A stretch of DNA of 64,000 bases from a virus. Shown one piece after another: positions 1-64,000 of the stretch. Position 1 is the first letter of the stretch, and the number at the start of each line of letters is the position of its first letter. The translations under genes were made by a program, and so were the position numbers. The stretch lies in IMG/VR virus record IMGVR_UViG_3300030102_008089, positions 32,001 through 96,000 of that record. The stretch is one strand, 5' to 3'. Below the pieces are notes generated by a model. It searched no databases, was not told the origin of the DNA, and worked only from the letters and a program-made list of their open reading frames with translations.

Positions 1-61
1 AGTTTTGCCTGCTATCCCGTGCAGGTGAAAAAAATTTCTAGAAAAATTTTCGGGATTTTTA

Positions 62-298
62 ATGACCCCTGTTTTAGACTTACATGGATTCAAACACGAG
101 GAGGTGGAGAATGAGGTTGCGAGATTCTTACATCTATGGATGGGCAAAAATCTATTTGCTGACATTATCACTGGTCATAGTGAAACGATGTCCAACTTGG
201 TTCTCAAAGTTGTTACGGCTTACGGATTAGAATATATGACTGGGCTTCCTGCCCACCCTGGAAGGATTAGAGTGGTGATGTATGACGAGTTTCATTAG
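62..298 (+). CDS. Small Smr (small MutS-related) domain-like protein
   Basis: LDLHG at the N-terminus and IITGH mid-protein match the Smr pattern; 78 aa standalone domain. Confidence 0.65.
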   Translation: MTPVLDLHGFKHEEVENEVARFLHLWMGKNLFADIITGHSETMSNLVLKVVTAYGLEYMTGLPAHPGRIRVVMYDEFH

Positions 299-428
299 TA
301 ATTTAGCAGAGATTGTAATGTATACCCTGGCCTGGTTTGTGATAAGTTGCGGTTTCGCTTTTATTATTGCTGCTGCGTTCTTTGGGTACCCCGAAGAAAA
401 AGATAAGGAAAATCAAGATGTTGTATAA
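282..428 (+). CDS. Small predicted membrane protein (48 aa, absent from ORF track)
   Basis: Manual translation MTSFISNLAEIVMYTLAWFVISCGFAFIIAAAFFGYPEEKDKENQDVV; one hydrophobic helix; overlaps both neighbours, as in a coupled operon. Confidence 0.55.
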   Translation: MTSFISNLAEIVMYTLAWFVISCGFAFIIAAAFFGYPEEKDKENQDVV

Positions 429-765
429 GTCATTGTTTTTACTAGTATTTGCAAATATGTTCAACCAAGCATACCAAATGCAAGAAATTAAATGCCCTCG
501 GTGGGTACCAAATACTAATCAAGTCTTGCCTCATGGTGTTACGCTCTCACCTGAATTGGAGCTAAAGAACCGAGTTCGCTGCTATTGTGAGGTTGTGTTA
601 CCTCAAGAACGAGGTTGTATCGCTAATAACGTGCCAAGAAACCTCTGTAAGGCTCGCACGGCTACATGGGTCGAAGATAACTTGATGCTACGAGAAAATT
701 TTAGGCGAGCGCAAGCGCCTGCTCCACTACCTCAACGGGATAGGATGATGAATGTCGAGCCGTAG
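418..765 (+). CDS. Hypothetical secreted Cys-containing protein
   Basis: Start moved to ATG 418 (TAAGGA upstream); N-terminus MLYKSLFLLVFANMF resembles a signal peptide. Confidence 0.6.
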   Translation: MLYKSLFLLVFANMFNQAYQMQEIKCPRWVPNTNQVLPHGVTLSPELELKNRVRCYCEVVLPQERGCIANNVPRNLCKARTATWVEDNLMLRENFRRAQAPAPLPQRDRMMNVEP

Positions 766-1156
766 GGGAGTTACTCTTGTTATGGTCTTGGTAATGTCTG
801 CTCTTATTGGTATGAGTGCAATGTTATTATTTTCTACCACGAATTTAGAAATGATGATTGTGGGCAATAAGCGCCGTCATAACCAAGCAAAAATTTCGGC
901 GACGAGCGGGCTCAATCATTTCACCGCTCTTAACTTGGATTACAACACACTTAGAGGGCGGGCTGGCGGTCTGCAAACTTTACAGGTTCTGCCTGCGACC
1001 CGATTGTCCGATAAAACTCACTACGAGGTAAAAGTACACTTCTCTCCTAGCCTAAGTGCGGGGCAATATGTGGTCGAAAGTGTTGGTTATTATACTAAGG
1101 GGAATAAAATTTTGGCCAAGCATCCAATAAAAGCTATTTTCGAAGGCGAGCAATAG
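752..1156 (+). CDS. PilX-like type IV minor pilin (class III signal peptide)
   Basis: MSSRRG|VTLVMVLVMSALIGMSAM..LEMMIVGNKR..QAKISA.SGL resembles the PilX N-terminal pattern, including absence of Glu at +5. Confidence 0.7.
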   Translation: MSSRRGVTLVMVLVMSALIGMSAMLLFSTTNLEMMIVGNKRRHNQAKISATSGLNHFTALNLDYNTLRGRAGGLQTLQVLPATRLSDKTHYEVKVHFSPSLSAGQYVVESVGYYTKGNKILAKHPIKAIFEGEQ

Positions 1157-1165
1157 AAAAATAAA

Positions 1166-1174
1166 ACTACTTAT
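1166..1174 (+). promoter_or_regulatory. Putative phage late-promoter motif ACTACTTAT
   Basis: Instance of the recurrent NCTANTTAT motif in an intergenic gap upstream of the leader-tagged cassette. Confidence 0.5.
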
Positions 1175-1195
1175 TGTTACGGCGGGAGCTTTTTA

Positions 1196-1318
1196 ATGAT
1201 TACAAAGACAAAATTTTGGAAAACAATTAAAAAACAACTTAAAGGCATCGAACACTCTAAGAGATTTACCGCAGAAATTATGAAACGTGTCAAGGAGACA
1301 CCCCAAGATGAGAATTAA
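1196..1318 (+). CDS. Small basic hypothetical protein (40 aa, absent from ORF track)
   Basis: Manual translation MITKTKFWKTIKKQLKGIEHSKRFTAEIMKRVKETPQDEN; GGGAG upstream; overlaps next start. Confidence 0.5.
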   Translation: MITKTKFWKTIKKQLKGIEHSKRFTAEIMKRVKETPQDEN

Positions 1319-1508
1319 AATATCAGATCTGCGTAAAATTGTTAGAGAAATGATAAAAGAGGCAGCCGCAGAAGGCAAGATGCAGAAGATATACCGCAAC
1401 TCTTATAAAAAAATGATCAGCAAAGCTTCTACTGGAGGCAACAAGAACACGCCACCATTCACTAAGAAAGCTGCAAAGCCTGGAAAGTCAGGATTGGGTC
1501 CTTTTTGA
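1308..1508 (+). CDS. Hypothetical protein with conserved N-terminal leader
   Basis: Start moved to ATG 1308 giving MRIKISDLRKIVREMIKE, the leader type shared by neighbours. Confidence 0.65.
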   Translation: MRIKISDLRKIVREMIKEAAAEGKMQKIYRNSYKKMISKASTGGNKNTPPFTKKAAKPGKSGLGPF

Positions 1509-1509
1509 G

Positions 1510-2334
1510 ATGGGATCTAATCATAAGTGGAAACAATTTATTAATGAATCCGTTAAAGTATATGTCCACGGATATATAAAACCTTTAGCCGCTTTTCATA
1601 CCCTACAAGAATGGGAAACACTTTTTGTCAATAAAATTTTAAAGTTTCAAGAAGAAGGTAATTACGTTAGTCATGGACATGGTGAGCTTGTAGGACCTCA
1701 AGAACTTTTAGATTTAATAGAAGATTTTTACGGGTTCCAGCTAAATGTTGATGTAGATAGGTATGATTTGCTGACTCAGAAGAATGTACTTGATCATATT
1801 GAAGATTTTGTTAATCATAGATACTGGTCATTAGCTAATGAATTTGGACAATATTTTGACGACATCTCTGACCTTAAGTTTGCTTACTTTTATTCTCGTG
1901 GTGATCTAGAGCCATACGTCTTGGTTGACGAAACTTTTACCGAACAGATATATGGGTCTACTAATAATATTAAGACGCTCTATCATTACACGCACAAAGA
2001 AGGTGTAGACAGAATACAACGTGCCATTGAAAGCGGGGATCCATTTGATATTTCTGCATACACAATGGCAAAGCGAGACTTCTTCCGTCAAAAATCAAAT
2101 CTGATAATGGAGTTTGAGGGGAATGTCAGAGCAGGCTTCCGTAGTGATGTTAAATCTTATTCTGTCAGTAATGGTCGGAAGTGTGTAAATCTACACAGAC
2201 TTGGATACCCTGGCAAAGGAAAAGATAATCTCTGCACTGACTTAGAGAACGATTGCAATGGAGAATTAAAGACTTCCCTGTGGAATGAATTTATTGTAAC
2301 TCCTGTAAAGATTTTAGAAGTTTATGAAAAATGA
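1510..2334 (+). CDS. Hypothetical protein, C-terminal ADP-ribosyltransferase-like fold suspected
   Basis: Leader KWKQFINE; LYHYT motif and distal WNEFIV glutamate. Confidence 0.55.
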   Translation: MGSNHKWKQFINESVKVYVHGYIKPLAAFHTLQEWETLFVNKILKFQEEGNYVSHGHGELVGPQELLDLIEDFYGFQLNVDVDRYDLLTQKNVLDHIEDFVNHRYWSLANEFGQYFDDISDLKFAYFYSRGDLEPYVLVDETFTEQIYGSTNNIKTLYHYTHKEGVDRIQRAIESGDPFDISAYTMAKRDFFRQKSNLIMEFEGNVRAGFRSDVKSYSVSNGRKCVNLHRLGYPGKGKDNLCTDLENDCNGELKTSLWNEFIVTPVKILEVYEK

Positions 2335-3044
2335 GAGACCTGCTCAAGAAAATGATAATGGAAGAAATTATCAGAGGCAGAGCCCTTGACCGCTATGCCA
2401 CTATGGCTAGCAGAGAAACCATAGACGCTATCAAGAATGAAGCAGTCAGGGAAGCCTTCAATACTAATGGCAGGGCTGACTTCGCACTGGACGTTCCAGA
2501 AATTACAGACGATATAGACTACTTGAGAACAATTATTATTAGGCTCCGTGAGGGCGACTATGTTGCTGCTGATGGTTCGTATGAATTTGATTTGGATGCT
2601 GATGACGAACAGCGTAAGACTTCCGACATTTATGTAAACATTACTCTGCCTCCTCGGTATGATGAAGATTATTCTTTTATGTCCCGCTTGGTTGCCGAGT
2701 TGAAGGAGACCTTCCGTCACGAGTTAGAACACAGTTCCCAGAGCACCGAGGAGTTGATGGCTGTACAGCGAGCAGTCCCAGACCGAGAGGTATGGAAAGA
2801 CTTGGAGACAGCGGAGGATTATTACCTTTCTGATGCCGAGGTGAAGGCTCATGTGGCGGGCATCTACAAAAAGGCAAAGAGTTTCCGAAAGCCCGCTACA
2901 AATGTGTTGGAGCGAGTTTTAAATGTTATATATAACACTGGCTTATACTACAATCACGACCCTGCAAAACTTGCAGAGTTGATGGAAAAGATACAAAGCC
3001 GCTGGGCGAACTATTTATTTAAGCGATATCGGAGGGCTAGATAA
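2331..3044 (+). CDS. Zincin-like metallopeptidase domain protein
   Basis: HELEH (HExxH) followed by a downstream E (AEVKAH); leader MRDLLKKMIMEE. Confidence 0.6.
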   Translation: MRDLLKKMIMEEIIRGRALDRYATMASRETIDAIKNEAVREAFNTNGRADFALDVPEITDDIDYLRTIIIRLREGDYVAADGSYEFDLDADDEQRKTSDIYVNITLPPRYDEDYSFMSRLVAELKETFRHELEHSSQSTEELMAVQRAVPDREVWKDLETAEDYYLSDAEVKAHVAGIYKKAKSFRKPATNVLERVLNVIYNTGLYYNHDPAKLAELMEKIQSRWANYLFKRYRRAR

Positions 3045-3910
3045 TGAGCCATAAAATCCTAATGGAAAACTGGAGAAACTTTATTAGTAAGGAAAACTCC
3101 CAAAAGGATGTTTTAAACGAACAAGAAGGTGGGAGCTTTTTTAATCCAGACATCCCACTTAAATTAAGTGATGTTGACCCTGAGAAAGCAAAGAAGGTTG
3201 CTACTTCTGGGCGTAAGGACGGGGATGAGAACGATGACGACATTAAAGCTGACTACAAGCCCGATGGCGTAGCTCCTGTTGGGAAATTAAAACCTTCTCA
3301 ATCTAGTATGAACATTGAAAAAGCCTTGGCTTTTGTTTTGAATATGTTAAATCCAGATCACGAACTGCAAGCTGGCGGTGACCTGGAGGCTTTAATCAGC
3401 AAGGATCGATTTATAATGGACGGACACCATCGATGGATTGCTACAGCAATGATTGACCCTACGCTTAAAGTTGGCGGCTATTTAGTTCAGTTTCCTGCCA
3501 AACAATTAGTGGCTGTTTTAAACACGATGACAAAAGGTCTTTTTGGTCAGATGCAAGGAAATGAAGCCACAGGAGGATTTGAACAATTTAAACCTGGACC
3601 AATGAAAAAGCAGTTAATGCAATATTTAAATGCTGGTGTCTGGCAAATGAAACCAGAGGATGTTACGCAGGTTTTACAGAAATTTACAGGGTCACAGGAA
3701 TCTGGAGAAGGTTTGGTAGATTTAGCCGTGGCTAAAATGGTCTCTAATCTAAAAGGTATCTCACTAGCTGTTCCCTCTTGGGCGGCCGAAAGAGAAGATA
3801 TGCCAGTCATTGATAAACCAAATGTACCAAAAGCGGCAAAAGCTTTGAACACTGGAGAGGTTGATTGGAACCAGCCTTTAGCCGCCAATAGAAAAGAAAA
3901 AAATAAATAA
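3044..3910 (+). CDS. ParB/Srx-like domain protein, paralog 1
   Basis: PSQS...IMDGHHRW motifs; leader LMENWRNFISKE. Confidence 0.7.
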   Translation: MSHKILMENWRNFISKENSQKDVLNEQEGGSFFNPDIPLKLSDVDPEKAKKVATSGRKDGDENDDDIKADYKPDGVAPVGKLKPSQSSMNIEKALAFVLNMLNPDHELQAGGDLEALISKDRFIMDGHHRWIATAMIDPTLKVGGYLVQFPAKQLVAVLNTMTKGLFGQMQGNEATGGFEQFKPGPMKKQLMQYLNAGVWQMKPEDVTQVLQKFTGSQESGEGLVDLAVAKMVSNLKGISLAVPSWAAEREDMPVIDKPNVPKAAKALNTGEVDWNQPLAANRKEKNK

Positions 3911-3921
3911 AGGGATATTTT

Positions 3922-4815
3922 ATGAAACTGTTGATGGAAAATTGGAGAAAGTTTCTTAAGGAAGAGAAAGGTTCAGATCCAGAACAACAAAGAACTTTAA
4001 AAAACCTTTTAAACAAAAAGTATTCTTCTTTTGTGGATGGGCTTGAGAAACAAGTAAAAGATCCAAAGTTTGCTAACTTTTTAAGTATGGGGCTTAAACC
4101 AGATGATGGTGACGGACGAGACGACATCATAGCTGTTAGAAAAACAGCCATTCCCGTTAAGAAGTTACTTCCCACACAAAGTCAGATAGGATTAGCAGAT
4201 TCTCTAGGGTGGATTAGCGAAAACAAGCCACAAGCTGCTGGAGAGTATGCAAAATTAACAGGTGGAAGTGCCGCTGATGTTGGTGGCAGAATTATAACAG
4301 CCAATGGAAAACATATTGTTGATGGACACCACAGGTGGTCACAGGTTTACTTACTAAATCCAGAGGCTAGTATACCAGTTTATGATTTTACTGTATCTGA
4401 TAGTATGCCCGCTGAAGATCGTGGGAAGGCAGCACTCAAATTAGCTCACCTTGCAATTGCTGCTGTTGACAAAGCGGTACCGCTTGTGGCTGCTGATGCC
4501 GCAACCGATATTTATGCAACGCAAGGAGATGAAAACAAAATTAAACAAATATTAAACAAGACCATAAGTGATGAGATGGTAAAATCTTTATCAGATGCTT
4601 ATGGTGTTTCTTCTAGAGATGAGGTGGTAAACAAAGTAACTAATAATGCCTTGTCTCTTTATAAGGGCACTAAGGCTGCCGCAGCCAAAGGACCAGAACG
4701 TGGTGAGATGCCACAAACAGCAGGAACTCCCGATTTTGGAGACACTGACCCTCTAGATAAAATGAAAGCTATGAGGGCAGGTTCTGTTAATTGGAAGACT
4801 CCCTCTGGGGAGTAG
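3922..4815 (+). CDS. ParB/Srx-like domain protein, paralog 2
   Basis: PTQS...IVDGHHRW motifs; leader MKLLMENWRKFLKEE; C-terminus parallels paralog 1 (MP...KA...G.V.W..P). Confidence 0.7.
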   Translation: MKLLMENWRKFLKEEKGSDPEQQRTLKNLLNKKYSSFVDGLEKQVKDPKFANFLSMGLKPDDGDGRDDIIAVRKTAIPVKKLLPTQSQIGLADSLGWISENKPQAAGEYAKLTGGSAADVGGRIITANGKHIVDGHHRWSQVYLLNPEASIPVYDFTVSDSMPAEDRGKAALKLAHLAIAAVDKAVPLVAADAATDIYATQGDENKIKQILNKTISDEMVKSLSDAYGVSSRDEVVNKVTNNALSLYKGTKAAAAKGPERGEMPQTAGTPDFGDTDPLDKMKAMRAGSVNWKTPSGE

Positions 4816-4823
4816 TACTGTCC

Positions 4824-5912
4824 ATGAGACTCATAATGGAAAATTGGCGCAAGTTCCTAAAGGAAGGCATCAGCCCAGTCGTGTATCACTACACCAGTGG
4901 TCTTGATAAATCCCAAAAGATCCTAGAAGAAAATCGTTTCCTTACCTCTGGTGCTTATACTAAGGGTGAAGTTGAAACTCGATTTGGTAAAGGTAAACTT
5001 TATTATTTTTCTACCGCAAGAACGCCAATGGGAGCATACACTGGAACATATCCTCAAGGAGCTATCTTTAAATTGGACGGACGAGCTTTGGCTCAGAAAT
5101 ACAAAGGAGCCCCTGTTGATTACTATGGTTCCGCAGAACGGGGCTCATCTAAAAAAGCAGCGGGTGGCTACTTTGGCGAAGAGGGATTTGAGGCAGAAGA
5201 TAGAATTATAACTAATGAGCCGTATATCGAAGACGCCGACAGATATATTGATGAGATACATTTTGCTATTCCTTTGTATAGATTTACACAAGATTTTATG
5301 GAGACCAAGCCAACTAGAAAGCCTGGAAGCGCCATAGAAGGATATGTAATGGAAGGACTTGAAAAAGGCGTTGCTATAGCGGAGCAAAGAAACATTCCTT
5401 ACTATATCCACATTGATAAAACAACTTGGCCGAATGTTGAGGTTGGAAAAAAGAAAGCACTTACTAGTCTGTCTCAATTTATGGAAGAAGTAGAAAAGGC
5501 TGGTGTCGAAGTTCGTGAGCGACCTGATATGTCTGGTGTGACTCAAAGAGAGGGCAGATCTACAAGAGAGGATGAAGTGTTCAGATACTATGTCGTGGCT
5601 AAGAGTATTCTTGCTGGCGATAAAGAACTTGATGTATCGGAAATTAAGGGTCGTAGTCGTTATTCTCCAGAGGAGATGCGTAGAGAAAATGCTCAGAAGA
5701 TTTTTAAGAAGATCACTACTGGTGACCCTGATCCGACTGGTCGATATCATCCGCAAATTAATAACGCACTTCACAGTGTTGGCAGAGAACCACAGAGTCG
5801 TGAAACTTTGGAACTTTTATCTTCTTTGTTCCGCCAAACAAAACAATCGACGCTAAAAGGTTTTGAGAACTATTTAAGAAAGGTTTATGAAAAAAATCAT
5901 GGGGACCAATAA
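4824..5912 (+). CDS. Hypothetical protein, N-terminal ADP-ribosyltransferase-like fold suspected
   Basis: Start moved to ATG 4824 (MRLIMENWRKFLKEG); YHYT, YFST and EAED motifs. Confidence 0.55.
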   Translation: MRLIMENWRKFLKEGISPVVYHYTSGLDKSQKILEENRFLTSGAYTKGEVETRFGKGKLYYFSTARTPMGAYTGTYPQGAIFKLDGRALAQKYKGAPVDYYGSAERGSSKKAAGGYFGEEGFEAEDRIITNEPYIEDADRYIDEIHFAIPLYRFTQDFMETKPTRKPGSAIEGYVMEGLEKGVAIAEQRNIPYYIHIDKTTWPNVEVGKKKALTSLSQFMEEVEKAGVEVRERPDMSGVTQREGRSTREDEVFRYYVVAKSILAGDKELDVSEIKGRSRYSPEEMRRENAQKIFKKITTGDPDPTGRYHPQINNALHSVGREPQSRETLELLSSLFRQTKQSTLKGFENYLRKVYEKNHGDQ

Positions 5913-6212
5913 ATGAAAATTACAAAAACCTTATTGAGAAAGATTATCAAAGAGGAAATCCTCAAAGAATACGGCATGGAGCAAGACTTCGAAAAGGGTA
6001 TGAGAGTTACTTTTAATAAATTAGAGAAAGTAATTAAGACAACTGCTAGCGGAAAACAAAAAGTAGATTATGTTAGAATGCCTATGGAAGGTATCATTGT
6101 CGCAGAGCCTATGATAGACAGAACTTCTGCTGAACCAGGCTACGCTGAAGTAAAAGTAGATGGTGAACCAGATACCATAACAATTAGAATAGCCGAACTC
6201 AGACCAGCGTAA
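5913..6212 (+). CDS. Hypothetical protein with leader and small beta-rich (SH3/KOW-like) domain
   Basis: MKITKTLLRKIIKEE leader; GMRVTF..GIIV..AEVKV..ITIRIAEL pattern. Confidence 0.6.
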   Translation: MKITKTLLRKIIKEEILKEYGMEQDFEKGMRVTFNKLEKVIKTTASGKQKVDYVRMPMEGIIVAEPMIDRTSAEPGYAEVKVDGEPDTITIRIAELRPA

Positions 6213-6225
6213 CTGCTGCCTCGAA

Positions 6226-6234
6226 ACTACTTAT
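6226..6234 (+). promoter_or_regulatory. Putative phage late-promoter motif ACTACTTAT
   Basis: Identical to 1166-1174; ends 6 nt before the yeaH ATG with no SD between. Confidence 0.55.
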
Positions 6235-6240
6235 ATTAGT

Positions 6241-7434
6241 ATGAGTATTTTTCGTGAACACAAGACAATTGCCGATCGAGCAGCCAGCGACAGAAGCCGC
6301 CATAGGCAAAAGATTGAAAAAGCAATAAAAGAAAGTATTCGGGACGTTGTTGCCGAGGAAAGTATTATTGGACAAAGCGGAAAAAAGAAAATAAGAATAC
6401 CTGTCAAGGGAATAAAAGAACATCGTCTTGTGTATGGATCAAATGAAAATAATAAACAAGTGGGTTCAGCCCAAGGTAAAGATATTACCAAAGGGCAAAG
6501 AATAGGACACAGAAGAAGAACCAAACCTCAACAAGGAAAAGAAGACAAGCCTGGAGACAAACCAGGGGAAGAAATGTATGAGATAGAGATGTCGCTAGAA
6601 GAGCTAGCAGGATACCTCTTTAATGACCTAGAACTACCAGAACTAGAGAAGAAAAATTTTAAATTTACAACCCAGGAAAAGTTTAAAAGAAAAGGCAAAA
6701 GACCATATGGTATCCGACCACGCCTATCAAAAAAAGAAACCATAAAACAAAAGATCAAAAGAAAAAAAGCAGCTATTAAAGCTGGAACTTATAACCCTGA
6801 AGAGGATGACAGATTTTCTTTTCACGAAAGCGATCTTAGGTACAAGCACATAGCGCCCGTCCAGAAAGAAAACACTGCCGCTGTTGTTTTCTTTGTAATG
6901 GATGTCTCTGGGTCTATGACCAAATCTAAGAAATTTTTAGCTCGTAGTTTTTTCTTTCTTTTATATCAATTTTTAAACCATAAATATTCTTCAGTTGATG
7001 TTGTTTTCATATCTCACACGGCAGATGCTCACGAAGTAAATGAAGAACAGTTTTTCACTCAGGTCCCAAACGGTGGAACTTTAGTATCTACAGGACTTAA
7101 AAAAACTGAGGAAATTATTGAAAAACGTTATCATCCGAATAACTGGAATATTTACACGTTTTATTGCGGCGATGGAGATAACTGGAGTATTGATAACAAA
7201 GAAGCGTTAGCTGCCTTCAGAAGACTAAAAGAAATTAATCAACTAATGTGTTATACGGAAATTGGAAGACTTGTTGATTACAGAGAGTATAGTTTGTTTG
7301 CGGGCGGAACAGTAGAGAAAAAACTATGGGACTGGACAAAACTCGTAGAGGATAAAATGTTTAAAAGAGTACGCCTAGAAGAACACTCTGATATATGGCC
7401 TTCTTTCAAAAAATTGTTTGGAGGGAAAAACTAA
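6241..7434 (+). CDS. yeaH: YeaH/YhbH (DUF444) vWA-like protein
   Basis: DRSRHRQKI, ESII, VMDVSGSM, FFTQVPNGGT, YCGDGDNW motifs; neighbours spoVR and prkA. Confidence 0.9.
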   Translation: MSIFREHKTIADRAASDRSRHRQKIEKAIKESIRDVVAEESIIGQSGKKKIRIPVKGIKEHRLVYGSNENNKQVGSAQGKDITKGQRIGHRRRTKPQQGKEDKPGDKPGEEMYEIEMSLEELAGYLFNDLELPELEKKNFKFTTQEKFKRKGKRPYGIRPRLSKKETIKQKIKRKKAAIKAGTYNPEEDDRFSFHESDLRYKHIAPVQKENTAAVVFFVMDVSGSMTKSKKFLARSFFFLLYQFLNHKYSSVDVVFISHTADAHEVNEEQFFTQVPNGGTLVSTGLKKTEEIIEKRYHPNNWNIYTFYCGDGDNWSIDNKEALAAFRRLKEINQLMCYTEIGRLVDYREYSLFAGGTVEKKLWDWTKLVEDKMFKRVRLEEHSDIWPSFKKLFGGKN

Positions 7435-8750
7435 TGCCTGATTGGTCTTTAAGTGAGTTGCAAGAATGGGATGAAAAAATATGTTCTCTGGGAGAAGCTT
7501 TAAACCTTGACTGGTATCCTATCGAGTATGAAATTTGTGACTACAAAGAAATGATTGGACATATGGCTTACACTGGGTTACCTACCCATTACCGTCACTG
7601 GTCTTTTGGCAAATCTTTTGATAGAATACAGACAGAATATAATCTTGGAATGTCTGGGCTTCCTTATGAGATGATCATAAATTCAAATCCTAGTATCTCA
7701 TATTTAATGACAGAAAACCCAATGCCAACACACATATTAACAATGGCTCACTGTGTGGGTCACTCTGATTTTTTCAAGAACAACAGGATGTTTTCTGAGA
7801 CTGGCGCTGACACCGTTATTGATAGTTTCAAGGCGTCAGGAAGAAGAGTTAAGAAATATATTGAAGACCCAAATATAGGAATTGAAAAGGTAGAAAGAAT
7901 TCTAGATGCTTGCCATGCAATTAGATTTCAAGTTCCTAGAACCCCTGGTGTTAAAAGAAGAAACCATAAACAACTTAAAAAGTATTATCAGGAATTAATC
8001 AGACAAGATGTCACTGGCTGGTGGGCGACTCATTTTAATATTAACAAAATACCTTTGGAGCCAGATTGTAATTTGCTTGGCTTTATCGCAACTCACAGTA
8101 ATCTAGAGGAATGGGAAAAAGATTTAGTCTCTATTGTTGAAAAAGAATCAAAGTATTTTGTACCACAAGCGTATACAAAAATAATGAATGAAGGCTGGGC
8201 TTGTTTAATTCACGAAAAAATAATTCAAGCACTTAATCTGCCCGATGACTATTATTTATCTTTTATACGTCTTCATAACCAAGTTGTTCGACCTCATCTC
8301 GGAAGGATTAATCCTTACCATCTTGGGTACAAAATCTTCAGACACATTGAGGATAACTTGGGGTTTGAAGAGTGTCTAAGAGCAAGAGAGACACACAATG
8401 ACGAAACGTTTATTAAACATTACCTAACTCAAGAGTTGTGCGAAGAGCTTAATTTGTTTAGTTTTTCTTTTCACAGGAGGGATGGCTATAATCGCATTAC
8501 AGAAATTTCATCCGAAGAAACGTGGAGAACTGTTCGTGACGACCTAATTAAGAATGTAGGGCTTAATGGCGTTCCTGTGGTTTTAGTTAAAGAATTGAAA
8601 AAAGATGGTACTTTAATTCTAGAACATGAACACGACGGTAGAGACTTAGAGCTTTCGCAAGCTAATAAAGTCTTTGAACACATTAACGACCTATGGAGCG
8701 GTGATATAAGATTTACAACAGTTATCGAAGACGAGGCTTGGGAGTTTTAA
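7434..8750 (+). CDS. spoVR: SpoVR/YcgB family protein
   Basis: GLPTHYRHWSFGK, GLPYEMIINSNP, HCVGHSDFFKNN, TKIMNEGWA, NPYHLG; start moved to ATG 7434 (TAATG coupling). Confidence 0.93.
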   Translation: MPDWSLSELQEWDEKICSLGEALNLDWYPIEYEICDYKEMIGHMAYTGLPTHYRHWSFGKSFDRIQTEYNLGMSGLPYEMIINSNPSISYLMTENPMPTHILTMAHCVGHSDFFKNNRMFSETGADTVIDSFKASGRRVKKYIEDPNIGIEKVERILDACHAIRFQVPRTPGVKRRNHKQLKKYYQELIRQDVTGWWATHFNINKIPLEPDCNLLGFIATHSNLEEWEKDLVSIVEKESKYFVPQAYTKIMNEGWACLIHEKIIQALNLPDDYYLSFIRLHNQVVRPHLGRINPYHLGYKIFRHIEDNLGFEECLRARETHNDETFIKHYLTQELCEELNLFSFSFHRRDGYNRITEISSEETWRTVRDDLIKNVGLNGVPVVLVKELKKDGTLILEHEHDGRDLELSQANKVFEHINDLWSGDIRFTTVIEDEAWEF

Positions 8751-8751
8751 A

Positions 8752-10692
8752 ATGGCAAACAAAAAATCTGATCGTTTTCTCAAGTTAATTGGAAAACACA
8801 ACGAAAAGAAAAAGAAAGAAAAATTTAGTGGTTCTTTTGAGGATTATTTAAGGATCCTAGAGAATGACACAACTATTACAAAATTAGCCCACAAAAGACT
8901 ATACGATTCAATAGTTGAAAGTGGTATAACAAAATTGAGCCAAACAGATGAAAGATGCAACAAGCTTTTTGGTGGCGAAGAATTAAGAACCTATGATTAT
9001 TTCCAAGACAAGTTTTTTGGAATGGAAAGATCTTTAGCAAAGATTATGCGTTTCTTGCGGTCTGCATCGCTTAAGGGCGAAGAGAGCCGTCAGGTTCTTT
9101 TATTGTTGGGTCCTGTTGGTGCTGGCAAGTCTGCACTTATGGAGCACATCAAAAGATCACTAGAAGACTCAGAACCAATGTATCATCTTGATGGGTGCCC
9201 AATTAACGAGGAGCCACTACACCTAATTCCTAGATCACTAAGGTCCGACTTTGAAAAACTATACGGCATTAAAATTGAGGGTGATTTATGTCCTGTCTGT
9301 CGCTATAGATTGAAAGAAGAATTTAATAATGACTATTTAAAGTTTCCTGTAGCTCAGTCTTCTTTTTCTGTACGAGGACGCCGTGGTGTTGGAGTTGTTC
9401 CTCCAATGGATGCAAATAGTCAAGATGTGACTGTTTTAGTCGGCAGCGAAGACATTTCAAAACTTGACCTTTATTCTGAAGATGATCCAAGAGTTCTGTC
9501 TTTAAATGGTGCCTTTAATGTCGGCAATAGAGGTATAGTTGAATTTGTAGAAGTGTTTAAAAATGAGATTGAATTTTTGCACACGATGATTACCGCAACA
9601 CAGGAAAAAGCCGTACCATCACCAGGTAAAGGTCCAATGATTTATTTTGATGGGGTAATTTTAGCTCATTGTAACGAAGCTGAATGGAACAAGTTTAAAT
9701 CTGAAAACACAAACGAAGCTATCTTAGACAGAATTGTAAGAGTTAATGTTCCTTATTGTCTAGAAGTATCTGAGGAAGTTAAAATATATAACAAAATGTT
9801 GGGACTCTCTGACTTTGATGGACACATAGCGCCACACACTCTTGAGGTTGCTGCAATGTTTGCAGTGTTAAGTCGCCTGCACCCCTCTAATAAAGTTGAT
9901 GCTTTGACCAAGATGAAACTATATGATGGACAAGATGTTATAGAAAGAGGGTCTGTTAAAAAAATAGACATAAATGATCTTAGAGACGAAGCAAGAGACG
10001 AAGGGATGACAGGAATTTCAACCCGCTTCATAATGAAGGCTATTGATAGTGCCTTATCAGATAGTGAAAAAAATATGGTAACTCCAATTTCAATAAGGGA
10101 TTCATTAATAAAGCAAGTTAAGGATCAAATAGTTGTAGAAGATGATAGGAACAGGTACCTAGACTTTCTAGGAAAGACCTTGCACGATGAATATCTAAAC
10201 ATTCTTGAGAAAGAAATTACAAAAGCCTTTGTCTCTGCTTATGACGAACAGGCGGAGTCGCTTTTCAACAATTATCTTGACCACGCCGAAGCATATGTCA
10301 ATATGACAAATGTAAAAGACTCAGTAACTAACGAAGAGATAGCTCCCGATGAAAAATTTATGCTCTCTATTGAAGAACAAATAGGAATTACGGGTACAGC
10401 AAGAGAAAACTTTAGAGTTGACATAACAGCGTTTATGTTTTCTAAACTCAGAAGAGGTGAGACTGTAGACTGGAAATCATATGCCCCACTAAAAGAAGCT
10501 ATTGAGAGCAAGTTAACCTCTTCTGTTAAGCAAATTTCTAGAATTGTAACAAAATCTAAGAGCAGAGATAAGAAACAACAAGGAAAGTATAACGAAATGT
10601 TACAGACTCTGATTGATGAGTACGGATATAATGAGGAATCAGCAGAGGAAGTAATCAAGTTTGCCTCTAATAATCTCTGGAGAGACAGTTAG
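8752..10692 (+). CDS. prkA: PrkA/YeaG AAA+ protein
   Basis: LLLLGPVGAGKS Walker A, CPINEEPL, LCPVC, NRGIVEFVEVFK, GISTRF. Confidence 0.95.
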   Translation: MANKKSDRFLKLIGKHNEKKKKEKFSGSFEDYLRILENDTTITKLAHKRLYDSIVESGITKLSQTDERCNKLFGGEELRTYDYFQDKFFGMERSLAKIMRFLRSASLKGEESRQVLLLLGPVGAGKSALMEHIKRSLEDSEPMYHLDGCPINEEPLHLIPRSLRSDFEKLYGIKIEGDLCPVCRYRLKEEFNNDYLKFPVAQSSFSVRGRRGVGVVPPMDANSQDVTVLVGSEDISKLDLYSEDDPRVLSLNGAFNVGNRGIVEFVEVFKNEIEFLHTMITATQEKAVPSPGKGPMIYFDGVILAHCNEAEWNKFKSENTNEAILDRIVRVNVPYCLEVSEEVKIYNKMLGLSDFDGHIAPHTLEVAAMFAVLSRLHPSNKVDALTKMKLYDGQDVIERGSVKKIDINDLRDEARDEGMTGISTRFIMKAIDSALSDSEKNMVTPISIRDSLIKQVKDQIVVEDDRNRYLDFLGKTLHDEYLNILEKEITKAFVSAYDEQAESLFNNYLDHAEAYVNMTNVKDSVTNEEIAPDEKFMLSIEEQIGITGTARENFRVDITAFMFSKLRRGETVDWKSYAPLKEAIESKLTSSVKQISRIVTKSKSRDKKQQGKYNEMLQTLIDEYGYNEESAEEVIKFASNNLWRDS

Positions 10693-10703
10693 ATTCAGTT
10701 TTT

Positions 10704-11681
10704 ATGAAAAAACTACCAGATTCGTTAAACAAGCTTTCAAAATTGGTTGGTGATACGCCCCTATTAGTAATTTCTTGCCGTTTTGAAGGCAAAAACATTG
10801 ATATCTATGCAAAATATGAAGCATGGAACTATTCTGGAAGTATAAAAGACCGAATGGCACTGCAAATTTTGCAGAATGCATATTTTATTGGTGCGATATC
10901 TGAAAAAGATACTATTGTTGAGGCAACTAGCGGGAACACAGGTATAGCATTTGCTGCAATGGGTGCATATTTAGGTCACCCTGTCGAAATCTACATGCCA
11001 GATTGGCTTTCTGAAGAAAGAAAAAAGCTTTTGAGGTTTTATGGCGCAAAATTATATGAAATAAGTGCTGAAAATGGTGGTTTTACTAAATGTATTGAAC
11101 TCGCAACTAAAAAATCATCAAAAAAAGGCTATTTTTGTCCAAAACAGTTCGAAAATTCGAGTAATGTCTTAGCACACTATAAAAACACAGCCCCAGAGAT
11201 GGATATGTGTTTTTTAAGAAATAATATTAATAAAATTGATGCTTTTGTCACTGGTGCTGGCACTGGAGGTACAATTATGGGCTTTTATAGGTATTTTTCC
11301 GAAAAAAACAAGCATTTTCAAGCACATCCTGTATTTCCAGTCAATAATAGTGATGGAGGGCACAGAATTGAAGGTATTGGTGATAGTTTTGTCCCACAGA
11401 TACTTTGTTTGGACGAGTTAGAACATATTATTAGGATATCTGACAATAGTGCAATAAATGTGGCACGACTTCTAAATAAAAAAGGTCTTTCGGTTGGTAT
11501 CTCGTCTGGGGCCAATCTATTAGCTGCATTAATCAAAAGAAATGATATGTGTGAAGGGTCTATTGTCGCAACTATCCTTTGCGATGACAATAAGAAATAC
11601 TTATCAACTGATTTATTTTCTGATACAAATGAAAGCTTAGATTATGATTTACAAATTATAGACTATAAAGTTTTGACATAA
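10704..11681 (+). CDS. cysK: Cysteine synthase (PLP-dependent, fold type II)
   Basis: GDTPL, NYSGSIKDR (PLP lysine), EATSGNTG, GAGTGGT, IEGIG, GISSGA. Confidence 0.9.
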   Translation: MKKLPDSLNKLSKLVGDTPLLVISCRFEGKNIDIYAKYEAWNYSGSIKDRMALQILQNAYFIGAISEKDTIVEATSGNTGIAFAAMGAYLGHPVEIYMPDWLSEERKKLLRFYGAKLYEISAENGGFTKCIELATKKSSKKGYFCPKQFENSSNVLAHYKNTAPEMDMCFLRNNINKIDAFVTGAGTGGTIMGFYRYFSEKNKHFQAHPVFPVNNSDGGHRIEGIGDSFVPQILCLDELEHIIRISDNSAINVARLLNKKGLSVGISSGANLLAALIKRNDMCEGSIVATILCDDNKKYLSTDLFSDTNESLDYDLQIIDYKVLT

Positions 11682-11701
11682 AGTGTATTATAGTATAAAC
11701 T
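11673..11701 (+). promoter_or_regulatory. Sigma70-like promoter
   Basis: TTGACA-17 nt-TAAACT, upstream of ORF 11711. Confidence 0.55.
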
Positions 11702-11710
11702 GGAATAGTT

Positions 11711-12028
11711 ATGAAGAACAGAGAAAATTATCCTTCCGAGGCTTTACTTCCTGGAACTGTTATTCGAAGTATTCGATTTGATAGACTCGGTGTAATTACA
11801 GACGCATTTGAAGATGATGGAATCATATTCTATACATGTTTTTTAATGCCCAATACTTCTTCCAAAGGCAGCTTAAACATAAAAAATAACCATTACGCAT
11901 CTAAATCAGGACTTGATGGGATTCTAGTAGAAGAATCCGAATTCGATATAATCTCATATCTGATGATTGGAAGAGTTAATTTAGATAATGTAGAATTTTT
12001 TCACCCTACTAGAGATTTAATGTTATAA
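11711..12028 (+). CDS. Hypothetical protein
   Basis: 105 aa ORF behind a promoter; no recognised motif. Confidence 0.6.
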   Translation: MKNRENYPSEALLPGTVIRSIRFDRLGVITDAFEDDGIIFYTCFLMPNTSSKGSLNIKNNHYASKSGLDGILVEESEFDIISYLMIGRVNLDNVEFFHPTRDLML

Positions 12029-12054
12029 TTATAAAACTAATATGAGGCAATAAA

Positions 12055-12822
12055 ATGAAAATAATCCCATCAGCACTTTTGTTTGATATGGATGGCACAT
12101 TAACAGATGCCCGCCAGCCGATCACAAATGAGGTTGTTACAACTCTGAAGGTAATCAAACCCTCAATCAAAAAATATTTGGTAACAGGGTCCGATATGTC
12201 AAAAATCGAAGAGCAAATACCTCACGAAATATTACTATCTCAGTTTGAAAAAGTTTACGCCTGTAATGGTACCCGTGTTTATAATTGTAATCTGGACATG
12301 GATGACGAAACAAGACCAATAGAACCAGAACTGATTCATCAAGTTAGTTTGTCAGATTATTATTCGGAGTCAGATATTAATCACATTATTAATGTTCTTC
12401 TTAAGACAGCCTACGAAACTCATACAAAAATAAAGACGGGAACTTTTATTGAATGGAGGGACAGCCAGATTAATTTCTCGGTAGTAGGAAGAAATTGTAC
12501 TACGAACCAAAGAGATGATTACGTTAAATGGGACACAAAAAGCGGCGAACGTCGAAAGATCATAGATCAACTCCGAGAGCAATTTAGTGGCTGGGGGCTG
12601 TCATTTCGTTTAGGAGGACAGATATCGATTGACATTACCCGAGAAGGGTGGGACAAAAGCTACGCCTTCAAGAATATGGTAGAAAGCCCTGACCAATGCA
12701 TATTTTTCGGAGATAAAATTTGCAAAGACGGGAATGATCTAGATATTGCTATGAAGTGTGCAAAGTATCATAATGTAGAAAACCCAGCAGATTTAATCCT
12801 TCATCTTCAAGAATACCTATGA
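12055..12822 (+). CDS. Eukaryote-type (PMM/Sec53, HAD-IIB) phosphomannomutase
   Basis: FDMDGTLT, VTGSD, FIEWR..INFSVVGR, GGQISID, GWDK, FFGDK...GND. Confidence 0.88.
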   Translation: MKIIPSALLFDMDGTLTDARQPITNEVVTTLKVIKPSIKKYLVTGSDMSKIEEQIPHEILLSQFEKVYACNGTRVYNCNLDMDDETRPIEPELIHQVSLSDYYSESDINHIINVLLKTAYETHTKIKTGTFIEWRDSQINFSVVGRNCTTNQRDDYVKWDTKSGERRKIIDQLREQFSGWGLSFRLGGQISIDITREGWDKSYAFKNMVESPDQCIFFGDKICKDGNDLDIAMKCAKYHNVENPADLILHLQEYL

Positions 12823-13044
12823 ATGATCACGGGATTTACGCTACTGGCTGGTATTCTGCTAGCCCTGCTTTTTCCTGGTGGAACTTTAATGTTCATCGTT
12901 TGGCTGCGATCAAAGCACGCAGAGAAGCAGCGAGAGTTGTTGAAGAAGATAAACAACAAAGGAAAGATAACTCTGCAAAAATTGCAGAAGGAACAATATC
13001 GATATATGCGTAGCAAAAAGTCAACAAAAAAAGTTGACAAGTAG
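12823..13044 (+). CDS. Small membrane protein
   Basis: Hydrophobic N-terminus ILLALLFPGGTLMFIVW followed by a basic tail. Confidence 0.55.
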   Translation: MITGFTLLAGILLALLFPGGTLMFIVWLRSKHAEKQRELLKKINNKGKITLQKLQKEQYRYMRSKKSTKKVDK

Positions 13045-13061
13045 TGTATCCATGGTAATTT
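13034..13061 (+). promoter_or_regulatory. Early sigma70-type promoter with extended -10
   Basis: TTGACA-16 nt-TAATTT with TGn before the -10. Confidence 0.65.
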
Positions 13062-13084
13062 AGAAAGCAAGATAAGGAGAGAGT

Positions 13085-13264
13085 ATGAACTGCTTTCAAA
13101 TCGAAGTCCGTGGTGTAACCTTTACTGTTTGGGCTCCCACCCTGCGTGAGGCTGTAGAAACTTTTATGATCGATATGGATTTCTTTGAAGTTCCCAAGGA
13201 ATTGGTACACTGTGCCCCTACTAATGAGTTTCCGATGCCCGATAATATCCCCGCAGGTTTTTAG
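13085..13264 (+). CDS. Small early hypothetical protein (59 aa, absent from ORF track)
   Basis: SD AAGGAGAGAGT-ATG; MNCFQIEVRGVTFTVWAPTLREAVETFMIDMDFFEVPKELVHCAPTNEFPMPDNIPAGF. Confidence 0.8.
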   Translation: MNCFQIEVRGVTFTVWAPTLREAVETFMIDMDFFEVPKELVHCAPTNEFPMPDNIPAGF

Positions 13265-13274
13265 TATTATTTTC

Positions 13275-13302
13275 TTGACTTCCTTTGTTTCCGTGATAAT
13301 AT
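13275..13302 (+). promoter_or_regulatory. Early sigma70-type promoter with extended -10
   Basis: TTGACT-16 nt-TAATAT in the context CGTGATAATATA. Confidence 0.75.
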
Positions 13303-13323
13303 ACTAATGTAAGGGAGAGAGAT

Positions 13324-13797
13324 ATGAAGTTAGAGTCTGCTCTTAAAAAGATTCGCAATCGTGCCAAGGCTGTCAATCGTGAGGTCGTTATTGACCTACG
13401 AGACCATCACAATAATGGTCGCCCAAAGGTCTATGTTCACTTCAAAGACTCGGAGCAGTTAATGTCCTTCTGGACTAACAGTGACGGCAGCATTAGCACT
13501 CCCCATGTGAAGCGTGCTAGTGAAGAGTCGGATCCTCACACGGATTATTTCCCAGGGTGCTTCTTTGATAACATCACTCAGGCACTCAATTATATGGCTC
13601 CGCTACCTCCTAAATATTCAGTCGGTTCTCTGGTCCGCTTCAAGTCCAACAAGCGCAACCATCGTTGGAACCTAGCAGGCAAGGTTGCCTTGGTAATCCA
13701 AGCCGAAGCTGGCGGCAACTACAAACTTCAATACGATGGCGTTGACGAGCGTTATAATCCCTTCTTCGCCCAGCGTGATATTGAGTTGGTTTCGTAA
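13324..13797 (+). CDS. Early hypothetical protein with C-terminal KOW/SH3-like domain
   Basis: SD AAGGGAGAGAGAT-ATG; YSVGSLVRF...GKVALVI pattern. Confidence 0.8.
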   Translation: MKLESALKKIRNRAKAVNREVVIDLRDHHNNGRPKVYVHFKDSEQLMSFWTNSDGSISTPHVKRASEESDPHTDYFPGCFFDNITQALNYMAPLPPKYSVGSLVRFKSNKRNHRWNLAGKVALVIQAEAGGNYKLQYDGVDERYNPFFAQRDIELVS

Positions 13798-13802
13798 AAA
13801 AC

Positions 13803-13830
13803 TTGACACCTCCCAAGGTCGTGATAATAT
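13803..13830 (+). promoter_or_regulatory. Early sigma70-type promoter with extended -10
   Basis: TTGACA-16 nt-TAATAT, same CGTGATAATATA context as 13275. Confidence 0.75.
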
Positions 13831-13849
13831 AAGTTACAAGGAGAGAGTA

Positions 13850-14017
13850 ATGTCGGTTCAAGACCATATTGAAAATATCCTCAACGCCGAAGGTCAAGGA
13901 GTACTTGACGCTTGGTATGACGCTATCAACGAGCATCCCAAGAATTCTATGGATATTCACAAAGTGGTTGTTGACCACCTTGTTCAAGAAACCTTTATGA
14001 AATCTGCCCTGTACTAA
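13850..14017 (+). CDS. Small early hypothetical protein (55 aa)
   Basis: Start moved to ATG 13850 behind AAGGAGAGAGTA. Confidence 0.75.
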   Translation: MSVQDHIENILNAEGQGVLDAWYDAINEHPKNSMDIHKVVVDHLVQETFMKSALY

Positions 14018-14027
14018 GGAGAAAAAA

Positions 14028-14342
14028 ATGGCTATCGCAAATCCCGAAGTAGAGTTTCACCTTCCCGAGTTTATTGACGAATGTGCCGCTATGCTCAACG
14101 AGCATTATGAGACAAAGTTTCCAAGATTGAATGTGCCCGACGTCAAAGTCAAAGAGGGTGGCAAGTTTTACAAGGTCTACAAAGACGAGGGCGAATATCA
14201 CAAGAGCGTTTGGTTCTTCGTCAGTAAAGAGGACGGCTTGATTTGGAAGCCTGCTTCTTGGAAGGCTCCTGCTCGCAACTTCCCTCGTGGAAACATCCTT
14301 GAGGACAAAGCCCGAGACGTCATCGGCGTCTACGGAATCTAG
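14028..14342 (+). CDS. Conserved phage early protein (PASWKAPA..RGN type)
   Basis: AAGGAG SD; KPASWKAPARNFPRGNI motif that I recall from other large phages. Confidence 0.75.
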   Translation: MAIANPEVEFHLPEFIDECAAMLNEHYETKFPRLNVPDVKVKEGGKFYKVYKDEGEYHKSVWFFVSKEDGLIWKPASWKAPARNFPRGNILEDKARDVIGVYGI

Positions 14343-14350
14343 GAGAAAAT

Positions 14351-14490
14351 ATGAAAAAAAAGAATACACGGCGAAGATAAGAGTTAAGGGTAAACCTGAG
14401 CCGATCTGGCAGGCAGCTAAAAAGAGCCAGCGTCCCTACCTACAGCACCCACATACCTTTGAAGAGTTGCGTGTGGAAGGCGGTTTGTAG
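14351..14490 (+). other. SD-led 9-codon ORF (MKKKNTRRR) with a -1 frame continuation to 14490
   Basis: AGGAGAAAAT-ATG AAA AAA AAG AAT ACA CGG CGA AGA TAA; the -1 frame is open from the A8 run to TAG 14488-14490. Confidence 0.45.
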
Positions 14491-14546
14491 GGTCAGATAC
14501 ACTACAAATAGGAATCCCGTAATTGTTCGGGTGAAAACTCTTCAAA
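14458..14546 (+). ncRNA. Candidate structured RNA immediately upstream of the tRNA array
   Basis: Perfect 11-bp inverted repeat TTTGAAGAGTT/AACTCTTCAAA enclosing hairpins TTTGTAG/CTACAAA and CCCG/CGGG. Confidence 0.4.
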
Positions 14547-14550
14547 ACTT

Positions 14551-14625
14551 GCGGGTGTAACTCAGTGGTAGAGTGTCTCGTTGCCAACGAGAATGTCGTG
14601 GGTTCGAATCCCATCACCCGCTCCA
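14551..14625 (+). tRNA. tRNA-Gly(GCC)
   Basis: GCGGGTG/CACCCGC acceptor, TCTCG-TTGCCAA-CGAGA anticodon arm, GTTCGAATC, U73, encoded CCA. Confidence 0.97.
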
Positions 14626-14627
14626 AT

Positions 14628-14702
14628 AGGAACGTAGCTCAGTGGTAGAGCGTCTGGTTTACACCCAGGATGTCGTAGGTTCGATCCCTACCGTTCCTAC
14701 CA
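14628..14702 (+). tRNA. tRNA-Val(TAC)
   Basis: AGGAACG/CGTTCCT acceptor, loop TTTACAC, GTTCGATC, encoded CCA. Confidence 0.95.
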
Positions 14703-14707
14703 AATAT

Positions 14708-14784
<77 letters not shown>

Positions 14785-14805
14785 ATGCTGTCAAGTGGAG
14801 GAAAT

Positions 14806-15306
14806 ATGACACCAGAACAAAAATTTACACAACTCTACAAACAAATGTGGGATCTTTGTCAGGAAAACAATTGGGGAGACCCTTTCTCGTATGCCCGAGC
14901 AAAAGAAATTTATGCAACCTGTGCGCTAGGACATAAAATGCCTGGTCCCAATGTTTTTGCTGGTGCTGATGGTATCAACGAAAAAGGACAACCAGTTGAG
15001 TACAAGTCAACCACTGGTAAAAAATGTCAAGGATCTTATACTGGAATCTCTGTTCAGAAAGACTGGAAGCAGCAGGAAAAATATCTTGTTACTGAAAAAA
15101 TTGCGAAATACCCTGAGCATTTTTATAATCGATTTGAGGATGGAGTACTTGCTGAGAGTTGGAAAATGTCTGGAAAGAAAGTTTTAGATATTCTTCTTCC
15201 TAAGTTGGCAAAGAAATTTAACACAGTTAAAAGTCAAAAAGATCCTCGGCTTGCTGCTACAGTAACTTGGTCGGAAATTAAAGAACACGGTGAACAAGTG
15301 ATTTAG
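14806..15306 (+). CDS. Putative PD-(D/E)xK restriction-endonuclease-like protein
   Basis: GADG....VEYKS motif; adjacent to a DNA methyltransferase; start moved to ATG 14806 (GGAGG SD), outside tRNA-Arg. Confidence 0.55.
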   Translation: MTPEQKFTQLYKQMWDLCQENNWGDPFSYARAKEIYATCALGHKMPGPNVFAGADGINEKGQPVEYKSTTGKKCQGSYTGISVQKDWKQQEKYLVTEKIAKYPEHFYNRFEDGVLAESWKMSGKKVLDILLPKLAKKFNTVKSQKDPRLAATVTWSEIKEHGEQVI

Positions 15307-15338
15307 TCTATGGTAAAATCTCACAAGTTGGAGGTTTG

Positions 15339-15884
15339 ATGAATAAAGATTTAGACAGTAAAAAATTAATGTATTCTAAGGGCAATAACGACGAATGTTA
15401 TACGCCCGATTATGGTGTTGAGCCTATTCTAGAATTTATTCCCGAGGATGCAATTGTTTGGTGTCCATTTGATGATGAATCCAGCGAGTTTGTAAAGCAA
15501 ATCTCAAAACAAAATATTGTTGTACATTCTCATATTAAAGATGGAAAAGATTTTTTTGAGTACGAGCCCGAAAAATGGGATGTAATTATTTCTAATCCAC
15601 CGTTTACAAATAAGCGAAAGTTTTTTGAAAGAGCCTTGTCTTTTGGAAAACCGTTTGCTTTGATTATGACTAATACTTGGCTCAATGATTCAGCACCTAA
15701 GCAGCTATTCAAAGAAAAAGACTTACAACTTTTAATGTTTGATAAACGTATGAAGTTTATTTCCCCAGATGGACGAGATAATAATAAGATTACTTTTAGC
15801 AGTAGTTATTATTGTTGGAACTTCCTGCCCAAACAAATTATTATGAAAGAATTAAATGTTAAGGGTTCTCGGAAAAATTCCTAG
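15339..15884 (+). CDS. Amino-group (N6-adenine/N4-cytosine) DNA methyltransferase
   Basis: DECYTP, WCPFD, DVIISNPPF catalytic motif IV. Confidence 0.8.
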   Translation: MNKDLDSKKLMYSKGNNDECYTPDYGVEPILEFIPEDAIVWCPFDDESSEFVKQISKQNIVVHSHIKDGKDFFEYEPEKWDVIISNPPFTNKRKFFERALSFGKPFALIMTNTWLNDSAPKQLFKEKDLQLLMFDKRMKFISPDGRDNNKITFSSSYYCWNFLPKQIIMKELNVKGSRKNS

Positions 15885-16461
15885 AGAGGTCATTGTCGCT
15901 GTCAGCGGCGGACCAGACTCTATGGCTATCTTAGATTTCCTCAGTAATAATCATAAGGTTACTGCTGCCTACTTTGATCACGGCACTCAGTTTGGAGAAG
16001 ATTGTAAATATTTCGTAAAAGACTTTTGCGAAGAGCGGGATATTGACTTGGTTGTAGGTAATATTTATTTTGATTGTCCGCCCGAAAAGTCAACAGAAGA
16101 ACATTGGCGTGATGAGCGTTATAGATTCTTCCGTACCTTTAATGATCAGATTGTTACAGGACACAATTTAGACGATGTGATTGAGTGGTTTTTATTCTCT
16201 TCTTTACACGGACACGGGAAAGTTATGCCCTATAAGAACGGAAACGTTATTAGACCGTTTATCTCCACCTCTAAGCGTTCTCTAGAAGATTGGTGCGAGC
16301 GTAAGGATGTTCCGTTTATGGTTGACCCAGGGAACAAAGATAGAAAGTTTATGAGAAGCATTATCAGAAACGATATGATGCCTCATGCTCGCAAGGTAAA
16401 CAAAGGCATCGAAAAAACATTTAAAAAAATGGTTGAAAGGGATTATAATCTTTTATATTAA
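15856..16461 (+). CDS. tilS: Minimal tRNA(Ile)-lysidine synthase (PP-loop domain only)
   Basis: VAVSGGPDS PP-loop, FDHG, RDERYRFF, TGHNLDD, RPF, RSIIR; 201 aa. Confidence 0.85.
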   Translation: MLRVLGKIPREVIVAVSGGPDSMAILDFLSNNHKVTAAYFDHGTQFGEDCKYFVKDFCEERDIDLVVGNIYFDCPPEKSTEEHWRDERYRFFRTFNDQIVTGHNLDDVIEWFLFSSLHGHGKVMPYKNGNVIRPFISTSKRSLEDWCERKDVPFMVDPGNKDRKFMRSIIRNDMMPHARKVNKGIEKTFKKMVERDYNLLY

Positions 16462-16538
16462 GGGGGATTAGCTCAATTGGTTAGAGCATCCGACTCATAA
16501 TCGGGAGGTTCAGAGTTCAAGTCTCTGGTCCCCTACCA
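16462..16538 (+). tRNA. tRNA(CAT), probably Ile2 (lysidine-modified)
   Basis: TCCGA-CTCATAA-TCGGG arm with C29:G41; lacks initiator features; A73; starts at the base after the tilS stop. Confidence 0.85.
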
Positions 16539-16539
16539 A

Positions 16540-16615
16540 GCCCGAATAGCTCAATTGGCAGAGCAGTGGTTTTGTAAACCAAAGGTTGCAGGTTCGATTC
16601 CTGCTTTGGGCACCA
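16540..16615 (+). tRNA. tRNA-Thr(TGT)
   Basis: GCCCGAA/TTTGGGC acceptor, loop TTTGTAA, encoded CCA. Confidence 0.95.
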
Positions 16616-16618
16616 TAA

Positions 16619-16693
<75 letters not shown>

Positions 16694-16694
16694 C

Positions 16695-16782
16695 GGAAGA
16701 GTGTCCGAGTGGTCGATGGTGAGGCACTAGAAATGCCTTGTGCAGAGATGCACCGTGGGTTCGAATCCCACCTCTTCCTCCA
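16695..16782 (+). tRNA. tRNA-Ser(AGA), class II, U73
   Basis: GGAAGAG/CTCTTCC acceptor, AGGCA-CTAGAAA-TGCCT arm, long variable arm GTGCA-GAGA-TGCAC, encoded CCA. Confidence 0.88.
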
Positions 16783-16808
16783 GCCTCGCCTTCGGGCGGG
16801 GCTTTTTT
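16783..16808 (+). terminator. Intrinsic terminator
   Basis: GCCTCGCC-TTCG-GGCGGGGC followed by T6. Confidence 0.9.
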
Positions 16809-16913
16809 ATTTATTTTTTTGAATATAGTTTATATATACGTCGTTATAGTGTTGCAACAAATTAGTTCCTCTATTGGTTGTTAGGTTATATTATCTCCAA
16901 CTGAGGAAAAATA

Positions 16914-18896
16914 ATGACTTTACGTCACTGGCAGATGGAAAAAGTAGCCTCTGCTACTGAACCACTATTAAGCACTACAGGAAACAAAGGACTCAATAGC
17001 AGTGGTGGGTCTGATATTGTTTATGACTCTACCGCTCTGTTTGGTAAGTTTTCTGTTAGAAGTAAACACTTTTTTGATACAGATGCTGCTGGTAGTCTTT
17101 CTGATAATGAATTTACGGCTGCTTTTTGGTTCTATGTTCCAACCGGAACAGAACTTCGGTATATATTTCAATTAGGGCTTCACAACACTGACGTATCTCT
17201 AAATGGGCACACAAGTGTTGGATTATTTTACAGTTATTATTCAAATAAGATATTTTTTACTACAGGGTGGAGAACTGCTGCTGGAGGTATGGTTGAGCTT
17301 GGCTCATTAAGTAGAAATGTTTGGCATCATTGTTATATTTCTCGCACAAATTCAGGCACAAATTCTACCCTACAAATAAAGATTACAGCAACTGATGGAA
17401 CAGTTGTTCACGATAATTCACAAGTCTACACAAAAGCTGATTTCTCTATTGATGAAAGTGGAACAGGACAATACTCTTACTTCAATGGGCACCCCGCTGG
17501 CGGCTCACTAACTCTCTCCAACGGAAGAATTGAAGATTTTATCTTAAAGAATGGAAGTGTTCTTTCTTACGCATCTATATACAATAATTCAGCAGAGGTT
17601 TTTCAGTCAGACGAACCACAGGTTTCAGTTTCTACAGGTGCCGGGTCCGCAACTTTATCAGATAGCAACTTTACGGGGACAAAAACGTATAGTTTCTATG
17701 ATACCGATGCAACAACCCTTTTACAAAGTGGTACGTCAAACAGTTATACCAGTTATGCTTCAAGTAGTGTCGCTTATACGGCACTGGTTACAGATACAAA
17801 TAATAATAGGGTTATATCAACTTTTTTTGTTTCCCAAGGAGGAAATGATATGGCTATTTTAACAGGTTCGGTTTTAACACCCGTCGAGGCACTTGGAGCA
17901 ATTCAAGTTGATGCTAGTGGGGCTCTTAGTGCTTCTGCTCTTGCGGTTTCTGCTGATGCGGATACCCTCGAAGCAGGTCATGCTCTCAACAGTGGACTTT
18001 CTATGTTTAGTTCTACTGGTGGTGGTGTTCCAACTGTTTTGTTTGCTCTTAACGCACTTGGTGGCACTGTCGATCAGAAAATTGGTCTTACCAGTTTGTC
18101 TGTTATTGGTGACGCTAGCATATTAAGTTATGATGGATCAAATGGGCAATTCACTCTCGCTGCGGCTGGATTGTCGGGGGCTGTTGATGATCAGTTGGTA
18201 GAAGATATTACTGGTGATGTCTCGTATGCTGCTGGTGGTGCAGTAACCATTGCTAACGATGCAGTAACAACTGCTAAGGTTGCTGATCTTGGACTTTCGG
18301 CTTCTAATATGGCTGATGACTCTGTTGTCACTCGTATGATTACCGATTTGAATGTAACAACTGGTAAGCTTGCTAACGATGCAGTAACTGAAATTAAGCT
18401 TGCTGACAACGCTGTTGTTGGTGATAACATTCAAGCTCTTGCAATTAGTGCTTCTCACCTTGTTGCTAATGCAGTAACAATTGGTAAGATCCAAAATGCA
18501 TCTATTGATGGTACTAAGTTGCAGTCTCTTGCAGTTAGTGCTTCTCACCTTGTTGCTGATGCAGTAACAATTGATAAGATCCAAAATGCATCTATTGATG
18601 GTGCTAAGTTGCAGTCTCTTGCAATTAGTGCTTCTCACCTTGTTGCTGATGCAGTAACAATTGGTAAGATCCAAAATGCATCTATTAATGGTGCTAAGTT
18701 GCAGTCTGGTGCAGTTAGTGCTTCTCACCTTGTTGCTGATGCAGTTGGACCAACGCAACTGGATATGACCGCAACTGGCTATGAGTTCACTCAGGAAATT
18801 AAGTTTAATAACAAACTTCAACTTAAAGACCAAGATACCAACGCATACTTCAGATTGTTTGTACAGGATGGTCTCTTGAAGATTGAGGCTGTATAA
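16914..18896 (+). CDS. Tail-fibre/virion appendage-like protein: N-terminal LamG/ConA-like domain plus C-terminal repeat region
   Basis: FTAAFWFY...WHHCYISR...GRIEDF LamG-like pattern; Ala/Ser-rich 30-aa repeats. Confidence 0.7.
   Translation: MTLRHWQMEKVASATEPLLSTTGNKGLNSSGGSDIVYDSTALFGKFSVRSKHFFDTDAAGSLSDNEFTAAFWFYVPTGTELRYIFQLGLHNTDVSLNGHTSVGLFYSYYSNKIFFTTGWRTAAGGMVELGSLSRNVWHHCYISRTNSGTNSTLQIKITATDGTVVHDNSQVYTKADFSIDESGTGQYSYFNGHPAGGSLTLSNGRIEDFILKNGSVLSYASIYNNSAEVFQSDEPQVSVSTGAGSATLSDSNFTGTKTYSFYDTDATTLLQSGTSNSYTSYASSSVAYTALVTDTNNNRVISTFFVSQGGNDMAILTGSVLTPVEALGAIQVDASGALSASALAVSADADTLEAGHALNSGLSMFSSTGGGVPTVLFALNALGGTVDQKIGLTSLSVIGDASILSYDGSNGQFTLAAAGLSGAVDDQLVEDITGDVSYAAGGAVTIANDAVTTAKVADLGLSASNMADDSVVTRMITDLNVTTGKLANDAVTEIKLADNAVVGDNIQALAISASHLVANAVTIGKIQNASIDGTKLQSLAVSASHLVADAVTIDKIQNASIDGAKLQSLAISASHLVADAVTIGKIQNASINGAKLQSGAVSASHLVADAVGPTQLDMTATGYEFTQEIKFNNKLQLKDQDTNAYFRLFVQDGLLKIEAV
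18432..18745 (+). repeat. Near-perfect 90-bp tandem repeat, ~3.5 copies (30-aa unit)
   Basis: GCA(A/G)TTAGTGCTTCTCACCTTGTTGCT(A/G)ATGCAGT recurs at 18441, 18531, 18621 and 18711. Confidence 0.95.
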
Positions 18897-18930
18897 TAGA
18901 TCTTAATATCTAAAGCACAAAAGGTTTTAT

Positions 18931-18962
18931 GGACGGGGGGCTTCGGCTCCCCGTTCTTTTTT
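18931..18962 (+). terminator. Intrinsic terminator
   Basis: GGACGGGGGGC-TTCG-GCTCCCCGTTC followed by T6. Confidence 0.88.
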
Positions 18963-18980
18963 GTGAGAACTAAATAAGAT

Positions 18981-19577
18981 ATGTCCAAAATTAAACTTAA
19001 AAAACTATCACTTCAGTACTCTTATCTTAAATTAGAAAAAGAAGAAGTAACTGAAGCCTGTGCAAACTTTGAAAAAGAGATTAGAGATTACATCAGAGAT
19101 AACTGCCCTGAACATTTTGATACTCTTTTTGGCCCTCCACCGAAAGTGGTGGAGAAAGATAACGAGACTGTAGAAACTAGATCCGAAGAGCCAGAGGTTC
19201 AAGAGGAAATAGTTGAGATGAAATCTTTGGCACCTAAAAATAAAGATGTAAAAAGAGTGTATAGAAAGATTGTCGAACTCACACATCCAGACAAGACTGG
19301 AAACAATGACAAGGCGGATATTTTCCACGAAGCAACAGAAGCCTATAATTCTGAGGATATTGCAGAACTATTGTCAATAGCGTCTGTTCTTGGTTTGGAT
19401 TTTGTTGATATAAGTGAAGATACTTTTTCCTTGATAGAAAAAAATGTCGAATCCATCTCGCAGGAAATAAATACTAAGAAGAAAACGGTTGCTTGGGCTT
19501 GGAGTATTTCAGGTACAAAAGAAGAAAAAGACTTGGTTCTGGAAGCTATCTTAAAGAGTAAAGGAATAGTAAAGTGA
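18981..19577 (+). CDS. J-domain (DnaJ-like) protein
   Basis: VKRVYRKIVELTHPDK...FHEATEAY, HPD motif in helix II/III context. Confidence 0.8.
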   Translation: MSKIKLKKLSLQYSYLKLEKEEVTEACANFEKEIRDYIRDNCPEHFDTLFGPPPKVVEKDNETVETRSEEPEVQEEIVEMKSLAPKNKDVKRVYRKIVELTHPDKTGNNDKADIFHEATEAYNSEDIAELLSIASVLGLDFVDISEDTFSLIEKNVESISQEINTKKKTVAWAWSISGTKEEKDLVLEAILKSKGIVK

Positions 19578-19897
19578 AATATAATTTAAACTTAAATGTC
19601 GAAAGTAAAGATGTTAGACACATTGTCAACACAGCATACACTATAGTTGTTAACAGATTTTATGCCGATTATCAGGAATTACTTATACAAGTTACTAATG
19701 CTATGGTATCTGGTAATTCTGTTGATATTTTAAAAGAGTTTGAAAAACTTGAAGCCTGTGTGGAAAAGCAAGCCGAAGACCTAGAGAATCTCAGTTCTAT
19801 GATCATTGAAATAGATAAGGCAGAATTTGAAGATGGAAAAGAGTCTGCCAAAAATGTCAAAAAGGCAAAAAAAAAGAAACAACCATCGGAGAAATGA
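19574..19897 (+). CDS. Hypothetical protein
   Basis: GTG start coupled to upstream stop; helical, no recognised motif. Confidence 0.65.
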   Translation: MKYNLNLNVESKDVRHIVNTAYTIVVNRFYADYQELLIQVTNAMVSGNSVDILKEFEKLEACVEKQAEDLENLSSMIIEIDKAEFEDGKESAKNVKKAKKKKQPSEK

Positions 19898-19978
19898 ATG
19901 AAGATGGGTCCTTTACAATAGGAAAAGTTGGAAAAAAAGGCGGACAATTAAACTTTAAAACTGGCAAATGGGAAGAAC

Positions 19979-21235
19979 TTAATTAATACAGAGATCTTCG
20001 AATATTTGTCGAATCTGTCGAAAGACAGTTTCTGAATTCGCTGTTGGAGTGTGCAACCTTCCTTGTTCTCCTCGAACCATCCCTAAAAATGAGTTATGAT
20101 GTTCAGGGAGCGAAAACACAAATATTTCAAATCCTTGATCAAGAGCATAAGAATTTACATCTAACACTGTCTGTTCTGTAATTGTTTGTGCAATCTCATC
20201 TGTCATTAGAATTATTACTTTTTGGCTTCCTGAATTCCAAGCGAAAGGATAAGTTCCATTCATTGACCAAAGTGTTGCGTCTATCGATGGCTCAATACCG
20301 CCATCATCCATAAGTTGCATAGCTTGTAAATATTCTAAGAATTCATCGGCAGGAACAAAGTTTGTTACCATCTCAGAATGTCGAGTGGTTGGTGGCTCAG
20401 ATGCTCCACTGTCCTGCCTGCCTATGACAGCAAGACCAAAGCGAAAATTACTCGTTATTGGGTCGTCTAAAAGCGGAGTGATCCCTTCTATCATCGATGT
20501 GATCTCATCTTCAAAAGATCCAGAAATATCGATAACAAAAACCAGATCCACACCACGGGTATCAAATCCCTCATCTACTTCGCCATCACAATCATTATCA
20601 AGGTTGTCACATATCTCCTCTACTGGGACAACCTGTCCGTCACAAGGTCCATCAAATCCACCATCTTGACAATAACGAACACCTGCACGGCACTCGCCTA
20701 TAGCCATTGTTCCATCAGGACCATCATAACAAACAATCGCAGTTGTATTAGCGACACCCTCGTCCACTGAACCATCACAATTGTTATCTAGACCGTCGCA
20801 AACCTCCTCTGATGGTCCAGTATGTCCATCGCAATACAATCCCCCATTATCACACTTCATTACGCCTGGTGTACAAACTCCAACACCATAATCAGCACCC
20901 TCAACAAAGCCACACAATTGATGCTGTTCTGGAAAAGTGTCGTCAATTACCGAATTACAGTCATTATCTATTCCATCACATATTTCTTCCGAAGGTCCAA
21001 TGGCTCCTCTACAATCTGACCACCCGTCGAAACTACAAGTTCTAGTCCCATAATTACAAATTCCCGCTCTTTTAGGAGGATCATTAGGGTCTAGTGAATC
21101 AAATACTTGACCATTGTGGTCACAAATTTGGATAGTACCAGGGGTGCATTCTAAAGGGACCAGTTGGTCGTCGTCTATACAGGACTGACAGGATGCTAAA
21201 CTCAGGGAAACAAAAAATAAAACCCACCGTTTCAT
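19979..21235 (-). CDS. Lipoprotein with Cys-rich EICDGxDNDC (MopE-like) repeats and C-terminal vWA domain
   Basis: Lipobox LASC; EICDGIDNDC, EVCDGLDNNC, EICDNLDNDC; MIDAS DISGS and ILMTDE. Confidence 0.85.
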   Translation of the reverse strand: MKRWVLFFVSLSLASCQSCIDDDQLVPLECTPGTIQICDHNGQVFDSLDPNDPPKRAGICNYGTRTCSFDGWSDCRGAIGPSEEICDGIDNDCNSVIDDTFPEQHQLCGFVEGADYGVGVCTPGVMKCDNGGLYCDGHTGPSEEVCDGLDNNCDGSVDEGVANTTAIVCYDGPDGTMAIGECRAGVRYCQDGGFDGPCDGQVVPVEEICDNLDNDCDGEVDEGFDTRGVDLVFVIDISGSFEDEITSMIEGITPLLDDPITSNFRFGLAVIGRQDSGASEPPTTRHSEMVTNFVPADEFLEYLQAMQLMDDGGIEPSIDATLWSMNGTYPFAWNSGSQKVIILMTDEIAQTITEQTVLDVNSYALDQGFEIFVFSLPEHHNSFLGMVRGEQGRLHTPTANSETVFRQIRQIFEDLCIN

Positions 21236-21708
21236 TCCATTGTAGCCTCAATACAAGCATCGTAACTGTTGTATAAAACCATCGTCAACACTGTACTGTT
21301 AAACACACGAAACCTCGCCTTTTGTAGAGGGAGCTTTTCTTTATTGTAAACGTGCGTCATAACAAGTGGAGGACTGTTTTTTGATTGAGTTGGTAATTTC
21401 AGTGCCAACAGTAGAGAATCACCAGGAGCATTCTGAAGAATTCCTGCGATGTAACCATCTTTAATTACTTCTGGTATTCCAATCTGAATAGGGGAATTTG
21501 AGCCTGGTTCTGTTGTTATTTTTTGACTAACGTGTATAACCCATTTACAATTATCTTTTTGTCCTGGGGTGTAAAAAGTAGTTTCTTTATGAACCACCGT
21601 TTTATGAATATTGCTAGCTTTAATCTGAAGATGAAGAGATATAGCTGCCACTAGGGCTAAAATACTTAAAAGTGTAACTCTTAATTTTGGTCTTGATAAG
21701 CGAATCAT
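21232..21708 (-). CDS. Hypothetical membrane-anchored/secreted protein
   Basis: Basic then hydrophobic N-terminus; start/stop overlap with the vWA gene. Confidence 0.65.
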   Translation of the reverse strand: MIRLSRPKLRVTLLSILALVAAISLHLQIKASNIHKTVVHKETTFYTPGQKDNCKWVIHVSQKITTEPGSNSPIQIGIPEVIKDGYIAGILQNAPGDSLLLALKLPTQSKNSPPLVMTHVYNKEKLPLQKARFRVFNSTVLTMVLYNSYDACIEATME

Positions 21709-21718
21709 AAAACCCTCC

Positions 21719-21973
21719 TTATTGGAGTGGTTCTAGATCCAGTACCTCTCCTTTAGGATTCAAAACGATAAATGGCATCTTTTTGATATCTTTAGTAACT
21801 ATGTTTTTAGAATTAGTTTTTGTTTTCTTTTCTATCCAAAACAAAATCTGAGGCTTTTCTTTGACTTCCCCGACATAGGACCATTTACCTTCAATTTTTT
21901 TCCAAATGTCTGGAAAGTCTATATTTTGTCCCGAAATCATCAGAAGTCCTGATAGTAGTGTGCTGCTAAACAT
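21719..21973 (-). CDS. Hypothetical protein with signal-like N-terminus
   Basis: Start moved to ATG 21973 (TGAGGA SD on the - strand). Confidence 0.6.
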   Translation of the reverse strand: MFSSTLLSGLLMISGQNIDFPDIWKKIEGKWSYVGEVKEKPQILFWIEKKTKTNSKNIVTKDIKKMPFIVLNPKGEVLDLEPLQ

Positions 21974-22020
21974 GTTATTAATATTCCTCACAGTAAATCC
22001 TTTGAGTTGATTTACTACGG

Positions 22021-22048
22021 ATAAATAGTCCCCTTTCAATCTAGTTAC
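22021..22048. promoter_or_regulatory. Back-to-back divergent late-type motifs
   Basis: ACTATTTAT on the - strand (22029-22021) and TCTAGTTAC on the + strand (22040-22048), between divergent genes. Confidence 0.5.
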
Positions 22049-22054
22049 TGTATT

Positions 22055-22945
22055 ATGATAAAAAAATCACCTATTTACGTCAAGTTTCTTATATTATCGT
22101 TACTTTTATTAACAAGTTGCGTCAGTGGTTGTGTTACAATTGATAATAAAGAACCAAAATCCAAAGAGATTTTACCTAGACTTGCCTTTGTTCAGATACA
22201 GCACTCAGTTAAGGTCGAAGGTTGTGGACTTGATGCTAAAACTGGTGAAGAGAAATGCCAAAAAGCTGTATTACAATATGTTTCTTCTGGGGCATATGTA
22301 TTTCATAGTGAAGTCTCACAAGGTACTTCTTATGTTTTAACAGCAGGACACTCTTGTGAGTCTAAATTTCCAAAATCTCAAATCATTGACGGGTTCAGGG
22401 TACAAAACAAAGGATCGACTTTTAAAACACAGGATATTAACGGTTTCCAGCATGAAGCAGAAGTTATAATGATTAATCGTCGGTTTGATCTATGTTTATT
22501 ACAGGTATCAAATGTTATTATGAATCCGCCGTTGTTAAAATTAGCAGATAAAGAACCAATAAGAGGAGAGACCGTCACCAATATGGCAGCGCCTCACGGA
22601 TTATTTTGGCCTGGTACAGTCTTGATCTTTAAAGGGCAATTCTCAGGATACCACGATAAAGGATATTCTGTTTACACAATCCCAACTAAACCTGGCTCTA
22701 GTGGTTCGCCAATTATTAATAAAAATAATGAATTAGTTGGAGTAATTTTTGCAGGATACAGAACAATTGAAAATGTAGGCTTATCCTCGCCTTTGGTTGC
22801 TATTAAGGTGTTTTTAAAAAAATCCATAGCAAAAGGGGAGATGCAATTGTGGGAAAAAGGAAACGAACCACGCTTAAATACTCAAATTGATCGAGTATGG
22901 ATTCAAAAAATGAGACATAAACTTAATAAAGTTTTTGGTGACTAA
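22055..22945 (+). CDS. Trypsin-like serine protease, probable lipoprotein
   Basis: Catalytic triad TAGHSC / DLCLL / GSSGSP; lipobox LTSC or VSGC. Confidence 0.9.
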   Translation: MIKKSPIYVKFLILSLLLLTSCVSGCVTIDNKEPKSKEILPRLAFVQIQHSVKVEGCGLDAKTGEEKCQKAVLQYVSSGAYVFHSEVSQGTSYVLTAGHSCESKFPKSQIIDGFRVQNKGSTFKTQDINGFQHEAEVIMINRRFDLCLLQVSNVIMNPPLLKLADKEPIRGETVTNMAAPHGLFWPGTVLIFKGQFSGYHDKGYSVYTIPTKPGSSGSPIINKNNELVGVIFAGYRTIENVGLSSPLVAIKVFLKKSIAKGEMQLWEKGNEPRLNTQIDRVWIQKMRHKLNKVFGD

Positions 22946-22948
22946 AAT

Positions 22949-23422
22949 ATGACTAAATTATCAAATCAACCAACATCACCCGTAATTAGCGGTGAAGCAT
23001 ATAAATCAAAACCATCTTTAAGAAGTAGAAATTCTTTATCGGGTGATACCAGTACTGGACCTATAATAGTTACAGGAATTACTCATATCCACACAACGAC
23101 TGATTATGCATTTGACGAAGTGTTTTTATGGGCAGCTAATCACGACGCATCAACCGACAGAGAACTAAGCATATCTGTTGTATCAAGTTCAACACCCTCT
23201 GCCGAAGCTTTTTCTTCGAGTCATACTAATAATACTTTTATTCTAAACATTCTAAATAAAGAAGGTCTTCAGCAGTTTTATCCTGGCATTCCTCACAAGC
23301 AAGTTTCAATTTACGCATCTGCGTCTTTAGACAATAAAATAAATGTTTTCGGATATGTTGACAGGCATTATCTTCTGGATGTTTCCGATCAAAGTATTGG
23401 CTATGATGGTGGTTCTTCATAA
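22949..23422 (+). CDS. Hypothetical (probably virion) protein
   Basis: 157 aa, beta-strand rich; operon context. Confidence 0.6.
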   Translation: MTKLSNQPTSPVISGEAYKSKPSLRSRNSLSGDTSTGPIIVTGITHIHTTTDYAFDEVFLWAANHDASTDRELSISVVSSSTPSAEAFSSSHTNNTFILNILNKEGLQQFYPGIPHKQVSIYASASLDNKINVFGYVDRHYLLDVSDQSIGYDGGSS

Positions 23423-23673
23423 TGAAAAAAAGAAGGTTTTTAGGTCATGTTTCATCTGTCCTACAACTTAAAGCCGAGGCGCAAAAAGCACTGGATGCCG
23501 CTTTGGAAGAGGGGCATATCCACGGCTCACAACAACATTCGGGCTCAGTATATGCGACTGAACCAAACGCACGATTGTATTTTAGAGGCACTGATGAACA
23601 AGGAAATGAAAGAACTTACTTCATCGATGTGACAAGAGGGTTAACTAGAATTCTTCCAACTGGTTCTGTTTAA
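23422..23673 (+). CDS. Hypothetical protein
   Basis: TAATG coupling with upstream gene. Confidence 0.6.
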   Translation: MKKRRFLGHVSSVLQLKAEAQKALDAALEEGHIHGSQQHSGSVYATEPNARLYFRGTDEQGNERTYFIDVTRGLTRILPTGSV

Positions 23674-23748
23674 ATATCGATACTTTAAATTATAGATACT
23701 AGTTATAATGATTGGTTTTTACCATATTAAATAAGGAGGAAATCCACA

Positions 23749-23919
23749 ATGGCTAGCCCAAGAGTTAGAAGACTAAGAAAAGCTGCAAGAGCCGCTGCAA
23801 GAGCCGCATCCCAAGCACCCGCTCAAATTGTTGCACCACAGGTTGAAGACAAACCTAAAAAGGCTGCACCTAAAGCGACAAAAAAAGTGAAAAAGTCAAG
23901 TGCTAAAAAAGCTGACTAA
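23749..23919 (+). CDS. Small Lys/Arg/Ala-rich basic protein (56 aa, absent from ORF track)
   Basis: AAGGAGG SD; MASPRVRRLRKAARAAARAASQAPAQIVAPQVEDKPKKAAPKATKKVKKSSAKKAD. Confidence 0.8.
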   Translation: MASPRVRRLRKAARAAARAASQAPAQIVAPQVEDKPKKAAPKATKKVKKSSAKKAD

Positions 23920-24139
23920 AAAATTTATCCTTAATGAAGCATTTAAGGTAGATGCTGGGGCTTCAGTCCAGGCTCTATACGATATTGTTTCAAATATTAG
24001 AGTTACAAATAAAAGAGATACCAATAGAATTTCCTTGGCAAAAGAACATATTCGTGGTATAAAAAGACACCTAAGATCCTTAAACGAAAGAATTGATTCA
24101 CTTGAAGAAGAGTTAAAAATACTGACAGAGGACAAGTAA
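23900..24139 (+). CDS. Hypothetical coiled-coil protein with leader-like FILNE
   Basis: GTG start; heptad-like C-terminus. Confidence 0.6.
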   Translation: MLKKLTKKFILNEAFKVDAGASVQALYDIVSNIRVTNKRDTNRISLAKEHIRGIKRHLRSLNERIDSLEEELKILTEDK

Positions 24140-24140
24140 T

Positions 24141-26108
24141 ATGGGTGGTGTCGGCGGCCATATGGACCATCTCTATGAAAATAGGGAACTAACATTTGGC
24201 GAAATGAAAGAAATTCTAGAGGCGGCTTCCAATGGTGAGCTTACTGCCGAAGAAAAAGTAGACGGACAAAATCTCTTTCTTTCGTATTCTATCCCCGAAG
24301 GAAAAGCAAAAGGGGCACGAAATAAAGGAAATTTAAAAAGTGGTGGGCTGGACGCTACTGGTTTAGCTCAAAAATTCGCTAGTAGAGGCATAGGAACCTT
24401 AGAGAAGGCATTTACTGGTGGTTTTAACACTTTTGAAAAAGCTGTTGAAGCTTTAAGTGACGAAGAAAAACAGAAAATATTTGGTCCTGATACAAACATC
24501 TGGTATAATGCCGAGATTATGGATCCTGGTCACAAAAATATTATTCTATATGACGACAAGACTTTAAAAATACACAATGTAGGGCATTTTATCTTTGACA
24601 AAGAGACAGGTGATAAAAAACCCATCCCAGAAGGAACTCTTGAAACACTTGATTCTACCCTTGACCGTATGAAAGAAAAATTACATGGCGATGATTTTAA
24701 TCTAGCTAGAGAAGCGTTAATACAGTTACAAAAATTAGAAGATGATCAAATTTTAAAAACCGCCATTGCTAGAATAAACTCTGAAATTTCTAAAGAGGGA
24801 TTATCGGACAATTCAACCATAATCGACTATACAGTAAAAAGATTGATGAATGGGATGGATACTGAACTCAGTGAAGATTTTAAAAAAGAAATCACCAATT
24901 ATCTTCTTAAGTTACCCGCAAATATTGGACTAAAAGCTTTAAAAAAAGGATTAAGCAAAGAAAATCTTACGGATCTTAATAATATTATCTCTGCTAAGAA
25001 ATCTCTTCTACAACAAGCCATAGAACCTTTAGAGTCTATAATACATGATTTTACAGTTGAAATTCTCAAGGGTCTTAAAAGTGTTTTTATTGCTGACAAT
25101 GATAAAGAAGTTATTAGATTAAAAACAGAACTTGCAAAAGCTGTAAAAGATATTACATCTGTTGGGTCTGAAAACCCTGAAGCTATGGTTGTGATGCAAA
25201 AGCATCTAAACAAAATCAAAGACTTTTCAAAAATTACAACCCCTGTGGAGGCGGTGGTCTTTGATTATAATGGACACACTTATAAATTTGCTGGAAATTT
25301 TGCACCCATAAATCAAATAATGGGAATGTTTCGTTACGGAAACTTAAAAAGAAAAACAAATGAATCTCTCAATGTTGATGCAAAAGTTATTACAGAAGAG
25401 GATGGAAAAAGAATAGCCTTATTCCCTGGAAAGTTTAAGCCTCCTCATCGTGGTCATTACGATTATGCAAATAAAATTGCCAGACGACCTGATGTTGATG
25501 AGGTTATCGTGTTGATTTCTCCCGTTGATTACCCAGAGGTTAGTAATAATCAAGCACTAGACATCTGGAATGAATATCTGAAAAATGGCGAACCTAATAT
25601 AACTGCAAAAATTGCAGACTACCGCAGCCCAGTCCAAGCAGTCTATGAATTTGTTGCTGATCCCATAACTGCAAGAGATGGTGATACAATCCTTCTGGTA
25701 AAAAGTAGTAAAGATGTAGGTGATACACGGTTTGATCGTGTACAGTCTTATGCGGAAAGACATAACCCTGGTGTAAATGTAGAGGATATTGTGGAAGATC
25801 CTGTTGAATCAAAAGAGGGTATTGTATACAGCGCCAGAGATATGAGACAAGCAATTCAGTCTGGTGATAAGGACACTTTTTTGTCTTATGTTCCTCCGAG
25901 CGCTGATGCGGCAGTTATCTGGTCTTCATTGACCAACAATCTGGACCAGATGATAGATGATACTTTGGAAGAGATTTCTTCTATGGCTGCTGGAGCAGCA
26001 TCTGGGTATGCAGGAGGCTTTGGTCCTCCAAACAATTTTAATCCATACAGACGCTCCAGATCATCAAAACCCAAAGTCAAAAGAGCAAAACGACAAAGAC
26101 GGAGATAA
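24141..26108 (+). CDS. Fusion: ligase-like (KxDG) domain plus HIGH-type nucleotidyltransferase
   Basis: HMDHLYE, EEKVDGQN, RNKG in the N-part; PGKFKPPHRGH and a late SA(R)D motif in the C-part. Confidence 0.75.
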   Translation: MGGVGGHMDHLYENRELTFGEMKEILEAASNGELTAEEKVDGQNLFLSYSIPEGKAKGARNKGNLKSGGLDATGLAQKFASRGIGTLEKAFTGGFNTFEKAVEALSDEEKQKIFGPDTNIWYNAEIMDPGHKNIILYDDKTLKIHNVGHFIFDKETGDKKPIPEGTLETLDSTLDRMKEKLHGDDFNLAREALIQLQKLEDDQILKTAIARINSEISKEGLSDNSTIIDYTVKRLMNGMDTELSEDFKKEITNYLLKLPANIGLKALKKGLSKENLTDLNNIISAKKSLLQQAIEPLESIIHDFTVEILKGLKSVFIADNDKEVIRLKTELAKAVKDITSVGSENPEAMVVMQKHLNKIKDFSKITTPVEAVVFDYNGHTYKFAGNFAPINQIMGMFRYGNLKRKTNESLNVDAKVITEEDGKRIALFPGKFKPPHRGHYDYANKIARRPDVDEVIVLISPVDYPEVSNNQALDIWNEYLKNGEPNITAKIADYRSPVQAVYEFVADPITARDGDTILLVKSSKDVGDTRFDRVQSYAERHNPGVNVEDIVEDPVESKEGIVYSARDMRQAIQSGDKDTFLSYVPPSADAAVIWSSLTNNLDQMIDDTLEEISSMAAGAASGYAGGFGPPNNFNPYRRSRSSKPKVKRAKRQRRR

Positions 26109-26118
26109 TTATAGTACT

Positions 26119-26916
26119 ATGAATCTTAAGCGTGATCAAATTATTGCGGAAGAACTCATTAGAGAACATATCCGTAAAAGAATTAAAAATCGTCTAAATG
26201 AACAAATTATTGCAGAACAGAATATAAGAACTTATGTTAGAAGACTTTTAGAAACGGAAGCAGGAACAGTAGAGCCCAGCCGCAGCACTGGTATTAATGT
26301 TCTAGCAGATCTTTTAGAGAAAATAGTCCCTGTAATTGAAGATGATTATAAGATGCTTACCTCCTCGAAGGAGCAAAGAGAATCTTTTAAAAATCATATT
26401 GTTCACGCCATCAAAAACTCTTTAAATCCAATTGATGCAGCTAGCAAAGCTGAGAGACAAGTAGAAAACACTGTATTTGAAATTGATGCTAATACGCTTT
26501 TAGAGAAACTATCAATTGATTTAGACCCTCAAGATGATGGCAAAGAAGAACAATCAGTTGAAGGCGAATTTATAGATATTGACGGTGACGGTGAATCAGA
26601 TGACGATTTTGTCACTCTTGATGATCAAAATGAAACAGGACGCAACTTTGCTTCAGTTACTTATAAAAAAGTAGAAAAACAAATTGTAGATGCTTACGAT
26701 ATGTTAGCGGACGAAGAAGACGAAAGGTTGTTCTACGATTACTTGATTACAAATATGTTGTTGTACTTCGATAAATTTGAAGATGAACTACAAAATCAAT
26801 TACCTGACATCTCTACTCCAGAATATGAAAAAGAAAAAGAAGAAGCCGCCACTGAAGAAGAGCCTGCTGCTGAAGAAGAACCAAGCGCAGAAGATTCAGA
26901 AGATTTAAGTTTGTAA
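26119..26916 (+). CDS. Hypothetical acidic protein, possible head/core component
   Basis: Start moved to ATG 26119; repeated I/L-x-E motifs in the N-terminus; very acidic C-terminus. Confidence 0.7.
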   Translation: MNLKRDQIIAEELIREHIRKRIKNRLNEQIIAEQNIRTYVRRLLETEAGTVEPSRSTGINVLADLLEKIVPVIEDDYKMLTSSKEQRESFKNHIVHAIKNSLNPIDAASKAERQVENTVFEIDANTLLEKLSIDLDPQDDGKEEQSVEGEFIDIDGDGESDDDFVTLDDQNETGRNFASVTYKKVEKQIVDAYDMLADEEDERLFYDYLITNMLLYFDKFEDELQNQLPDISTPEYEKEKEEAATEEEPAAEEEPSAEDSEDLSL

Positions 26917-27022
26917 AAAATTTATTACTACCCTTAACACTTTCTTTATTACTATTATACTGCTATTGTCAGCTTTTAAAACTCTGCCAGCTATTGCTAG
27001 CAACTACATAAGAGTAAATAAG

Positions 27023-27051
27023 TTGACAACTGTTGCGTATTATTGTATAGT
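27023..27051 (+). promoter_or_regulatory. Sigma70 promoter for tmRNA
   Basis: TTGACA-17 nt-TATAGT, ending 10 nt upstream of the mature 5' end. Confidence 0.8.
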
Positions 27052-27061
27052 CTGATTATAA

Positions 27062-27386
27062 GGGGGTAAACGGTATCGATTGATGGGAAAGTAGAAAAGG
27101 TGCAAGGGTGAGGGAAGCGTGGCTCACGAAAAACGCTTAAAACTTTAATCGCCAATGACGATTTCGAAATGGAGATGGCAGCTTAAAAACCTGACCTCCC
27201 ATGAGGCGACGGCAGCCGATAAACAGAAAGCCGTATTTGGGTGTCTTAAGTGCTTTTGATTGTTATAGCCGCAATAAAACGATCTAGTCAAGCGGGCTGT
27301 CTGACGATAAAAACAGACCTAACCTTGTGAATGACCCTTCTATGGAACTAGACAAGACGGGAGTTCGATTCTCCCTACCTCCACCA
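27062..27386 (+). ncRNA. ssrA: tmRNA, tag (A)ANDDFEMEMAA
   Basis: GGGGGTA/TACCTCC acceptor with G3:U70, A73, CCA; T-arm GGGAG-TTCGATT-CTCCC; tag frame 27151-27186 ending in Ala-Ala-stop. Confidence 0.95.
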
Positions 27387-27409
27387 GCCGTCCTTCGGGA
27401 CGGCTTTTT
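27387..27409 (+). terminator. Intrinsic terminator
   Basis: GCCGTCC-TTCG-GGACGGC followed by T5. Confidence 0.9.
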
Positions 27410-27455
27410 AATTTATAGAAGACCTATTTATAATGTACAATCTCTGGGGATAAAA

Positions 27456-28760
27456 ATGAAAAAAACTATAATTTTAGATACAAATGTATATCTCACTGAG
27501 GCTAGCTCTATTTTCTCTTTTGGGAGAAACAATATTGCAATCCCTACAGTTGTTTTAGATGAAATTGACCGCCATAAACACAGGCAAGATACAGCGGGAC
27601 TTAATGCCCGCACTATGAATAGGGTGTTAGATTCCTTAAGAACAAAAGGAAGCCTAATGGACGGTGTTCCTTTGGGTCGTGGTAAAGGTAAAGTTTTCGC
27701 CGCTCATTATGACCCAAAGTTTTTACCACAAGGGATGGATGAGACAGATTCAGATAATAAAATTATTGCTATTGCTCTGCGTATGAGAAGTTTAGGGCAC
27801 GATGTTGCAATGGTTTCAAGAGATTTGAATATGAGAGTCAAGTCTGATGCTTGTGGAATTGAATGTTATGATTATCATCCCCAAAAAGCTGTAAGTTCTG
27901 TAGAAAATTTATTTACAGGTGTTTTGGAGGTAGAAACAGACGATGTTATTATTGATAAGTTCTATTCTCAAAAAGAACTTATCCTTGATGAGGTGGGCAA
28001 GGGCATTAATCCAAATCAATTTTTAGTTTTGAAAAACAAAAATTCAAATAAATCGGCTATGTGTAGGTATGTTTCTGAAGACAAGCCTTTAAAAAAAGTC
28101 AATAAATTTAAAAATATTTGGGGTTTATCTGCAAAAAATAAAGAACAACAGTTTGCTATGGATCTTTTATTTGATAAGGATGTCCACGTTCTATCTTTAA
28201 CTGGTCCTGCTGGCACAGGGAAAACTCTTTTGGCCACAGCTTGTGCCCTAGAACAGGTCATCAACACATCATCAAAAAGTGGAGGCTACGACAAATTAAT
28301 AATAACCCGACCCGTTCAACCAATGGGTAGAGACATTGGTTTTTTGCCAGGTACAATAGAAGAGAAAATGATGCCTTGGGTTGCTCCTATTCGGGATAAC
28401 CTAGAACATCTTTTCGGCGATAGAACAGCCCTTGATATGCAAATTGAACAAGGGACAATCGAAATTGAAGCAATGACTTACATTCGTGGAAGATCCATTG
28501 CTAATGCTTTTTTGATTGTTGATGAAGCACAAAACTTGACAGCACACGAATTAAAGACTATAATTACACGAGTTGGACACGGGACAAAATTAGTTTTGAC
28601 AGGAGATGTTCAGCAAATTGATAATTCATATGTTGACTCAGTATCGAACGGTTTAACGCATGCCGTGGAAAAATTTAAAAAATATGAAATTTCTGGTCAT
28701 ATTACCTTGACTAAGGGTGAGAGATCAAAATTAGCAACTCTTGCAGCGGAAATACTATGA
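27456..28760 (+). CDS. phoH: PIN-PhoH (PhoH2/YlaK-like) protein
   Basis: ILDTNV and SRDLNMR (PIN); GPAGTGKT, GFLPG, RGRS, DEAQN, GDVQQID (PhoH). Start moved to ATG 27456. Confidence 0.92.
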   Translation: MKKTIILDTNVYLTEASSIFSFGRNNIAIPTVVLDEIDRHKHRQDTAGLNARTMNRVLDSLRTKGSLMDGVPLGRGKGKVFAAHYDPKFLPQGMDETDSDNKIIAIALRMRSLGHDVAMVSRDLNMRVKSDACGIECYDYHPQKAVSSVENLFTGVLEVETDDVIIDKFYSQKELILDEVGKGINPNQFLVLKNKNSNKSAMCRYVSEDKPLKKVNKFKNIWGLSAKNKEQQFAMDLLFDKDVHVLSLTGPAGTGKTLLATACALEQVINTSSKSGGYDKLIITRPVQPMGRDIGFLPGTIEEKMMPWVAPIRDNLEHLFGDRTALDMQIEQGTIEIEAMTYIRGRSIANAFLIVDEAQNLTAHELKTIITRVGHGTKLVLTGDVQQIDNSYVDSVSNGLTHAVEKFKKYEISGHITLTKGERSKLATLAAEIL

Positions 28761-29416
28761 GAGAATACATTTTTGAAAAAGTAAAAAATACTACTCGCCA
28801 CTTTAAATTTGGTGATATCGATGTCTACCAGAGAGACCCACTTCCTGATGGTTTTGATGGCCAAAAAATATTTCGATCAATAGAAGCACATATGCCTTCT
28901 AAGTTTTTTAAAGGACTTAAAGGTGTTGAAATAGGACATCAAGATTTTTTTGATGTTCGAAAAGCAAACGCTTCCTATAAGGATGGTGTTTTTTACATCT
29001 CAAACGAACAAGATGATGCAAATGATTTAATAGATGATATAGTACATGAATTTGCTCACCACGTTGAAATGCTTTATCCTGAAGAGGTCTACGGAGACGA
29101 GTTAATAAAAAAAGAGTTCCTCAAGAAGCGTCATCAATTAGAGTTTGAATTAAGGTCCGAAGGATATTGGACATCAGATTATGATTTTCAAAATCTTAAA
29201 TATGATAAGAAGTTTGATGAATTTCTTTATGATCGTGTTGGAGGCACAATGTTAAAGATGGTAACAGCAGGAAATTTTCTGCGACCTTATGCCGCAGTTT
29301 CTCTTCGTGAATATTTCGCCACTGGATTTGAAGAGTATTTTTTAGGGAACCAAGAGAAATTAAAAGAAACGAGCCCTGAACTATTTAAAAAACTGGATCA
29401 ACTAGTTAAAGACTAA
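28757..29416 (+). CDS. Zincin-like metallopeptidase domain protein
   Basis: VHEFAH and REYFA motifs. Confidence 0.65.
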   Translation: MREYIFEKVKNTTRHFKFGDIDVYQRDPLPDGFDGQKIFRSIEAHMPSKFFKGLKGVEIGHQDFFDVRKANASYKDGVFYISNEQDDANDLIDDIVHEFAHHVEMLYPEEVYGDELIKKEFLKKRHQLEFELRSEGYWTSDYDFQNLKYDKKFDEFLYDRVGGTMLKMVTAGNFLRPYAAVSLREYFATGFEEYFLGNQEKLKETSPELFKKLDQLVKD

Positions 29417-29430
29417 GAAAGCAGGTTACA

Positions 29431-30270
29431 TTGGCTGGCAAACATATTTCCTATTCCGAGTGGCGGAACTGGCACATCTGCCCCCACTACCATAAACTCA
29501 CTTATATTGACAAGGTTGCCCAGTTTGAGGGTAATATCTATACTGCTTTTGGGAAGGCCATTCATACTGTTTGTGAATATACTTTGACTTCCCCCGAAAA
29601 GTACAGAGAGCCTGGTAAGATTGAAGAGTTAGTTAAAGGGCAATTTCTAAAAGAATTAAAGGCTCTGCCCGAAGACGCACAACACGATGCCAAAGCCAAT
29701 TTCAAACTCAAAGAGTGGCTTGTAAATGGTCTTGATATTATTCCTGACCTTTATCGCTGCCTGGTGGACAAGTTTGGCAAACTTGGAGAAGACTGGGAAG
29801 TACTAAAAGCCGAAGAACATCTGTATGTACCCATCACAGAATTTACGGAAGCAGAAAAAAAATTCAAAGGTTTTATTGACCTTGTGGTTTACTCCAAGAA
29901 GGATGAAAAGATTCATCTGATTGATTGGAAGACTTGCTCCTGGGGTTGGCGTCGTGAAAAAAAGAGCGACAAGATTATGGCATACCAGCTTGTTTTTTAT
30001 AAACATTTTTATGCTCGCAAATATGATGTTGATCCAAAGGATGTGGACTGCCACTTTGTATTATTAAAGCGCACTGCAAAACCAGGCAAGAAGGCCGAGT
30101 TTGTGCGTGTGACGGCAGCGAAAAAAAGAACAACAGATGCACTTAACGCTTTAACAAAAGCACTGCATAATATTAACAAACAGAATTATATCAAGAACCG
30201 TACTGCTTGTACAAGCTGCAAAGACCGATTCGGCGTATGTGAGTTTTACCAGACGGAATACTGTTCGTAG
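29431..30270 (+). CDS. PD-(D/E)xK (Cas4/RecB-like) nuclease
   Basis: ISYSE...CP, G.AIH, GFIDLV, IDWKT, Q...Y, C-terminal CxxC...C...C. Confidence 0.85.
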   Translation: MAGKHISYSEWRNWHICPHYHKLTYIDKVAQFEGNIYTAFGKAIHTVCEYTLTSPEKYREPGKIEELVKGQFLKELKALPEDAQHDAKANFKLKEWLVNGLDIIPDLYRCLVDKFGKLGEDWEVLKAEEHLYVPITEFTEAEKKFKGFIDLVVYSKKDEKIHLIDWKTCSWGWRREKKSDKIMAYQLVFYKHFYARKYDVDPKDVDCHFVLLKRTAKPGKKAEFVRVTAAKKRTTDALNALTKALHNINKQNYIKNRTACTSCKDRFGVCEFYQTEYCS

Positions 30271-30281
30271 GAGGAACAATC

Positions 30282-31544
30282 TTGTCCGATAAAAAAATTA
30301 CAGTTTTGACAATTAGTGACCATCCGCTGCTTCCCTCTGGTGTCGGAACCCAAACTAAATATGTTATTGAGGCGTTATTAAGGAGTGGAAAGTTTAATGT
30401 AATTTCTATGGCTGGTGCAATAAAACACCATGATTATACACCAAAAAGAGTAGAAGGATATCCAGGGAATTGGGAGATATTTCCTGTAGACAATTATGGG
30501 AATAAAGAGATTGTAACAAAATTTCTTATGGAAAGAAAACCAGATATTTTGTATTTTATGACAGATCCTCGTTTTTACGGCTGGTTATGGGAAATGGAGG
30601 ATTATATACGTCCATTGGTGCCAATGGTCTACTATCACGTTTGGGATAATTATCCTCATCCTCATTTTAATGCAAGATTTTATGAATCCAATGATATTAT
30701 AGCTACTATTTCAAAGGTTACAAGTGATATTGTGAAAACGGTATCTCCTAGTGTTGAAGAACATTACGTTCCTCACGCTGTAGATTCAAAAATTTTCTAC
30801 AAAAGAAGAGATAAAGTTTACCAAGAACTCCTCAATCAAAATCCAGCGTTCAAGGATAGGTTTGTGTTTTTTTGGAACAATAGAAACGCAAGAAGAAAAC
30901 AAACTGGCAGTTTAATTTTTTGGTTTAAGGAATTCTTAGAACTTGAGGAAGTTGATAGGGATAAAGTTTGTTTGTTTTTACATACTGACCCTCAAGATCC
31001 GCACGGACAACCAGTAGAATTTCTAATAGATGAATTAGGGTTTAATGAAAATGAAATAATCCTTTCCAAGAACAAACTTAACCCAGAACACTTATCGTTG
31101 CTTTATTGTGTTTCTGACTGTACAATAAATATTTCAGATGCCGAGGGTTTTGGACTGGCAACATTAGAATCGCTATCGTGTGAAACACCAATCATTGTTA
31201 ATATGACAGGTGGACTACAAGAACAGGTAACAGATGGAAAAAATTGGTTTGGGATTGGTATAGAACCAACCTCTAAAGCAGTTATAGGGTCTCAGCAGGT
31301 TCCATATATTTATGAGGATAGAATTTGTAAAGAGGATTTTCATAACGCTTTGTTAAAAATGTACAATATGCCCAAAGAAGAGAGAGAAAAGCTTGGGAAA
31401 CTAGGGAAAGAACACGTTGATAAAAATTATAATTTTGACAGTTTTTCCACCCAGTGGGTTAATTTAATGACAGATACTTACAATAAACATGGCTCTTGGG
31501 ACACTAGAAAAAATCATAACAATTTTAGGGTGGAAGAAGTATGA
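30282..31544 (+). CDS. GT-B glycosyltransferase (GT4-like)
   Basis: SGVG, PHAVD, NRNARRK, EGFGLATLES motifs. Confidence 0.88.
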   Translation: MSDKKITVLTISDHPLLPSGVGTQTKYVIEALLRSGKFNVISMAGAIKHHDYTPKRVEGYPGNWEIFPVDNYGNKEIVTKFLMERKPDILYFMTDPRFYGWLWEMEDYIRPLVPMVYYHVWDNYPHPHFNARFYESNDIIATISKVTSDIVKTVSPSVEEHYVPHAVDSKIFYKRRDKVYQELLNQNPAFKDRFVFFWNNRNARRKQTGSLIFWFKEFLELEEVDRDKVCLFLHTDPQDPHGQPVEFLIDELGFNENEIILSKNKLNPEHLSLLYCVSDCTINISDAEGFGLATLESLSCETPIIVNMTGGLQEQVTDGKNWFGIGIEPTSKAVIGSQQVPYIYEDRICKEDFHNALLKMYNMPKEEREKLGKLGKEHVDKNYNFDSFSTQWVNLMTDTYNKHGSWDTRKNHNNFRVEEV

Positions 31545-32839
31545 GCACTAAACCAAAAATTCTAATAACAGGTCCATTTTTTAATGTTTCTGGCTATAGT
31601 AACCACTCTAGGGTTTTGTTAGAGTCTTTTGTTGAGTTGGAAGATAAGTATGATATATACATTGACCCAACTCAATGGGCCGCATCCTCTGTTCGAAATG
31701 AGTTTTACCAAAAGTACAAGAGGTTGGTTGATAAAAAGAATAATCTCTTAAGCACAAGAGCCCAGCCAGATGGGCAAGTCAACATTGCTGGACTTTTCAA
31801 AGCAACCTTTCAAGTTTGTCCTCCAAATGAGTTTAGGCAATTATCTGAATTTGATGTAGGTGTTACAGCGGGACTTGAAACAGATAGCGCTCCTTCTGAA
31901 TGGGTTTCAAAATGTAACCAAATGAAAGAAATATTTATTATTTCTAACCATTCGAAAAAAAGCCTTTTGAAAGCCGTTGGTCCGAATGGAGAGAAAATAT
32001 CAACTAAGATCTCAGTGTTACCACCAGCATACATTAAGCAGATGCCCGATTGTCTTGAATCTAAGTTTTATGACAAAGATAATATCAAGACAAATTTTAA
32101 TTTTTTATGTGTAGCTCAATTTGCTCCGAGAAAAAATTTAGAAAATATGCTAGCTTGGTTTGTAGAAGAATTTCACGATGAATCTGATGTGGGATTATTT
32201 TTTAAGACACATTATCATAACAGTAGCGTAATGGATTTTTATGCTTGTAAAAGAATGTGTCAAAAGATTTTAGCTCGATGGAAAGATAGAAAATGTAAAA
32301 TTCATATTATTCATGGAAACCTAAATGATGAAGAAATGTCCTGCTTGTATGATAAAGAAAATATAGATTGTTATGTAACAGCGGCACACGGAGAAGGTTT
32401 TGGTATACCTCTTTTAAGTGCAGCTAGTAATGGGATACCAATAGTAGCAACAAACTGGTCAGGGTATTTAGATTTTTTGAGAGCGCCCCATAAAAAGAAA
32501 ACAAATAAGATTGAGTTAAAGAGCCATTTTATTAAGGTAAACTATGACATTAAAAAAGTAGAACAAAGACACTTGATGCCAGGATTAATTACACCTGACT
32601 GCGAGTGGGCATACCCTCAAGAAAAATCATTTAAAAAAGCCATTAGAAGTATAAGGAATAACAAAGATTTATTTTTAAAAGATTCGCAAGCTTTAAAAGA
32701 GTTTGTGAATGATAAATATAGCAAATCATCAGTTATCAAAAACTACAAAGATAATATACTGCGGTGCTTGTCAAATATTGTAGATGAGGAAGATGAGATC
32801 CAGAAAATGTTTGCTTCTATGATGGAAGACAAAAAATGA
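31541..32839 (+). CDS. GT-B glycosyltransferase (GT4-like)
   Basis: SGYSNHSR, RKNL, HGEGFGIPLL, TNWSG. Confidence 0.85.
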   Translation: MSTKPKILITGPFFNVSGYSNHSRVLLESFVELEDKYDIYIDPTQWAASSVRNEFYQKYKRLVDKKNNLLSTRAQPDGQVNIAGLFKATFQVCPPNEFRQLSEFDVGVTAGLETDSAPSEWVSKCNQMKEIFIISNHSKKSLLKAVGPNGEKISTKISVLPPAYIKQMPDCLESKFYDKDNIKTNFNFLCVAQFAPRKNLENMLAWFVEEFHDESDVGLFFKTHYHNSSVMDFYACKRMCQKILARWKDRKCKIHIIHGNLNDEEMSCLYDKENIDCYVTAAHGEGFGIPLLSAASNGIPIVATNWSGYLDFLRAPHKKKTNKIELKSHFIKVNYDIKKVEQRHLMPGLITPDCEWAYPQEKSFKKAIRSIRNNKDLFLKDSQALKEFVNDKYSKSSVIKNYKDNILRCLSNIVDEEDEIQKMFASMMEDKK

Positions 32840-34476
32840 TTATTTTTGTGTCCGATCTTTTTGTAAGCGACTATGTTGGCGGCGGCGAGCTTACAACAGA
32901 GGCAATAATTGAAGGCACAAATATTCCTGTAATCAAGGCCCATTCTGCATCTTTGACCAAAGAGGTTATAGATAATTTTTCCGATAGGTATTGGATTTTT
33001 GGAAACTGTGCTAATATTTCAACAGAGTTACTGTTACACATAACAAAGACTCTAAATTATTCTGTAATCGAATATGATTACAAATTCTGTTCTTACCGAT
33101 TGAGAGAAAAGCATATTGCAGCCGAAGGGTCTTGCGAATGTCACACCACTTCAAGATCGAAGATGTTTTCAATATTTTTCTCCCATGCTAAATCTCTTTG
33201 GTTTATGTCTGCAAAACAAAGGGACATATACTATGAAATGTTTCCGTTCTTGAAAAAACCAACAACCAAAGTGTTGAGTTCGGTGTTCAACAAAGAAACC
33301 CTATCTATCTTGAGAAATCTCAGCAAAAACAAAAAAGATGACAAGTGGCTCATTCAAAGATCGCCTTCTTGGGTAAAGGGTTCGGATGATGCAGTAAAAT
33401 ACGCTAAGGAAAATGGTCTTAAATATGAGGAATTTTCTAATGTTTCGTATAAAGAAATGTTGAAAAAGTTTTCAATGTCAAAAGGGTTTTTGTTTTTGCC
33501 TCAAGGATCAGATACTTGCCCACGCACTGTAATAGAAGCAAAACTTCTTGGCTGTGAATTAATCCTAAATGACAATGTGCAACACAAGGACGAAGAATGG
33601 TTTTCTGGATCTGTTGAGAAAACGTTTAATTACCTAGAGGACAGAACAAAAATATTTTGGGAATCGATTATGTCAGATATGGGGGATCGGGTGCCCTTAA
33701 AGACTGATTCAAAAGAGAGTATACATTTCAAGGTTATCATTCCTGTTTATAATAGTGAGGAGTGGCTTATCAAGTGCGTTGAAAGTGTAAAAAACCAAAC
33801 ACACAATAATTTTCAATGCTTAGTAGGTGACGATATCTCCACAGACAAAACATTTGAAGTCTGTTCAGAATATATTGATTCTATTAAGGACGATAGATTT
33901 ACAATAATTCAAAATTCAGAGAAAAAATATGCTTTACAAAACATCTATGATTTAATTGAATCCTCTAAACCATCAGCCGAGGATGTTATTGTTGTTTTGG
34001 ACGGTGATGATTGGTTTACCAATAATCATGTCTTAGATAAGCTTAATGAAATTTATCAAGAGGAAAACTGCTGGCTAACATATGGGAGTTTTGTAAATTA
34101 CCCCCAAGGCTTCATAGGGACAGAAGCATCAGAATATCCTGCAAGCACGATATCTTCTAATGAGTTTAGGACTGATAATTGGAGAGCATCTCACTTAAAA
34201 ACCTTTCAATATTTTCTATGGAATAAGATTGATACAGACGATTTAAAAGATGAATCTGGAAAATTTTATGAGGTATCATATGATCAAGCTATGATGTTGC
34301 CAATGATGGAGATGAGTGGGAATAGAATAAAATATGTTCCTCAAGTGTTATATGTTTACAATACTTCGAACCCTAATGCTGTAAATAAGACAAGACAACA
34401 AAAACAATATAACACAATGCTTGAAATAAGAAAACAAAAAAAGTATGAGAAAATAGATAATGAATATTCTATTTGA
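32836..34476 (+). CDS. Two-domain glycosyltransferase (GT-B-like plus GT2)
   Basis: DTCPRTVIEAKLLGC; then VIIPVYN, GDDISTD, LDGDD. Confidence 0.85.
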   Translation: MIIFVSDLFVSDYVGGGELTTEAIIEGTNIPVIKAHSASLTKEVIDNFSDRYWIFGNCANISTELLLHITKTLNYSVIEYDYKFCSYRLREKHIAAEGSCECHTTSRSKMFSIFFSHAKSLWFMSAKQRDIYYEMFPFLKKPTTKVLSSVFNKETLSILRNLSKNKKDDKWLIQRSPSWVKGSDDAVKYAKENGLKYEEFSNVSYKEMLKKFSMSKGFLFLPQGSDTCPRTVIEAKLLGCELILNDNVQHKDEEWFSGSVEKTFNYLEDRTKIFWESIMSDMGDRVPLKTDSKESIHFKVIIPVYNSEEWLIKCVESVKNQTHNNFQCLVGDDISTDKTFEVCSEYIDSIKDDRFTIIQNSEKKYALQNIYDLIESSKPSAEDVIVVLDGDDWFTNNHVLDKLNEIYQEENCWLTYGSFVNYPQGFIGTEASEYPASTISSNEFRTDNWRASHLKTFQYFLWNKIDTDDLKDESGKFYEVSYDQAMMLPMMEMSGNRIKYVPQVLYVYNTSNPNAVNKTRQQKQYNTMLEIRKQKKYEKIDNEYSI

Positions 34477-35359
34477 CAATGTAAATTTTAACTCTAACTC
34501 TGGTCCAAATTCTTTTGGTAAAAGACTGGCAAATGAGTTAGTAACTACAGGACACCAGATAAACGGACAAAACCCTGATATACAGCTATCTTTTATTCAA
34601 GCAACACATAAAAGTTTTCCGCTAGTTTTAAGATTAGATGGCATTTATTTTAACTCCAAGCAAAACTGGGAACAATTAAACCTACCAATTAAGCAAACAT
34701 TTCAGATAGCTGATGGTGTTATATATCAATCAAAATTTAATCAAGTGTTGACAGAAAAATATTTTGGTGGCAAAGAAAAATCTTCTGTCATAAATAACGG
34801 CACCAACCTAAACTTAATAAATAGTATAGAACCATTAGAGCATAAATTTTTTGAAAGTTTTGATAAAATTTGGTGTTGTGCTTCAAACTGGCGTCCCCAC
34901 AAAAGACTAAAAGAAAATGTAAGATATTTTCTAGAACATAGTTCAGAGAAAGATTGTTTAATTGTTGCGGGAGATAATCCTGATTACAATATTAAGCACG
35001 AACGCATTTTCTACGCTGGTAATTTGCCGTGGGAGGGCTTAATAGCACTCTATAAGAGATCTGAGTATTTTTTACATCTTGCTCTTCTAGATCATTGTCC
35101 AAATGTCGTGGTGGATGCTCGTGCGAGCGGCTGCAAGATTGTGTGTGCATCCAGCGGAGGAACAAAAGAAGTAATATCAAAGGGAGATATTATTATAGAA
35201 GACAAGGAATGGGATTATGAACCGTTTGAACTATATAAGCCACCTAGTTTAGATTTTTCTAACTATACTTTATCAGAAAATCAAATTAGCATAGACATCA
35301 AAGATGTGGCTACGAAGTATTTAGATTTTTTTAACAATGTTTTGGCAGGATTAAAGTGA
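34460..35359 (+). CDS. GT4-like glycosyltransferase
   Basis: NSGPNSF, DHCPNVVVDARASGC, GGTKE. Confidence 0.85.
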   Translation: MNILFDNVNFNSNSGPNSFGKRLANELVTTGHQINGQNPDIQLSFIQATHKSFPLVLRLDGIYFNSKQNWEQLNLPIKQTFQIADGVIYQSKFNQVLTEKYFGGKEKSSVINNGTNLNLINSIEPLEHKFFESFDKIWCCASNWRPHKRLKENVRYFLEHSSEKDCLIVAGDNPDYNIKHERIFYAGNLPWEGLIALYKRSEYFLHLALLDHCPNVVVDARASGCKIVCASSGGTKEVISKGDIIIEDKEWDYEPFELYKPPSLDFSNYTLSENQISIDIKDVATKYLDFFNNVLAGLK

Positions 35360-36372
35360 ATAAAAGAAAATACAATGTCGGAATAATAGGTTGTGGGAAA
35401 ATACTTGTTCGTCACGTTGAGGCGATAAATAGTAATGAAAACTTTACTCTTGTTTCGGTGTGTGATATTGATAAAGAATTACTTAAGATAGAGTCTAGCA
35501 AGTTGGGAGTTACTGGGTACGAAGATTATCAGGAGATGATTCTTAAGGAAAACATAAATTTTGTAATTGTGGCAACTCCAAATTCTCTTCATTTTGCCCA
35601 GGCACAATTTTGTTTAGAAAATGGCTGCGACGTTTTGATAGAAAAACCAGCGTGCCTAAACTATGAACTTATACAAGAAGTAAAAAAAGTTGCAAAAGAA
35701 AACAACCAAAAGGCGTATTGTGTTTTACAAGTCAGACTAAATCCAGTTGTTTCACTCGTTAAAGAAATGCTAGAAAGTAAAGTTTTAGGAGAAGTAAGAG
35801 GAATCAGTTTAACTCAAAGGTGGCAGAGACCAAAAGAATATTTTGATGGATGGCGGGGCATACCTAATGTTGGCGGTGGGACACTTCATGAATGTGGAAT
35901 TCACTATTTGGATATTTTGTGTTATCTATTTGGAAAACCTCAAGTTCAGTCATCTTTAATATATAATGCAAAACACAAAGAGTTCCCCGTTGAGGATACC
36001 ATATATTCGTTAGTCAATTATGGTGATTTTGGCGGAACCTTAGAAGTTACTATAGCTAGTGAGCCAACTAATATTGAATGCACAATATCAATTCTTACAG
36101 AAAATGGCTATATTGAACTCGGTGGTAAAGCACTTGATAAAATTGTTAGGGCTGAATTTTTAAATAAAGATTTAGAAAAAGAGTACAAAAAAAGAGTAAA
36201 ATCTTTAGAAAAACCAAAAGAACAAAATTCTTACGGGAACTATACTGGTTCTTGTCCAAACCATCCTGAGTTGTATAAGAAGTTAGAAAAATTTGATATA
36301 ATAGAATCCGAAAATTGTCTAAGACTTATTTCCGAGATTTACGATAAATCAGGAGTTAAATACCATGAGTGA
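35356..36372 (+). CDS. Gfo/Idh/MocA oxidoreductase (WlbA/WbpB-like)
   Basis: GIIGCG, ATPNSLH, EKP, QVRLNP, GGTLHECGIHYLD. Confidence 0.9.
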   Translation: MNKRKYNVGIIGCGKILVRHVEAINSNENFTLVSVCDIDKELLKIESSKLGVTGYEDYQEMILKENINFVIVATPNSLHFAQAQFCLENGCDVLIEKPACLNYELIQEVKKVAKENNQKAYCVLQVRLNPVVSLVKEMLESKVLGEVRGISLTQRWQRPKEYFDGWRGIPNVGGGTLHECGIHYLDILCYLFGKPQVQSSLIYNAKHKEFPVEDTIYSLVNYGDFGGTLEVTIASEPTNIECTISILTENGYIELGGKALDKIVRAEFLNKDLEKEYKKRVKSLEKPKEQNSYGNYTGSCPNHPELYKKLEKFDIIESENCLRLISEIYDKSGVKYHE

Positions 36373-37267
36373 TAAATTGAATGCTTGCATAACTTACATC
36401 TCTTCTAGAAAAGCCTGTATTCCCCAGAGTTTAAAAGCTCTTTGGGAAAACTATAATCACAAATACAACTACCCAGTTTACGTTTTTTATTTTGATGATA
36501 TCTATGATTCTGAAGAGTTTAAGCAATCTATAAAAAACGAAACCCCTCAAAATGTGAATTTTGTTTCGATCCCATATCAAACGCCGTCTCACATTAAAGA
36601 AGAAGAACTTTTCTATAATAGAAACGAATTGTGGTATGTAAGGACCCAGTTTCCTATTGGTAGAAAGGGGTATCTTCATATGTGTCATTTTATGTCAAAC
36701 TATTATGGATACCCGAACACAGAGTTTGAAAAATATGATTATACTATGAGTGTCGATGATGAATCTATGTTTGTTAAAGAGATGCCATACGATCCGTTTG
36801 AGGTTATGAGTAATCGCCCTGAACCTATGGGTGCCTTAAAGGTTTACGATCAAACAAAAAAGGTACCACATCAAGGAAATTTTGATACAAGAGTTAATTT
36901 GTGGAATTTTATCAAGGTTTATATCAAACATTATAACGTAGAACCAAAATCTCAATTTATAAAAAACTTACTTACTGATCCTGAAGCTGATAAAAATTTT
37001 CACTTTTATCCTTGTGCAGATTCATATGTGGTTAAGATATCAATGTTTGAAACGCCTGAGTGGAAACAGTGGATCGAGGCAGTAAATCAATATGGTGGAA
37101 TTTATAAATACAGGTGGGGCGACAATGATGTAAACAGTTTGTTTTATTTGATTCACCATGGAGACGATATTTATGATTTGAAAACAGTAGATGATGGATA
37201 TCACAGTCAAGGTGCCCTACGTCATTTGTGCGACTACGCACCAGGGGTAAAGGACAATTCTAAATGA
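36365..37267 (+). CDS. GT15 (Kre2/Mnt1-like) alpha-mannosyltransferase
   Basis: YNYPVYVF, YLHMCHF, KYDYTMSVDDES, GGIYKYRWGD resemble Kre2-family motifs. Confidence 0.75.
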   Translation: MSDKLNACITYISSRKACIPQSLKALWENYNHKYNYPVYVFYFDDIYDSEEFKQSIKNETPQNVNFVSIPYQTPSHIKEEELFYNRNELWYVRTQFPIGRKGYLHMCHFMSNYYGYPNTEFEKYDYTMSVDDESMFVKEMPYDPFEVMSNRPEPMGALKVYDQTKKVPHQGNFDTRVNLWNFIKVYIKHYNVEPKSQFIKNLLTDPEADKNFHFYPCADSYVVKISMFETPEWKQWIEAVNQYGGIYKYRWGDNDVNSLFYLIHHGDDIYDLKTVDDGYHSQGALRHLCDYAPGVKDNSK

Positions 37268-38247
37268 ACATAATATATGTTGACGCTGATAATAAAACAT
37301 CTAGTAATCATATGTATCAATATTATGGCGACCTTGCGAGGGAGCTTGCAAGAACCGAGACGCTCTTTGTAGTTCAGGGCGTACCTGATCACATAAATGA
37401 CCTTTTTGCTGCCGTTGGGGATATTTCTGTTGATTTGATTATATTTGGACTTGGGTACTTTGCCCTTTCCAACCGAGGGGCATTTCAAAAAATAGAAGGA
37501 TTAGCGGAGACTGATATTCCTGTATTTTGTTTGATTCATAAACCGCAACACTTATTGGAAGAAAAATTAAACTTTTGTAAAATAAACAACGTAGATCTTT
37601 TGTTAGAATCACAAGAACACAATTACAAAAAATACGGAGAAATAGCAGGGGTTCCATCTCAAAGGTCTTTCTTTACGGCCACGCCGAATATATACCATCC
37701 TCGTGATGTTGAAAAAATATATGACATAGGGTTTTCAGGAGCACTTCACAGCATTAATGCTGATGGGACTAGGAAAATTGAAGGACCAACATCTAATCTA
37801 CGTGAGAGGGTTGGCAACCTTATTAACAATAATGATAAGTATAAAGTTTTTTGGAACTCTAGCAATTCTTTAGATTATCGAATTACTTCTCTTGAGGAAT
37901 ATGCGACAAAAATTAACGAGTGCAAAATCTGGCTTTCAACAACGGGACCCTTACTGGATATAGGTCCTAGATATTTTGAAGCAGCCCTTTCGAAAACCTT
38001 GATACTTTGCAATAATATGCCAGAACAATATGGAGATTTTTTTATAGACGGTAAAACTTGTGTTACGTTTGAAAATGATCTTAGTAATTTCGAAGAGAAG
38101 TTGGATTTCTATCTTTCTAACGATGATGAAAGAAATAGAATTATAGATAACGCTTACAATTTAGTTTCTCAAAATTATACTTGGAAACATATGGCTGAGA
38201 ACATTATTAACAAAGCAAAGGAAATCAAATGTCTTTCCAATCCATAG
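37264..38247 (+). CDS. Glycosyltransferase (CgeB-like GT-B)
   Basis: YDIGFSG, PRYFEA, C-terminal R..I..NA...V...YTW. Confidence 0.8.
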   Translation: MNIIYVDADNKTSSNHMYQYYGDLARELARTETLFVVQGVPDHINDLFAAVGDISVDLIIFGLGYFALSNRGAFQKIEGLAETDIPVFCLIHKPQHLLEEKLNFCKINNVDLLLESQEHNYKKYGEIAGVPSQRSFFTATPNIYHPRDVEKIYDIGFSGALHSINADGTRKIEGPTSNLRERVGNLINNNDKYKVFWNSSNSLDYRITSLEEYATKINECKIWLSTTGPLLDIGPRYFEAALSKTLILCNNMPEQYGDFFIDGKTCVTFENDLSNFEEKLDFYLSNDDERNRIIDNAYNLVSQNYTWKHMAENIINKAKEIKCLSNP

Positions 38248-38822
38248 CAGATTTTGAAAAAGAGGTAGCCCATTTTTTTGGTGCCCCATATGCAGTAGCA
38301 GTGGACTGCTGCACTCATGGTCTTGAGCTATGCTTAAGGATGAAAGGGGCAGAGAAAATTAAAGTACCAAGACACACCTATTTGTCAGTTCCTATGCTAG
38401 CAGACAAGTTAAATATAGAGCTTGAGTGGACTGACGAAAAATGGGAAGATTATTATTACTTGACTGATGAAATTATTGATGCTGCGGTCCACTGGAAAAA
38501 AGACAGCTATATCCCTGGGACCTATATGTGTATCAGTTTTCAGTTTCGAAAGCATTTAAGTCTAGGGCGAGGTGGCATTATTTTATTTGATAAAGAAAGT
38601 GAATTTGATATCCTAAAAAGGATGTCTTACGATGGTAGAAGCCCTGACCTATCTTGGTCTGTCCAGAATATTAAGTCGATTGGTTACCATTATTATATGA
38701 CACCCGAAACCGCCGAATTAGGGTTGAAAAAGTTACCCAATGCAATTGCAACTAAACCAAAGCAATGGGTTTATACTGACTGGCCTGACTTATCACAAAT
38801 GGATGTTTTTAAAGATGGCTGA
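38229..38822 (+). CDS. Short DegT/DnrJ/EryC1/StrS aminotransferase
   Basis: AVDCCTHGL, IIDAA, SFQFRKHL..GRGG, GYHYYM; only 197 aa. Confidence 0.8.
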   Translation: MSFQSIADFEKEVAHFFGAPYAVAVDCCTHGLELCLRMKGAEKIKVPRHTYLSVPMLADKLNIELEWTDEKWEDYYYLTDEIIDAAVHWKKDSYIPGTYMCISFQFRKHLSLGRGGIILFDKESEFDILKRMSYDGRSPDLSWSVQNIKSIGYHYYMTPETAELGLKKLPNAIATKPKQWVYTDWPDLSQMDVFKDG

Positions 38823-39498
38823 TAAAGCTTTATTCATAGGCTTTGAAGATTGTCAATATAGCAATAATGCTGTAGATCTTTTGATATCGAAAGGGTTTGA
38901 TACTACTTTTTGGAAAGCTTCTAAAAAAAGAGGCAGTAAAATTCCTGAAAATATTCAAGATTGGAACGGCGAATATATATTTCATTTTAAATCTTACTGT
39001 ATTCTTCCAAAAGATTTTATTGAAAGAGCCAGTATCGCAGCAATAAATTTTCACCCATCTCATCCAAGATACCCAGGATCTGGAGGAATTAACTGGGCCC
39101 TGTACAACGAAGATGATGAAACTGGTGTAACTGTTCATTATCTTAATGAAAAAGTTGACAATGGACCTATTATAAATGTCTACAGGGTGACAATAGAAGA
39201 GAGTGATGACGTGGCAAGTCTGATTGATAAAGTACACAGATGTCAATTTGATTCTTTTGCTAACATAATACACACTATCACAATCCAAGGATCTAGTGAA
39301 CTATCAAGAATAGCTTCAGAAAACACAAACAAGTGGGGCAAGAAAACAGGTCGTATAAGAGATATTGACAAGTTAGAAAATATTGATATAAATATCTCTA
39401 AGGAAAAACTAGACAAAATTATAAAATCAACTTATTATAACGGCTATGGACCAAAGTTAAAAATCCATGGTTATACATTTAGATACTCAGGAGAGTAA
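38815..39498 (+). CDS. Formyltransferase (sugar N-formyltransferase-like)
   Basis: INFHPS..RYPG, GVTVH, VDNGPII; start moved to ATG 38815. Confidence 0.85.
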   Translation: MADKALFIGFEDCQYSNNAVDLLISKGFDTTFWKASKKRGSKIPENIQDWNGEYIFHFKSYCILPKDFIERASIAAINFHPSHPRYPGSGGINWALYNEDDETGVTVHYLNEKVDNGPIINVYRVTIEESDDVASLIDKVHRCQFDSFANIIHTITIQGSSELSRIASENTNKWGKKTGRIRDIDKLENIDINISKEKLDKIIKSTYYNGYGPKLKIHGYTFRYSGE

Positions 39499-39499
39499 A

Positions 39500-40417
39500 A
39501 TGAAAATTTTAGTTTTAGGAGGTACTGGATTTATCGGAGGAAAGATTTTCGATCGTCTAGTAGCAGATGGCCACGAAGTGAGTCGAACATCAAGATCACT
39601 AGGGACTGATTTGTTGGAATACAAATCTTTTCGTAGCTTGTTGGAAAAAGAAAATCCTGATCTGATTTATAATCTTGCATCACATGGCGGCAGTATGATG
39701 TATGTAAGAAAGTATGCGGCAGATGTTTATGCTGACAATGTTCAGATGTGTCTTAACGTTTATAGAGCCGTTTTGGACTTTAATCCTAATATAAAAATAA
39801 TACAACCTTTTTCCAACTGTTCATATCCAGGCGACAGTGCCGTGCAAGAAGAAAAAAATTGGCTAAACGGAGGAGTTCATCAGTCTGTGTTTTCTTTTGG
39901 AAATTCTAAAAGAGCCATTTATTATCTTTCGCAATGTTACTATAATCAGTATGGTGTTAGAACAGTTAATCTACTTCTTCCAAATACATATGGACCAGGT
40001 GATTCCCTAGACCCCACCAAAACCCACGCTTTAAATGGCATGGTTATAAGAATGCTGAAAGCTCAACAGAACAAAGAGGATAATTTTGTTGTGTGGGGCA
40101 CAGGAAGTCCAGTCAGAGAGTGGGCATATGTGGATGACTTTGTAGAGGTTATGGTACGTGCTATGAAGATTGACCATCTAGAATACCCTGTCAATGTCGG
40201 ACAAGAGAAGGGATATTCAATTAAGGAGTCGGCACTACTAATCAAAGAGGCTTGCGGCTTTACTGGCGATCTGGTGTTTGATACAAGCTATCAAGATGGA
40301 GACCCAGTTAAAATATTATCAACAGACTTGTTTAAGCAGAATTTTCCTGACTTTAAATTCTTTGATCACAAAGAAGGTATCAAAAATACTGTCAAATATT
40401 ACACAGAGAATCTTTAA
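39500..40417 (+). CDS. GDP-L-fucose-synthase-like SDR, paralog 1
   Basis: GGTGFIG, CSYP, PNTYGPGD, WGTGSPVREW; start moved to ATG 39500. Confidence 0.85.
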   Translation: MKILVLGGTGFIGGKIFDRLVADGHEVSRTSRSLGTDLLEYKSFRSLLEKENPDLIYNLASHGGSMMYVRKYAADVYADNVQMCLNVYRAVLDFNPNIKIIQPFSNCSYPGDSAVQEEKNWLNGGVHQSVFSFGNSKRAIYYLSQCYYNQYGVRTVNLLLPNTYGPGDSLDPTKTHALNGMVIRMLKAQQNKEDNFVVWGTGSPVREWAYVDDFVEVMVRAMKIDHLEYPVNVGQEKGYSIKESALLIKEACGFTGDLVFDTSYQDGDPVKILSTDLFKQNFPDFKFFDHKEGIKNTVKYYTENL

Positions 40418-40461
40418 AAGTTTAAACCATTTAGTGTATACTAACCTGGGAGGCATTTTAA

Positions 40462-41388
40462 ATGAAAAAAATACTTGTTACTGGCGGCGCAGGGTATGTT
40501 GGGACAGCCCTGGTTCCGCTTCTATTAAAGAACGGACATCAGGTTACTGTTTATGACAATTTAAGTGCTGATGGTACTGGTCTTATTCATAATTTTGGAA
40601 ACCCTAATTTTACATTTATAAAAGGTGATATTCTAGATCTTGAAAATTTAAAAGAAGCGGTGAAGGGAAAAGATGTTATTGTTCATCTTGCTGCTATAGT
40701 TGGATATGCTGCTTGTAGAAGGGACGAGGATCTCGCATATCAAGTAAACCACCAAGGAACAAAAAATATTATATCCTGTTTGGATGGAAAGCAGTTTTTG
40801 ATTTATGGTTCTACGGGTTCCAATTATGGCGCAGTGAAAGATGTTTGCACAGAAGAGACTCCACTAAACCCTCTCAGTATTTATGGAACCAGTAAAACTC
40901 TTGGAGAACAGGAGGTTTTAAAATATGCACATAGTACAGCATTTAGGTTTGCTACAGCTTTCGGAGCAAGTCCACGTTTAAGACTTGATCTTTTGGTGAA
41001 TGACTTGTCTTACCTAGCATCGACTCAAAAATATATTGTTATATACGAGTCTCATTTTATGAGAACCTTTATTCACGTTAAGGATATGGCAAGGGTGTTT
41101 GATTTTGCTATTAATAATTCTGATCAGATGAGTGGTGAGGTTTACAATGTAGGCTCTAACTCAATGAATTATTCAAAGAGGGATGTTTGTAACATTATAA
41201 AAGAAAAAACAGAATGTTATGTTCATTATGCCGATTTTGATGGGGATGTTGATAAGAGGAACTACGTTGTCTCTTATGACAAACTTAATGCTTTAGGGTT
41301 TGAGACAACCATAACAGTCGAAGAGGGTATAGACGAACTACTACAGGTTTTCCCTCTTGTTAAAATAGATAACAAATATCAAAATTAA
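40462..41388 (+). CDS. NAD-dependent epimerase/dehydratase
   Basis: GGAGYVG, YGTSK, RLDLLVND. Confidence 0.9.
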   Translation: MKKILVTGGAGYVGTALVPLLLKNGHQVTVYDNLSADGTGLIHNFGNPNFTFIKGDILDLENLKEAVKGKDVIVHLAAIVGYAACRRDEDLAYQVNHQGTKNIISCLDGKQFLIYGSTGSNYGAVKDVCTEETPLNPLSIYGTSKTLGEQEVLKYAHSTAFRFATAFGASPRLRLDLLVNDLSYLASTQKYIVIYESHFMRTFIHVKDMARVFDFAINNSDQMSGEVYNVGSNSMNYSKRDVCNIIKEKTECYVHYADFDGDVDKRNYVVSYDKLNALGFETTITVEEGIDELLQVFPLVKIDNKYQN

Positions 41389-41397
41389 GAAAACAAA

Positions 41398-41706
41398 ATG
41401 AAAGAGTACTATAAATTTTACCTAACGTTACACCAACATCCTAAGTGTAAATTACTACACTTCTTAGGTCAATGGTTTACAATATTCTTTGCCTCTTATG
41501 TAATATATAACTGGTATTGGTTTTTGTTCCCAGCGATACCTTTAGTAGTATATCCTTTTGCGTGGGTTGCCCACGGAGTATTTGAAAAAAACAAACCTCT
41601 AGCCTGGGAAGGTAAAAAAGATTACGGTTGGACCACCCTTAAGGCAAAAGCTTGTGACTGGATTATGTTCTATGAAATCATTAGAGGTAGGCATCGGATA
41701 TGGTAG
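41398..41706 (+). CDS. DUF962/Mpo1-like membrane protein
   Basis: YLTLHQHPKCKLLHFLG, AWVAHGVFEKNKP. Confidence 0.75.
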   Translation: MKEYYKFYLTLHQHPKCKLLHFLGQWFTIFFASYVIYNWYWFLFPAIPLVVYPFAWVAHGVFEKNKPLAWEGKKDYGWTTLKAKACDWIMFYEIIRGRHRIW

Positions 41707-42638
41707 ATAAAAAAGTTTTAATCATAGGTGGGTGTGGTTATATTGGTACAAGATTACGACCGCACTTAGAGGAGAAATTTACTGTTTCTACTTTAGACAC
41801 TGAGTGGTATGGTAATTTTTCTTCCAAAGAAAATATTAAAAGAGATATGATGTATCTCACGGCAGAACAATTATCAAAGCATGATGTTATCATTTTGTTG
41901 GCAGGACACTCTAGTGTTAAGATGTGCGAAGACAATTTACAGGGTACTTTTAAAAATAATGTAGCTAATTTTGTCAGACTGTTGGATAATATCCACAAAG
42001 ATCAAATATTCATATATGCTAGTAGTTCTTCGGTCTATGGGGACACAGGCTCAAGAGTTGTTGATGAGTCTTATTCAATGTTTAAGCCAAACAACTACTA
42101 TGATCTGTCAAAGCATGAGATTGATTCTTATGCTGAATTGTCCGATAAGGTTTACTTTGGTCTTCGGTTCGGTACTGTAAATGGATACTCACCGAACTTA
42201 CGCAATGATATTATGATCAATGCTATGACATATAATGCCATAGAAAACAAAAAGATATTTTGCTTCAATCCAGAAGTTAATAGACCTATTTTAGGGATTT
42301 CTGATTTATGTCGAGCGATTGAAACCATAATAGAAAAAGGCACAAGAGAAAACAAAGGCGTTTATAACCTAGCTTCTTTTAATTCTAATGCGAAAGATAT
42401 AGCGACTGGTGTTTCTAAAATTACAGGTGCCGAATTGGTCATCTCGGATAAACCCCCAGAAAAAATAACAAATGTAAAACTTCAGGCAAAAGCTTATGAT
42501 TTCTTGATAAAGTCAGAAAAATTTGAAAAAGAGTTTGACTTTCAATTTTCAGAAACTGTAGAATCAATAACACAGTCGATAGTTGATAACTATGAAAATA
42601 TGAACAAAGGAAATAGATCAAATGTTAGACTTTACTAA
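41700..42638 (+). CDS. NAD-dependent epimerase/dehydratase
   Basis: GGCGYIG, ASSSSVYG, YDLSK, LRFGTVNG. Confidence 0.9.
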   Translation: MVDKKVLIIGGCGYIGTRLRPHLEEKFTVSTLDTEWYGNFSSKENIKRDMMYLTAEQLSKHDVIILLAGHSSVKMCEDNLQGTFKNNVANFVRLLDNIHKDQIFIYASSSSVYGDTGSRVVDESYSMFKPNNYYDLSKHEIDSYAELSDKVYFGLRFGTVNGYSPNLRNDIMINAMTYNAIENKKIFCFNPEVNRPILGISDLCRAIETIIEKGTRENKGVYNLASFNSNAKDIATGVSKITGAELVISDKPPEKITNVKLQAKAYDFLIKSEKFEKEFDFQFSETVESITQSIVDNYENMNKGNRSNVRLY

Positions 42639-43821
42639 GTTAGAAAAATGTCGTGTTTGTGGCTCAAAAGAACTGCTTAGTGTGTTGGATCTAAATGAAC
42701 AACCTTTGGCAAACAGTTATCACAAAGGGGAAGAACAAAAAAATTTTCCACTTAAGATTAATACCTGTCAAAAATGCTTCCACACACAATTGAGTGTAGT
42801 TGTCAACCCAGACCTTATGTTTAAGGATTATTTGTATGTGAGCGGTACAAGCAAGACTTTGCATAAATATTTTGAGGACTTTGTTGGTTTTTGCGAGAAA
42901 TATACAAAGCTCAAAGGAAACGTATTAGATATTGCCTGTAATGATGGAACACAGTTGGACAAGTTTAAAGACAAGGGTTGGCAAACTTTCGGCGTGGACC
43001 CAGCAGAAAATCTTTATCAACTAAGTAAAGACAACCACAACGTTGAGTGTGACTATTGGAGTGGCTCTACTGCTTTGAAGTTTGGTGTTAAATTTGATCT
43101 TATTACAGCACAAAATGTCTTTGCCCACGTTAATGATGTACATGGTTTTCTACAATCTTGCTCGCTATGTTTAAACCCTAATGGGGTTCTTGTAATTCAA
43201 ACATCCCAGGCAGATATGATTTTAGATAATCAGTTTGATACGGTTTATCATGAACATCTATCCTTTTTTAGTTCTTCCTCAATGAAGAAGTGTGCAAATA
43301 TAAACGGCTTTTCTCTGGTTGACATTCAAAAAACAGATGTACACGGCGGAAGTTATGTTTTTGTGTTGCGTTATGGAGTCCATAATGAAAGTTTGGCTCA
43401 AGACCAAATCGATAATGAGCGAGATAGGGGACTATATGACCTTGGAACCTACGAAGAGTATGCTAAGAATTGTTTGAATGTTGTAAACGATTTTCGAAAT
43501 GCAGTTGAGTCTTTTCGAGAAAATGGGTACAAAATTATTGGTTATGGAGCAGCAGCAAAAGGAAACACATTTTTAAACTTTGCAAGTATTAATCTCGACT
43601 ATATTGTTGATGATAATGAATTGAAGTGGGACCTTTATACTCCTGGCAGAAATATAAAGATAAAAAACCCACAACAACTCAAAGAAGAGAATAGTGACAA
43701 AATTGTAGTTGTTCCACTTGCTTGGAACTTCTTTAAGGAAATAAGCAACAGGGCAAACGAGATTACAGGCACTAAATTAAAGTTTATCAAATACTTTCCT
43801 AAATTAGAGGTCATATCGTGA
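42622..43821 (+). CDS. NDP-sugar C-methyltransferase (Zn-finger, SAM and C-terminal domains)
   Basis: CRVC..PLAN..CQKC..TQL, DIACNDG, YHEH, GYGAAAKG, AWNF. Confidence 0.9.
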   Translation: MLDFTKLEKCRVCGSKELLSVLDLNEQPLANSYHKGEEQKNFPLKINTCQKCFHTQLSVVVNPDLMFKDYLYVSGTSKTLHKYFEDFVGFCEKYTKLKGNVLDIACNDGTQLDKFKDKGWQTFGVDPAENLYQLSKDNHNVECDYWSGSTALKFGVKFDLITAQNVFAHVNDVHGFLQSCSLCLNPNGVLVIQTSQADMILDNQFDTVYHEHLSFFSSSSMKKCANINGFSLVDIQKTDVHGGSYVFVLRYGVHNESLAQDQIDNERDRGLYDLGTYEEYAKNCLNVVNDFRNAVESFRENGYKIIGYGAAAKGNTFLNFASINLDYIVDDNELKWDLYTPGRNIKIKNPQQLKEENSDKIVVVPLAWNFFKEISNRANEITGTKLKFIKYFPKLEVIS

Positions 43822-44624
43822 GAGTGGCAATACTAATAACAGGGCAGATGCGAGACTATCAAGTAAATCTTGAGAATCATTTGAAACAAATAATACATCC
43901 TAATAATGCGGATGTTTTTGTGTATGCTTGTAATAAAAATACAATTCACACGATAGGGTCTAGTACGAATCAAAAATACAATATAACCTCAACAGAAGAT
44001 TCTGATGCTTTAGAACAACAGATTAGAGAGTCTTATGGCACTAACTTGAAAGAGGTTGTAATAGAAGAAAATGAAAATCTTGACGACAGTGATTTTGGAA
44101 CGTTAGGGTACTTTAAGAAAAGAATGAATAACCAGATGTCCAATATAAGAAAAGGATATCTTATGGCTGTAGAACATTCACAGAAAAACGGTTTCCAATA
44201 CGATGTAATTGTAAGGTGTAGACCAGATAATTCAATGTTTTTAAAGCCCGTGTTACTGAAAGATTACAAAATAGAGGATGGAGTTATCCACTCTACAGTA
44301 TATCCGAGCGGACATAGGGATCCTTGGTTTTTTTCGTTTTCAAACCCTTCTACTTTTAATGAGTACTGTTCTTTTGTGTATATGGATGGAGAAGACGAAA
44401 CTCGAACAGATGATAACTTTGACTGCCCAGAAGTAGCACTGGAGAAGTATCTTTCGAAGATTGGGAAAAAAACAATTTTGGTTCCAAGTATATGCAGGCC
44501 GTTTTATGCGTATGATAAAACACAGCCAATTACAGAATTTCCTTTTGTCCGATGGAGCGAAAAGCTTTTAGACTCCGAGGGTAACTGGGTGGATATACCT
44601 AACTCTAGAACGGATAGCGAATGA
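43818..44624 (+). CDS. Putative glycosyltransferase-like protein
   Basis: MRVAILITGQMR and YDVIVRCRPD, a pattern typical of glycan-locus proteins. Confidence 0.6.
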   Translation: MRVAILITGQMRDYQVNLENHLKQIIHPNNADVFVYACNKNTIHTIGSSTNQKYNITSTEDSDALEQQIRESYGTNLKEVVIEENENLDDSDFGTLGYFKKRMNNQMSNIRKGYLMAVEHSQKNGFQYDVIVRCRPDNSMFLKPVLLKDYKIEDGVIHSTVYPSGHRDPWFFSFSNPSTFNEYCSFVYMDGEDETRTDDNFDCPEVALEKYLSKIGKKTILVPSICRPFYAYDKTQPITEFPFVRWSEKLLDSEGNWVDIPNSRTDSE

Positions 44625-45535
44625 CTTCTAAGAAAGAAAACTTGCTGGACTTTGTTGGGTATCACGAAAAGTGGCATGGAGAGCCACAATCATATAGAAA
44701 GAAATATCAGTTTAACCAAAACGACTTTTTAATTGAAGAAATTTTTAAAAGGATTGGAGTTGAGGGTGGTACATTTGTCGAGTTCGGTGCCTGGAACGGT
44801 ATAAAGGGGTCCAATACTAGAAAGCTGTTTTTGAGCGGCTGGGGTGGTATCTTAATAGAGCCCGAAGAGAGCAGGTTCGATGAGTTACAAAAAAATTACT
44901 CAAATAATCCAAATGTTGTAACAATTAATTCTTTTGTAACCCCAGACGGTAGTACAACATTTGATAATCTTGTAAATGATTATGTGACAGACGGTATAGA
45001 TTTTTGCTCTATAGACATAGACGGTCTTGATTTGGATGTTTTTGAAGCTATTGAGAAGCATCTTCCAACAGTTGTTTGCATAGAGGGTGGACAAATGCTC
45101 TCCCCTGTGCATCAAGAGAGGTTGCCGACTGAAATTTCTAGCGAAAATATGCAACAAGGTTTGTTCATAATGAACAAGTCGTTTGAAGAAAAAGGGTATA
45201 AGATTCTCTGCTCTTATCAAGATACTTTCTTCATCAAAAAGGAATACTATCATTTATTTAACACAACAGGTGATTTGGTAGAACTTTACCTTGATGGTAT
45301 TTTAGCTTATCCAAGAATTCCATGGATTTTGCAAAAAATATCAGAGGTTAATTATAGGTTTGGTATCAATTTGTCTAATGACTTCTTATTATATGCTATA
45401 AGAGATGTTCCCTATTGCCACCCACAGGCACCCACAGAACATAAGATTTCTTGGGTAAATGAAAATTATTCAAACATTGTTAAAAATATAGAAACTATTA
45501 GACAGAAATATGTAGAAAGCATAAAGGAGAAATAA
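44621..45535 (+). CDS. FkbM-like SAM methyltransferase
   Basis: FVEFGAWNG..SNT, GILIEP, SIDIDG. Confidence 0.8.
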   Translation: MTSKKENLLDFVGYHEKWHGEPQSYRKKYQFNQNDFLIEEIFKRIGVEGGTFVEFGAWNGIKGSNTRKLFLSGWGGILIEPEESRFDELQKNYSNNPNVVTINSFVTPDGSTTFDNLVNDYVTDGIDFCSIDIDGLDLDVFEAIEKHLPTVVCIEGGQMLSPVHQERLPTEISSENMQQGLFIMNKSFEEKGYKILCSYQDTFFIKKEYYHLFNTTGDLVELYLDGILAYPRIPWILQKISEVNYRFGINLSNDFLLYAIRDVPYCHPQAPTEHKISWVNENYSNIVKNIETIRQKYVESIKEK

Positions 45536-46230
45536 TGTCTTATCTAGGTTACACAAAAATGATTTCGGAATATTGCGCTTCAGTATATTTTGAGACTAGA
45601 CGACCCGTTAGGATTTTAGAGATTGGAGTCAGCAAGGGACAAACAGCACTTCCATTATTGAGCAACCTAACGACGGAAAGAGTTGATTTTATGTTTGTGG
45701 GTGTAGATGTATTAAAAGATGAAACATTTGAAACTCAGATACAATATATGGATGGTGTCAGACCCGCACTCTGGACAAATGAGGGAACAATATCAGAACA
45801 CAAACGTCCTAATTATTTTTACACAATTAGAAATAGCTTAGAGTTTCTTCCTGAACTAGTACAAAACAATGTAAAATTTGATTGCATCTTATTAGATGGA
45901 GACCATAACTATGCCACAGTCTCAGAAGAACTAAAATATTTTAATAGTTTAACAGAACATCATGCTGTTTGTTTTGCTGACGATTATAATGGCAAGCACG
46001 CTGGAAAAGATTCTTTTTATAGCGAAAACGATGAGCATCAACAAGTGAAAGATATGTTTATTGAATTAAAAAATGATATCAATAAACAAGGGGTAGATAC
46101 TGCTATAGATGAATTTCTTGAAAAAAATAATGAGTGGGATATGTTTAATCCAATGCCCCAATTTGAACCAGTGGTTATGTTTAAGAATATGACACTTGAT
46201 GAAAAAAATATGAGCCTAACAAAGGTATGA
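45535..46230 (+). CDS. Class I SAM methyltransferase
   Basis: ILEIGVSKG, LLDGDHNY, ADDY. Confidence 0.8.
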   Translation: MSYLGYTKMISEYCASVYFETRRPVRILEIGVSKGQTALPLLSNLTTERVDFMFVGVDVLKDETFETQIQYMDGVRPALWTNEGTISEHKRPNYFYTIRNSLEFLPELVQNNVKFDCILLDGDHNYATVSEELKYFNSLTEHHAVCFADDYNGKHAGKDSFYSENDEHQQVKDMFIELKNDINKQGVDTAIDEFLEKNNEWDMFNPMPQFEPVVMFKNMTLDEKNMSLTKV

Positions 46231-46240
46231 GAACACGAAC

Positions 46241-47071
46241 TTGATAGTTATACAGTTAACAAATGGATTTGGAAATAATTTATTCCAATATAATGCAGCA
46301 AAATTATTGGCAGAGTTCCTTGGACAAGAGGTATACTGTGTGCCGCCATTTCAAGATTACTATGCAATAAGTTCACTCAAATCGTTAGGTTTCAAGTTCC
46401 TAGAAAACAATCACACGGTTTCTGGAGTTGTTGTCCCAGAGAATTCTTATAACCTGTGTTTCGATAAAAAATACGAAAACGAAACATTTATTTTGTCTGG
46501 GTACTTTGAAGATTATCGATACTTTGACAAAGACATAAATAAGATAAAATCTTGGTACCCAAAGGCAGAAAAAAGAAAAGACAAAGATCTTGTTATACAC
46601 TTTAGGGCTGGAGATAGGTTATTTTACAAAAATGAGTTTTATACCAAACCACAAGTGCAGAATTATAAGAGAGCAATAGAAAAATTTAATTTTGATAAAC
46701 TTCATATTGTAACTGATATGCCAAAGTGGGACTTTATCACCAAGAGTGATCTAAAGTCCATGAGTTTTCATTATAATGTGCCAGAGAAAGATAGGGTCTC
46801 AGCACAGGAGTCGGTTGATTACTTTAATTCGTTCATTGACGGGTTTTCAGAATATAATCCAATTATGGAAAAAAGATCGATCGTAGATGACTTTAACTTC
46901 ATAAGAACCTTTGATAATATATTGTTCCAACATGGGACATTAGGATGGTGGGCTTCGGCTTTGAGTGAAGCATCCAAAGTTGGTGTTTATGGACCTTGGC
47001 GGACTTGGAAGGCAGACTCTAATAAAAACTTAAGTCAAGTTGGCCTAGAAGGTTGGTTTAAATGGGAATAA
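46241..47071 (+). CDS. GT11 alpha-1,2-fucosyltransferase-like protein
   Basis: GFGNNLFQY, GYFE, IHFRAGD, GTLGWWAS. Confidence 0.82.
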   Translation: MIVIQLTNGFGNNLFQYNAAKLLAEFLGQEVYCVPPFQDYYAISSLKSLGFKFLENNHTVSGVVVPENSYNLCFDKKYENETFILSGYFEDYRYFDKDINKIKSWYPKAEKRKDKDLVIHFRAGDRLFYKNEFYTKPQVQNYKRAIEKFNFDKLHIVTDMPKWDFITKSDLKSMSFHYNVPEKDRVSAQESVDYFNSFIDGFSEYNPIMEKRSIVDDFNFIRTFDNILFQHGTLGWWASALSEASKVGVYGPWRTWKADSNKNLSQVGLEGWFKWE

Positions 47072-47074
47072 AAA

Positions 47075-47929
47075 ATGAGTAAAATAGGAATAATTGGTTG
47101 CGGTTTTGTTGGTTCATCTATAAAATCTGGACTGTGTGAAAAGAACAATGTCAATTCATATGACAAATACAACACTGACTTATCCACGGTTGATAATCTT
47201 CAAGCACTTGTGGAAAAATCTGATATACTTTTTGTATGTGTGCCAACACCTATGAACAAGGATGGTTCCTGTGATACAAGAATAGTGGAATCTACTGTTC
47301 TTGAAGTGGATAAAATCACAAATCCTTTAAGTAAAAAAATAGTAGTAATAAAATCAACAGTTCCGCCAGGAACAACCAGTAAGCTACAGAGCGAAACTGC
47401 TAATGTAGATGTGGTTTTTAATCCTGAGTTTTTAACGGAGGCAAATCACATTGAAGATTTTAAAAACCAAAAAAGAATTGTATTAGGAGGAGACGGGTGT
47501 ACTCCCGCTCTGGAAAAGCTCAAAGCAATGTATATGAAACAGTTCCCAGAGGTTCCGTATGTTTTGTGTGGCTCTTTAGAGGCGGAAATTACGAAATATT
47601 TTTGCAACTGCTACTTGGCTACTAAAGTTTCATTTGCTAATGAAATGAGACAACTATGTGACTCTCTAAATGCAGATTACAACAGAGTGGTTGAGGCTTC
47701 CGTGTACGATACGAGAATTGGAAAAAGCCACCTTGCAGTCCCAGGACCTGATGGTAAAAAAGGCTTTGGTGGATCTTGTTTTCCAAAAGACATTAATGCT
47801 ATTATGGACGTAATGAAAAAAAACAACATAGAGTCAAAAGTTCTTAGGGCTGTGTGGGACAAAAATCTAGAAGTTAGACCAGAAAAAGATTGGGAACAAT
47901 TAAAAGGAAGGGCAGTAAGTTATGAATAA
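47075..47929 (+). CDS. UDP-glucose/GDP-mannose 6-dehydrogenase family (short form)
   Basis: GCGFVG, CVPTP, KSTVPPG, NPEFL, GFGGSCFPKD. Confidence 0.9.
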   Translation: MSKIGIIGCGFVGSSIKSGLCEKNNVNSYDKYNTDLSTVDNLQALVEKSDILFVCVPTPMNKDGSCDTRIVESTVLEVDKITNPLSKKIVVIKSTVPPGTTSKLQSETANVDVVFNPEFLTEANHIEDFKNQKRIVLGGDGCTPALEKLKAMYMKQFPEVPYVLCGSLEAEITKYFCNCYLATKVSFANEMRQLCDSLNADYNRVVEASVYDTRIGKSHLAVPGPDGKKGFGGSCFPKDINAIMDVMKKNNIESKVLRAVWDKNLEVRPEKDWEQLKGRAVSYE

Positions 47930-48857
47930 AATACTTGTAACTGGCGGCTCGGGAATGGTTGGTCACGCTGTCAAGCAAGTATGCCCCAGTGCAGACTATC
48001 CTACACGAAAAGAGTTAGACCTACTTGATGAAGAAGCTGTTAAAGATTTTGTAAAAGATGGTCATTATAATTTTGTGATACATTTAGCAGCAAAAGTTGG
48101 CGGTGTCAAGGCCAATACTGATTATGTGGCAGGTTTTTATACAGACAATTGTAAGATAAATTCAAATGTCCTGCATGCTAGTATGCTGGCGGGCGTAGAG
48201 AAAGTAGTTTCGCTTCTGTCTACTTGCGTATATCCAGATAAGGTTACATATCCTATTACAGAAGAGCAGCTTCATTTGGGGCCTCCGCATCCCTCTAACT
48301 TTGGATACGCATATTCCAAAAGAATGGTGGATGTTCAAAGTAGAGCATATCGCCAACAGCATGGTTGTAACTTTATTTGTGCTATTCCAAATAATCTTTA
48401 TGGAGAAAATGACAACTATCATTTGACAGATGGTCACGTTATTCCTGCCCTTATGAGAAGAATATATGAGGCTAAGCTAAACGGTGATTCAGAAGTCGAG
48501 GTGTGGGGAGATGGATCTCCTCGCCGAGAATTTACTTACTCTCCCGATATTGCGGAAATTTTACTGTATTTGTTGAAAAGCTATGATAGTGCAGATCCGA
48601 TAAATATAGGACACACAGCAGAATTGTCTATCAAGGAGGTGGCTGAATCTCTTTGCGAAAATTTAGGTTTTAGCGGAAAGATTTCTTGGAACACTAGTAT
48701 GCCAAACGGACAGTTTAGAAAGCCAAGTAGTAATAGAAAATTTCTAGATTTTGGCTGGGATGAAAATAAATATACTAGCTTTGACGTTGGTATAAAGAAA
48801 TCTTGTGAATGGTTTGTAAATAATTACCCAAATATTAGAGGCAAAGTATATGACTAG
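47922..48857 (+). CDS. fcl: GDP-L-fucose synthase
   Basis: GGSGMVG, AAKVGG, STCVYP, YAYSKR, PNNLYG..DNY, HVIP, WGDGSPRREF. Confidence 0.88.
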   Translation: MNKILVTGGSGMVGHAVKQVCPSADYPTRKELDLLDEEAVKDFVKDGHYNFVIHLAAKVGGVKANTDYVAGFYTDNCKINSNVLHASMLAGVEKVVSLLSTCVYPDKVTYPITEEQLHLGPPHPSNFGYAYSKRMVDVQSRAYRQQHGCNFICAIPNNLYGENDNYHLTDGHVIPALMRRIYEAKLNGDSEVEVWGDGSPRREFTYSPDIAEILLYLLKSYDSADPINIGHTAELSIKEVAESLCENLGFSGKISWNTSMPNGQFRKPSSNRKFLDFGWDENKYTSFDVGIKKSCEWFVNNYPNIRGKVYD

Positions 48858-49716
48858 ATGTTTGGTAACGGGACACAAAGGTTACATTGGGGCGCACTTA
48901 TTTAATAAGCTAAAAGAGTTGGGTCACGATGTTAGAGGTATTGATTATAAAGATAATCCTTCGGAAGATCTGTTGGTAGTTTTGGACAATGACCCATCTT
49001 ATGCCGAATTTAAACCAGAAGTAATCTTTCACATGGCTTGTATTCCTCGTGTTGGTTATAGTATGGAATACCCTGTTGAGACTATGACAAACAATGTTCT
49101 AGCCACAACTAAGATTTTAAACTTTGCTAATAAAGTAAAAGCCAAAAGAGTAATTTACTCAGGATCCTCTTCGGTTGTTGGTGACGGTAATGGTCCCAAT
49201 AGTCCTTATGGTCTACAGAAACTTATTTCGGAGATGGAGTGTAAGCTATACGCAAAAGTTTTCGATATCGATACAGTCACTCTCAGGTATTTTAATGTTT
49301 ACTCGCCTGATCAATCTGCTAGTGGTCCGTATGCCACAGCAATTTCAAACTATATGCAATATATTCGAGATGGTCGAACACCCTTTATTACTGGTGACGG
49401 TAATCAGCGTAGAGATATGGTTAATGTTAAGGATGTTGTTGGTGCTAATATATTTGCTATGAATCACAATAAGAATTTTAATGGAAAACATTATGATGTT
49501 GGTACAGGAAGTAATATTTCTCTCAATGAAGTAAAAGATATTGTTCAAAAACACTTCCCAGGTTTAGATTTTGAATATGTAGAAGACAGGCCTGGCGACA
49601 TTTTATTTACACAAGCTGATGTTAAACCATTAAAGAAACTTGGCTGGAGTGCTAAGATAGATATACGAAACGGAATTAATGAATGTTTCCAGAAAACAAA
49701 AGGAGAAATAAAATGA
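48850..49716 (+). CDS. NAD-dependent epimerase/dehydratase
   Basis: GHKGYIG, YGLQK, RYFNVY, GDGNQRRD. Confidence 0.9.
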   Translation: MTRCLVTGHKGYIGAHLFNKLKELGHDVRGIDYKDNPSEDLLVVLDNDPSYAEFKPEVIFHMACIPRVGYSMEYPVETMTNNVLATTKILNFANKVKAKRVIYSGSSSVVGDGNGPNSPYGLQKLISEMECKLYAKVFDIDTVTLRYFNVYSPDQSASGPYATAISNYMQYIRDGRTPFITGDGNQRRDMVNVKDVVGANIFAMNHNKNFNGKHYDVGTGSNISLNEVKDIVQKHFPGLDFEYVEDRPGDILFTQADVKPLKKLGWSAKIDIRNGINECFQKTKGEIK

Positions 49717-49880
49717 AATTTTCTAACCAAGCAATTGGCTCTCTATTGATGACTTTACAAAAATGTCTGTCAGAGCAGACGGATATTACTGAATTGTTGG
49801 CAGATTGGGACCTAGAAATTAAAAACGACGAAATTGTAGTAACTAATCCTCCGTCTTTTAAGTCAGATGTTATTGAGTAA
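49713..49880 (+). CDS. Small hypothetical protein (55 aa)
   Basis: Start moved to ATG 49713 behind AAGGAG. Confidence 0.7.
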   Translation: MKFSNQAIGSLLMTLQKCLSEQTDITELLADWDLEIKNDEIVVTNPPSFKSDVIE

Positions 49881-50143
49881 TGCCACTTTATAACTACGAT
49901 TGTTTGGAGTGTGATAGTAGTTTTGAACTTAGGCACTCTTACAAAGAAAAGAATGTCGAGTGTATTGTGTGTAAGTCAAAGAACATTAAAAAGAACTTAT
50001 CACAACGATCGCAAGTAACAAAAAAAATATCTTTTGTGGATAAAAAACTTGGATCTGAAGTAGAGAATGCAATTCAAGAAGGAAGACAAGATTTAAACAA
50101 ACAAAAGTCAAAAATAAAGAACCGAACCTACATCAAAAAATGA
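49880..50143 (+). CDS. FmdB-like zinc-ribbon protein
   Basis: MPLYNYDCLEC...CIVC. Confidence 0.8.
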   Translation: MPLYNYDCLECDSSFELRHSYKEKNVECIVCKSKNIKKNLSQRSQVTKKISFVDKKLGSEVENAIQEGRQDLNKQKSKIKNRTYIKK

Positions 50144-50436
50144 CAAATACTTTATTATCAATATTTTTGTTCTTATCTGTATCGATAAACATATTGTTTT
50201 TCTGGTACATTCGAAATCTTTTGCAGTATTTAAAAACAACAAATGAGGAAACAAAAGAAGTCTTGATAAAGATATCCGATTTTAGTGAGCATTTAACAAC
50301 TGTTTATAACAGGGATATTTTTTATGGTGATGCTACTCTTGAGGCTTTACTTCTGCACACTCAAGAAATGTCAGAGGAAATGGAAGCTTTTGTTAAGACA
50401 AACAATAATATTATGTTAGAGACTGAAGATGCCTAG
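50140..50436 (+). CDS. Hypothetical membrane protein
   Basis: N-terminal transmembrane helix followed by a helical region. Confidence 0.65.
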   Translation: MTNTLLSIFLFLSVSINILFFWYIRNLLQYLKTTNEETKEVLIKISDFSEHLTTVYNRDIFYGDATLEALLLHTQEMSEEMEAFVKTNNNIMLETEDA

Positions 50437-51118
50437 AAAAAAGAACAGCAAAAAGTATTATTTTACAGAAATAACAGAAAAGGCAATAATTGATTACTGT
50501 AATACCGATAGCCTCTCGGAGAGGTCAGATTTATATATACAGCATATTCAGCCTGCCTTTGATGAATTAGTTGATAAAATTGTTTACACCTATAAATTTA
50601 CTTCTCTTGAGAACATAGATTATCATAAAGATGATTGTAAAATTTGGCTGACAACTATTTTAGGAAAGTTTGATCCATCAAAAAATAAAAAAGCTTTTTC
50701 GTATTTTTCAGTAGTCACTAAAAATTGGTTTACACATAAGGCAAAAAAACAAACAAAAAGAAATAGACGTGAAGTCAATTACGACGAAATGATCAGAGAG
50801 ATAGAGATTGTTTCTACAGACCCATCAAACAATCTTCTAGAAGAGGTTGAGGAAAGACAATTTTGGATGACACTTTTAAATGAAGTGAATACCTGGCAAA
50901 AACTTCCTTTAAAACCTAACGAGCAGAAAGTTCTTGATGCTGTTTTGACATTGATGGAGAATATTGATAAAATAGAAATCTTTAACAAAAAAGCAATTTA
51001 TCTCTATATGAGAGAGATAACAGGACTTAACACAAAGCAGATAGTCAGTTGTTTAAACAAAATGAGAGAAAGATATAGGATCTTTAAAAAGAAGTGGGAT
51101 GATGGAGAAATTTATTAG
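50429..51118 (+). CDS. Phage sigma factor, T4 gp55-like (late)
   Basis: KFDPSKNKKAFSYFSVV resembles the gp55 NFDPEK..NPFAYFTQI region; C-terminal HTH-like segment. Confidence 0.65.
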   Translation: MPRKKNSKKYYFTEITEKAIIDYCNTDSLSERSDLYIQHIQPAFDELVDKIVYTYKFTSLENIDYHKDDCKIWLTTILGKFDPSKNKKAFSYFSVVTKNWFTHKAKKQTKRNRREVNYDEMIREIEIVSTDPSNNLLEEVEERQFWMTLLNEVNTWQKLPLKPNEQKVLDAVLTLMENIDKIEIFNKKAIYLYMREITGLNTKQIVSCLNKMRERYRIFKKKWDDGEIY

Positions 51119-51121
51119 CTT

Positions 51122-51130
51122 TCTATTTAT
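51122..51130 (+). promoter_or_regulatory. Putative late-promoter motif TCTATTTAT
   Basis: Ends 3 nt before ATG 51134 at the head of the baseplate region; no SD. Confidence 0.55.
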
Positions 51131-51133
51131 TGT

Positions 51134-51424
51134 ATGAAAAAAGATCTAAATTCACTAATAGAACAAGCCCTTGAAAATATCAACAAGGACAGACAGGAAA
51201 CAGAAGTACTCTTAGATAATTTAAAAGAGTACATGAATGTTTCAAATGAGCGGTACTCAGATTCAGGTGCGACTGCTGCCAAATTTGTGGAAACCCTGCA
51301 AAGAAGTAACGAACAACTAGTTAAACTTGCAACCTTAGTTTATAAAAAGGAACAGTCGTCAGGTAGCACTGGGTTGACAGATGACGACAAGGATCAGTTA
51401 TTTGATATCCTGAAGGAGGAATAG
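51134..51424 (+). CDS. Hypothetical protein
   Basis: 96 aa, helical, no recognised motif. Confidence 0.7.
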   Translation: MKKDLNSLIEQALENINKDRQETEVLLDNLKEYMNVSNERYSDSGATAAKFVETLQRSNEQLVKLATLVYKKEQSSGSTGLTDDDKDQLFDILKEE

Positions 51425-51425
51425 A

Positions 51426-52766
51426 ATGGCTGATGTTAGCTACTTAGCAAAAAGTATTGGAACTGGTGGAGATTTTCAAAAAAAACTTGAAGCCATCCTA
51501 AAAGATCAAAATACAGCAGAGATACCAACTAACAAAGCTTATGACCTAGAGCGCTCAAGTCCAACGGGTATCCTTAAGCAAATGATAAGAGAGCGGCACA
51601 CGCCGCAAACTATAAATCAAAAGCCTGTGGCAACAGCGCAAATTTTGAGAATAGAAAATGACTTACAATCATACTACGATGCAACAAATCCTGATCAGGA
51701 TACGGAAACAAAATATGTTTTAGCAAGATTTAGGGTCTTATCTGACAGAAGACATCATTGGCTTCCTGAGCCCAAAAGCTTTAATGAAGATGATATTATA
51801 TCTCTTTATCCTCTGGCAAAATATGCAGTCGTTGCAGGTATGGACCAAATGTTAAACCCAGGTGACATTGTTCAGGTTACATTTGAAAACCATGCTGATC
51901 AGTATTCTTCCTACTACGAAACAGCCACAATTAGTACTAATATAGGAAATATTGGACAAGTCGATTCTTTGACTGCTAATAAAAAGTGTGCCAATGTAAA
52001 ATTGCCACCACTACCAGCAGATGCAAATCCAGATAATTTAGCTACTGATCCTTGTTTGGCTATTGGAAATGTTGCAGGACAAAACGTATATAATGCCAAA
52101 AAAGAAGCCCAACAAAATAAGAAGCAAATTATTATTCCAAGATTTCCTGTAACATCAGGGTATTCTAAAATGTCTAATTGGGGACAAATTAGAAGAAGAA
52201 GTGATGGATCAACTAGGCGTCACTGGGGAGTTGACTACGATCTAAAAATGAACGATGTAGTTCAGGCTGCTTTAGATGGCGTAGTGATAAGAGCAACGAC
52301 ACAATATGGAAAGGATGATCAAGGGCAACGAACAGATAGAATTGTAGGATATGGAAATTATGTTGTACTTAAACACTCAATATATTCCAAAACTTTAAAT
52401 GGGCCACCTGTAATATTTTACACTCTTTACGCACACTTTGGCGATAATAGTGGGAGCAACAATGGATTTATGGTTAGAAAAGGACAAAAAGTCAAAAGAG
52501 GACAACCTATAGGGAAAGGTGGAAACAGCGGAACCAGTAGATCTGGACCTGGCGGCGATGGCTCACATTTGCATTTTGAATTTTTAGATAATCCCAACTT
52601 TGGTGCTGCTATCACACCCGCTCTAAAAAAGAAAAACTCAAAGGATCCCGAGACAGAATTTTTTAGAAGAGGGTTTTATATTGATACACCACAAGCAGCA
52701 AAAGAAAAGCGTGATAAAACTACTAAAGAACAGGCCCACGATGCATACGACGGAGCAGGACCATAA
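51426..52766 (+). CDS. Baseplate hub/spike-associated protein with M23 peptidase
   Basis: HWGVDY, YGNYVVLKH, YAH, HLHFE; OB-fold-like PGDIVQVTF in the N-part. Confidence 0.8.
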   Translation: MADVSYLAKSIGTGGDFQKKLEAILKDQNTAEIPTNKAYDLERSSPTGILKQMIRERHTPQTINQKPVATAQILRIENDLQSYYDATNPDQDTETKYVLARFRVLSDRRHHWLPEPKSFNEDDIISLYPLAKYAVVAGMDQMLNPGDIVQVTFENHADQYSSYYETATISTNIGNIGQVDSLTANKKCANVKLPPLPADANPDNLATDPCLAIGNVAGQNVYNAKKEAQQNKKQIIIPRFPVTSGYSKMSNWGQIRRRSDGSTRRHWGVDYDLKMNDVVQAALDGVVIRATTQYGKDDQGQRTDRIVGYGNYVVLKHSIYSKTLNGPPVIFYTLYAHFGDNSGSNNGFMVRKGQKVKRGQPIGKGGNSGTSRSGPGGDGSHLHFEFLDNPNFGAAITPALKKKNSKDPETEFFRRGFYIDTPQAAKEKRDKTTKEQAHDAYDGAGP

Positions 52767-53678
52767 ATGACTAAAGCACCAAATGACGCTCCTGCAAGAG
52801 TTGGGGATAATAAAGATCAAACTAAATCTGGAGGCACAGCATCTGTCGTAGAAAAGGGCAGAACAGGGCTCTTTCACAATTTGAGTCTTGGTGCAAACCC
52901 AACCCTGAATATGCAGCCAGCAGAAAATCATATTTCAGGTAAAGAAAATACTTTTATAATCATGGGCAGAGATCGTCCTGGCAGCGAAACTTCGGGAACA
53001 GGAGCAGAAGCCACAACAAATGTTGGCTGTATACAATTGATAGCAGGACTATCAGGAGTATTAGCTAGAGAAGTTAATGAAAAGAATGAAAGAGTTGTAA
53101 CTAATCCAAGTACAGAGTTAGATTCTGCTAAAATTTATATTTCACAAAGAGCAAAAGACATTGACTCAAAAGAGTATTTTCATTTAGCTGAGGGTAATGT
53201 TGGATACTTAACAAACCGTTCTGCTATTGCTATTAAGGCAGACTCTGTAAGAATTATCGGAAGAGAAGGAATAAAAATCGTAACAAGCGGTGACACCCGC
53301 AGTGGGTCTTCTGGGAAATTTATTGGGGGCACTGTGCAGGGAGTTGATATAATCGCTGGTAATGATGACACTGACCTACAGCCCATGGTGAAAGGTGATG
53401 ACTTAGCAAAGGTTCTCGATAGTTTATTAGAAATAATACAAGACATTCACTCTTCAGTAGCGTTCCAGCTAGAATTTACTTTAGCCTCTGCGGGTGCCCT
53501 AACAGATCCCACAGGTACATCCGCAGCAAAATTAACAACTATGTTAACAAGAATGCCCATGGAACTAAGTAATTTAGCTTGTCAAGAAAGAAACTTTGCC
53601 TTCCATAAAATGAACTATAGCGATAAAAACCCTTTTGCAAAATTTAACTTTCGAAGCAAACATAATAATGTAAACTAA
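52767..53678 (+). CDS. Putative baseplate spike protein (gp5 C-terminal-like)
   Basis: Beta-rich IIMGRDR, IYISQ, IAIKADSVRIIGR; context. Confidence 0.55.
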   Translation: MTKAPNDAPARVGDNKDQTKSGGTASVVEKGRTGLFHNLSLGANPTLNMQPAENHISGKENTFIIMGRDRPGSETSGTGAEATTNVGCIQLIAGLSGVLAREVNEKNERVVTNPSTELDSAKIYISQRAKDIDSKEYFHLAEGNVGYLTNRSAIAIKADSVRIIGREGIKIVTSGDTRSGSSGKFIGGTVQGVDIIAGNDDTDLQPMVKGDDLAKVLDSLLEIIQDIHSSVAFQLEFTLASAGALTDPTGTSAAKLTTMLTRMPMELSNLACQERNFAFHKMNYSDKNPFAKFNFRSKHNNVN

Positions 53679-53685
53679 GTATTTT

Positions 53686-56600
53686 ATGTCAATAACAGAT
53701 AGACAAAGAAAAATTGTAAATCCTTACGCTGATTCTCTTTTGACAGAAGAGAGGTCAGGTGCTGGGTACGACTATGAAAGCGTCAGGAATCGCTTTGTTC
53801 TGGATGCGATCCACGAGAGATATATTTACTTTTTTCAGTTTCCTAAAGTTGGTGATGCGCTCAATGTTGATGAGGAGCAAGGAATACAAAACCCTCAAGT
53901 AAGTCAACAAGATCTTTTGGCTTATTTTGCACTATATCCGCAGAATGGAAAATTAGTCGATGGACAAGTGGTCGAACTAAGTGTTGAAGAGGCATACGAA
54001 CAATTACAAACAATAATAGATCTTCTTTCTCAAAATAATGTTCTAGATAGATATTTATCAAAAACAAGTGAATTGTCATACGAAGAGGCTTTTCAAAATA
54101 GGCAAAATTTAGCCAACTTAATTGCCATACCGCCAGCACATTCTAATTCCTATAGAAGAAGTTTGAGATCTGCTTTTTCTTTGCCAAACGATCAGTATAG
54201 CAGTGAAGTAAACCTAAGCGGCATTGATCTATCTGCGAGAGCAAGCACATATGTTATTGCAAATACTAATGTAGATCTATATGACTGGAGAAAAAACTGC
54301 GAACCAGGGCAACGACAGAATGTTTATTACAATTCTGTTGATAGGAACTATTATTTTACAAACAGAACAGACATTGTATCTGTTCAGGAAGCGCCAGGTT
54401 ATGTATTGAATATCTTAAGAGGTGTTCCCGATGGACAGGCAGAGTGGGAAAGATCTTCACGCCTAGCAAAAGAACAATATTCTGATGCTGTAGCAAAAGG
54501 AATAAGTGAGATTTTATTGGCAACAGGGAAAAATTCTGAAGAAAACTTAGCAAGCATAAGTGATATATTTTTACCACCAAATACATTTAGGTTGTATACA
54601 TATCTCGATCCTCGACCTGGATCTCGATGGACATATGCGGTTAAAATCCCATCAGAATCTATCAATATTTTGCCCGAACCATCAGGCACAGAAACCTCTA
54701 GAGAAGAAACAGAAATATCACCCTTACAAAAAGCAAAAAGAATTATTGGAGAACAAAACAAAAGTAGTCAAAGTGTCAGATTTCAAGTCGAGGATATGAT
54801 AAGATACGTTTACTATGGCAAAAAGCTTCTAAAAAAATACGACAAAAACTTATTTGAATTATCGCTTCGTTCGAATATGTTGTCGGGGATTGATCTTGAC
54901 AGGGAGGCGTTCCGTATAAACAATTTTTTCGACCTGCTAGAATTGTTTTATAGCTTCAATAAGATAACACTCCAAGACACTGATTTTATTGAGATGTATT
55001 TTACCAGTGATTATTCTTTGGAATATATTGTTGTAAACGGATCATTTTATTATCAGGGGACAGGAACAACAACATTTTTAAACCAAGAGGAAAAGCCAAG
55101 AGTTTTAGACGCTTTTTCAATTTTTACGCCAACTACTTTTTCTATAATAAAAAATAGCGAACAAATCTACAATGAAGCAAAGATAACCTCGCCAGACAAC
55201 AGAAAAAATGTCTTAACTTTTATGACTGAGTATTTGTATCCGCTGTTGGATCTTGATAATATCAAAAGAACAGAAGCAGCAAAACAAGAGATAGAAAAAA
55301 GAAAGCGACAAAAAAGAAAAAAACTATTTGAAACCTATAAGCGTGTAACGGGCGGGAGACCCGAAGATTTTGAGTTTTTATATTCTAATCGACCACTATC
55401 TTATACTCTTACAAATACTTTGAAAAATATGGATTGTGATACTGGACAATCTTTTGTTCTTGGTCAAGCTTTACTTCTATGGAAAAATTTAGAGAGCAAA
55501 ACACCACTACAATCAGTAATAAGACAAGTGATAATTCTTCTTCGTGACGAGGTTATCGAAGATGAGGTAGCAAAAAGACTCCTTACAGAATCAGACCAGT
55601 TTATTAGGGATCCTTCTCTTTTTAGGAGAGATATCAAAAAATTTATTGACGATCAAATATTTTGTTCTTTGGATGTCATTGGTGATTTTATAGAAGATCA
55701 ATTTTTAGATCCGCTTGGGCTACCGCCAGAAGCAAATCGTCTAACAAGACAAGTTATTAACGGAACGCCTAAAATAGAATTCAAAAAGTGCTCAATGGTG
55801 TCTCTAAAGGCAAACCAGTCGGCAATATACCAAAAGATGCTAGAATCTATTTTATTGAATTTTTTGAAATCAATTCTGGCTGGACTAGCCAAAGATTTAC
55901 TAAAAGCAGTCTTAGGTTGTGGGCCAGATGACCAGAATACAGATTTAAAAAATTCTATTCGTAAACAAGATTTTGGCGTTATAAACTTAATGAACTTTCT
56001 AGACAATGTTGATATTGTTGCTGCCGCCAATATGGTAGGTTTAAAGCAAAGAATAGACGGGCAAAGCGAAGATGTAACCTTGGAGCAAATGTCTAATTTT
56101 ATAGAAGACGTCTCTTTGATGTCAACGCCAATAGAAATACAACAACTTCTAAATGGCGACGCAACTAATGATCTTCTTCGTCACTTAATAGAAACTGTTA
56201 AGGGCACAAAAGATATTAATCAAATGAGAGGACAAGACCCAATTCAGATAATTGTTTCTGACTATTCCACGGTTAATTTTACCACTGAAAGAATCTCTGA
56301 ATTTTTCTTTACAATTGGAGAGGCTCTTGACGGTCGATTTGGAGACCTCGGAGAAACAGGGTTAACATCTCCTTTAGAAGCATATTGTAATTCAAGAGAT
56401 GGACTATTAGACCCTTTATCGTTACAGTTCACAGAACCTGAGTTTGAAGCCCAGTACAATGACATAATTAATAGCAAAATAGCAAAAATTAATACTTACT
56501 GTAATTTTTTAAGAGATTTTACGAATATTGAATTAGAGATTCAAAGGTTAGTAGAATCATTACCAGGGTTGCAGTGGTATGATGATTTATTGAAAGAAAT

Positions 56601-59490
56601 TGCTGGAATTTCTAATAGATTTGCTGAGTGGGTTGCAAGTTTGTTTTCAGATCTGTTTGAGAAAGAACAGATTACAAGACAACAACCTGTGTATAACCTC
56701 TATAATTCAAAAATGGGAACAGAGTTATTTTATCAAATATTCTTCGCACTAAGAGAGGTGCTAATAAATCAGTTGTACTTTAGTAATTCGGGTACTTTTT
56801 TTCAAACCCCAGCAGGTTTTTCTTATAATAGGCTTGGGTATAGAGCGACATTGGAAGATGATTTTTTTGGACAAGATGACGTACAAATCAGGGGAAACTT
56901 TGGGGGCAGATATAACCAGTATACACAAAGAAATGTATATAAATATATTTGGTCTGACCCACGCCATGGCGCCACTATAGCCCCGAAGAGACTTAACATC
57001 CCTCAGTATCGAAACCCTATAGTACCACCATATGATCATATGGATGCAGCTTACTATAGTGTAAGAAATTCTCCAGCTAGATTAATAAAAACTTTGGGTC
57101 GTTTGCTGTCTCCAGCAAATATTGAAAAAATAAATTATGGAGGACCTCGGCGTGCCGATAATATTGTTGAAGCCTTCAGAGATATCGGCGAAGATGGTAA
57201 CCAAGAGTTTAGATATTTATCCTCAGTATCTAATACAGTCTATGATTATTTGGCAAGAGTAGAACAAGCTCCTGTAGGCGGCGGCTGGACAGGTGCCACA
57301 TATTTAAGATGTTCTCCATCCTCAAGGGGAGATATACAAATATTTTTTAACTCAAAACCAACAGGACAATTTGATGAACAGAGTCGGTACACTCCAACAG
57401 AAATATTTAACGAGTTGTCTAACAACTCTTCAGAGGCACCTGTAGGCATACAGGGGGATTATAATCTAATTGATTATCGAATTTTTGAAGGGACAGAATT
57501 TGATGGATCCCAAATATCTGTCAATAATTCATATAGGTTACAGATAAATGGAGTAGAACTACCAACGTTAGATAGTGGAGCAACTATAGATTATATGGGA
57601 AGTTTGTCTATTGGCATTAATAACACTGAAACCGTAGACAGTCGATCAGGGGTGTATAGCCGATTTAAAAATATTCTTATTATGCAAAATTATACACAAA
57701 GAATTGACGACCTGATAAACAATTCTGTTATTAATGATATTGGAAGAAGAAGAATGCCGAAATATGTGGTAGCTTTGAATAAACCAGCGCTACAAAAAAC
57801 AGACGATATCTGTGTTACAACCGAAGATATTGTTCGTGGCGATGCTGGATTAAAAAAAGTTCAAGCAAATATGTTCTCTTTCTTTATGAATATTATGCCA
57901 ATGGCTTCTCCCTATCCCAACTGGAGAAGCGAGGGAACTGTTCAAGTCATTAAACAGTATCTAACAAACAAATTAATCGAAGACTTAAAAGACAAAGATA
58001 TTCTTGGGTCTTTTTATGAGTTAATACCATTTATTCGCCTTGTATATCCGAGAGTTGAGGGGGATGATCAATTTCGTAAGAATCCAATTATTTTGGATAG
58101 CCTAACACCTCTTGAGAACACAAGAAACATTGTAGAAGCAGTTTATGTGGGGATGCTAGACAATATCTCAAAAACGTCAGAATATAGCTCTGTAAATAAA
58201 TCGATGTTTGACCCATCAACCCAGTTAAATAGATACAAAGAATTATTAGGTAGATTTTATCTTGAGATACACAGGTCTAATAATTTTGCTAATTTCTTAC
58301 CAAGCAACGTTCGAAATGATCAAAATGCTGTAAATCAATCCAGAGACCTTCTTGGTAGTTTTTATGAAATACTTGAAAATGAAGATTTTAAACCAGTAGC
58401 AACAGATCTAGGAGTAGTTGCTGGAACTTATTATTTTCCAGCAGCATTTCAAATAGCGTCGTATATGATTTATCTTGACAAAGGAATTAAATATAGCGAA
58501 AGATATTCAGATATGAACTATAGAATGCTGTTAGAAGAAGCGGGTGCCGACGACGGACTTCTAACAGCAATCAAGGGTCAATTGGTTCAAAGGTTTACTC
58601 CCAGTTTTATTGGGTTTCCAGCGATTCAAGATACTTATCTTCAATTTCAAAGAGACCAAGAAGGCATACGACTACCAGCAGACTACTCTAATAATTTAAA
58701 TGCGTCTGCATATGAGTTTGATTCAGATATGTTCAGTATTACATATTTTAATTCCCGTCAAATTAAAGGGAGGATAAAGCATCTTGAAAGGATTTTAAAA
58801 CTTATTGATGATGGTGCTGGTTTTGACATACGGAAAGCAGAGCAGCTTGGAATTAATGAGGAATTAATTAGTGAGTACAGTGAAGAAGATCAGCCAGGTT
58901 TTTTGTTTGCGATGAGAAGAGGGTATAATCAAGTAAGGTTAAGCAACGATCAACCACCTATTGTTCAACTACAAAATGATGGACCTTATGAAATAAGGAC
59001 AGACAATAATGCCCCTCATGAAATATTAACTGTAAGCAACTTTCCATTTTCTGACATCCGAGAGAATGACATATTAAGATCTTTAAATTTTGCGATAAAT
59101 ATCTACGGAGATGAAAACTACTCCTATAGGACACCTCAACGAGGAATCCCAGATCGAAATTTTAGACCCAACGATGATGACGAGGAGCCCCCAAGACCAT
59201 CTGATTTATTTTTAGTAGAAAGATTTAATCTTGATACGGTAGATTTAGATGAAAATGGATTATCTCAAAGAGATAGGGTGGTCGCTATTCTGGAATCGAT
59301 AACACAAAGAATAAGAGCAGGAGAAACACCACTTCAGGACCTAGTATCAACTAGGGCTGCGGATACAAATAGGTCTCGTCCAGAATATTTCTTGTCCTCG
59401 TTATTCTTAGACGTAGCACCTGTTGGAGATCGAGTTTTCATATTGGAAGAAAAAAACGCACTGGAAAAACTAATTATTCGAGATGAGTAA
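53686..59490 (+). CDS. Very large hypothetical virion protein (1934 aa)
   Basis: Uninterrupted ORF between spike and wedge genes; ACTAAGTAT motif upstream. Confidence 0.75.
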   Translation: MSITDRQRKIVNPYADSLLTEERSGAGYDYESVRNRFVLDAIHERYIYFFQFPKVGDALNVDEEQGIQNPQVSQQDLLAYFALYPQNGKLVDGQVVELSVEEAYEQLQTIIDLLSQNNVLDRYLSKTSELSYEEAFQNRQNLANLIAIPPAHSNSYRRSLRSAFSLPNDQYSSEVNLSGIDLSARASTYVIANTNVDLYDWRKNCEPGQRQNVYYNSVDRNYYFTNRTDIVSVQEAPGYVLNILRGVPDGQAEWERSSRLAKEQYSDAVAKGISEILLATGKNSEENLASISDIFLPPNTFRLYTYLDPRPGSRWTYAVKIPSESINILPEPSGTETSREETEISPLQKAKRIIGEQNKSSQSVRFQVEDMIRYVYYGKKLLKKYDKNLFELSLRSNMLSGIDLDREAFRINNFFDLLELFYSFNKITLQDTDFIEMYFTSDYSLEYIVVNGSFYYQGTGTTTFLNQEEKPRVLDAFSIFTPTTFSIIKNSEQIYNEAKITSPDNRKNVLTFMTEYLYPLLDLDNIKRTEAAKQEIEKRKRQKRKKLFETYKRVTGGRPEDFEFLYSNRPLSYTLTNTLKNMDCDTGQSFVLGQALLLWKNLESKTPLQSVIRQVIILLRDEVIEDEVAKRLLTESDQFIRDPSLFRRDIKKFIDDQIFCSLDVIGDFIEDQFLDPLGLPPEANRLTRQVINGTPKIEFKKCSMVSLKANQSAIYQKMLESILLNFLKSILAGLAKDLLKAVLGCGPDDQNTDLKNSIRKQDFGVINLMNFLDNVDIVAAANMVGLKQRIDGQSEDVTLEQMSNFIEDVSLMSTPIEIQQLLNGDATNDLLRHLIETVKGTKDINQMRGQDPIQIIVSDYSTVNFTTERISEFFFTIGEALDGRFGDLGETGLTSPLEAYCNSRDGLLDPLSLQFTEPEFEAQYNDIINSKIAKINTYCNFLRDFTNIELEIQRLVESLPGLQWYDDLLKEIAGISNRFAEWVASLFSDLFEKEQITRQQPVYNLYNSKMGTELFYQIFFALREVLINQLYFSNSGTFFQTPAGFSYNRLGYRATLEDDFFGQDDVQIRGNFGGRYNQYTQRNVYKYIWSDPRHGATIAPKRLNIPQYRNPIVPPYDHMDAAYYSVRNSPARLIKTLGRLLSPANIEKINYGGPRRADNIVEAFRDIGEDGNQEFRYLSSVSNTVYDYLARVEQAPVGGGWTGATYLRCSPSSRGDIQIFFNSKPTGQFDEQSRYTPTEIFNELSNNSSEAPVGIQGDYNLIDYRIFEGTEFDGSQISVNNSYRLQINGVELPTLDSGATIDYMGSLSIGINNTETVDSRSGVYSRFKNILIMQNYTQRIDDLINNSVINDIGRRRMPKYVVALNKPALQKTDDICVTTEDIVRGDAGLKKVQANMFSFFMNIMPMASPYPNWRSEGTVQVIKQYLTNKLIEDLKDKDILGSFYELIPFIRLVYPRVEGDDQFRKNPIILDSLTPLENTRNIVEAVYVGMLDNISKTSEYSSVNKSMFDPSTQLNRYKELLGRFYLEIHRSNNFANFLPSNVRNDQNAVNQSRDLLGSFYEILENEDFKPVATDLGVVAGTYYFPAAFQIASYMIYLDKGIKYSERYSDMNYRMLLEEAGADDGLLTAIKGQLVQRFTPSFIGFPAIQDTYLQFQRDQEGIRLPADYSNNLNASAYEFDSDMFSITYFNSRQIKGRIKHLERILKLIDDGAGFDIRKAEQLGINEELISEYSEEDQPGFLFAMRRGYNQVRLSNDQPPIVQLQNDGPYEIRTDNNAPHEILTVSNFPFSDIRENDILRSLNFAINIYGDENYSYRTPQRGIPDRNFRPNDDDEEPPRPSDLFLVERFNLDTVDLDENGLSQRDRVVAILESITQRIRAGETPLQDLVSTRAADTNRSRPEYFLSSLFLDVAPVGDRVFILEEKNALEKLIIRDE

Positions 59491-59887
59491 CTTACAAGGC
59501 ATATCACCAAGGATTCCATTAGTGTACGACAGTACAGATGGGCCTTACCAACTTAATAAAACCTTAAAGCAAACCTTTAGGCAAAATTTAAAAATGCTTG
59601 TCTTGACTATGCCTGGTGAAAGAATAATGGAACCAGACTTTGGTGTTGGTTTATATGGGTTTTTGTTTGATTCCATTACAGAGGACACTTTCACTAATAT
59701 TTCTGAGAAAATAAAAGAGCAAATAGACATCTACATACCAGCGATAAATCTTACAGAAATAGCTTTTGTTACCAGTGATGAGGATTCTACTTTGAGTTTT
59801 AATGAGGTAAGAATAAGTATAAAATATAATATTTTACCCTTTAACGGAAGTGATGAACTAATAATAACCTCGACGATGACTAATTAA
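59483..59887 (+). CDS. Baseplate wedge gp25-like protein
   Basis: NLKMLVLTMPGERIMEPDFG..L..FLFD. Confidence 0.9.
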   Translation: MSNLQGISPRIPLVYDSTDGPYQLNKTLKQTFRQNLKMLVLTMPGERIMEPDFGVGLYGFLFDSITEDTFTNISEKIKEQIDIYIPAINLTEIAFVTSDEDSTLSFNEVRISIKYNILPFNGSDELIITSTMTN

Positions 59888-59903
59888 TATCGGGAAAAAC
59901 AAA

Positions 59904-61700
59904 ATGGCAAAAAGACCGATAAATTATACAAGCAGAGATTTTGAGTCCATTAAGAATGACTTAGAAAATTATGCTAAACGTTACTATCCTACTACATTCA
60001 AAGATTTTAGTGAAGCTTCTTTTGGTGCTTTAATGTTGGATTTAGTTGCATATGTGGGAGATCAGCTTTCCTTTTATGCAGATTTCCAAACAAATGAAAG
60101 TTTTCTTGACAGCGCAATTAGATATGATAGTGTTGTTAGGTTATCCGAGACCCTCGGATATAAAAATCAGGGCGCTGCTAAGTCAACTGGACAAGTAGCT
60201 ATATTTATGCTTGTACCAGTATCGTCTAATTCTAGATCTCCAGATGTAAATTATTTTCCGATTTTACAAAGAGGGACAATCATCTCAGGGGAGAATGGTG
60301 CCGCCTATACTTTAACAAATGATGTTGATTTTACAGATCCCAATAATCAAATAACGGTAGCCAGAACTGACACAACAACAGGTAACCCAACATTTTTTGC
60401 TGTAAAAGCATTCGGTCAGGTTGTTTCTGGTCGTCAATTTGAGGATCAAATAACAGTGGGTGATTATCAAAGATTTTTAACCCTGGATCTTGGTAGGAAT
60501 AATGTAACAGAAGTTTTATCTGTAAAGGACTCTCAGGGTAACGAATATTTTGAGGTTGAAAACCTATCTCAGGATGTTGTCCTGAAGCAGGTTAAGAATG
60601 TAGATAGTTCAACAAGAGATGATGTTGCTTACTCTATGCGAGTTATGCCTGTGCCCAGAAGATTTACAACAAGGTTCAATGTAGATGGATCAACAACACT
60701 TCAGTTTGGTTATGGGTCTGAGGATAATCTAACTGGTGATCTTGTCGCTGACCCCGCAGACGTTGTACTTAACGTAAACAGTAAGCCTTATGTTTCCGAG
60801 ACGACTTTTGACCCTACAAACTTAATAAAGACCGACAAGTTCGGAGTTGTCCCAACAAATACAACTCTTACAGTAATTTATACAGCAAATACTTCAAATG
60901 TATCAAATGCCTCTGTTGGCAGTATTAACAATATTTCGAGTCCAAAACTTCTTTTTAATGACAGGTCACAATTGTCTGAGGCCGTTATTGATATCATAGT
61001 AAGTTCGATTGAGGTAGATAATGAAGAGCCAATAACTGGTGATAGTGAGCCCCTCACAGCAGATGAGATAAGGATTAGAGCACTTGGATCCTACGCTACA
61101 CAAAGTCGTGCAGTGACCAGAGAAGATTATATGAACTTGGCCTATCGTATGCCTCCAAAATTTGGAAAAATCAAAAGAGCAAATGTGATAAGAGATGAAA
61201 ATTCTTTTAAAAGAAATCTGAACATGTATGTTTTGTCTGAGGACTTCCTTGGTAACTTGTCAGTGCCAAACTCTGTATTGAAAGAAAATCTCAAAGTATG
61301 GTTAGACAATTATAGAATGATCAATGATACAATTGATATTCTTGATGGGAAAGTAATAAACTTTGGTATTAAGTATGAGATAATATCTGACATAGATGCA
61401 AATCGTTTTGATTTGTTAGAGCAATGTAACGAAGCTTTGAAGAGTGATTTCCTGACAATAAAGTTCGGACTAGGAGAGTCTGTATACCTCTCAGAGGTGT
61501 ATAAAATACTTAATGATGTGCCAGGAGTTACAGATACAAGAAATGTTGAATTTTATAATCTTAATGGTGGAGTTTATAGTAACTATATTTACGACATTGA
61601 TTCAAACATATCTAGAGATGGAAGGTATCTTATTGTCCCCCCTGATTCAGCAGCAGAAATTCTTTTCCCAGATACTGATATTTTAGGAGTTATCGTGTAA
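59904..61700 (+). CDS. Baseplate wedge gp6/J-like protein
   Basis: YTSRDFESIK, DFSEASFG, NESFLDSA, FGYG, QSRAVTREDY. Confidence 0.9.
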   Translation: MAKRPINYTSRDFESIKNDLENYAKRYYPTTFKDFSEASFGALMLDLVAYVGDQLSFYADFQTNESFLDSAIRYDSVVRLSETLGYKNQGAAKSTGQVAIFMLVPVSSNSRSPDVNYFPILQRGTIISGENGAAYTLTNDVDFTDPNNQITVARTDTTTGNPTFFAVKAFGQVVSGRQFEDQITVGDYQRFLTLDLGRNNVTEVLSVKDSQGNEYFEVENLSQDVVLKQVKNVDSSTRDDVAYSMRVMPVPRRFTTRFNVDGSTTLQFGYGSEDNLTGDLVADPADVVLNVNSKPYVSETTFDPTNLIKTDKFGVVPTNTTLTVIYTANTSNVSNASVGSINNISSPKLLFNDRSQLSEAVIDIIVSSIEVDNEEPITGDSEPLTADEIRIRALGSYATQSRAVTREDYMNLAYRMPPKFGKIKRANVIRDENSFKRNLNMYVLSEDFLGNLSVPNSVLKENLKVWLDNYRMINDTIDILDGKVINFGIKYEIISDIDANRFDLLEQCNEALKSDFLTIKFGLGESVYLSEVYKILNDVPGVTDTRNVEFYNLNGGVYSNYIYDIDSNISRDGRYLIVPPDSAAEILFPDTDILGVIV

Positions 61701-61701
61701 A

Positions 61702-63195
61702 ATGGCTATAAAAAAATATTACGCTACAAAAGATAACACGATATCTAACGCTTTCAAGAGCAATCTTTTAACGAGGGCTACTGGGTCTAATATGGGCGCA
61801 GCAGATATCTTAGAGGTTTTTGTAATACACGGACAAACTTCCGCATCAGTTAGTACCGAAAACGCTGAACAGAGTAGGGTAATTATTGAGTTTCCAATCG
61901 ATTCAATTCAGGCGGATATGAATAACGGCGTTTTGCCAACAAGTACAGGAAGTATTCAGTTTTACCTAAATTTGTACAATGCTCCTCATGGCTCTTCAAC
62001 GCCTACAGAGTTCAACCTAGACGTGAAGATGTTAGCCCAGGCTTGGAGTGAGGGTCGTGGACTTGATATGGACAACTATTCAGATTCAGGTGTATCTAAT
62101 TGGATTTCCGCCTCATCTACCGCAGAGTGGGGAACAACAGGAAGCTCATTTATAGGTGGTGTAAATACCTCTGCAAGTGTATCTTTTACTACAGGAATTG
62201 AAAACATATCGGTAGATGTGTCTGAGCAAGTTTATAAATGGTTAGACGCAACAAACAATTATGGATTCCTTATAAAATTCCCAGACAGTATTGTTTCAGG
62301 GTCTGACTCTTATTATACAAAGAAATTTTTTGCAAGAACTAGTGAATTTTATCATTACCAACCAACAATTGAGGCTCGATGGGATTCTTCAAGAAAAGAT
62401 AATAGAGGAAACTTTTTTATTAGCAGCAGTTTGGCAACTTCTGATGACAATAGGAACACCCTATTTCTGTACAATGTGATCAGGGGAGAGTTAAAAAACA
62501 TACCAGGACTAGATGATAATAAGTTGATGGTTGAGTTGTATTCTGGAAGCACAGCACCAGAAGGATCTGCTTTGTATGTTGATGATTCTTCAGGAACATC
62601 AGTTACCGCAATAACTGGTGGATTACTCATAGAGAATGGTACCACAGTAACAGGCGTATACACAGCGTCATTCGCTTCAACCAGCAGCCTAACCACCGTG
62701 TATGATGTGTGGCACACAGGCTCAGGGGGCTCAAGAATAGAATTCTATACAGGATCATATGAACCAATTGGAGTTGAGACAAGCGACCTTCAATATGATA
62801 AAAAATATTTAACTTCTATAACAAATTTAGACAGTTCATATGAGAAGGGTCAAAAGCCAAATCTTAGAGTGTTTATTCGTGAAAAAAACTGGAGTCCTAC
62901 AATATACACCGTGGCATCCTCAAAAGTAGATACAACAATAATAGAAGATGCTTATTATAGAATTTTTAGGTCAATTGATAACTTAGAAATAGTGCCTTAT
63001 GGAACTGGAAGCTCAAACAACAACTTCACTCGTTTGTCATATGATGTAAGCGGGAACTATTTTGAATTAGACACCTCGTGTTTAGAACAAGGCTACTCAT
63101 ATGGAATTCAGTTTGCCTACTATTTACAGGGTGAATACCAACAACAGCCAGAGGTATTCAAATTTAAGATAGAAGAAGATAGCCTGTATGAGTAG
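61702..63195 (+). CDS. Virion structural protein (baseplate/tail associated)
   Basis: Ser/Thr-rich beta-type sequence; position after the gp6-like gene. Confidence 0.65.
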   Translation: MAIKKYYATKDNTISNAFKSNLLTRATGSNMGAADILEVFVIHGQTSASVSTENAEQSRVIIEFPIDSIQADMNNGVLPTSTGSIQFYLNLYNAPHGSSTPTEFNLDVKMLAQAWSEGRGLDMDNYSDSGVSNWISASSTAEWGTTGSSFIGGVNTSASVSFTTGIENISVDVSEQVYKWLDATNNYGFLIKFPDSIVSGSDSYYTKKFFARTSEFYHYQPTIEARWDSSRKDNRGNFFISSSLATSDDNRNTLFLYNVIRGELKNIPGLDDNKLMVELYSGSTAPEGSALYVDDSSGTSVTAITGGLLIENGTTVTGVYTASFASTSSLTTVYDVWHTGSGGSRIEFYTGSYEPIGVETSDLQYDKKYLTSITNLDSSYEKGQKPNLRVFIREKNWSPTIYTVASSKVDTTIIEDAYYRIFRSIDNLEIVPYGTGSSNNNFTRLSYDVSGNYFELDTSCLEQGYSYGIQFAYYLQGEYQQQPEVFKFKIEEDSLYE

Positions 63196-64000
63196 ATTAA
63201 AGGACTTATATCAAAACAACAAGCAAGGAACAACTGTTGGGAAATATCTCAATAGCAGTTCTCCTGATAATTTAGGAGGAGGCATAGAGTCAGAGGCTCA
63301 TTTAAAATCCCTTGTTAAAAAGAATAATTATTTTCTACCACCCATAGATTATTCAAAGCCAGAAAACTTTGTTAAGTTTGGTTCGGCATATGAGTATTAC
63401 AAAAACACATTTGAATATATTTCTAGTTACTACCCTTACGATGGTTCTGGTTTGGAAAAAACAAACTTTTTCAATGATATAAATCCCTTAGAAAAATATA
63501 TGCTAGAGGAAGTATATCCACGATCAACAGGTTTTGTCACAATAGGCGCAACCTATGGAGCGATATCATCAGATGCTAGTGGATACTTCTCATCTTCTGC
63601 TCAATATATTCAAGCAAAAGGTGGTCCTCACCTTAATACAAAATTTAACGAATCAGAAAATAGAACTTCGAATCTAGAGTTTGGCGGGCCTAGTGGATCT
63701 ACAGTTGAATTTTTCCTGAAGAAAAACGATTTGATAGATGAAAATTCTAGCTCTAGGCGGCAAGTCATCCTCGATGTAACAAATGGTGTTACAGAATCCA
63801 CACAAGTAGATTACGGCAGGTTCAGGATAGAATTAATATCAGGTTCAGAAACACAGTTTAATGTACTGATGCTATCAGGCACTAATGGGTTTAATAATGT
63901 CTTAGTTCCTTCTACTCCTAATCAAATAACAATCTCTGATGGCTCTTGGAGACATTTTTCGTTTGCCTTCAATACAAAACCAGCGTCAGGATCTCCGTAT
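63188..64000 (+). CDS. Virion structural protein, 3'-truncated by window end (absent from ORF track)
   Basis: Open frame from ATG 63188 (MSRLKDLYQ...FVKFGSAYEYY...YPYDGS) to the edge; the end shows a LamG-like VEFFL...WRHFSF pattern. Confidence 0.8.
   Translation, partial: MSRLKDLYQNNKQGTTVGKYLNSSSPDNLGGGIESEAHLKSLVKKNNYFLPPIDYSKPENFVKFGSAYEYYKNTFEYISSYYPYDGSGLEKTNFFNDINPLEKYMLEEVYPRSTGFVTIGATYGAISSDASGYFSSSAQYIQAKGGPHLNTKFNESENRTSNLEFGGPSGSTVEFFLKKNDLIDENSSSRRQVILDVTNGVTESTQVDYGRFRIELISGSETQFNVLMLSGTNGFNNVLVPSTPNQITISDGSWRHFSFAFNTKPASGSPY

Follow-up and report, generated by a model that had tools for sequence, protein, structure and literature searches.

A probable capsid-targeting leader on many otherwise unrelated proteins of an uncultured marine T4-like phage

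A genome fragment from an uncultured, T4-like marine phage encodes about 20 otherwise unrelated proteins that begin with a common tag ending in Glu; judged from the sequences, the most likely role of this tag is to load the proteins into the phage head, from which they would be injected. We consider it probable that the common N-terminus is a capsid-targeting propeptide of the T4 type; docking, cleavage, packaging, ejection with injection, and the functions of the cargo are the parts of this reading that we infer. The concept of a capsid-targeting tag is already established for the T-even phages, and the system described here appears to be of that type with many more cargo families, i.e. a new and much expanded variant. 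Its source, IMGVR_UViG_3300030102_008089, is a 127-kb contig representing ~59% of the phage genome. Genome positions below follow the numbering of this contig, and window positions that of the 64,000-nt stretch analysed (32,001-96,000 of the record). The relatives compared include three complete ones and the fragmentary G004; Flavobacterium phage immuto is a cultured phage that bears the leaders.

As the first-pass annotation had described, seven plus-strand ORFs span window positions 1308-6212, each beginning with the leader reported for it (Table 1). What had been treated as one set of leaders proved to be related as claimed and to comprise two classes on the contig, A and B, each of 14 residues up to the Glu. 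Similarly, the proposed cassette exists, and the system to which it belongs is genome-wide and clade-wide, with one leader gene at genome 7297 and a 12-gene leader array at genome 117499-126360 lying outside the window. The strict motif [LIMFWYV]xx[FIMLV][ILVM]xE was matched 24 times within the first 21 residues, in 21 of the 150 contig ORFs, against 4.3 matches expected from the internal rate (Poisson P 4e-11). A position-specific matrix made from the leaders (PSSM) yielded 20 matches on the contig, of which 19 lay immediately downstream of a start codon, and none in the reversed-sequence control, which bears out the N-terminal motif on a genome-wide scale. Six of the seven cassette leaders were above the PSSM threshold (scores 19-49).

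Table 1. Leaders and features of the window and of the head-core genes of relatives (window positions)
Feature	Position	Strand	Leader or start	PSSM	Description
Leader class A			MKITKSQLKQIIKE		
Leader class B			MKLLMENWRKFLNE		
Upstream motif	1166..1173	+	ACTACTTA		one copy of ACTAYTTA
ORF1	1308..1508	+	MRIKISDLRKIVRE	19.1	class A-like; 52-aa basic cargo, pI 10.3
ORF2	1510..2334	+	MGSNHKWKQFINE	19.7	class B-like; 261-aa cargo, no family assigned
ORF3	2331..3044	+	MRDLLKKMIMEE	fails	degenerate leader; cargo with conserved HExxH (HELEH)
ORF4	3044..3910	+	MSHKILMENWRNFISKE	28.9	class B with one-residue insertion; DGHHRW; phrog_2859
ORF5	3922..4815	+	MKLLMENWRKFLKE	48.9	canonical class B; plausible ParB/Srx-like cargo, paralogue of 3044-3910
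ORF6	4824..5912	+	MRLIMENWRKFLKE	43.0	canonical class B; ART-fold domain ~8-210, helical C-terminal domain
ORF7	5913..6212	+	MKITKTLLRKIIKE	34.2	canonical class A; 85-aa acidic cargo
79-aa ORF	23900..24139	+	LKKLTKKFILNE	below threshold	loosely leader-like; membership doubtful
265-aa ORF	26119..26916	+	MNLKRDQIIAEE	below threshold	several (I/L)-x-E sites, very acidic tail; membership doubtful
G3 head-core gene			MQIKKSRLRQIIKEE		265-aa protein near protease gene
G1 head-core gene			MKLLLEHWNRYLQEE		acidic 182-aa protein, portal-protease interval
G1 head-core gene			contains TWRTFLNE		356-aa protein downstream of protease
immuto head-core gene			MKKSQIVKAVQE		73-aa protein, flanking protease
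immuto head-core gene			contains KWQAKFLKE		75-aa protein, flanking protease

The payloads of the cassette had been assigned to ART-like, ParB/Srx and zincin enzymes. For ORF6, the ADP-ribosyltransferase (ART) assignment was confirmed by the fold of the predicted structure (mean pLDDT 82, with the leader as a separate helix at pLDDT <50), which matched Tpt1 (Z 9.8) and DarT (Z 7.0-8.3); a distant homologue matches Pfam ART-PolyVal, and E14, H22, Y60, S63, R66, E123 and E125 are invariant in the family alignment. The ParB/Srx-like nature of the ORF4 and ORF5 cargos is plausible, given the DGHHRW motif and the core domain of ORF5, whose top seven fold matches all belong to the ParB/Srx superfamily at Z 3.9-4.9, i.e. 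below 5; residues 1-68 of that model are of low confidence. That ORF3 encodes a zincin is possible, the one basis being its conserved HExxH; in the paralogue at genome 122310 the motif reads HEIQH and the leader is a canonical class B one (MKLIMENWRGFLQE). The named protein-atlas cluster nearest to ORF3, a lead only, is LPD23. For ORF2, whose orthologue in G004 begins MKKLMDRWRVFINE, protein-atlas neighbours likewise offer a lead only, to the ART clan. The leader of ORF1 possibly extends as far as MIKE, and its cargo resembles those internal proteins of T4 that are likewise small and basic.

The motif ACTAYTTA occurs in 16 copies on the plus strand versus 6 on the minus strand (besides 1166, at window 3010, 5869 and 6226) and stands upstream of several genes with leaders and of tail genes; tentatively, it may be a promoter element, and its being common to the cassette and tail genes is at most a hint about when the cassette is expressed. 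The leader-like ends reported at 23900 and 26119 turned out to be only loosely similar to the leaders. The start at 26119 is comparable to MNLKDHLIELINE within the leader array of G004, and the product could be a core-like protein.

The view of the leader as a modular tag on mutually unrelated payloads held up throughout. After removal of the leader, BLASTP leaves only two paralogous pairs among the 21 proteins, 3044 with 3922, which is the only match within the cassette, and 2331 with genome 122310; a further match, of 124551 with 125049, is between overlapping nested ORFs. The contig and related IMG/VR contigs together hold 371 distinct leader ORFs. Of these, 344 are complete, and they group into 225 payload clusters, mostly without a Pfam match. 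Mean identity in an alignment of 148 representatives is 3%, and no residues other than M1, K2 and E14 come close to being invariant; NT5C-type enzymes have homologues both with the leader (G1, G3, immuto) and without it (this contig). Two ORFs (genome 124551, G1 106766) contain a second in-frame leader, an arrangement that might be an intermediate on the way to a processed polyprotein. Among cultured phages, the leader is present in immuto; tblastn with 20-21-residue leader queries and a BLAST word search with stretches of 4-10 kb that contain leader-type start codons found no match in cultured phages, and the whole-length ParB-like protein matched only two records, both uncultured.

These data also bear on the idea that the common N-terminus is a duplication relic, or a copied nucleotide element acting in translation initiation or regulation, with no function as a peptide. 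The genes do stand in tandem arrays, and Lys2 (AAA/AAG) is frequent after start codons. However, the upstream sequences differ, payload relatedness ends at residue 14-16, and synonymous codons are numerous at conserved leader residues (Leu at class A position 8 is written with five codons, Arg at class B position 9 with four), and this free variation indicates selection at the level of the peptide. In the ORF6 family, moreover, W8, F11 and E14 are unchanged in members down to 28% identity, and the tag is kept between the contig and immuto, although identity between immuto and the clade is only 48% for the protease and 30% for gp6. These points disfavour the idea, which we regard as highly improbable.

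If the peptide is the selected unit, its partner is the next question, and here the head genes are informative. The first-pass annotation proposed looking for a gp21-like protease elsewhere in the genome; neither a gp21 homologue nor a capsid gene was found on the 127-kb contig, the head module and protease lying off this 59%-complete fragment, so that the link to the head rests on relatives of only 30-60% identity. All three complete relatives and G004 encode the T4 gp21-family prohead protease (PF03420, E 1e-29 to 1e-34), homologous to gp21 of 2,619 T4-like records, and the three complete relatives encode the gp23 capsid protein. In these relatives, the head-core genes flanking the protease bear the same leaders, and in G004 the second leader array leads directly into the terminase, portal, protease and capsid genes. 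In the gp23 alignment, the site of the T4-type phage RB3 (SFLTE before A) lines up with LLKE before Q and LLRE before N or A in the relatives; the maturation Glu is invariant and the two residues before it are L-x, or V-x in the case of immuto, and on this alignment the cleavage specificity looks retained. A hydrophobic-x-E motif is likewise found at the start of RB3 gp67, gp68, gp21, gp22 and gp24, all five. Together with the resemblance to the T4 tag at positions 4, 7, 8 and 10, the tagged core genes and the gp23 site favour the T4-like capsid-targeting function that had been proposed.

A partner outside the head, such as the phage chaperonin, a ClpP-like or M50 protease, or a host factor, would instead make the helix a docking or regulatory tag governing the folding, localization or timed degradation of cytoplasmic phage proteins. 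GroEL is encoded on this contig and in four of four relatives tested, and the protease is therefore not singled out by co-occurrence; the contig also carries a ClpP-like gene (genome 15854-16456) and, within the second leader array, an M50 protease gene, and several payloads are ordinary metabolic enzymes. Yet the M50 protease is absent from all three leader-bearing complete relatives and ClpP from the complete relative G003, no chaperonin is known to read specific N-terminal tags, and such a partner would explain neither the tag on head-core proteins beside the gp21 homologue nor the identity of its (L/I)-x-E end with the capsid maturation site. We therefore think this explanation unlikely.

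Under the capsid-targeting reading, the tagged protein would be made with a 14-residue amphipathic helix (hydrophobic residues at 1, 4/5, 8, 11 and 12, ending in Glu14), which during prohead assembly would dock it on the scaffolding core, whose own proteins would bear the same helix. Once the gp23-like shell is closed, the gp21-family serine protease would cut after (F/I/L)-(I/L)-x-Glu; the leader peptide would exit, and the mature protein would remain in the head beside the DNA and enter the next cell before any phage gene is expressed. The window would thus contribute a small basic protein, an ART-fold enzyme, two ParB/Srx-like proteins, an HExxH protein and two of no known family. Further observations count against this: some tagged payloads are sensible as ordinary cytoplasmic enzymes (NUDIX, 5'-nucleotidase, GNAT), and the cargo would number at least 20 species per genome, far above T4. 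It is also conceivable that the leaders work in assembly alone, the tagged proteins being auxiliary scaffold or core components. Genes in true core positions bear the tag, many cargos are small, acidic and of low complexity (e.g. genome 7297, 125470 and 126097; pI 4.4-4.8), and T4 core proteins are cut to fragments that exit the head (PMC9026906, PMC5694885). In the clade, however, the tag is found on 5'-nucleotidase domains and on ART (Z 9.8), ParB/Srx-like, NUDIX, Zeta-toxin-like kinase, GNAT, M23 and C5 methylase domains, and folded enzymes of the latter kinds directly after the tag would serve no purpose in a scaffold; for tagged enzymes that are retained and injected there is a precedent in T4 Alt and the internal proteins (PMC9026906). 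As a general account, a role in assembly alone is in our view quite improbable, but for the small acidic cargos it may well be correct.

The closest known system is the capsid-targeting sequence of T4 IPI, IPII, IPIII and Alt, like the present tag a short N-terminal peptide on unrelated proteins that ends in (L/I)-x-Glu, and in T4 is removed by gp21. T4 Alt is an ART-fold enzyme, as is one cargo of the window, and we propose that the two are functionally comparable. As in T4, the relatives encode a gp21-family protease and gp23, and the head-core proteins and capsid maturation site share the motif. In T4, gp21 cleaves after L/I-x-E, and targeting requires no more of IPIII than its first 10 residues (PMC9026906), and the diverse internal proteins of the T-even phages have the tag as their sole common feature (PMC3012670). 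Class B MENWRKFLKE matches the T4 tag MKTYQEFIAE (PMC8442874) at positions 4 (aromatic), 7 (Phe), 8 (Ile/Leu) and 10 (Glu), a resemblance over ~10 residues that is too short for any homology test; these positions are experimentally important in T4, 4 and 7 for targeting and 8 and 10 for processing (PMC9026906, PMC8442874). Unlike in T4, the tag has 14 residues rather than 10, two distinct, well-conserved classes exist, and the 59% of the genome represented here already has ~20 tagged genes, where T4 has a handful. Giant phages (phiKZ, 201phi2-1, SPN3US) similarly have many head-internal proteins that diverged gp21 homologues cut at a short motif, on the C-terminal side of its Glu, including paralogues with identical N-termini thought to serve targeting (PMC5694885, PMC9026906); their motif is S/A-x-E, and their propeptides are non-uniform and mostly >100 residues (PMC5694885), whereas the present tag is uniform, has 14 residues with hydrophobic ones ahead of the Glu, and accompanies a T4-like head module. 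A further parallel is with the polyvalent proteins (Pfam ART-PolyVal, LPD domains), to which the distant ORF6 homologue and, as a lead only, the LPD23 cluster near ORF3 point. Polyvalent proteins have been proposed to travel with the DNA and counter host defences, and they are giant multi-domain fusions; here, in contrast, comparable domains are encoded by separate genes, each with a tag of its own.

For the seven consecutive ORFs at the start of the window (the cassette, ORF1 to ORF7, 1308-6212), both the genes and the leaders agree exactly with the first-pass annotation, which had read them as unrelated enzymes sharing an N-terminal address of the kind that targets T4 internal proteins to the capsid. 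We consider this interpretation the best supported, with cleavage, packaging and injection of the tagged proteins proposed from the analogy with T4 and from the comparative context. A strict motif, [LIMFWYV]xx[FIMLV][ILVM]xE, occurs 24 times within the first 21 residues of proteins on the contig, as against 4.3 occurrences expected from its internal rate (P 4e-11), and two position-specific matrices built from the leaders collected on the contig and its relatives matched 20 times on the contig and never in the reversed sequence; all but one of the 20 matches, 19 in number, immediately follow a start codon. The leader Glu falls at residue 13-15, that is, at the extreme N-terminus. Degenerate leaders at window position 2331 and genome position 116888 (genome coordinates being those of the whole contig) were matched by the strict motif only, and the sites at 23900 and 26119, which had also been put forward as leaders, show just a loose similarity. 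Further leader genes and the other features discussed here are collected in the table.

Features of the contig and its relatives that bear on the leader-tagged genes
Feature	Location	Strand	Remarks
yeaH (DUF444)-spoVR-prkA trio	window 6241-10692		intact; directly after the cassette
Seven tRNA genes in two clusters, and tmRNA	window 14551-16782 and 27062-27386		tmRNA tag peptide ANDDFEMEMAA
ACTAYTTA copies	window 1166, 3010, 5869, 6226 and 12 other contig sites	+	
Single leader gene	genome 7297		outside the window
GroEL	genome 10611-12197		upstream of the window; present in 5/5 genomes tested
ClpP-family protease	genome 15854-16456		upstream of the window; absent from relative G003
Array of 12 leader genes	genome 117499-126360		outside the window
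NT5C/HAD-type nucleotidase	genome 118132-118794 (window 86132-86794, beyond the window)		no leader; inside the leader array
Class A leader protein	genome 119752-120618 (window 87752-88618, beyond the window)		run KKKKRKKKKKKKGGKK right behind the tag; mature pI 10.2
Peptidase_M50, full length, site-2 protease family	genome 123614-124417 (window 91614-92417, beyond the window)		Pfam E 2.6e-59; inside the second leader array
ORF with two leaders	genome 124551-125468 (window 92551-93468, beyond the window)		canonical at the start; second in-frame, Met-preceded
ORF with two leaders	relative G1, 106766-107824		canonical at the start; second in-frame, Met-preceded
Flavobacterium phage immuto 3-5A	record 102250-125424		diverged leaders of both classes on at least eight genes

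The leaders fall into two classes, each 14 residues long to the Glu: class A reads M-K-I-T-K-S/T-Q/E-L-K-Q-I-I-K-E(-E) and class B M-K-L-L/I-M-E-N-W-R-K-F-L-x-E. Judged from sequence, the hydrophobic residues at positions 1, 4/5, 8, 11 and 12 of both would form one face of an alpha-helix, and in the AlphaFold model of ORF6 (4824-5912) the tag is a detached helix (residues 2-14; pLDDT <50 for residues 1-12), the confident domain beginning at residue 19. The ends of both classes, I-K-E in A and L-x-E in B, correspond to the (L/I)-x-Glu motif at which the T4 prohead protease gp21 cleaves, and an upstream L-M-E inside class B gives this class two potential sites of that form. Within the ORF6 family, W8 and F11 are nearly invariant. 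The conserved leader residues use many synonymous codons and the upstream DNA varies between genes, which indicates that the constraint acts on the peptide; these codon data contradict the notion that the leader is a nucleotide-level element or the relic of a duplication. The motif ACTAYTTA, present in 16 copies on the plus and 6 on the minus strand of the contig, may be a phage promoter element: many genes have it 12-150 nt before them, among them leader genes, yeaH and two tail genes. Since it is common to many gene classes, the timing of leader-gene expression could not be read from it. The T4 late promoter TATAAATA shows no enrichment on the contig (6 copies on each strand) and does not stand ahead of the leader genes.

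Behind the leaders, the proteins have little in common. With the leader removed, the 21 proteins of the contig contain two paralogous pairs only. Protein-guided and pattern searches of IMG/VR found the same leaders on well over a hundred contigs (at least 120 stretches in the pattern scan), and the contig together with the collected relatives yielded 371 distinct leader ORFs, of which 344 are complete and form 225 payload clusters (BLASTP E 1e-5); either leader class occurs in three of these clusters. An alignment of 148 unrelated cluster representatives has a mean column identity of 3%, and M1, K2 and E14 are the only nearly invariant positions. Pfam families were matched by only about 13 of the 148 (NUDIX, Zeta_toxin, GNAT, PGDYG, M23, LRV, C5 DNA methylase, 2H phosphoesterase and HD), leaving more than 90% of the payload clusters without a match. 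That the tag can be gained or lost on one payload is indicated by an NT5C-type nucleotidase, which is tagged in the relatives G1 and G3 and in immuto, while its homologue on the contig (29% identity, E 5e-30) is untagged; the similarity between tagged and untagged homologues begins just past the tag.

The payloads of the cassette had been described as ParB/Srx, zincin and ART-like enzymes. Searches of the seven proteins against Pfam, PHROGs and PDB sequences returned almost nothing beyond phrog_2859, matched by the ParB-like pair, and noise below threshold. The ART-like assignment is borne out by the fold of ORF6, whose N-terminal 200 residues, in a model of mean pLDDT 82 overall, are nearest to Tpt1 (7yw4, Z 9.8, rmsd 3.0 over 113 aligned residues), followed by DarT (7yk3, 7omv, 7omu and 8baq, Z 8.3 to 7.0) and about 25 ART toxins. 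An exhaustive aligner was needed to see this, as Foldseek against the PDB gave no match at E <= 0.001; ORF6 itself has no Pfam match, and its distant homologue P0086 alone matches ART-PolyVal. The family is abundant in marine metagenomes (86 matches), and its alignment shows H22, Y60, S63, R66, E123 and E125 to be invariant, which makes them candidates for a catalytic triad of the H/R, Y/S-T and E type. In the paralogues at 3044-3910 and 3922-4815, which lack Pfam matches, DGHHRW is invariant; a profile search linked this pair to 1vk1 and SerK through that motif only (E 0.12), and the seven best fold matches of their core domain are all ParB/Srx, with Z scores of only 3.9-4.9 and a model mean pLDDT of 65. 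ORF3 (2331-3044) shares HExxH with its paralogue and has SprT-like and LPD23 atlas neighbours (0.84-0.86), which we treat as a lead only; Pfam and PDB sequence searches gave nothing for a zincin, the sole Pfam match being Ribonuc_2-5A below threshold (E 0.017). ART-clan neighbours of ORF2 are likewise a lead only. ORF1 is a basic peptide of 52 residues and ORF7 an acidic one of 85.

The contig, of which the window covers bases 32001-96000, is a single viral sequence of 127,433 bp with 39.6% G+C and no terminal repeat, graded as linear and 59% complete in the IMG/VR metadata, and 135 of its 150 ORFs lie on one strand. In addition to the features in the table, the window holds a long block of sugar enzymes and a tail/baseplate module including a gp6-like wedge protein. 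Judged by gp6, Microcystis phage Mel-JY01 and Flavobacterium phage immuto come nearest among cultured phages (~30% identity). At the DNA level no cultured phage is near; when the first 20 kb were compared with cultured phages by megablast, tRNAs alone matched.

Homologues of gp21 (Peptidase_S77) and of the capsid protein gp23 were not found on this incomplete contig, from which the whole head module is missing. The gp21-like protease anticipated elsewhere in the genome is thus absent from the fragment, yet all three complete relatives (191-203 kb, terminal repeats) and the 172-kb fragment G004 encode one (PF03420, E 1e-29 to 1e-34), along with a gp23 homologue (PF07068, E about 1e-60). The relatives' protease is homologous to gp21 of 2,619 T4-like phage records, with 48% identity to that of immuto, about 40% to those of cyanomyoviruses and 33% to those of T-even phages. 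G004, the closest relative examined, has an M50 protease followed by a leader array and then by the genes for terminase, portal, protease, scaffold and capsid, and since the contig ends in the same M50-plus-array, its head module probably lies just past the 3' end. Behind the leader gene at genome position 7297 lies a 633-aa ORF that matched nothing in PHROGs and is neither the portal nor the terminase seen in the relatives.

The tag might instead serve a partner other than the head, which we consider unlikely. GroEL accompanies the leaders in all five genomes tested, so that co-occurrence does not speak against it; the M50 protease, which occupies the same place in G004, is absent from all three complete relatives, and ClpP is missing from one, so that on co-occurrence both were rejected as the processing enzyme. 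Nor did we retain the ClpP-like gene as a prohead protease: the PHROGs label 'head maturation protease' is probably misleading here, as the gene matches Pfam CLP_protease and lies among non-structural genes.

The tag is also borne by neighbours of the protease gene in the relatives. In G3, a 265-aa gene near the protease gene begins MQIKKSRLRQIIKEE, then MKKSDLKKVLKPIIKE; in G1, an acidic 182-aa protein encoded between portal and protease begins MKLLLEHWNRYLQEE, and TWRTFLNE occurs within a 356-aa gene behind the protease. When the capsid proteins are aligned with gp23 of phage RB3, its T4-type maturation site SFLTE|A coincides with LLKE|Q, LLRE|N, LLRE|A and IVSE|A of the relatives, and the Glu aligned to E65 of T4-type gp23 is invariant, preceded by L-x, or by V-x in immuto. 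The RB3 proteins gp67, gp68, gp21, gp22 and gp24 all have hydrophobic-x-E motifs at their starts. Core proteins and the major capsid protein of the relatives thus appear, from these motifs, to be processed at the same motif as the leader. For small acidic members, the tagged proteins may be purely scaffold-like and expelled from the head, an explanation that does not fit the tagged enzymes.

Of the cultured phages, immuto carries a 73-aa gene beginning MKKSQIVKAVQE upstream of its protease, a 75-aa gene with KWQAKFLKE directly behind it and four further leader genes 10-20 kb upstream, and the matrices found no match in its 50-kb replication and nucleotide-metabolism region. Examples of its leaders are MKKSQLRQIIKE, MKKSELVKLIKEE, MENFDLKKFLVE and MENNFDIHKWQAKFLKE; one tagged gene is annotated as a 5' nucleotidase and all others as hypothetical. 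The tag ranges over a clade of uncultured marine phages and extends to this cultured Flavobacterium phage, which makes a bench test possible now. Searches with 20-21-residue leaders (tblastn) against cultured phages gave nothing usable and missed the diverged immuto leaders, so this null result does not prove absence; full-text literature searches for leader strings found no paper.

Three of the leader proteins invite more specific proposals. The basic class A protein at genome 119752-120618 is a candidate DNA-associated internal protein. In the two ORFs with a second leader (MRVTKSELQQIIKEE at residue 167 in that of the contig and MKVTKAQLQEIILEE at residue 229 in that of G1), either two genes have become joined for want of a stop codon between them, or the product is a polyprotein of tandem cargos that the protease would cut apart. 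A broader reading, which we offer tentatively and think rather improbable as a whole, is that unrelated and mostly unannotatable protein families are loaded into the capsid by the hundred, through an address code of 14 residues in two classes, that classes A and B have different core partners, that double-leader ORFs are polyproteins cut apart in the head, and that the code is used by a large and abundant clade of T4-like marine phages, uncultured except for Immutovirus on its margin. If the classes do have different partners, routing would set copy number or ejection order, and if the address reading is true, the tag would be a sequence-only marker of the whole injected-protein set in environmental phage data.

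Capsid-borne proteins act ahead of any phage gene expression, and among those of T4 are proteins that inhibit host restriction as well as an ART that modifies RNA polymerase; normally such proteins are found only through virion proteomics of cultured phages. If the tag functions as it does in T4, candidate injected proteins could be picked out directly in metagenomes by a motif of 14 residues, and the 225 payload clusters would represent a concrete anti-defence discovery list for marine phages, with NUDIX, Zeta-toxin-like kinase, GNAT, 2H phosphoesterase, C5 methylase and ART-fold enzymes among the matched payloads. Two further natural targeting peptides, a second and a third, would then be at hand for packaging foreign proteins.

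The closest known system is that of T4, whose tag reads MKTYQEFIAE (PMC8442874). Incorporation into the head needs no more of IPIII than its first 10 residues, residues 4 and 7 acting in targeting and residues 8 and 10 in processing, and gp21 cleaves after L/I-x-E (PMC9026906). Class B, as MENWRKFLKE, has W4, F7, L8 and E10 in the register of the T4 tag, and at the places equivalent to IPIII residues 4 and 7, both classes have hydrophobic or aromatic residues, W and F in B as against L and I in A. The internal proteins of T-even phages are diverse, counter host defences and have only the tag in common (PMC3012670), they vary even among close relatives (PMC4122927), and it has been suggested that the T4 tag serves evolution as a way to add proteins to the capsid (PMC9026906). 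The concept is established in T-even phages, and what is new here is the form of the tag, with two classes of 14 residues, its scale and its spread across a clade.

What the first reader, a model, noticed from the sequence alone, without database searches (positions are those of the whole stretch)
16695..16782. tRNA-Ser with A34 (AGA anticodon) and U73 discriminator
Seen: a clean 5-bp stem around CTAGAAA gives anticodon AGA (16729-16731); Ser-type G1:C72, G2:C71, A3:U70 and long variable arm; discriminator T. Known: bacteria generally use A34 (to inosine via TadA) only in tRNA-Arg(ACG), Ser-IGA is typical of eukaryotes, and bacterial tRNA-Ser normally has G73. No deaminase is visible in this window. 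Inference: unmodified-A34 wobbling, a phage-encoded broader TadA elsewhere, or an evasion variant against anticodon nucleases. TCT codons are conspicuously frequent here (not counted).
Basis: partly seen in the sequence, partly recalled or inferred. Interest (0 to 1): 0.7.

Follow-up and report, generated by a model that had tools for sequence, protein, structure and literature searches.

The report
Phage serine tRNA with A34 anticodon
A large uncultured marine phage carries an intact, conserved serine tRNA whose anticodon starts with A (AGA), a type almost never found in bacteria and described in recent papers as absent from phages; it most likely reads the phage's favourite serine codon, UCU, and gives a natural case for asking why cells avoid such tRNAs.

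Summary
Window 16695-16782(+) is a well-formed class II tRNA with anticodon AGA, discriminator U73 and an encoded CCA. It is the last gene of a phage tRNA operon and a terminator follows it.

It is neither an error nor a one-off:
- Eight other IMG/VR contigs carry the same gene, and every stem substitution is compensated.
- The same pattern finds 35 true tRNA-Ser(AGA) genes in about 11 sequence lineages of viral contigs, but only 5 in 185,579 bacterial and archaeal genomes.
- At least two of those five are fresh G34A copies lying beside normal GGA genes.

Sister phages carry Ser(GGA)/U73, Ser(GGA)/G73 or nothing at the same slot, and AGA holders are not one clade. U73 is therefore a phage tRNA-Ser trait, also found in cultured phages, and is not linked to A34.

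No deaminase gene was found in this 127-kb record or in five AGA-bearing relatives. One 100%-complete relative that lacks the Ser tRNA has none either.

UCU is the top serine codon (30%, against 9% for UCC).

Best reading: a SerRS-charged supplementary tRNA, probably with unmodified A34, that reads UCU by Watson-Crick pairing.

This scan has noted phage tRNA-Ser(AGA) before on other DNA. I found no paper describing it, and a 2026 preprint states that such tRNAs are absent from phages.

The parts
16695..16782 (+). tRNA-Ser(AGA): anticodon 16729-16731 (A34 at 16729), discriminator U73 at 16779, encoded CCA at 16780-16782
   Evidence: ARAGORN; Rfam tRNA 49.1 bits; conserved with compensatory changes in 8 other contigs
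16782..16813 (+). Intrinsic terminator-like hairpin (9 pairs, 7 G-C) plus T run, closing the tRNA operon
   Evidence: A similar hairpin and T run follow the orthologous Ser tRNAs of L186, L220 and most GGA-bearing sister phages
16462..16693 (+). Upstream tRNAs of the same sub-array: CAT (16462-16538, probably tRNA-Ile2), Thr(TGT) 16540-16615, Gly(TCC) 16619-16693
   Evidence: ARAGORN; 92-100% identical in sister phages whose Ser slot differs
15856..16461 (+). Minimal TilS (tRNA-Ile lysidine synthetase, N-terminal domain) directly abutting the CAT tRNA
   Evidence: PF01171 at 1.8e-32; TIGR02432 at 116 bits against a cut-off of 93.6
14551..14784 (+). First sub-array: tRNA-Gly(GCC), Val(TAC), Arg(TCT)
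   Evidence: ARAGORN and Rfam

Best explanation
This is a working phage-encoded serine tRNA. It is transcribed as the last member of the operon tilS - tRNA(CAU) - Thr(UGU) - Gly(UCC) - Ser(AGA) and released by the host's tRNA-processing enzymes; its CCA is already encoded. The host SerRS charges it with serine, because SerRS recognises the long variable arm and the acceptor stem rather than the anticodon. A34 most likely stays unmodified, so the tRNA reads UCU by a Watson-Crick A:U pair and may read other UCN codons weakly. UCU is the phage's most used serine codon. It is used most in the genes that also depend on the phage's other tRNAs (AGA, ACA, GGA, GUA and, via TilS, AUA). Because the tRNA only adds to the host pool, which still reads UCC, the phage avoids the cost that presumably keeps A34 out of cellular tRNA sets. 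U73 is a lineage trait of phage tRNA-Ser and is tolerated by SerRS. Shown here: the gene, its conservation, its distribution and the codon usage. Inferred: expression, charging, the modification state of A34, and any benefit.
For: - Gene and fold.
- Purifying selection in the window's lineage: 7 distinct sequences from 9 contigs, 100% of 175 stem cells paired, and 4 pairs changed on both sides. The acceptor stem, anticodon arm, A34 and U73 are invariant.
- Across 26 distinct phage tRNA-Ser(AGA) sequences, 22 of 25 pairs show compensatory changes. They fall into 11 clusters at 85% identity.
- Enrichment in viruses: 35 true genes in IMG/VR against 5 in 185,579 species genomes. None was found among about 200 pattern hits in 301 Pseudomonadota genomes.
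- The AGA copies in Dyadobacter and Puniceispirillum have the same D-arm-to-anticodon stretch as co-resident GGA genes, differing only at position 34.
- None of the 35 AGA-bearing stretches also carries Ser(GGA).
- Codon usage: TCT 30% against TCC 9% of Ser codons. Per-gene TCT/(TCT+TCC) rises with AGA-codon use (Spearman rho 0.55, p = 5e-8).
- No deaminase fold was found.
- Literature: in E. coli a chromosomal Ser-tRNA(AGA) is expressed and reaches the mature pool with A34 unmodified, and the ANN tRNAs tested there could replace their native counterparts (10.64898/2026.05.15.725136). Serine identity is anticodon-independent and G73 matters only moderately in E. coli (PMC9976931). TadA is sequence-strict (PMC11472039).
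- U73 tRNA-Ser also occurs in cultured enterobacterial phages.
Against: - There are no expression, charging or modification data for this tRNA.
- The host is unknown, so its TadA specificity and Ser tRNA set are unknown.
- Sister phages with Ser(GGA), or with no Ser tRNA at all, have the same TCT-over-TCC bias. A34 is therefore not required by the codon usage, and its advantage over G34 is unproven.
- All AGA-bearing records are fragments (22-59% complete), so a modifying enzyme elsewhere in the genome cannot be excluded.
- The pattern search fixed the loop as CTAGAAA and the D-loop motif, so the counts are lower bounds for one subset of Ser tRNAs.
Confidence: 0.55

Rival explanations
1. A34 is deaminated to inosine by the host's TadA, or by an unseen phage enzyme. 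The tRNA would then act like eukaryotic tRNA-Ser(IGA) and read UCU, UCC and UCA.
For: I34 is the usual fate of genomically encoded A34 tRNAs. TadA of Streptococcus pyogenes and Oenococcus oeni has widened to Leu(AAG) (PMC11472039). E. coli appears to modify an engineered Phe-tRNA(AAA) (10.64898/2026.05.15.725136). The Ser loop CUAGAAA shares C32, U33, A34, A37 and A38 with the tRNA-Arg(ACG) loop as I recall it; I did not check that here.
Against: E. coli leaves Ser-tRNA(AGA) unmodified (same preprint). Positions 35 and 36, which TadA reads, both differ from ACG. No deaminase fold was found in this record, in 5 AGA-bearing relatives, or in a complete relative. The only deaminase in the family is a 142-aa dCMP-deaminase-type ORF in a GGA-bearing phage.
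Confidence: 0.18
2. The Ser slot is under host-dependent diversifying selection, for example from tRNA-targeting defence nucleases. AGA/U73 would be one of several escape alleles rather than a codon-matching device.
For: Near-identical arrays (other tRNAs 92-100% identical) carry AGA/U73, GGA/U73, GGA/G73 or no Ser tRNA at the same position. AGA holders are not one clade on the PrkA tree. Phage tRNAs are known to counter anticodon nucleases (PMC10264068, PMC11555353).
Against: No nuclease specific for G34 of tRNA-Ser is known to me. The VapC cut described for Ser tRNAs lies at G35-A36, which AGA retains, and PMC10264068 lists Ser(aga) among the targets. No defence or counter-defence gene is linked to the slot. 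The downstream region is a general hot-spot for gene exchange.
Confidence: 0.1
3. A34 is an effectively neutral variant. Because the host still supplies tRNA-Ser(GGA/UGA), a phage Ser tRNA with A34 is no better and no worse than one with G34, and it persists by drift and recombination.
For: A34 tRNAs of four-fold codon boxes were mostly neutral in E. coli (10.64898/2026.05.15.725136). Codon usage is the same in AGA, GGA and Ser-less sister phages. Some close relatives do without any Ser tRNA.
Against: A34 is invariant across 9 contigs of this lineage. It is kept in about 11 deeply diverged phage lineages while the stems have turned over by compensatory change. Drift alone should produce frequent A/G mixtures within lineages, and none was seen. 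However, the search pattern required A34, so G34 members of the other lineages would have been missed.
Confidence: 0.15

Closest known systems
Phage-encoded codon-supplementing tRNAs (T4-type tRNA clusters; cyanophage-like sets Val(UAC)-Arg(UCU)-Gly(UCC)-Ser(GGA)-Thr(UGU))
   Same: It sits in a compact tRNA operon of a large myovirus. The set matches A/U-ending codons that the phage uses heavily. Sister phages have Ser(GGA) at the same slot.
   Different: The anticodon is AGA instead of GGA. It pairs with UCU by Watson-Crick geometry and is not expected to read UCC well.
Engineered E. coli Ser-tRNA(AGA) (serX G34A; Raval et al. 2026 preprint, 10.64898/2026.05.15.725136)
   Same: Same anticodon in a bacterial-type class II Ser tRNA body. 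That tRNA is expressed, stays unmodified and is tolerated.
   Different: That one is a laboratory point mutant. This one is natural, conserved and phage-borne, with U73 and a different body. The preprint states that such tRNAs are absent from phages.
Natural bacterial A34 tRNAs other than Arg(ACG): Leu(AAG) and Thr(AGU) of lactic acid bacteria and Mollicutes
   Same: A34 lies in a four-fold codon box of AT-rich genomes that prefer U-ending codons, and it takes the place of the G34 isoacceptor.
   Different: Different amino acid. Those are chromosomal and, where tested (S. pyogenes, O. oeni), are edited to I34 by an adapted TadA (PMC11472039). Here no adapted deaminase is in sight.
Eukaryotic tRNA-Ser(IGA), made from AGA genes by ADAT2/3
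   Same: The gene has the same anticodon.
   Different: The body is bacterial-type. No ADAT-like heterodimer exists in bacteria or in this phage, so the I34 state is not expected.
U73 tRNA-Ser(UGA) of cultured phages (Citrobacter phage Merlin KT001915, Erwinia phage Kaldavass PQ464595)
   Same: GGAAG... acceptor stem, U73, encoded CCA. The 3' 30 nt are 96.7% identical.
   Different: Their anticodon is UGA and the rest of the body differs.

Membership tests
Bacterial-type class II tRNA-Ser | Cloverleaf matching the tRNA covariance model | tested here: met
   RF00005 49.1 bits, above the gathering score of 29; ARAGORN
Bacterial-type class II tRNA-Ser | Long variable arm, the main SerRS determinant (PMC9976931) | tested here: met
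   5-bp stem plus 4-nt loop at linear positions 46-59; pairing is kept through compensatory changes
Bacterial-type class II tRNA-Ser | G1:C72 and G2:C71, conserved in most bacterial tRNA-Ser (PMC9976931) | tested here: met
   GGAAGAG/CTCTTCC; invariant in the lineage
Bacterial-type class II tRNA-Ser | Discriminator G73 | tested here: not met
   U73 at 16779. G73 is only a moderate determinant in E. coli (PMC9976931). U73 is shared by sister Ser(GGA) genes and by cultured-phage Ser(UGA) genes.
Bacterial-type class II tRNA-Ser | Charged with serine by SerRS | not testable with these tools
   Needs an aminoacylation assay
I34 tRNAs (TadA or ADAT substrates) | A34 encoded in the gene | tested here: met
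   A at 16729
I34 tRNAs (TadA or ADAT substrates) | TadA recognition loop U33-A34-C35-G36 (strict sequence specificity, PMC11472039) | tested here: not met
   The loop is C-U-A-G-A-A-A, so positions 35 and 36 both differ
I34 tRNAs (TadA or ADAT substrates) | A matching deaminase is present alongside the tRNA | tested here: inconclusive
   None in the phage records searched. All AGA-bearing records are fragments, and the host's TadA is unknown.
Unmodified-A34 tRNAs of four-fold codon boxes (for example Mycoplasma Thr(AGU), E. coli serX-AGA) | A34 in a four-fold box, so that extended wobble cannot miscode | tested here: met
   All four UCN codons are Ser under the standard bacterial code, and ORFs read open under table 11
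Unmodified-A34 tRNAs of four-fold codon boxes (for example Mycoplasma Thr(AGU), E. coli serX-AGA) | A34 remains adenosine in the mature tRNA | not testable with these tools
   Needs tRNA sequencing or mass spectrometry
Phage tRNAs that evade anticodon nucleases through loop changes (PMC10264068) | A loop change at a known nuclease recognition or cleavage site, compared with the host tRNA | tested here: inconclusive
   Neither the host tRNA nor any nuclease is known. The G35-A36 cleavage site described for Ser tRNAs is unchanged.

The most novel reading that the evidence does not exclude
A34 (ANN) tRNAs are a recurrent, virus-specific translation strategy. A phage tRNA only supplements the host pool, so phages can use the Watson-Crick reader of U-ending codons that cells select against. 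In this marine phage family the Ser slot would be a swappable cassette (AGA/U73, GGA/U73, GGA/G73, empty) whose alleles are sorted by host.
Probability: 0.35. Interest if true: 0.75.

Novelty: new variant of a known kind. Interest (0 to 1): 0.6.

Why it matters
Reviews and a 2026 experimental preprint treat the near-absence of A34 tRNAs in prokaryotes as an unsolved puzzle, and they state that phages lack them too. Here a natural Ser(AGA) gene is conserved and structurally intact. It recurs in about 11 phage lineages and is roughly a thousand-fold commoner relative to Ser(GGA) in viral contigs than in bacterial genomes (my rough estimate).

This gives the puzzle natural test material. Closely related phages differ mainly in having AGA, GGA or no Ser tRNA at one slot. 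It also suggests a simple rule: A34 is tolerated when the tRNA supplements a G34 reader rather than replacing it. The rare bacterial cases, in which AGA copies sit beside GGA copies, fit that rule.

On the practical side, annotation pipelines and codon-usage models for phages should not discard ANN tRNAs as artefacts.

Tried and rejected
- **Sequencing error or pseudogene:** rejected, because the gene is conserved with compensatory changes.
- **Simple G34A point mutant of the neighbours' GGA gene:** rejected. The syntenic GGA tRNAs are only 72-77% identical, while the other tRNAs of the array are 92-100% identical.
- **U73 as a companion of A34:** rejected.
- **Phage TadA:** not found. The only family deaminase is a dCMP-deaminase-type ORF in a GGA-bearing phage, and it has no NCBIfam match.
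- **Cultured relatives:** BLAST of this tRNA and of two other AGA lineages against 50,697 cultured-phage records gave no close AGA match. The four Ser hits I checked are UGA; the fifth hit checked is a Lys(ctt) tRNA.
- **Isotype check against E. coli genomes:** BLAST gave no match, so this check was uninformative.
- **Host inference:** it failed. The baseplate protein is only about 31% identical to Microcystis and Flavobacterium phage proteins. PrkA relatives are all unnamed metagenome sequences, some from Tara.
- **Codon usage as an explanation for AGA versus GGA holders:** no difference was found.

Full report
**The object.** The window is part of a 127,433-base IMG/VR virus record that CheckV rates 59% complete. 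ARAGORN finds seven tRNAs and a tmRNA, and Rfam confirms all eight. The tRNA at 16695-16782(+) has these features, read:
- a 7-bp acceptor stem GGAAGAG/CTCTTCC;
- a 3-bp D stem;
- a 5-bp anticodon stem around the loop CTAGAAA, with the anticodon AGA at 16729-16731;
- a variable arm with a 5-bp stem;
- a standard T arm;
- discriminator T at 16779 and an encoded CCA.

It closes the run tilS (15856-16461), tRNA(CAT), Thr(TGT), Gly(TCC), Ser(AGA). A 9-bp G+C-rich hairpin and a T run follow it.

**Not an error and not a relic.** A pattern built from the anticodon arm, and then a wider one, found the same gene on eight other viral contigs. Together with the window these give seven distinct sequences, 93-98% identical. 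In them:
- all 175 stem cells pair;
- four pairs (two in the variable arm, two in the T stem) changed on both sides;
- the acceptor stem, anticodon arm, A34 and U73 never vary.

**How common the type is.** The wider pattern fixes a common Ser D-loop and the loop CTAGAAA. It matched 41 stretches of IMG/VR, and ARAGORN confirms 35 of them as tRNA-Ser(aga). Thirty-one of the 35 lie next to other tRNAs. The 26 distinct sequences form 11 clusters at 85% identity, and 22 of their 25 base pairs show compensatory change. None of these stretches also holds Ser(gga).

The same pattern run over one genome for each of 185,579 bacterial and archaeal species (596 Gb) matched 14 times, and only 5 are tRNAs. 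In the Dyadobacter and Puniceispirillum genomes the AGA copy matches co-resident GGA genes base for base from the D arm to the anticodon loop, except at position 34. These are fresh G34A copies. In a sample of 301 Pseudomonadota genomes, 167 matched the pattern with any base at position 34. All listed tRNA hits were UGA, GGA or CGA.

Of the 80 fetched, 35 have neighbouring tRNAs and 22 sit alone at contig ends, probably host attachment-site tRNAs. So among phage-borne UCY readers of this body type, AGA is a sizeable minority. Among cellular ones it runs at roughly one in ten thousand by my rough extrapolation. These counts cover only Ser tRNAs with that D-loop and loop sequence.

**The slot in sister phages.** The PrkA kinase gene lies 6 kb upstream of the tRNA. 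It has 158 relatives in IMG/VR and thousands in metagenomes, some from Tara samples. One relative, a 190.5-kb contig, is rated 100% complete.

In phages whose PrkA is about 87% identical to the window's, the tRNA array is syntenic. The last position, however, holds one of four things:
- Ser(AGA)/U73 (L186, L220);
- Ser(GGA)/U73 with the stem GGAAGGA (L185, L189, L191, L192, L193);
- Ser(GGA)/G73 (L184);
- nothing, with a protein gene following Gly(TCC) directly (L187, L188, L190, L238).

L184 shares the other four tRNAs at 92-99% identity with the window, yet its Ser tRNA is only 72% identical. On a PrkA tree the three AGA holders do not group. L186 joins the Ser-less L187/L238 with 96/96 support. 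The Ser position therefore behaves as an exchangeable cassette, and AGA is not a point mutant of the neighbours' GGA gene.

**U73.** The sister Ser(GGA) genes also have U73. The 3' 30 nt of the window's tRNA, including U73 and the CCA, match the tRNA-Ser genes of 46 cultured phage records at 95-99%. I read two of them. Citrobacter phage Merlin and Erwinia phage Kaldavass both carry Ser(UGA) with a GGAAG... stem and U73.

A review of tRNA identity (PMC9976931) makes three relevant points:
- serine identity rests on the variable arm and does not depend on the anticodon;
- G73 is of moderate importance in E. coli;
- G73 serves mainly to keep LeuRS and TyrRS away.

From my own knowledge, those two enzymes prefer A73, so U73 would also keep them off. 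U73 is thus a phage tRNA-Ser trait, not a partner of A34.

**Codons.** In ORFs covering 84% of the record, TCT makes up 30% of Ser codons and TCC 9%. The other phage tRNAs also match heavily used codons:
- ATA is 33% of Ile codons, read via the CAT tRNA and a TilS that passes the curated cut-off;
- AGA is 40% of Arg codons;
- ACA is 41% of Thr codons;
- GGA is 34% of Gly codons.

Per gene, TCT/(TCT+TCC) rises with AGA-codon use (rho 0.55, p = 5e-8), and a handful of genes that avoid ATA and AGA mostly use less TCT. Part of this correlation tracks third-position GC content. Holders of AGA, of GGA, and of no Ser tRNA show the same TCT bias (0.66-0.89). Codon usage therefore explains why the family keeps a UCY reader, but not why this branch has A34.

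**Modification.** Neither deaminase family (PF00383, PF14437) hits this record, five AGA-bearing relatives, or the complete 190-kb relative. One GGA-bearing, 98%-complete relative has a 142-aa dCMP-deaminase-type ORF with no NCBIfam match.

TadA is described as strictly sequence-specific for the Arg(ACG) loop, although it has widened to Leu(AAG) in some Firmicutes (PMC11472039). In E. coli a chromosomal serX G34A allele gives mature Ser-tRNA(AGA) that remains A34. In the same study, A34 tRNAs of four-fold boxes were neutral or beneficial (10.64898/2026.05.15.725136). I therefore favour unmodified A34, at roughly three to one over I34.

**Literature and earlier notes.** PMC8007984 and the 2026 preprint both state that phages lack these anticodons, citing a 2019 survey (PMC6409571). 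My searches of the held library found no paper describing a phage tRNA-Ser(AGA). PMC10264068 lists Ser(aga) only among the anticodons that mycobacteriophages rarely encode.

This scan has noted the type before on other DNA: a Streptomyces phage (e1-4037748) and a jumbo phage (e1-5376520). I could not check the claim that cultured Beephvirinae phages carry annotated Ser(aga) genes.

**Verdict.** This is a real, conserved phage serine tRNA with A34. It most likely acts as a supplementary Watson-Crick reader of UCU. It is a new variant of the phage codon-supplementing tRNA, of clear interest for the question of why cells avoid ANN anticodons. Its function and modification state remain untested.

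Noticed in passing
L023:2263-2336, L027:7893-7962, L032:8870-8943, L036:6601-6674: ARAGORN calls tRNA-Cys(aca) in large phage tRNA arrays. This is an A34 anticodon in a two-fold codon box, where extended wobble would touch UGA and UGG.
   Followed up: no
L004:7547-7622, L008:3511-3584, L021:9031-9106, L039:4134-4207; also L081, L087, L105, L109, L122: tRNA-Thr(agt) recurs in many phage tRNA arrays. Single cases of Ile(aat) (L035:4246-4322), Pro(agg) (L073) and Ala(agc) (L189, a sister phage of the window, near 9190) were also seen.
   Followed up: no
window 15856-16538: A 201-aa minimal TilS (TIGR02432 116 bits, cut-off 93.6) ends one base before the CAT tRNA, which is therefore probably tRNA-Ile2 for AUA. 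ATA is 33% of Ile codons.
   Followed up: partly
L006, L027, L032, L035, L036, L041 (about 90 nt); L008, L021 (76 nt): tRNAs with a CTA anticodon, labelled 'Pyl' by ARAGORN, sit in the same phage arrays as Ser(aga). The 90-nt ones are class II and look like amber suppressors.
   Followed up: no
window 27062-27386; L210, L225-L231, L235, L241, L248, L252, L254, L255, L257, L259, L260: The phage family carries its own tmRNA, and the tag peptide varies widely: ANDDFEMEMAA in the window, and ANDDFETYALAA, ANDDFDIYAIAA, ANDNVEYDYALAA and ANNNYHFESVRLAA elsewhere.
   Followed up: no
G014:C1:7240794-7241039 (Dyadobacter MAG); G013:C1:641317-2035803 (Ca. Puniceispirillum MAG): The bacterial tRNA-Ser(AGA) copies match neighbouring or co-resident Ser(GGA) genes exactly from the D arm to the anticodon loop, apart from position 34. 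They are recent G34A paralogues that coexist with the G34 reader.
   Followed up: partly
L238:17497-17720, L188:17757-17980: In Ser-less sister phages the Gly(TCC) tRNA is followed directly by different protein genes (in L238 by what looks to me like an adenine phosphoribosyltransferase). The end of the tRNA operon is therefore a hot-spot for gene exchange.
   Followed up: partly
window 8752-10692: The phage PrkA serine kinase has relatives at 87-96% identity in very many marine metagenome contigs, including Tara samples. This phage family is therefore abundant in the sea.
   Followed up: partly
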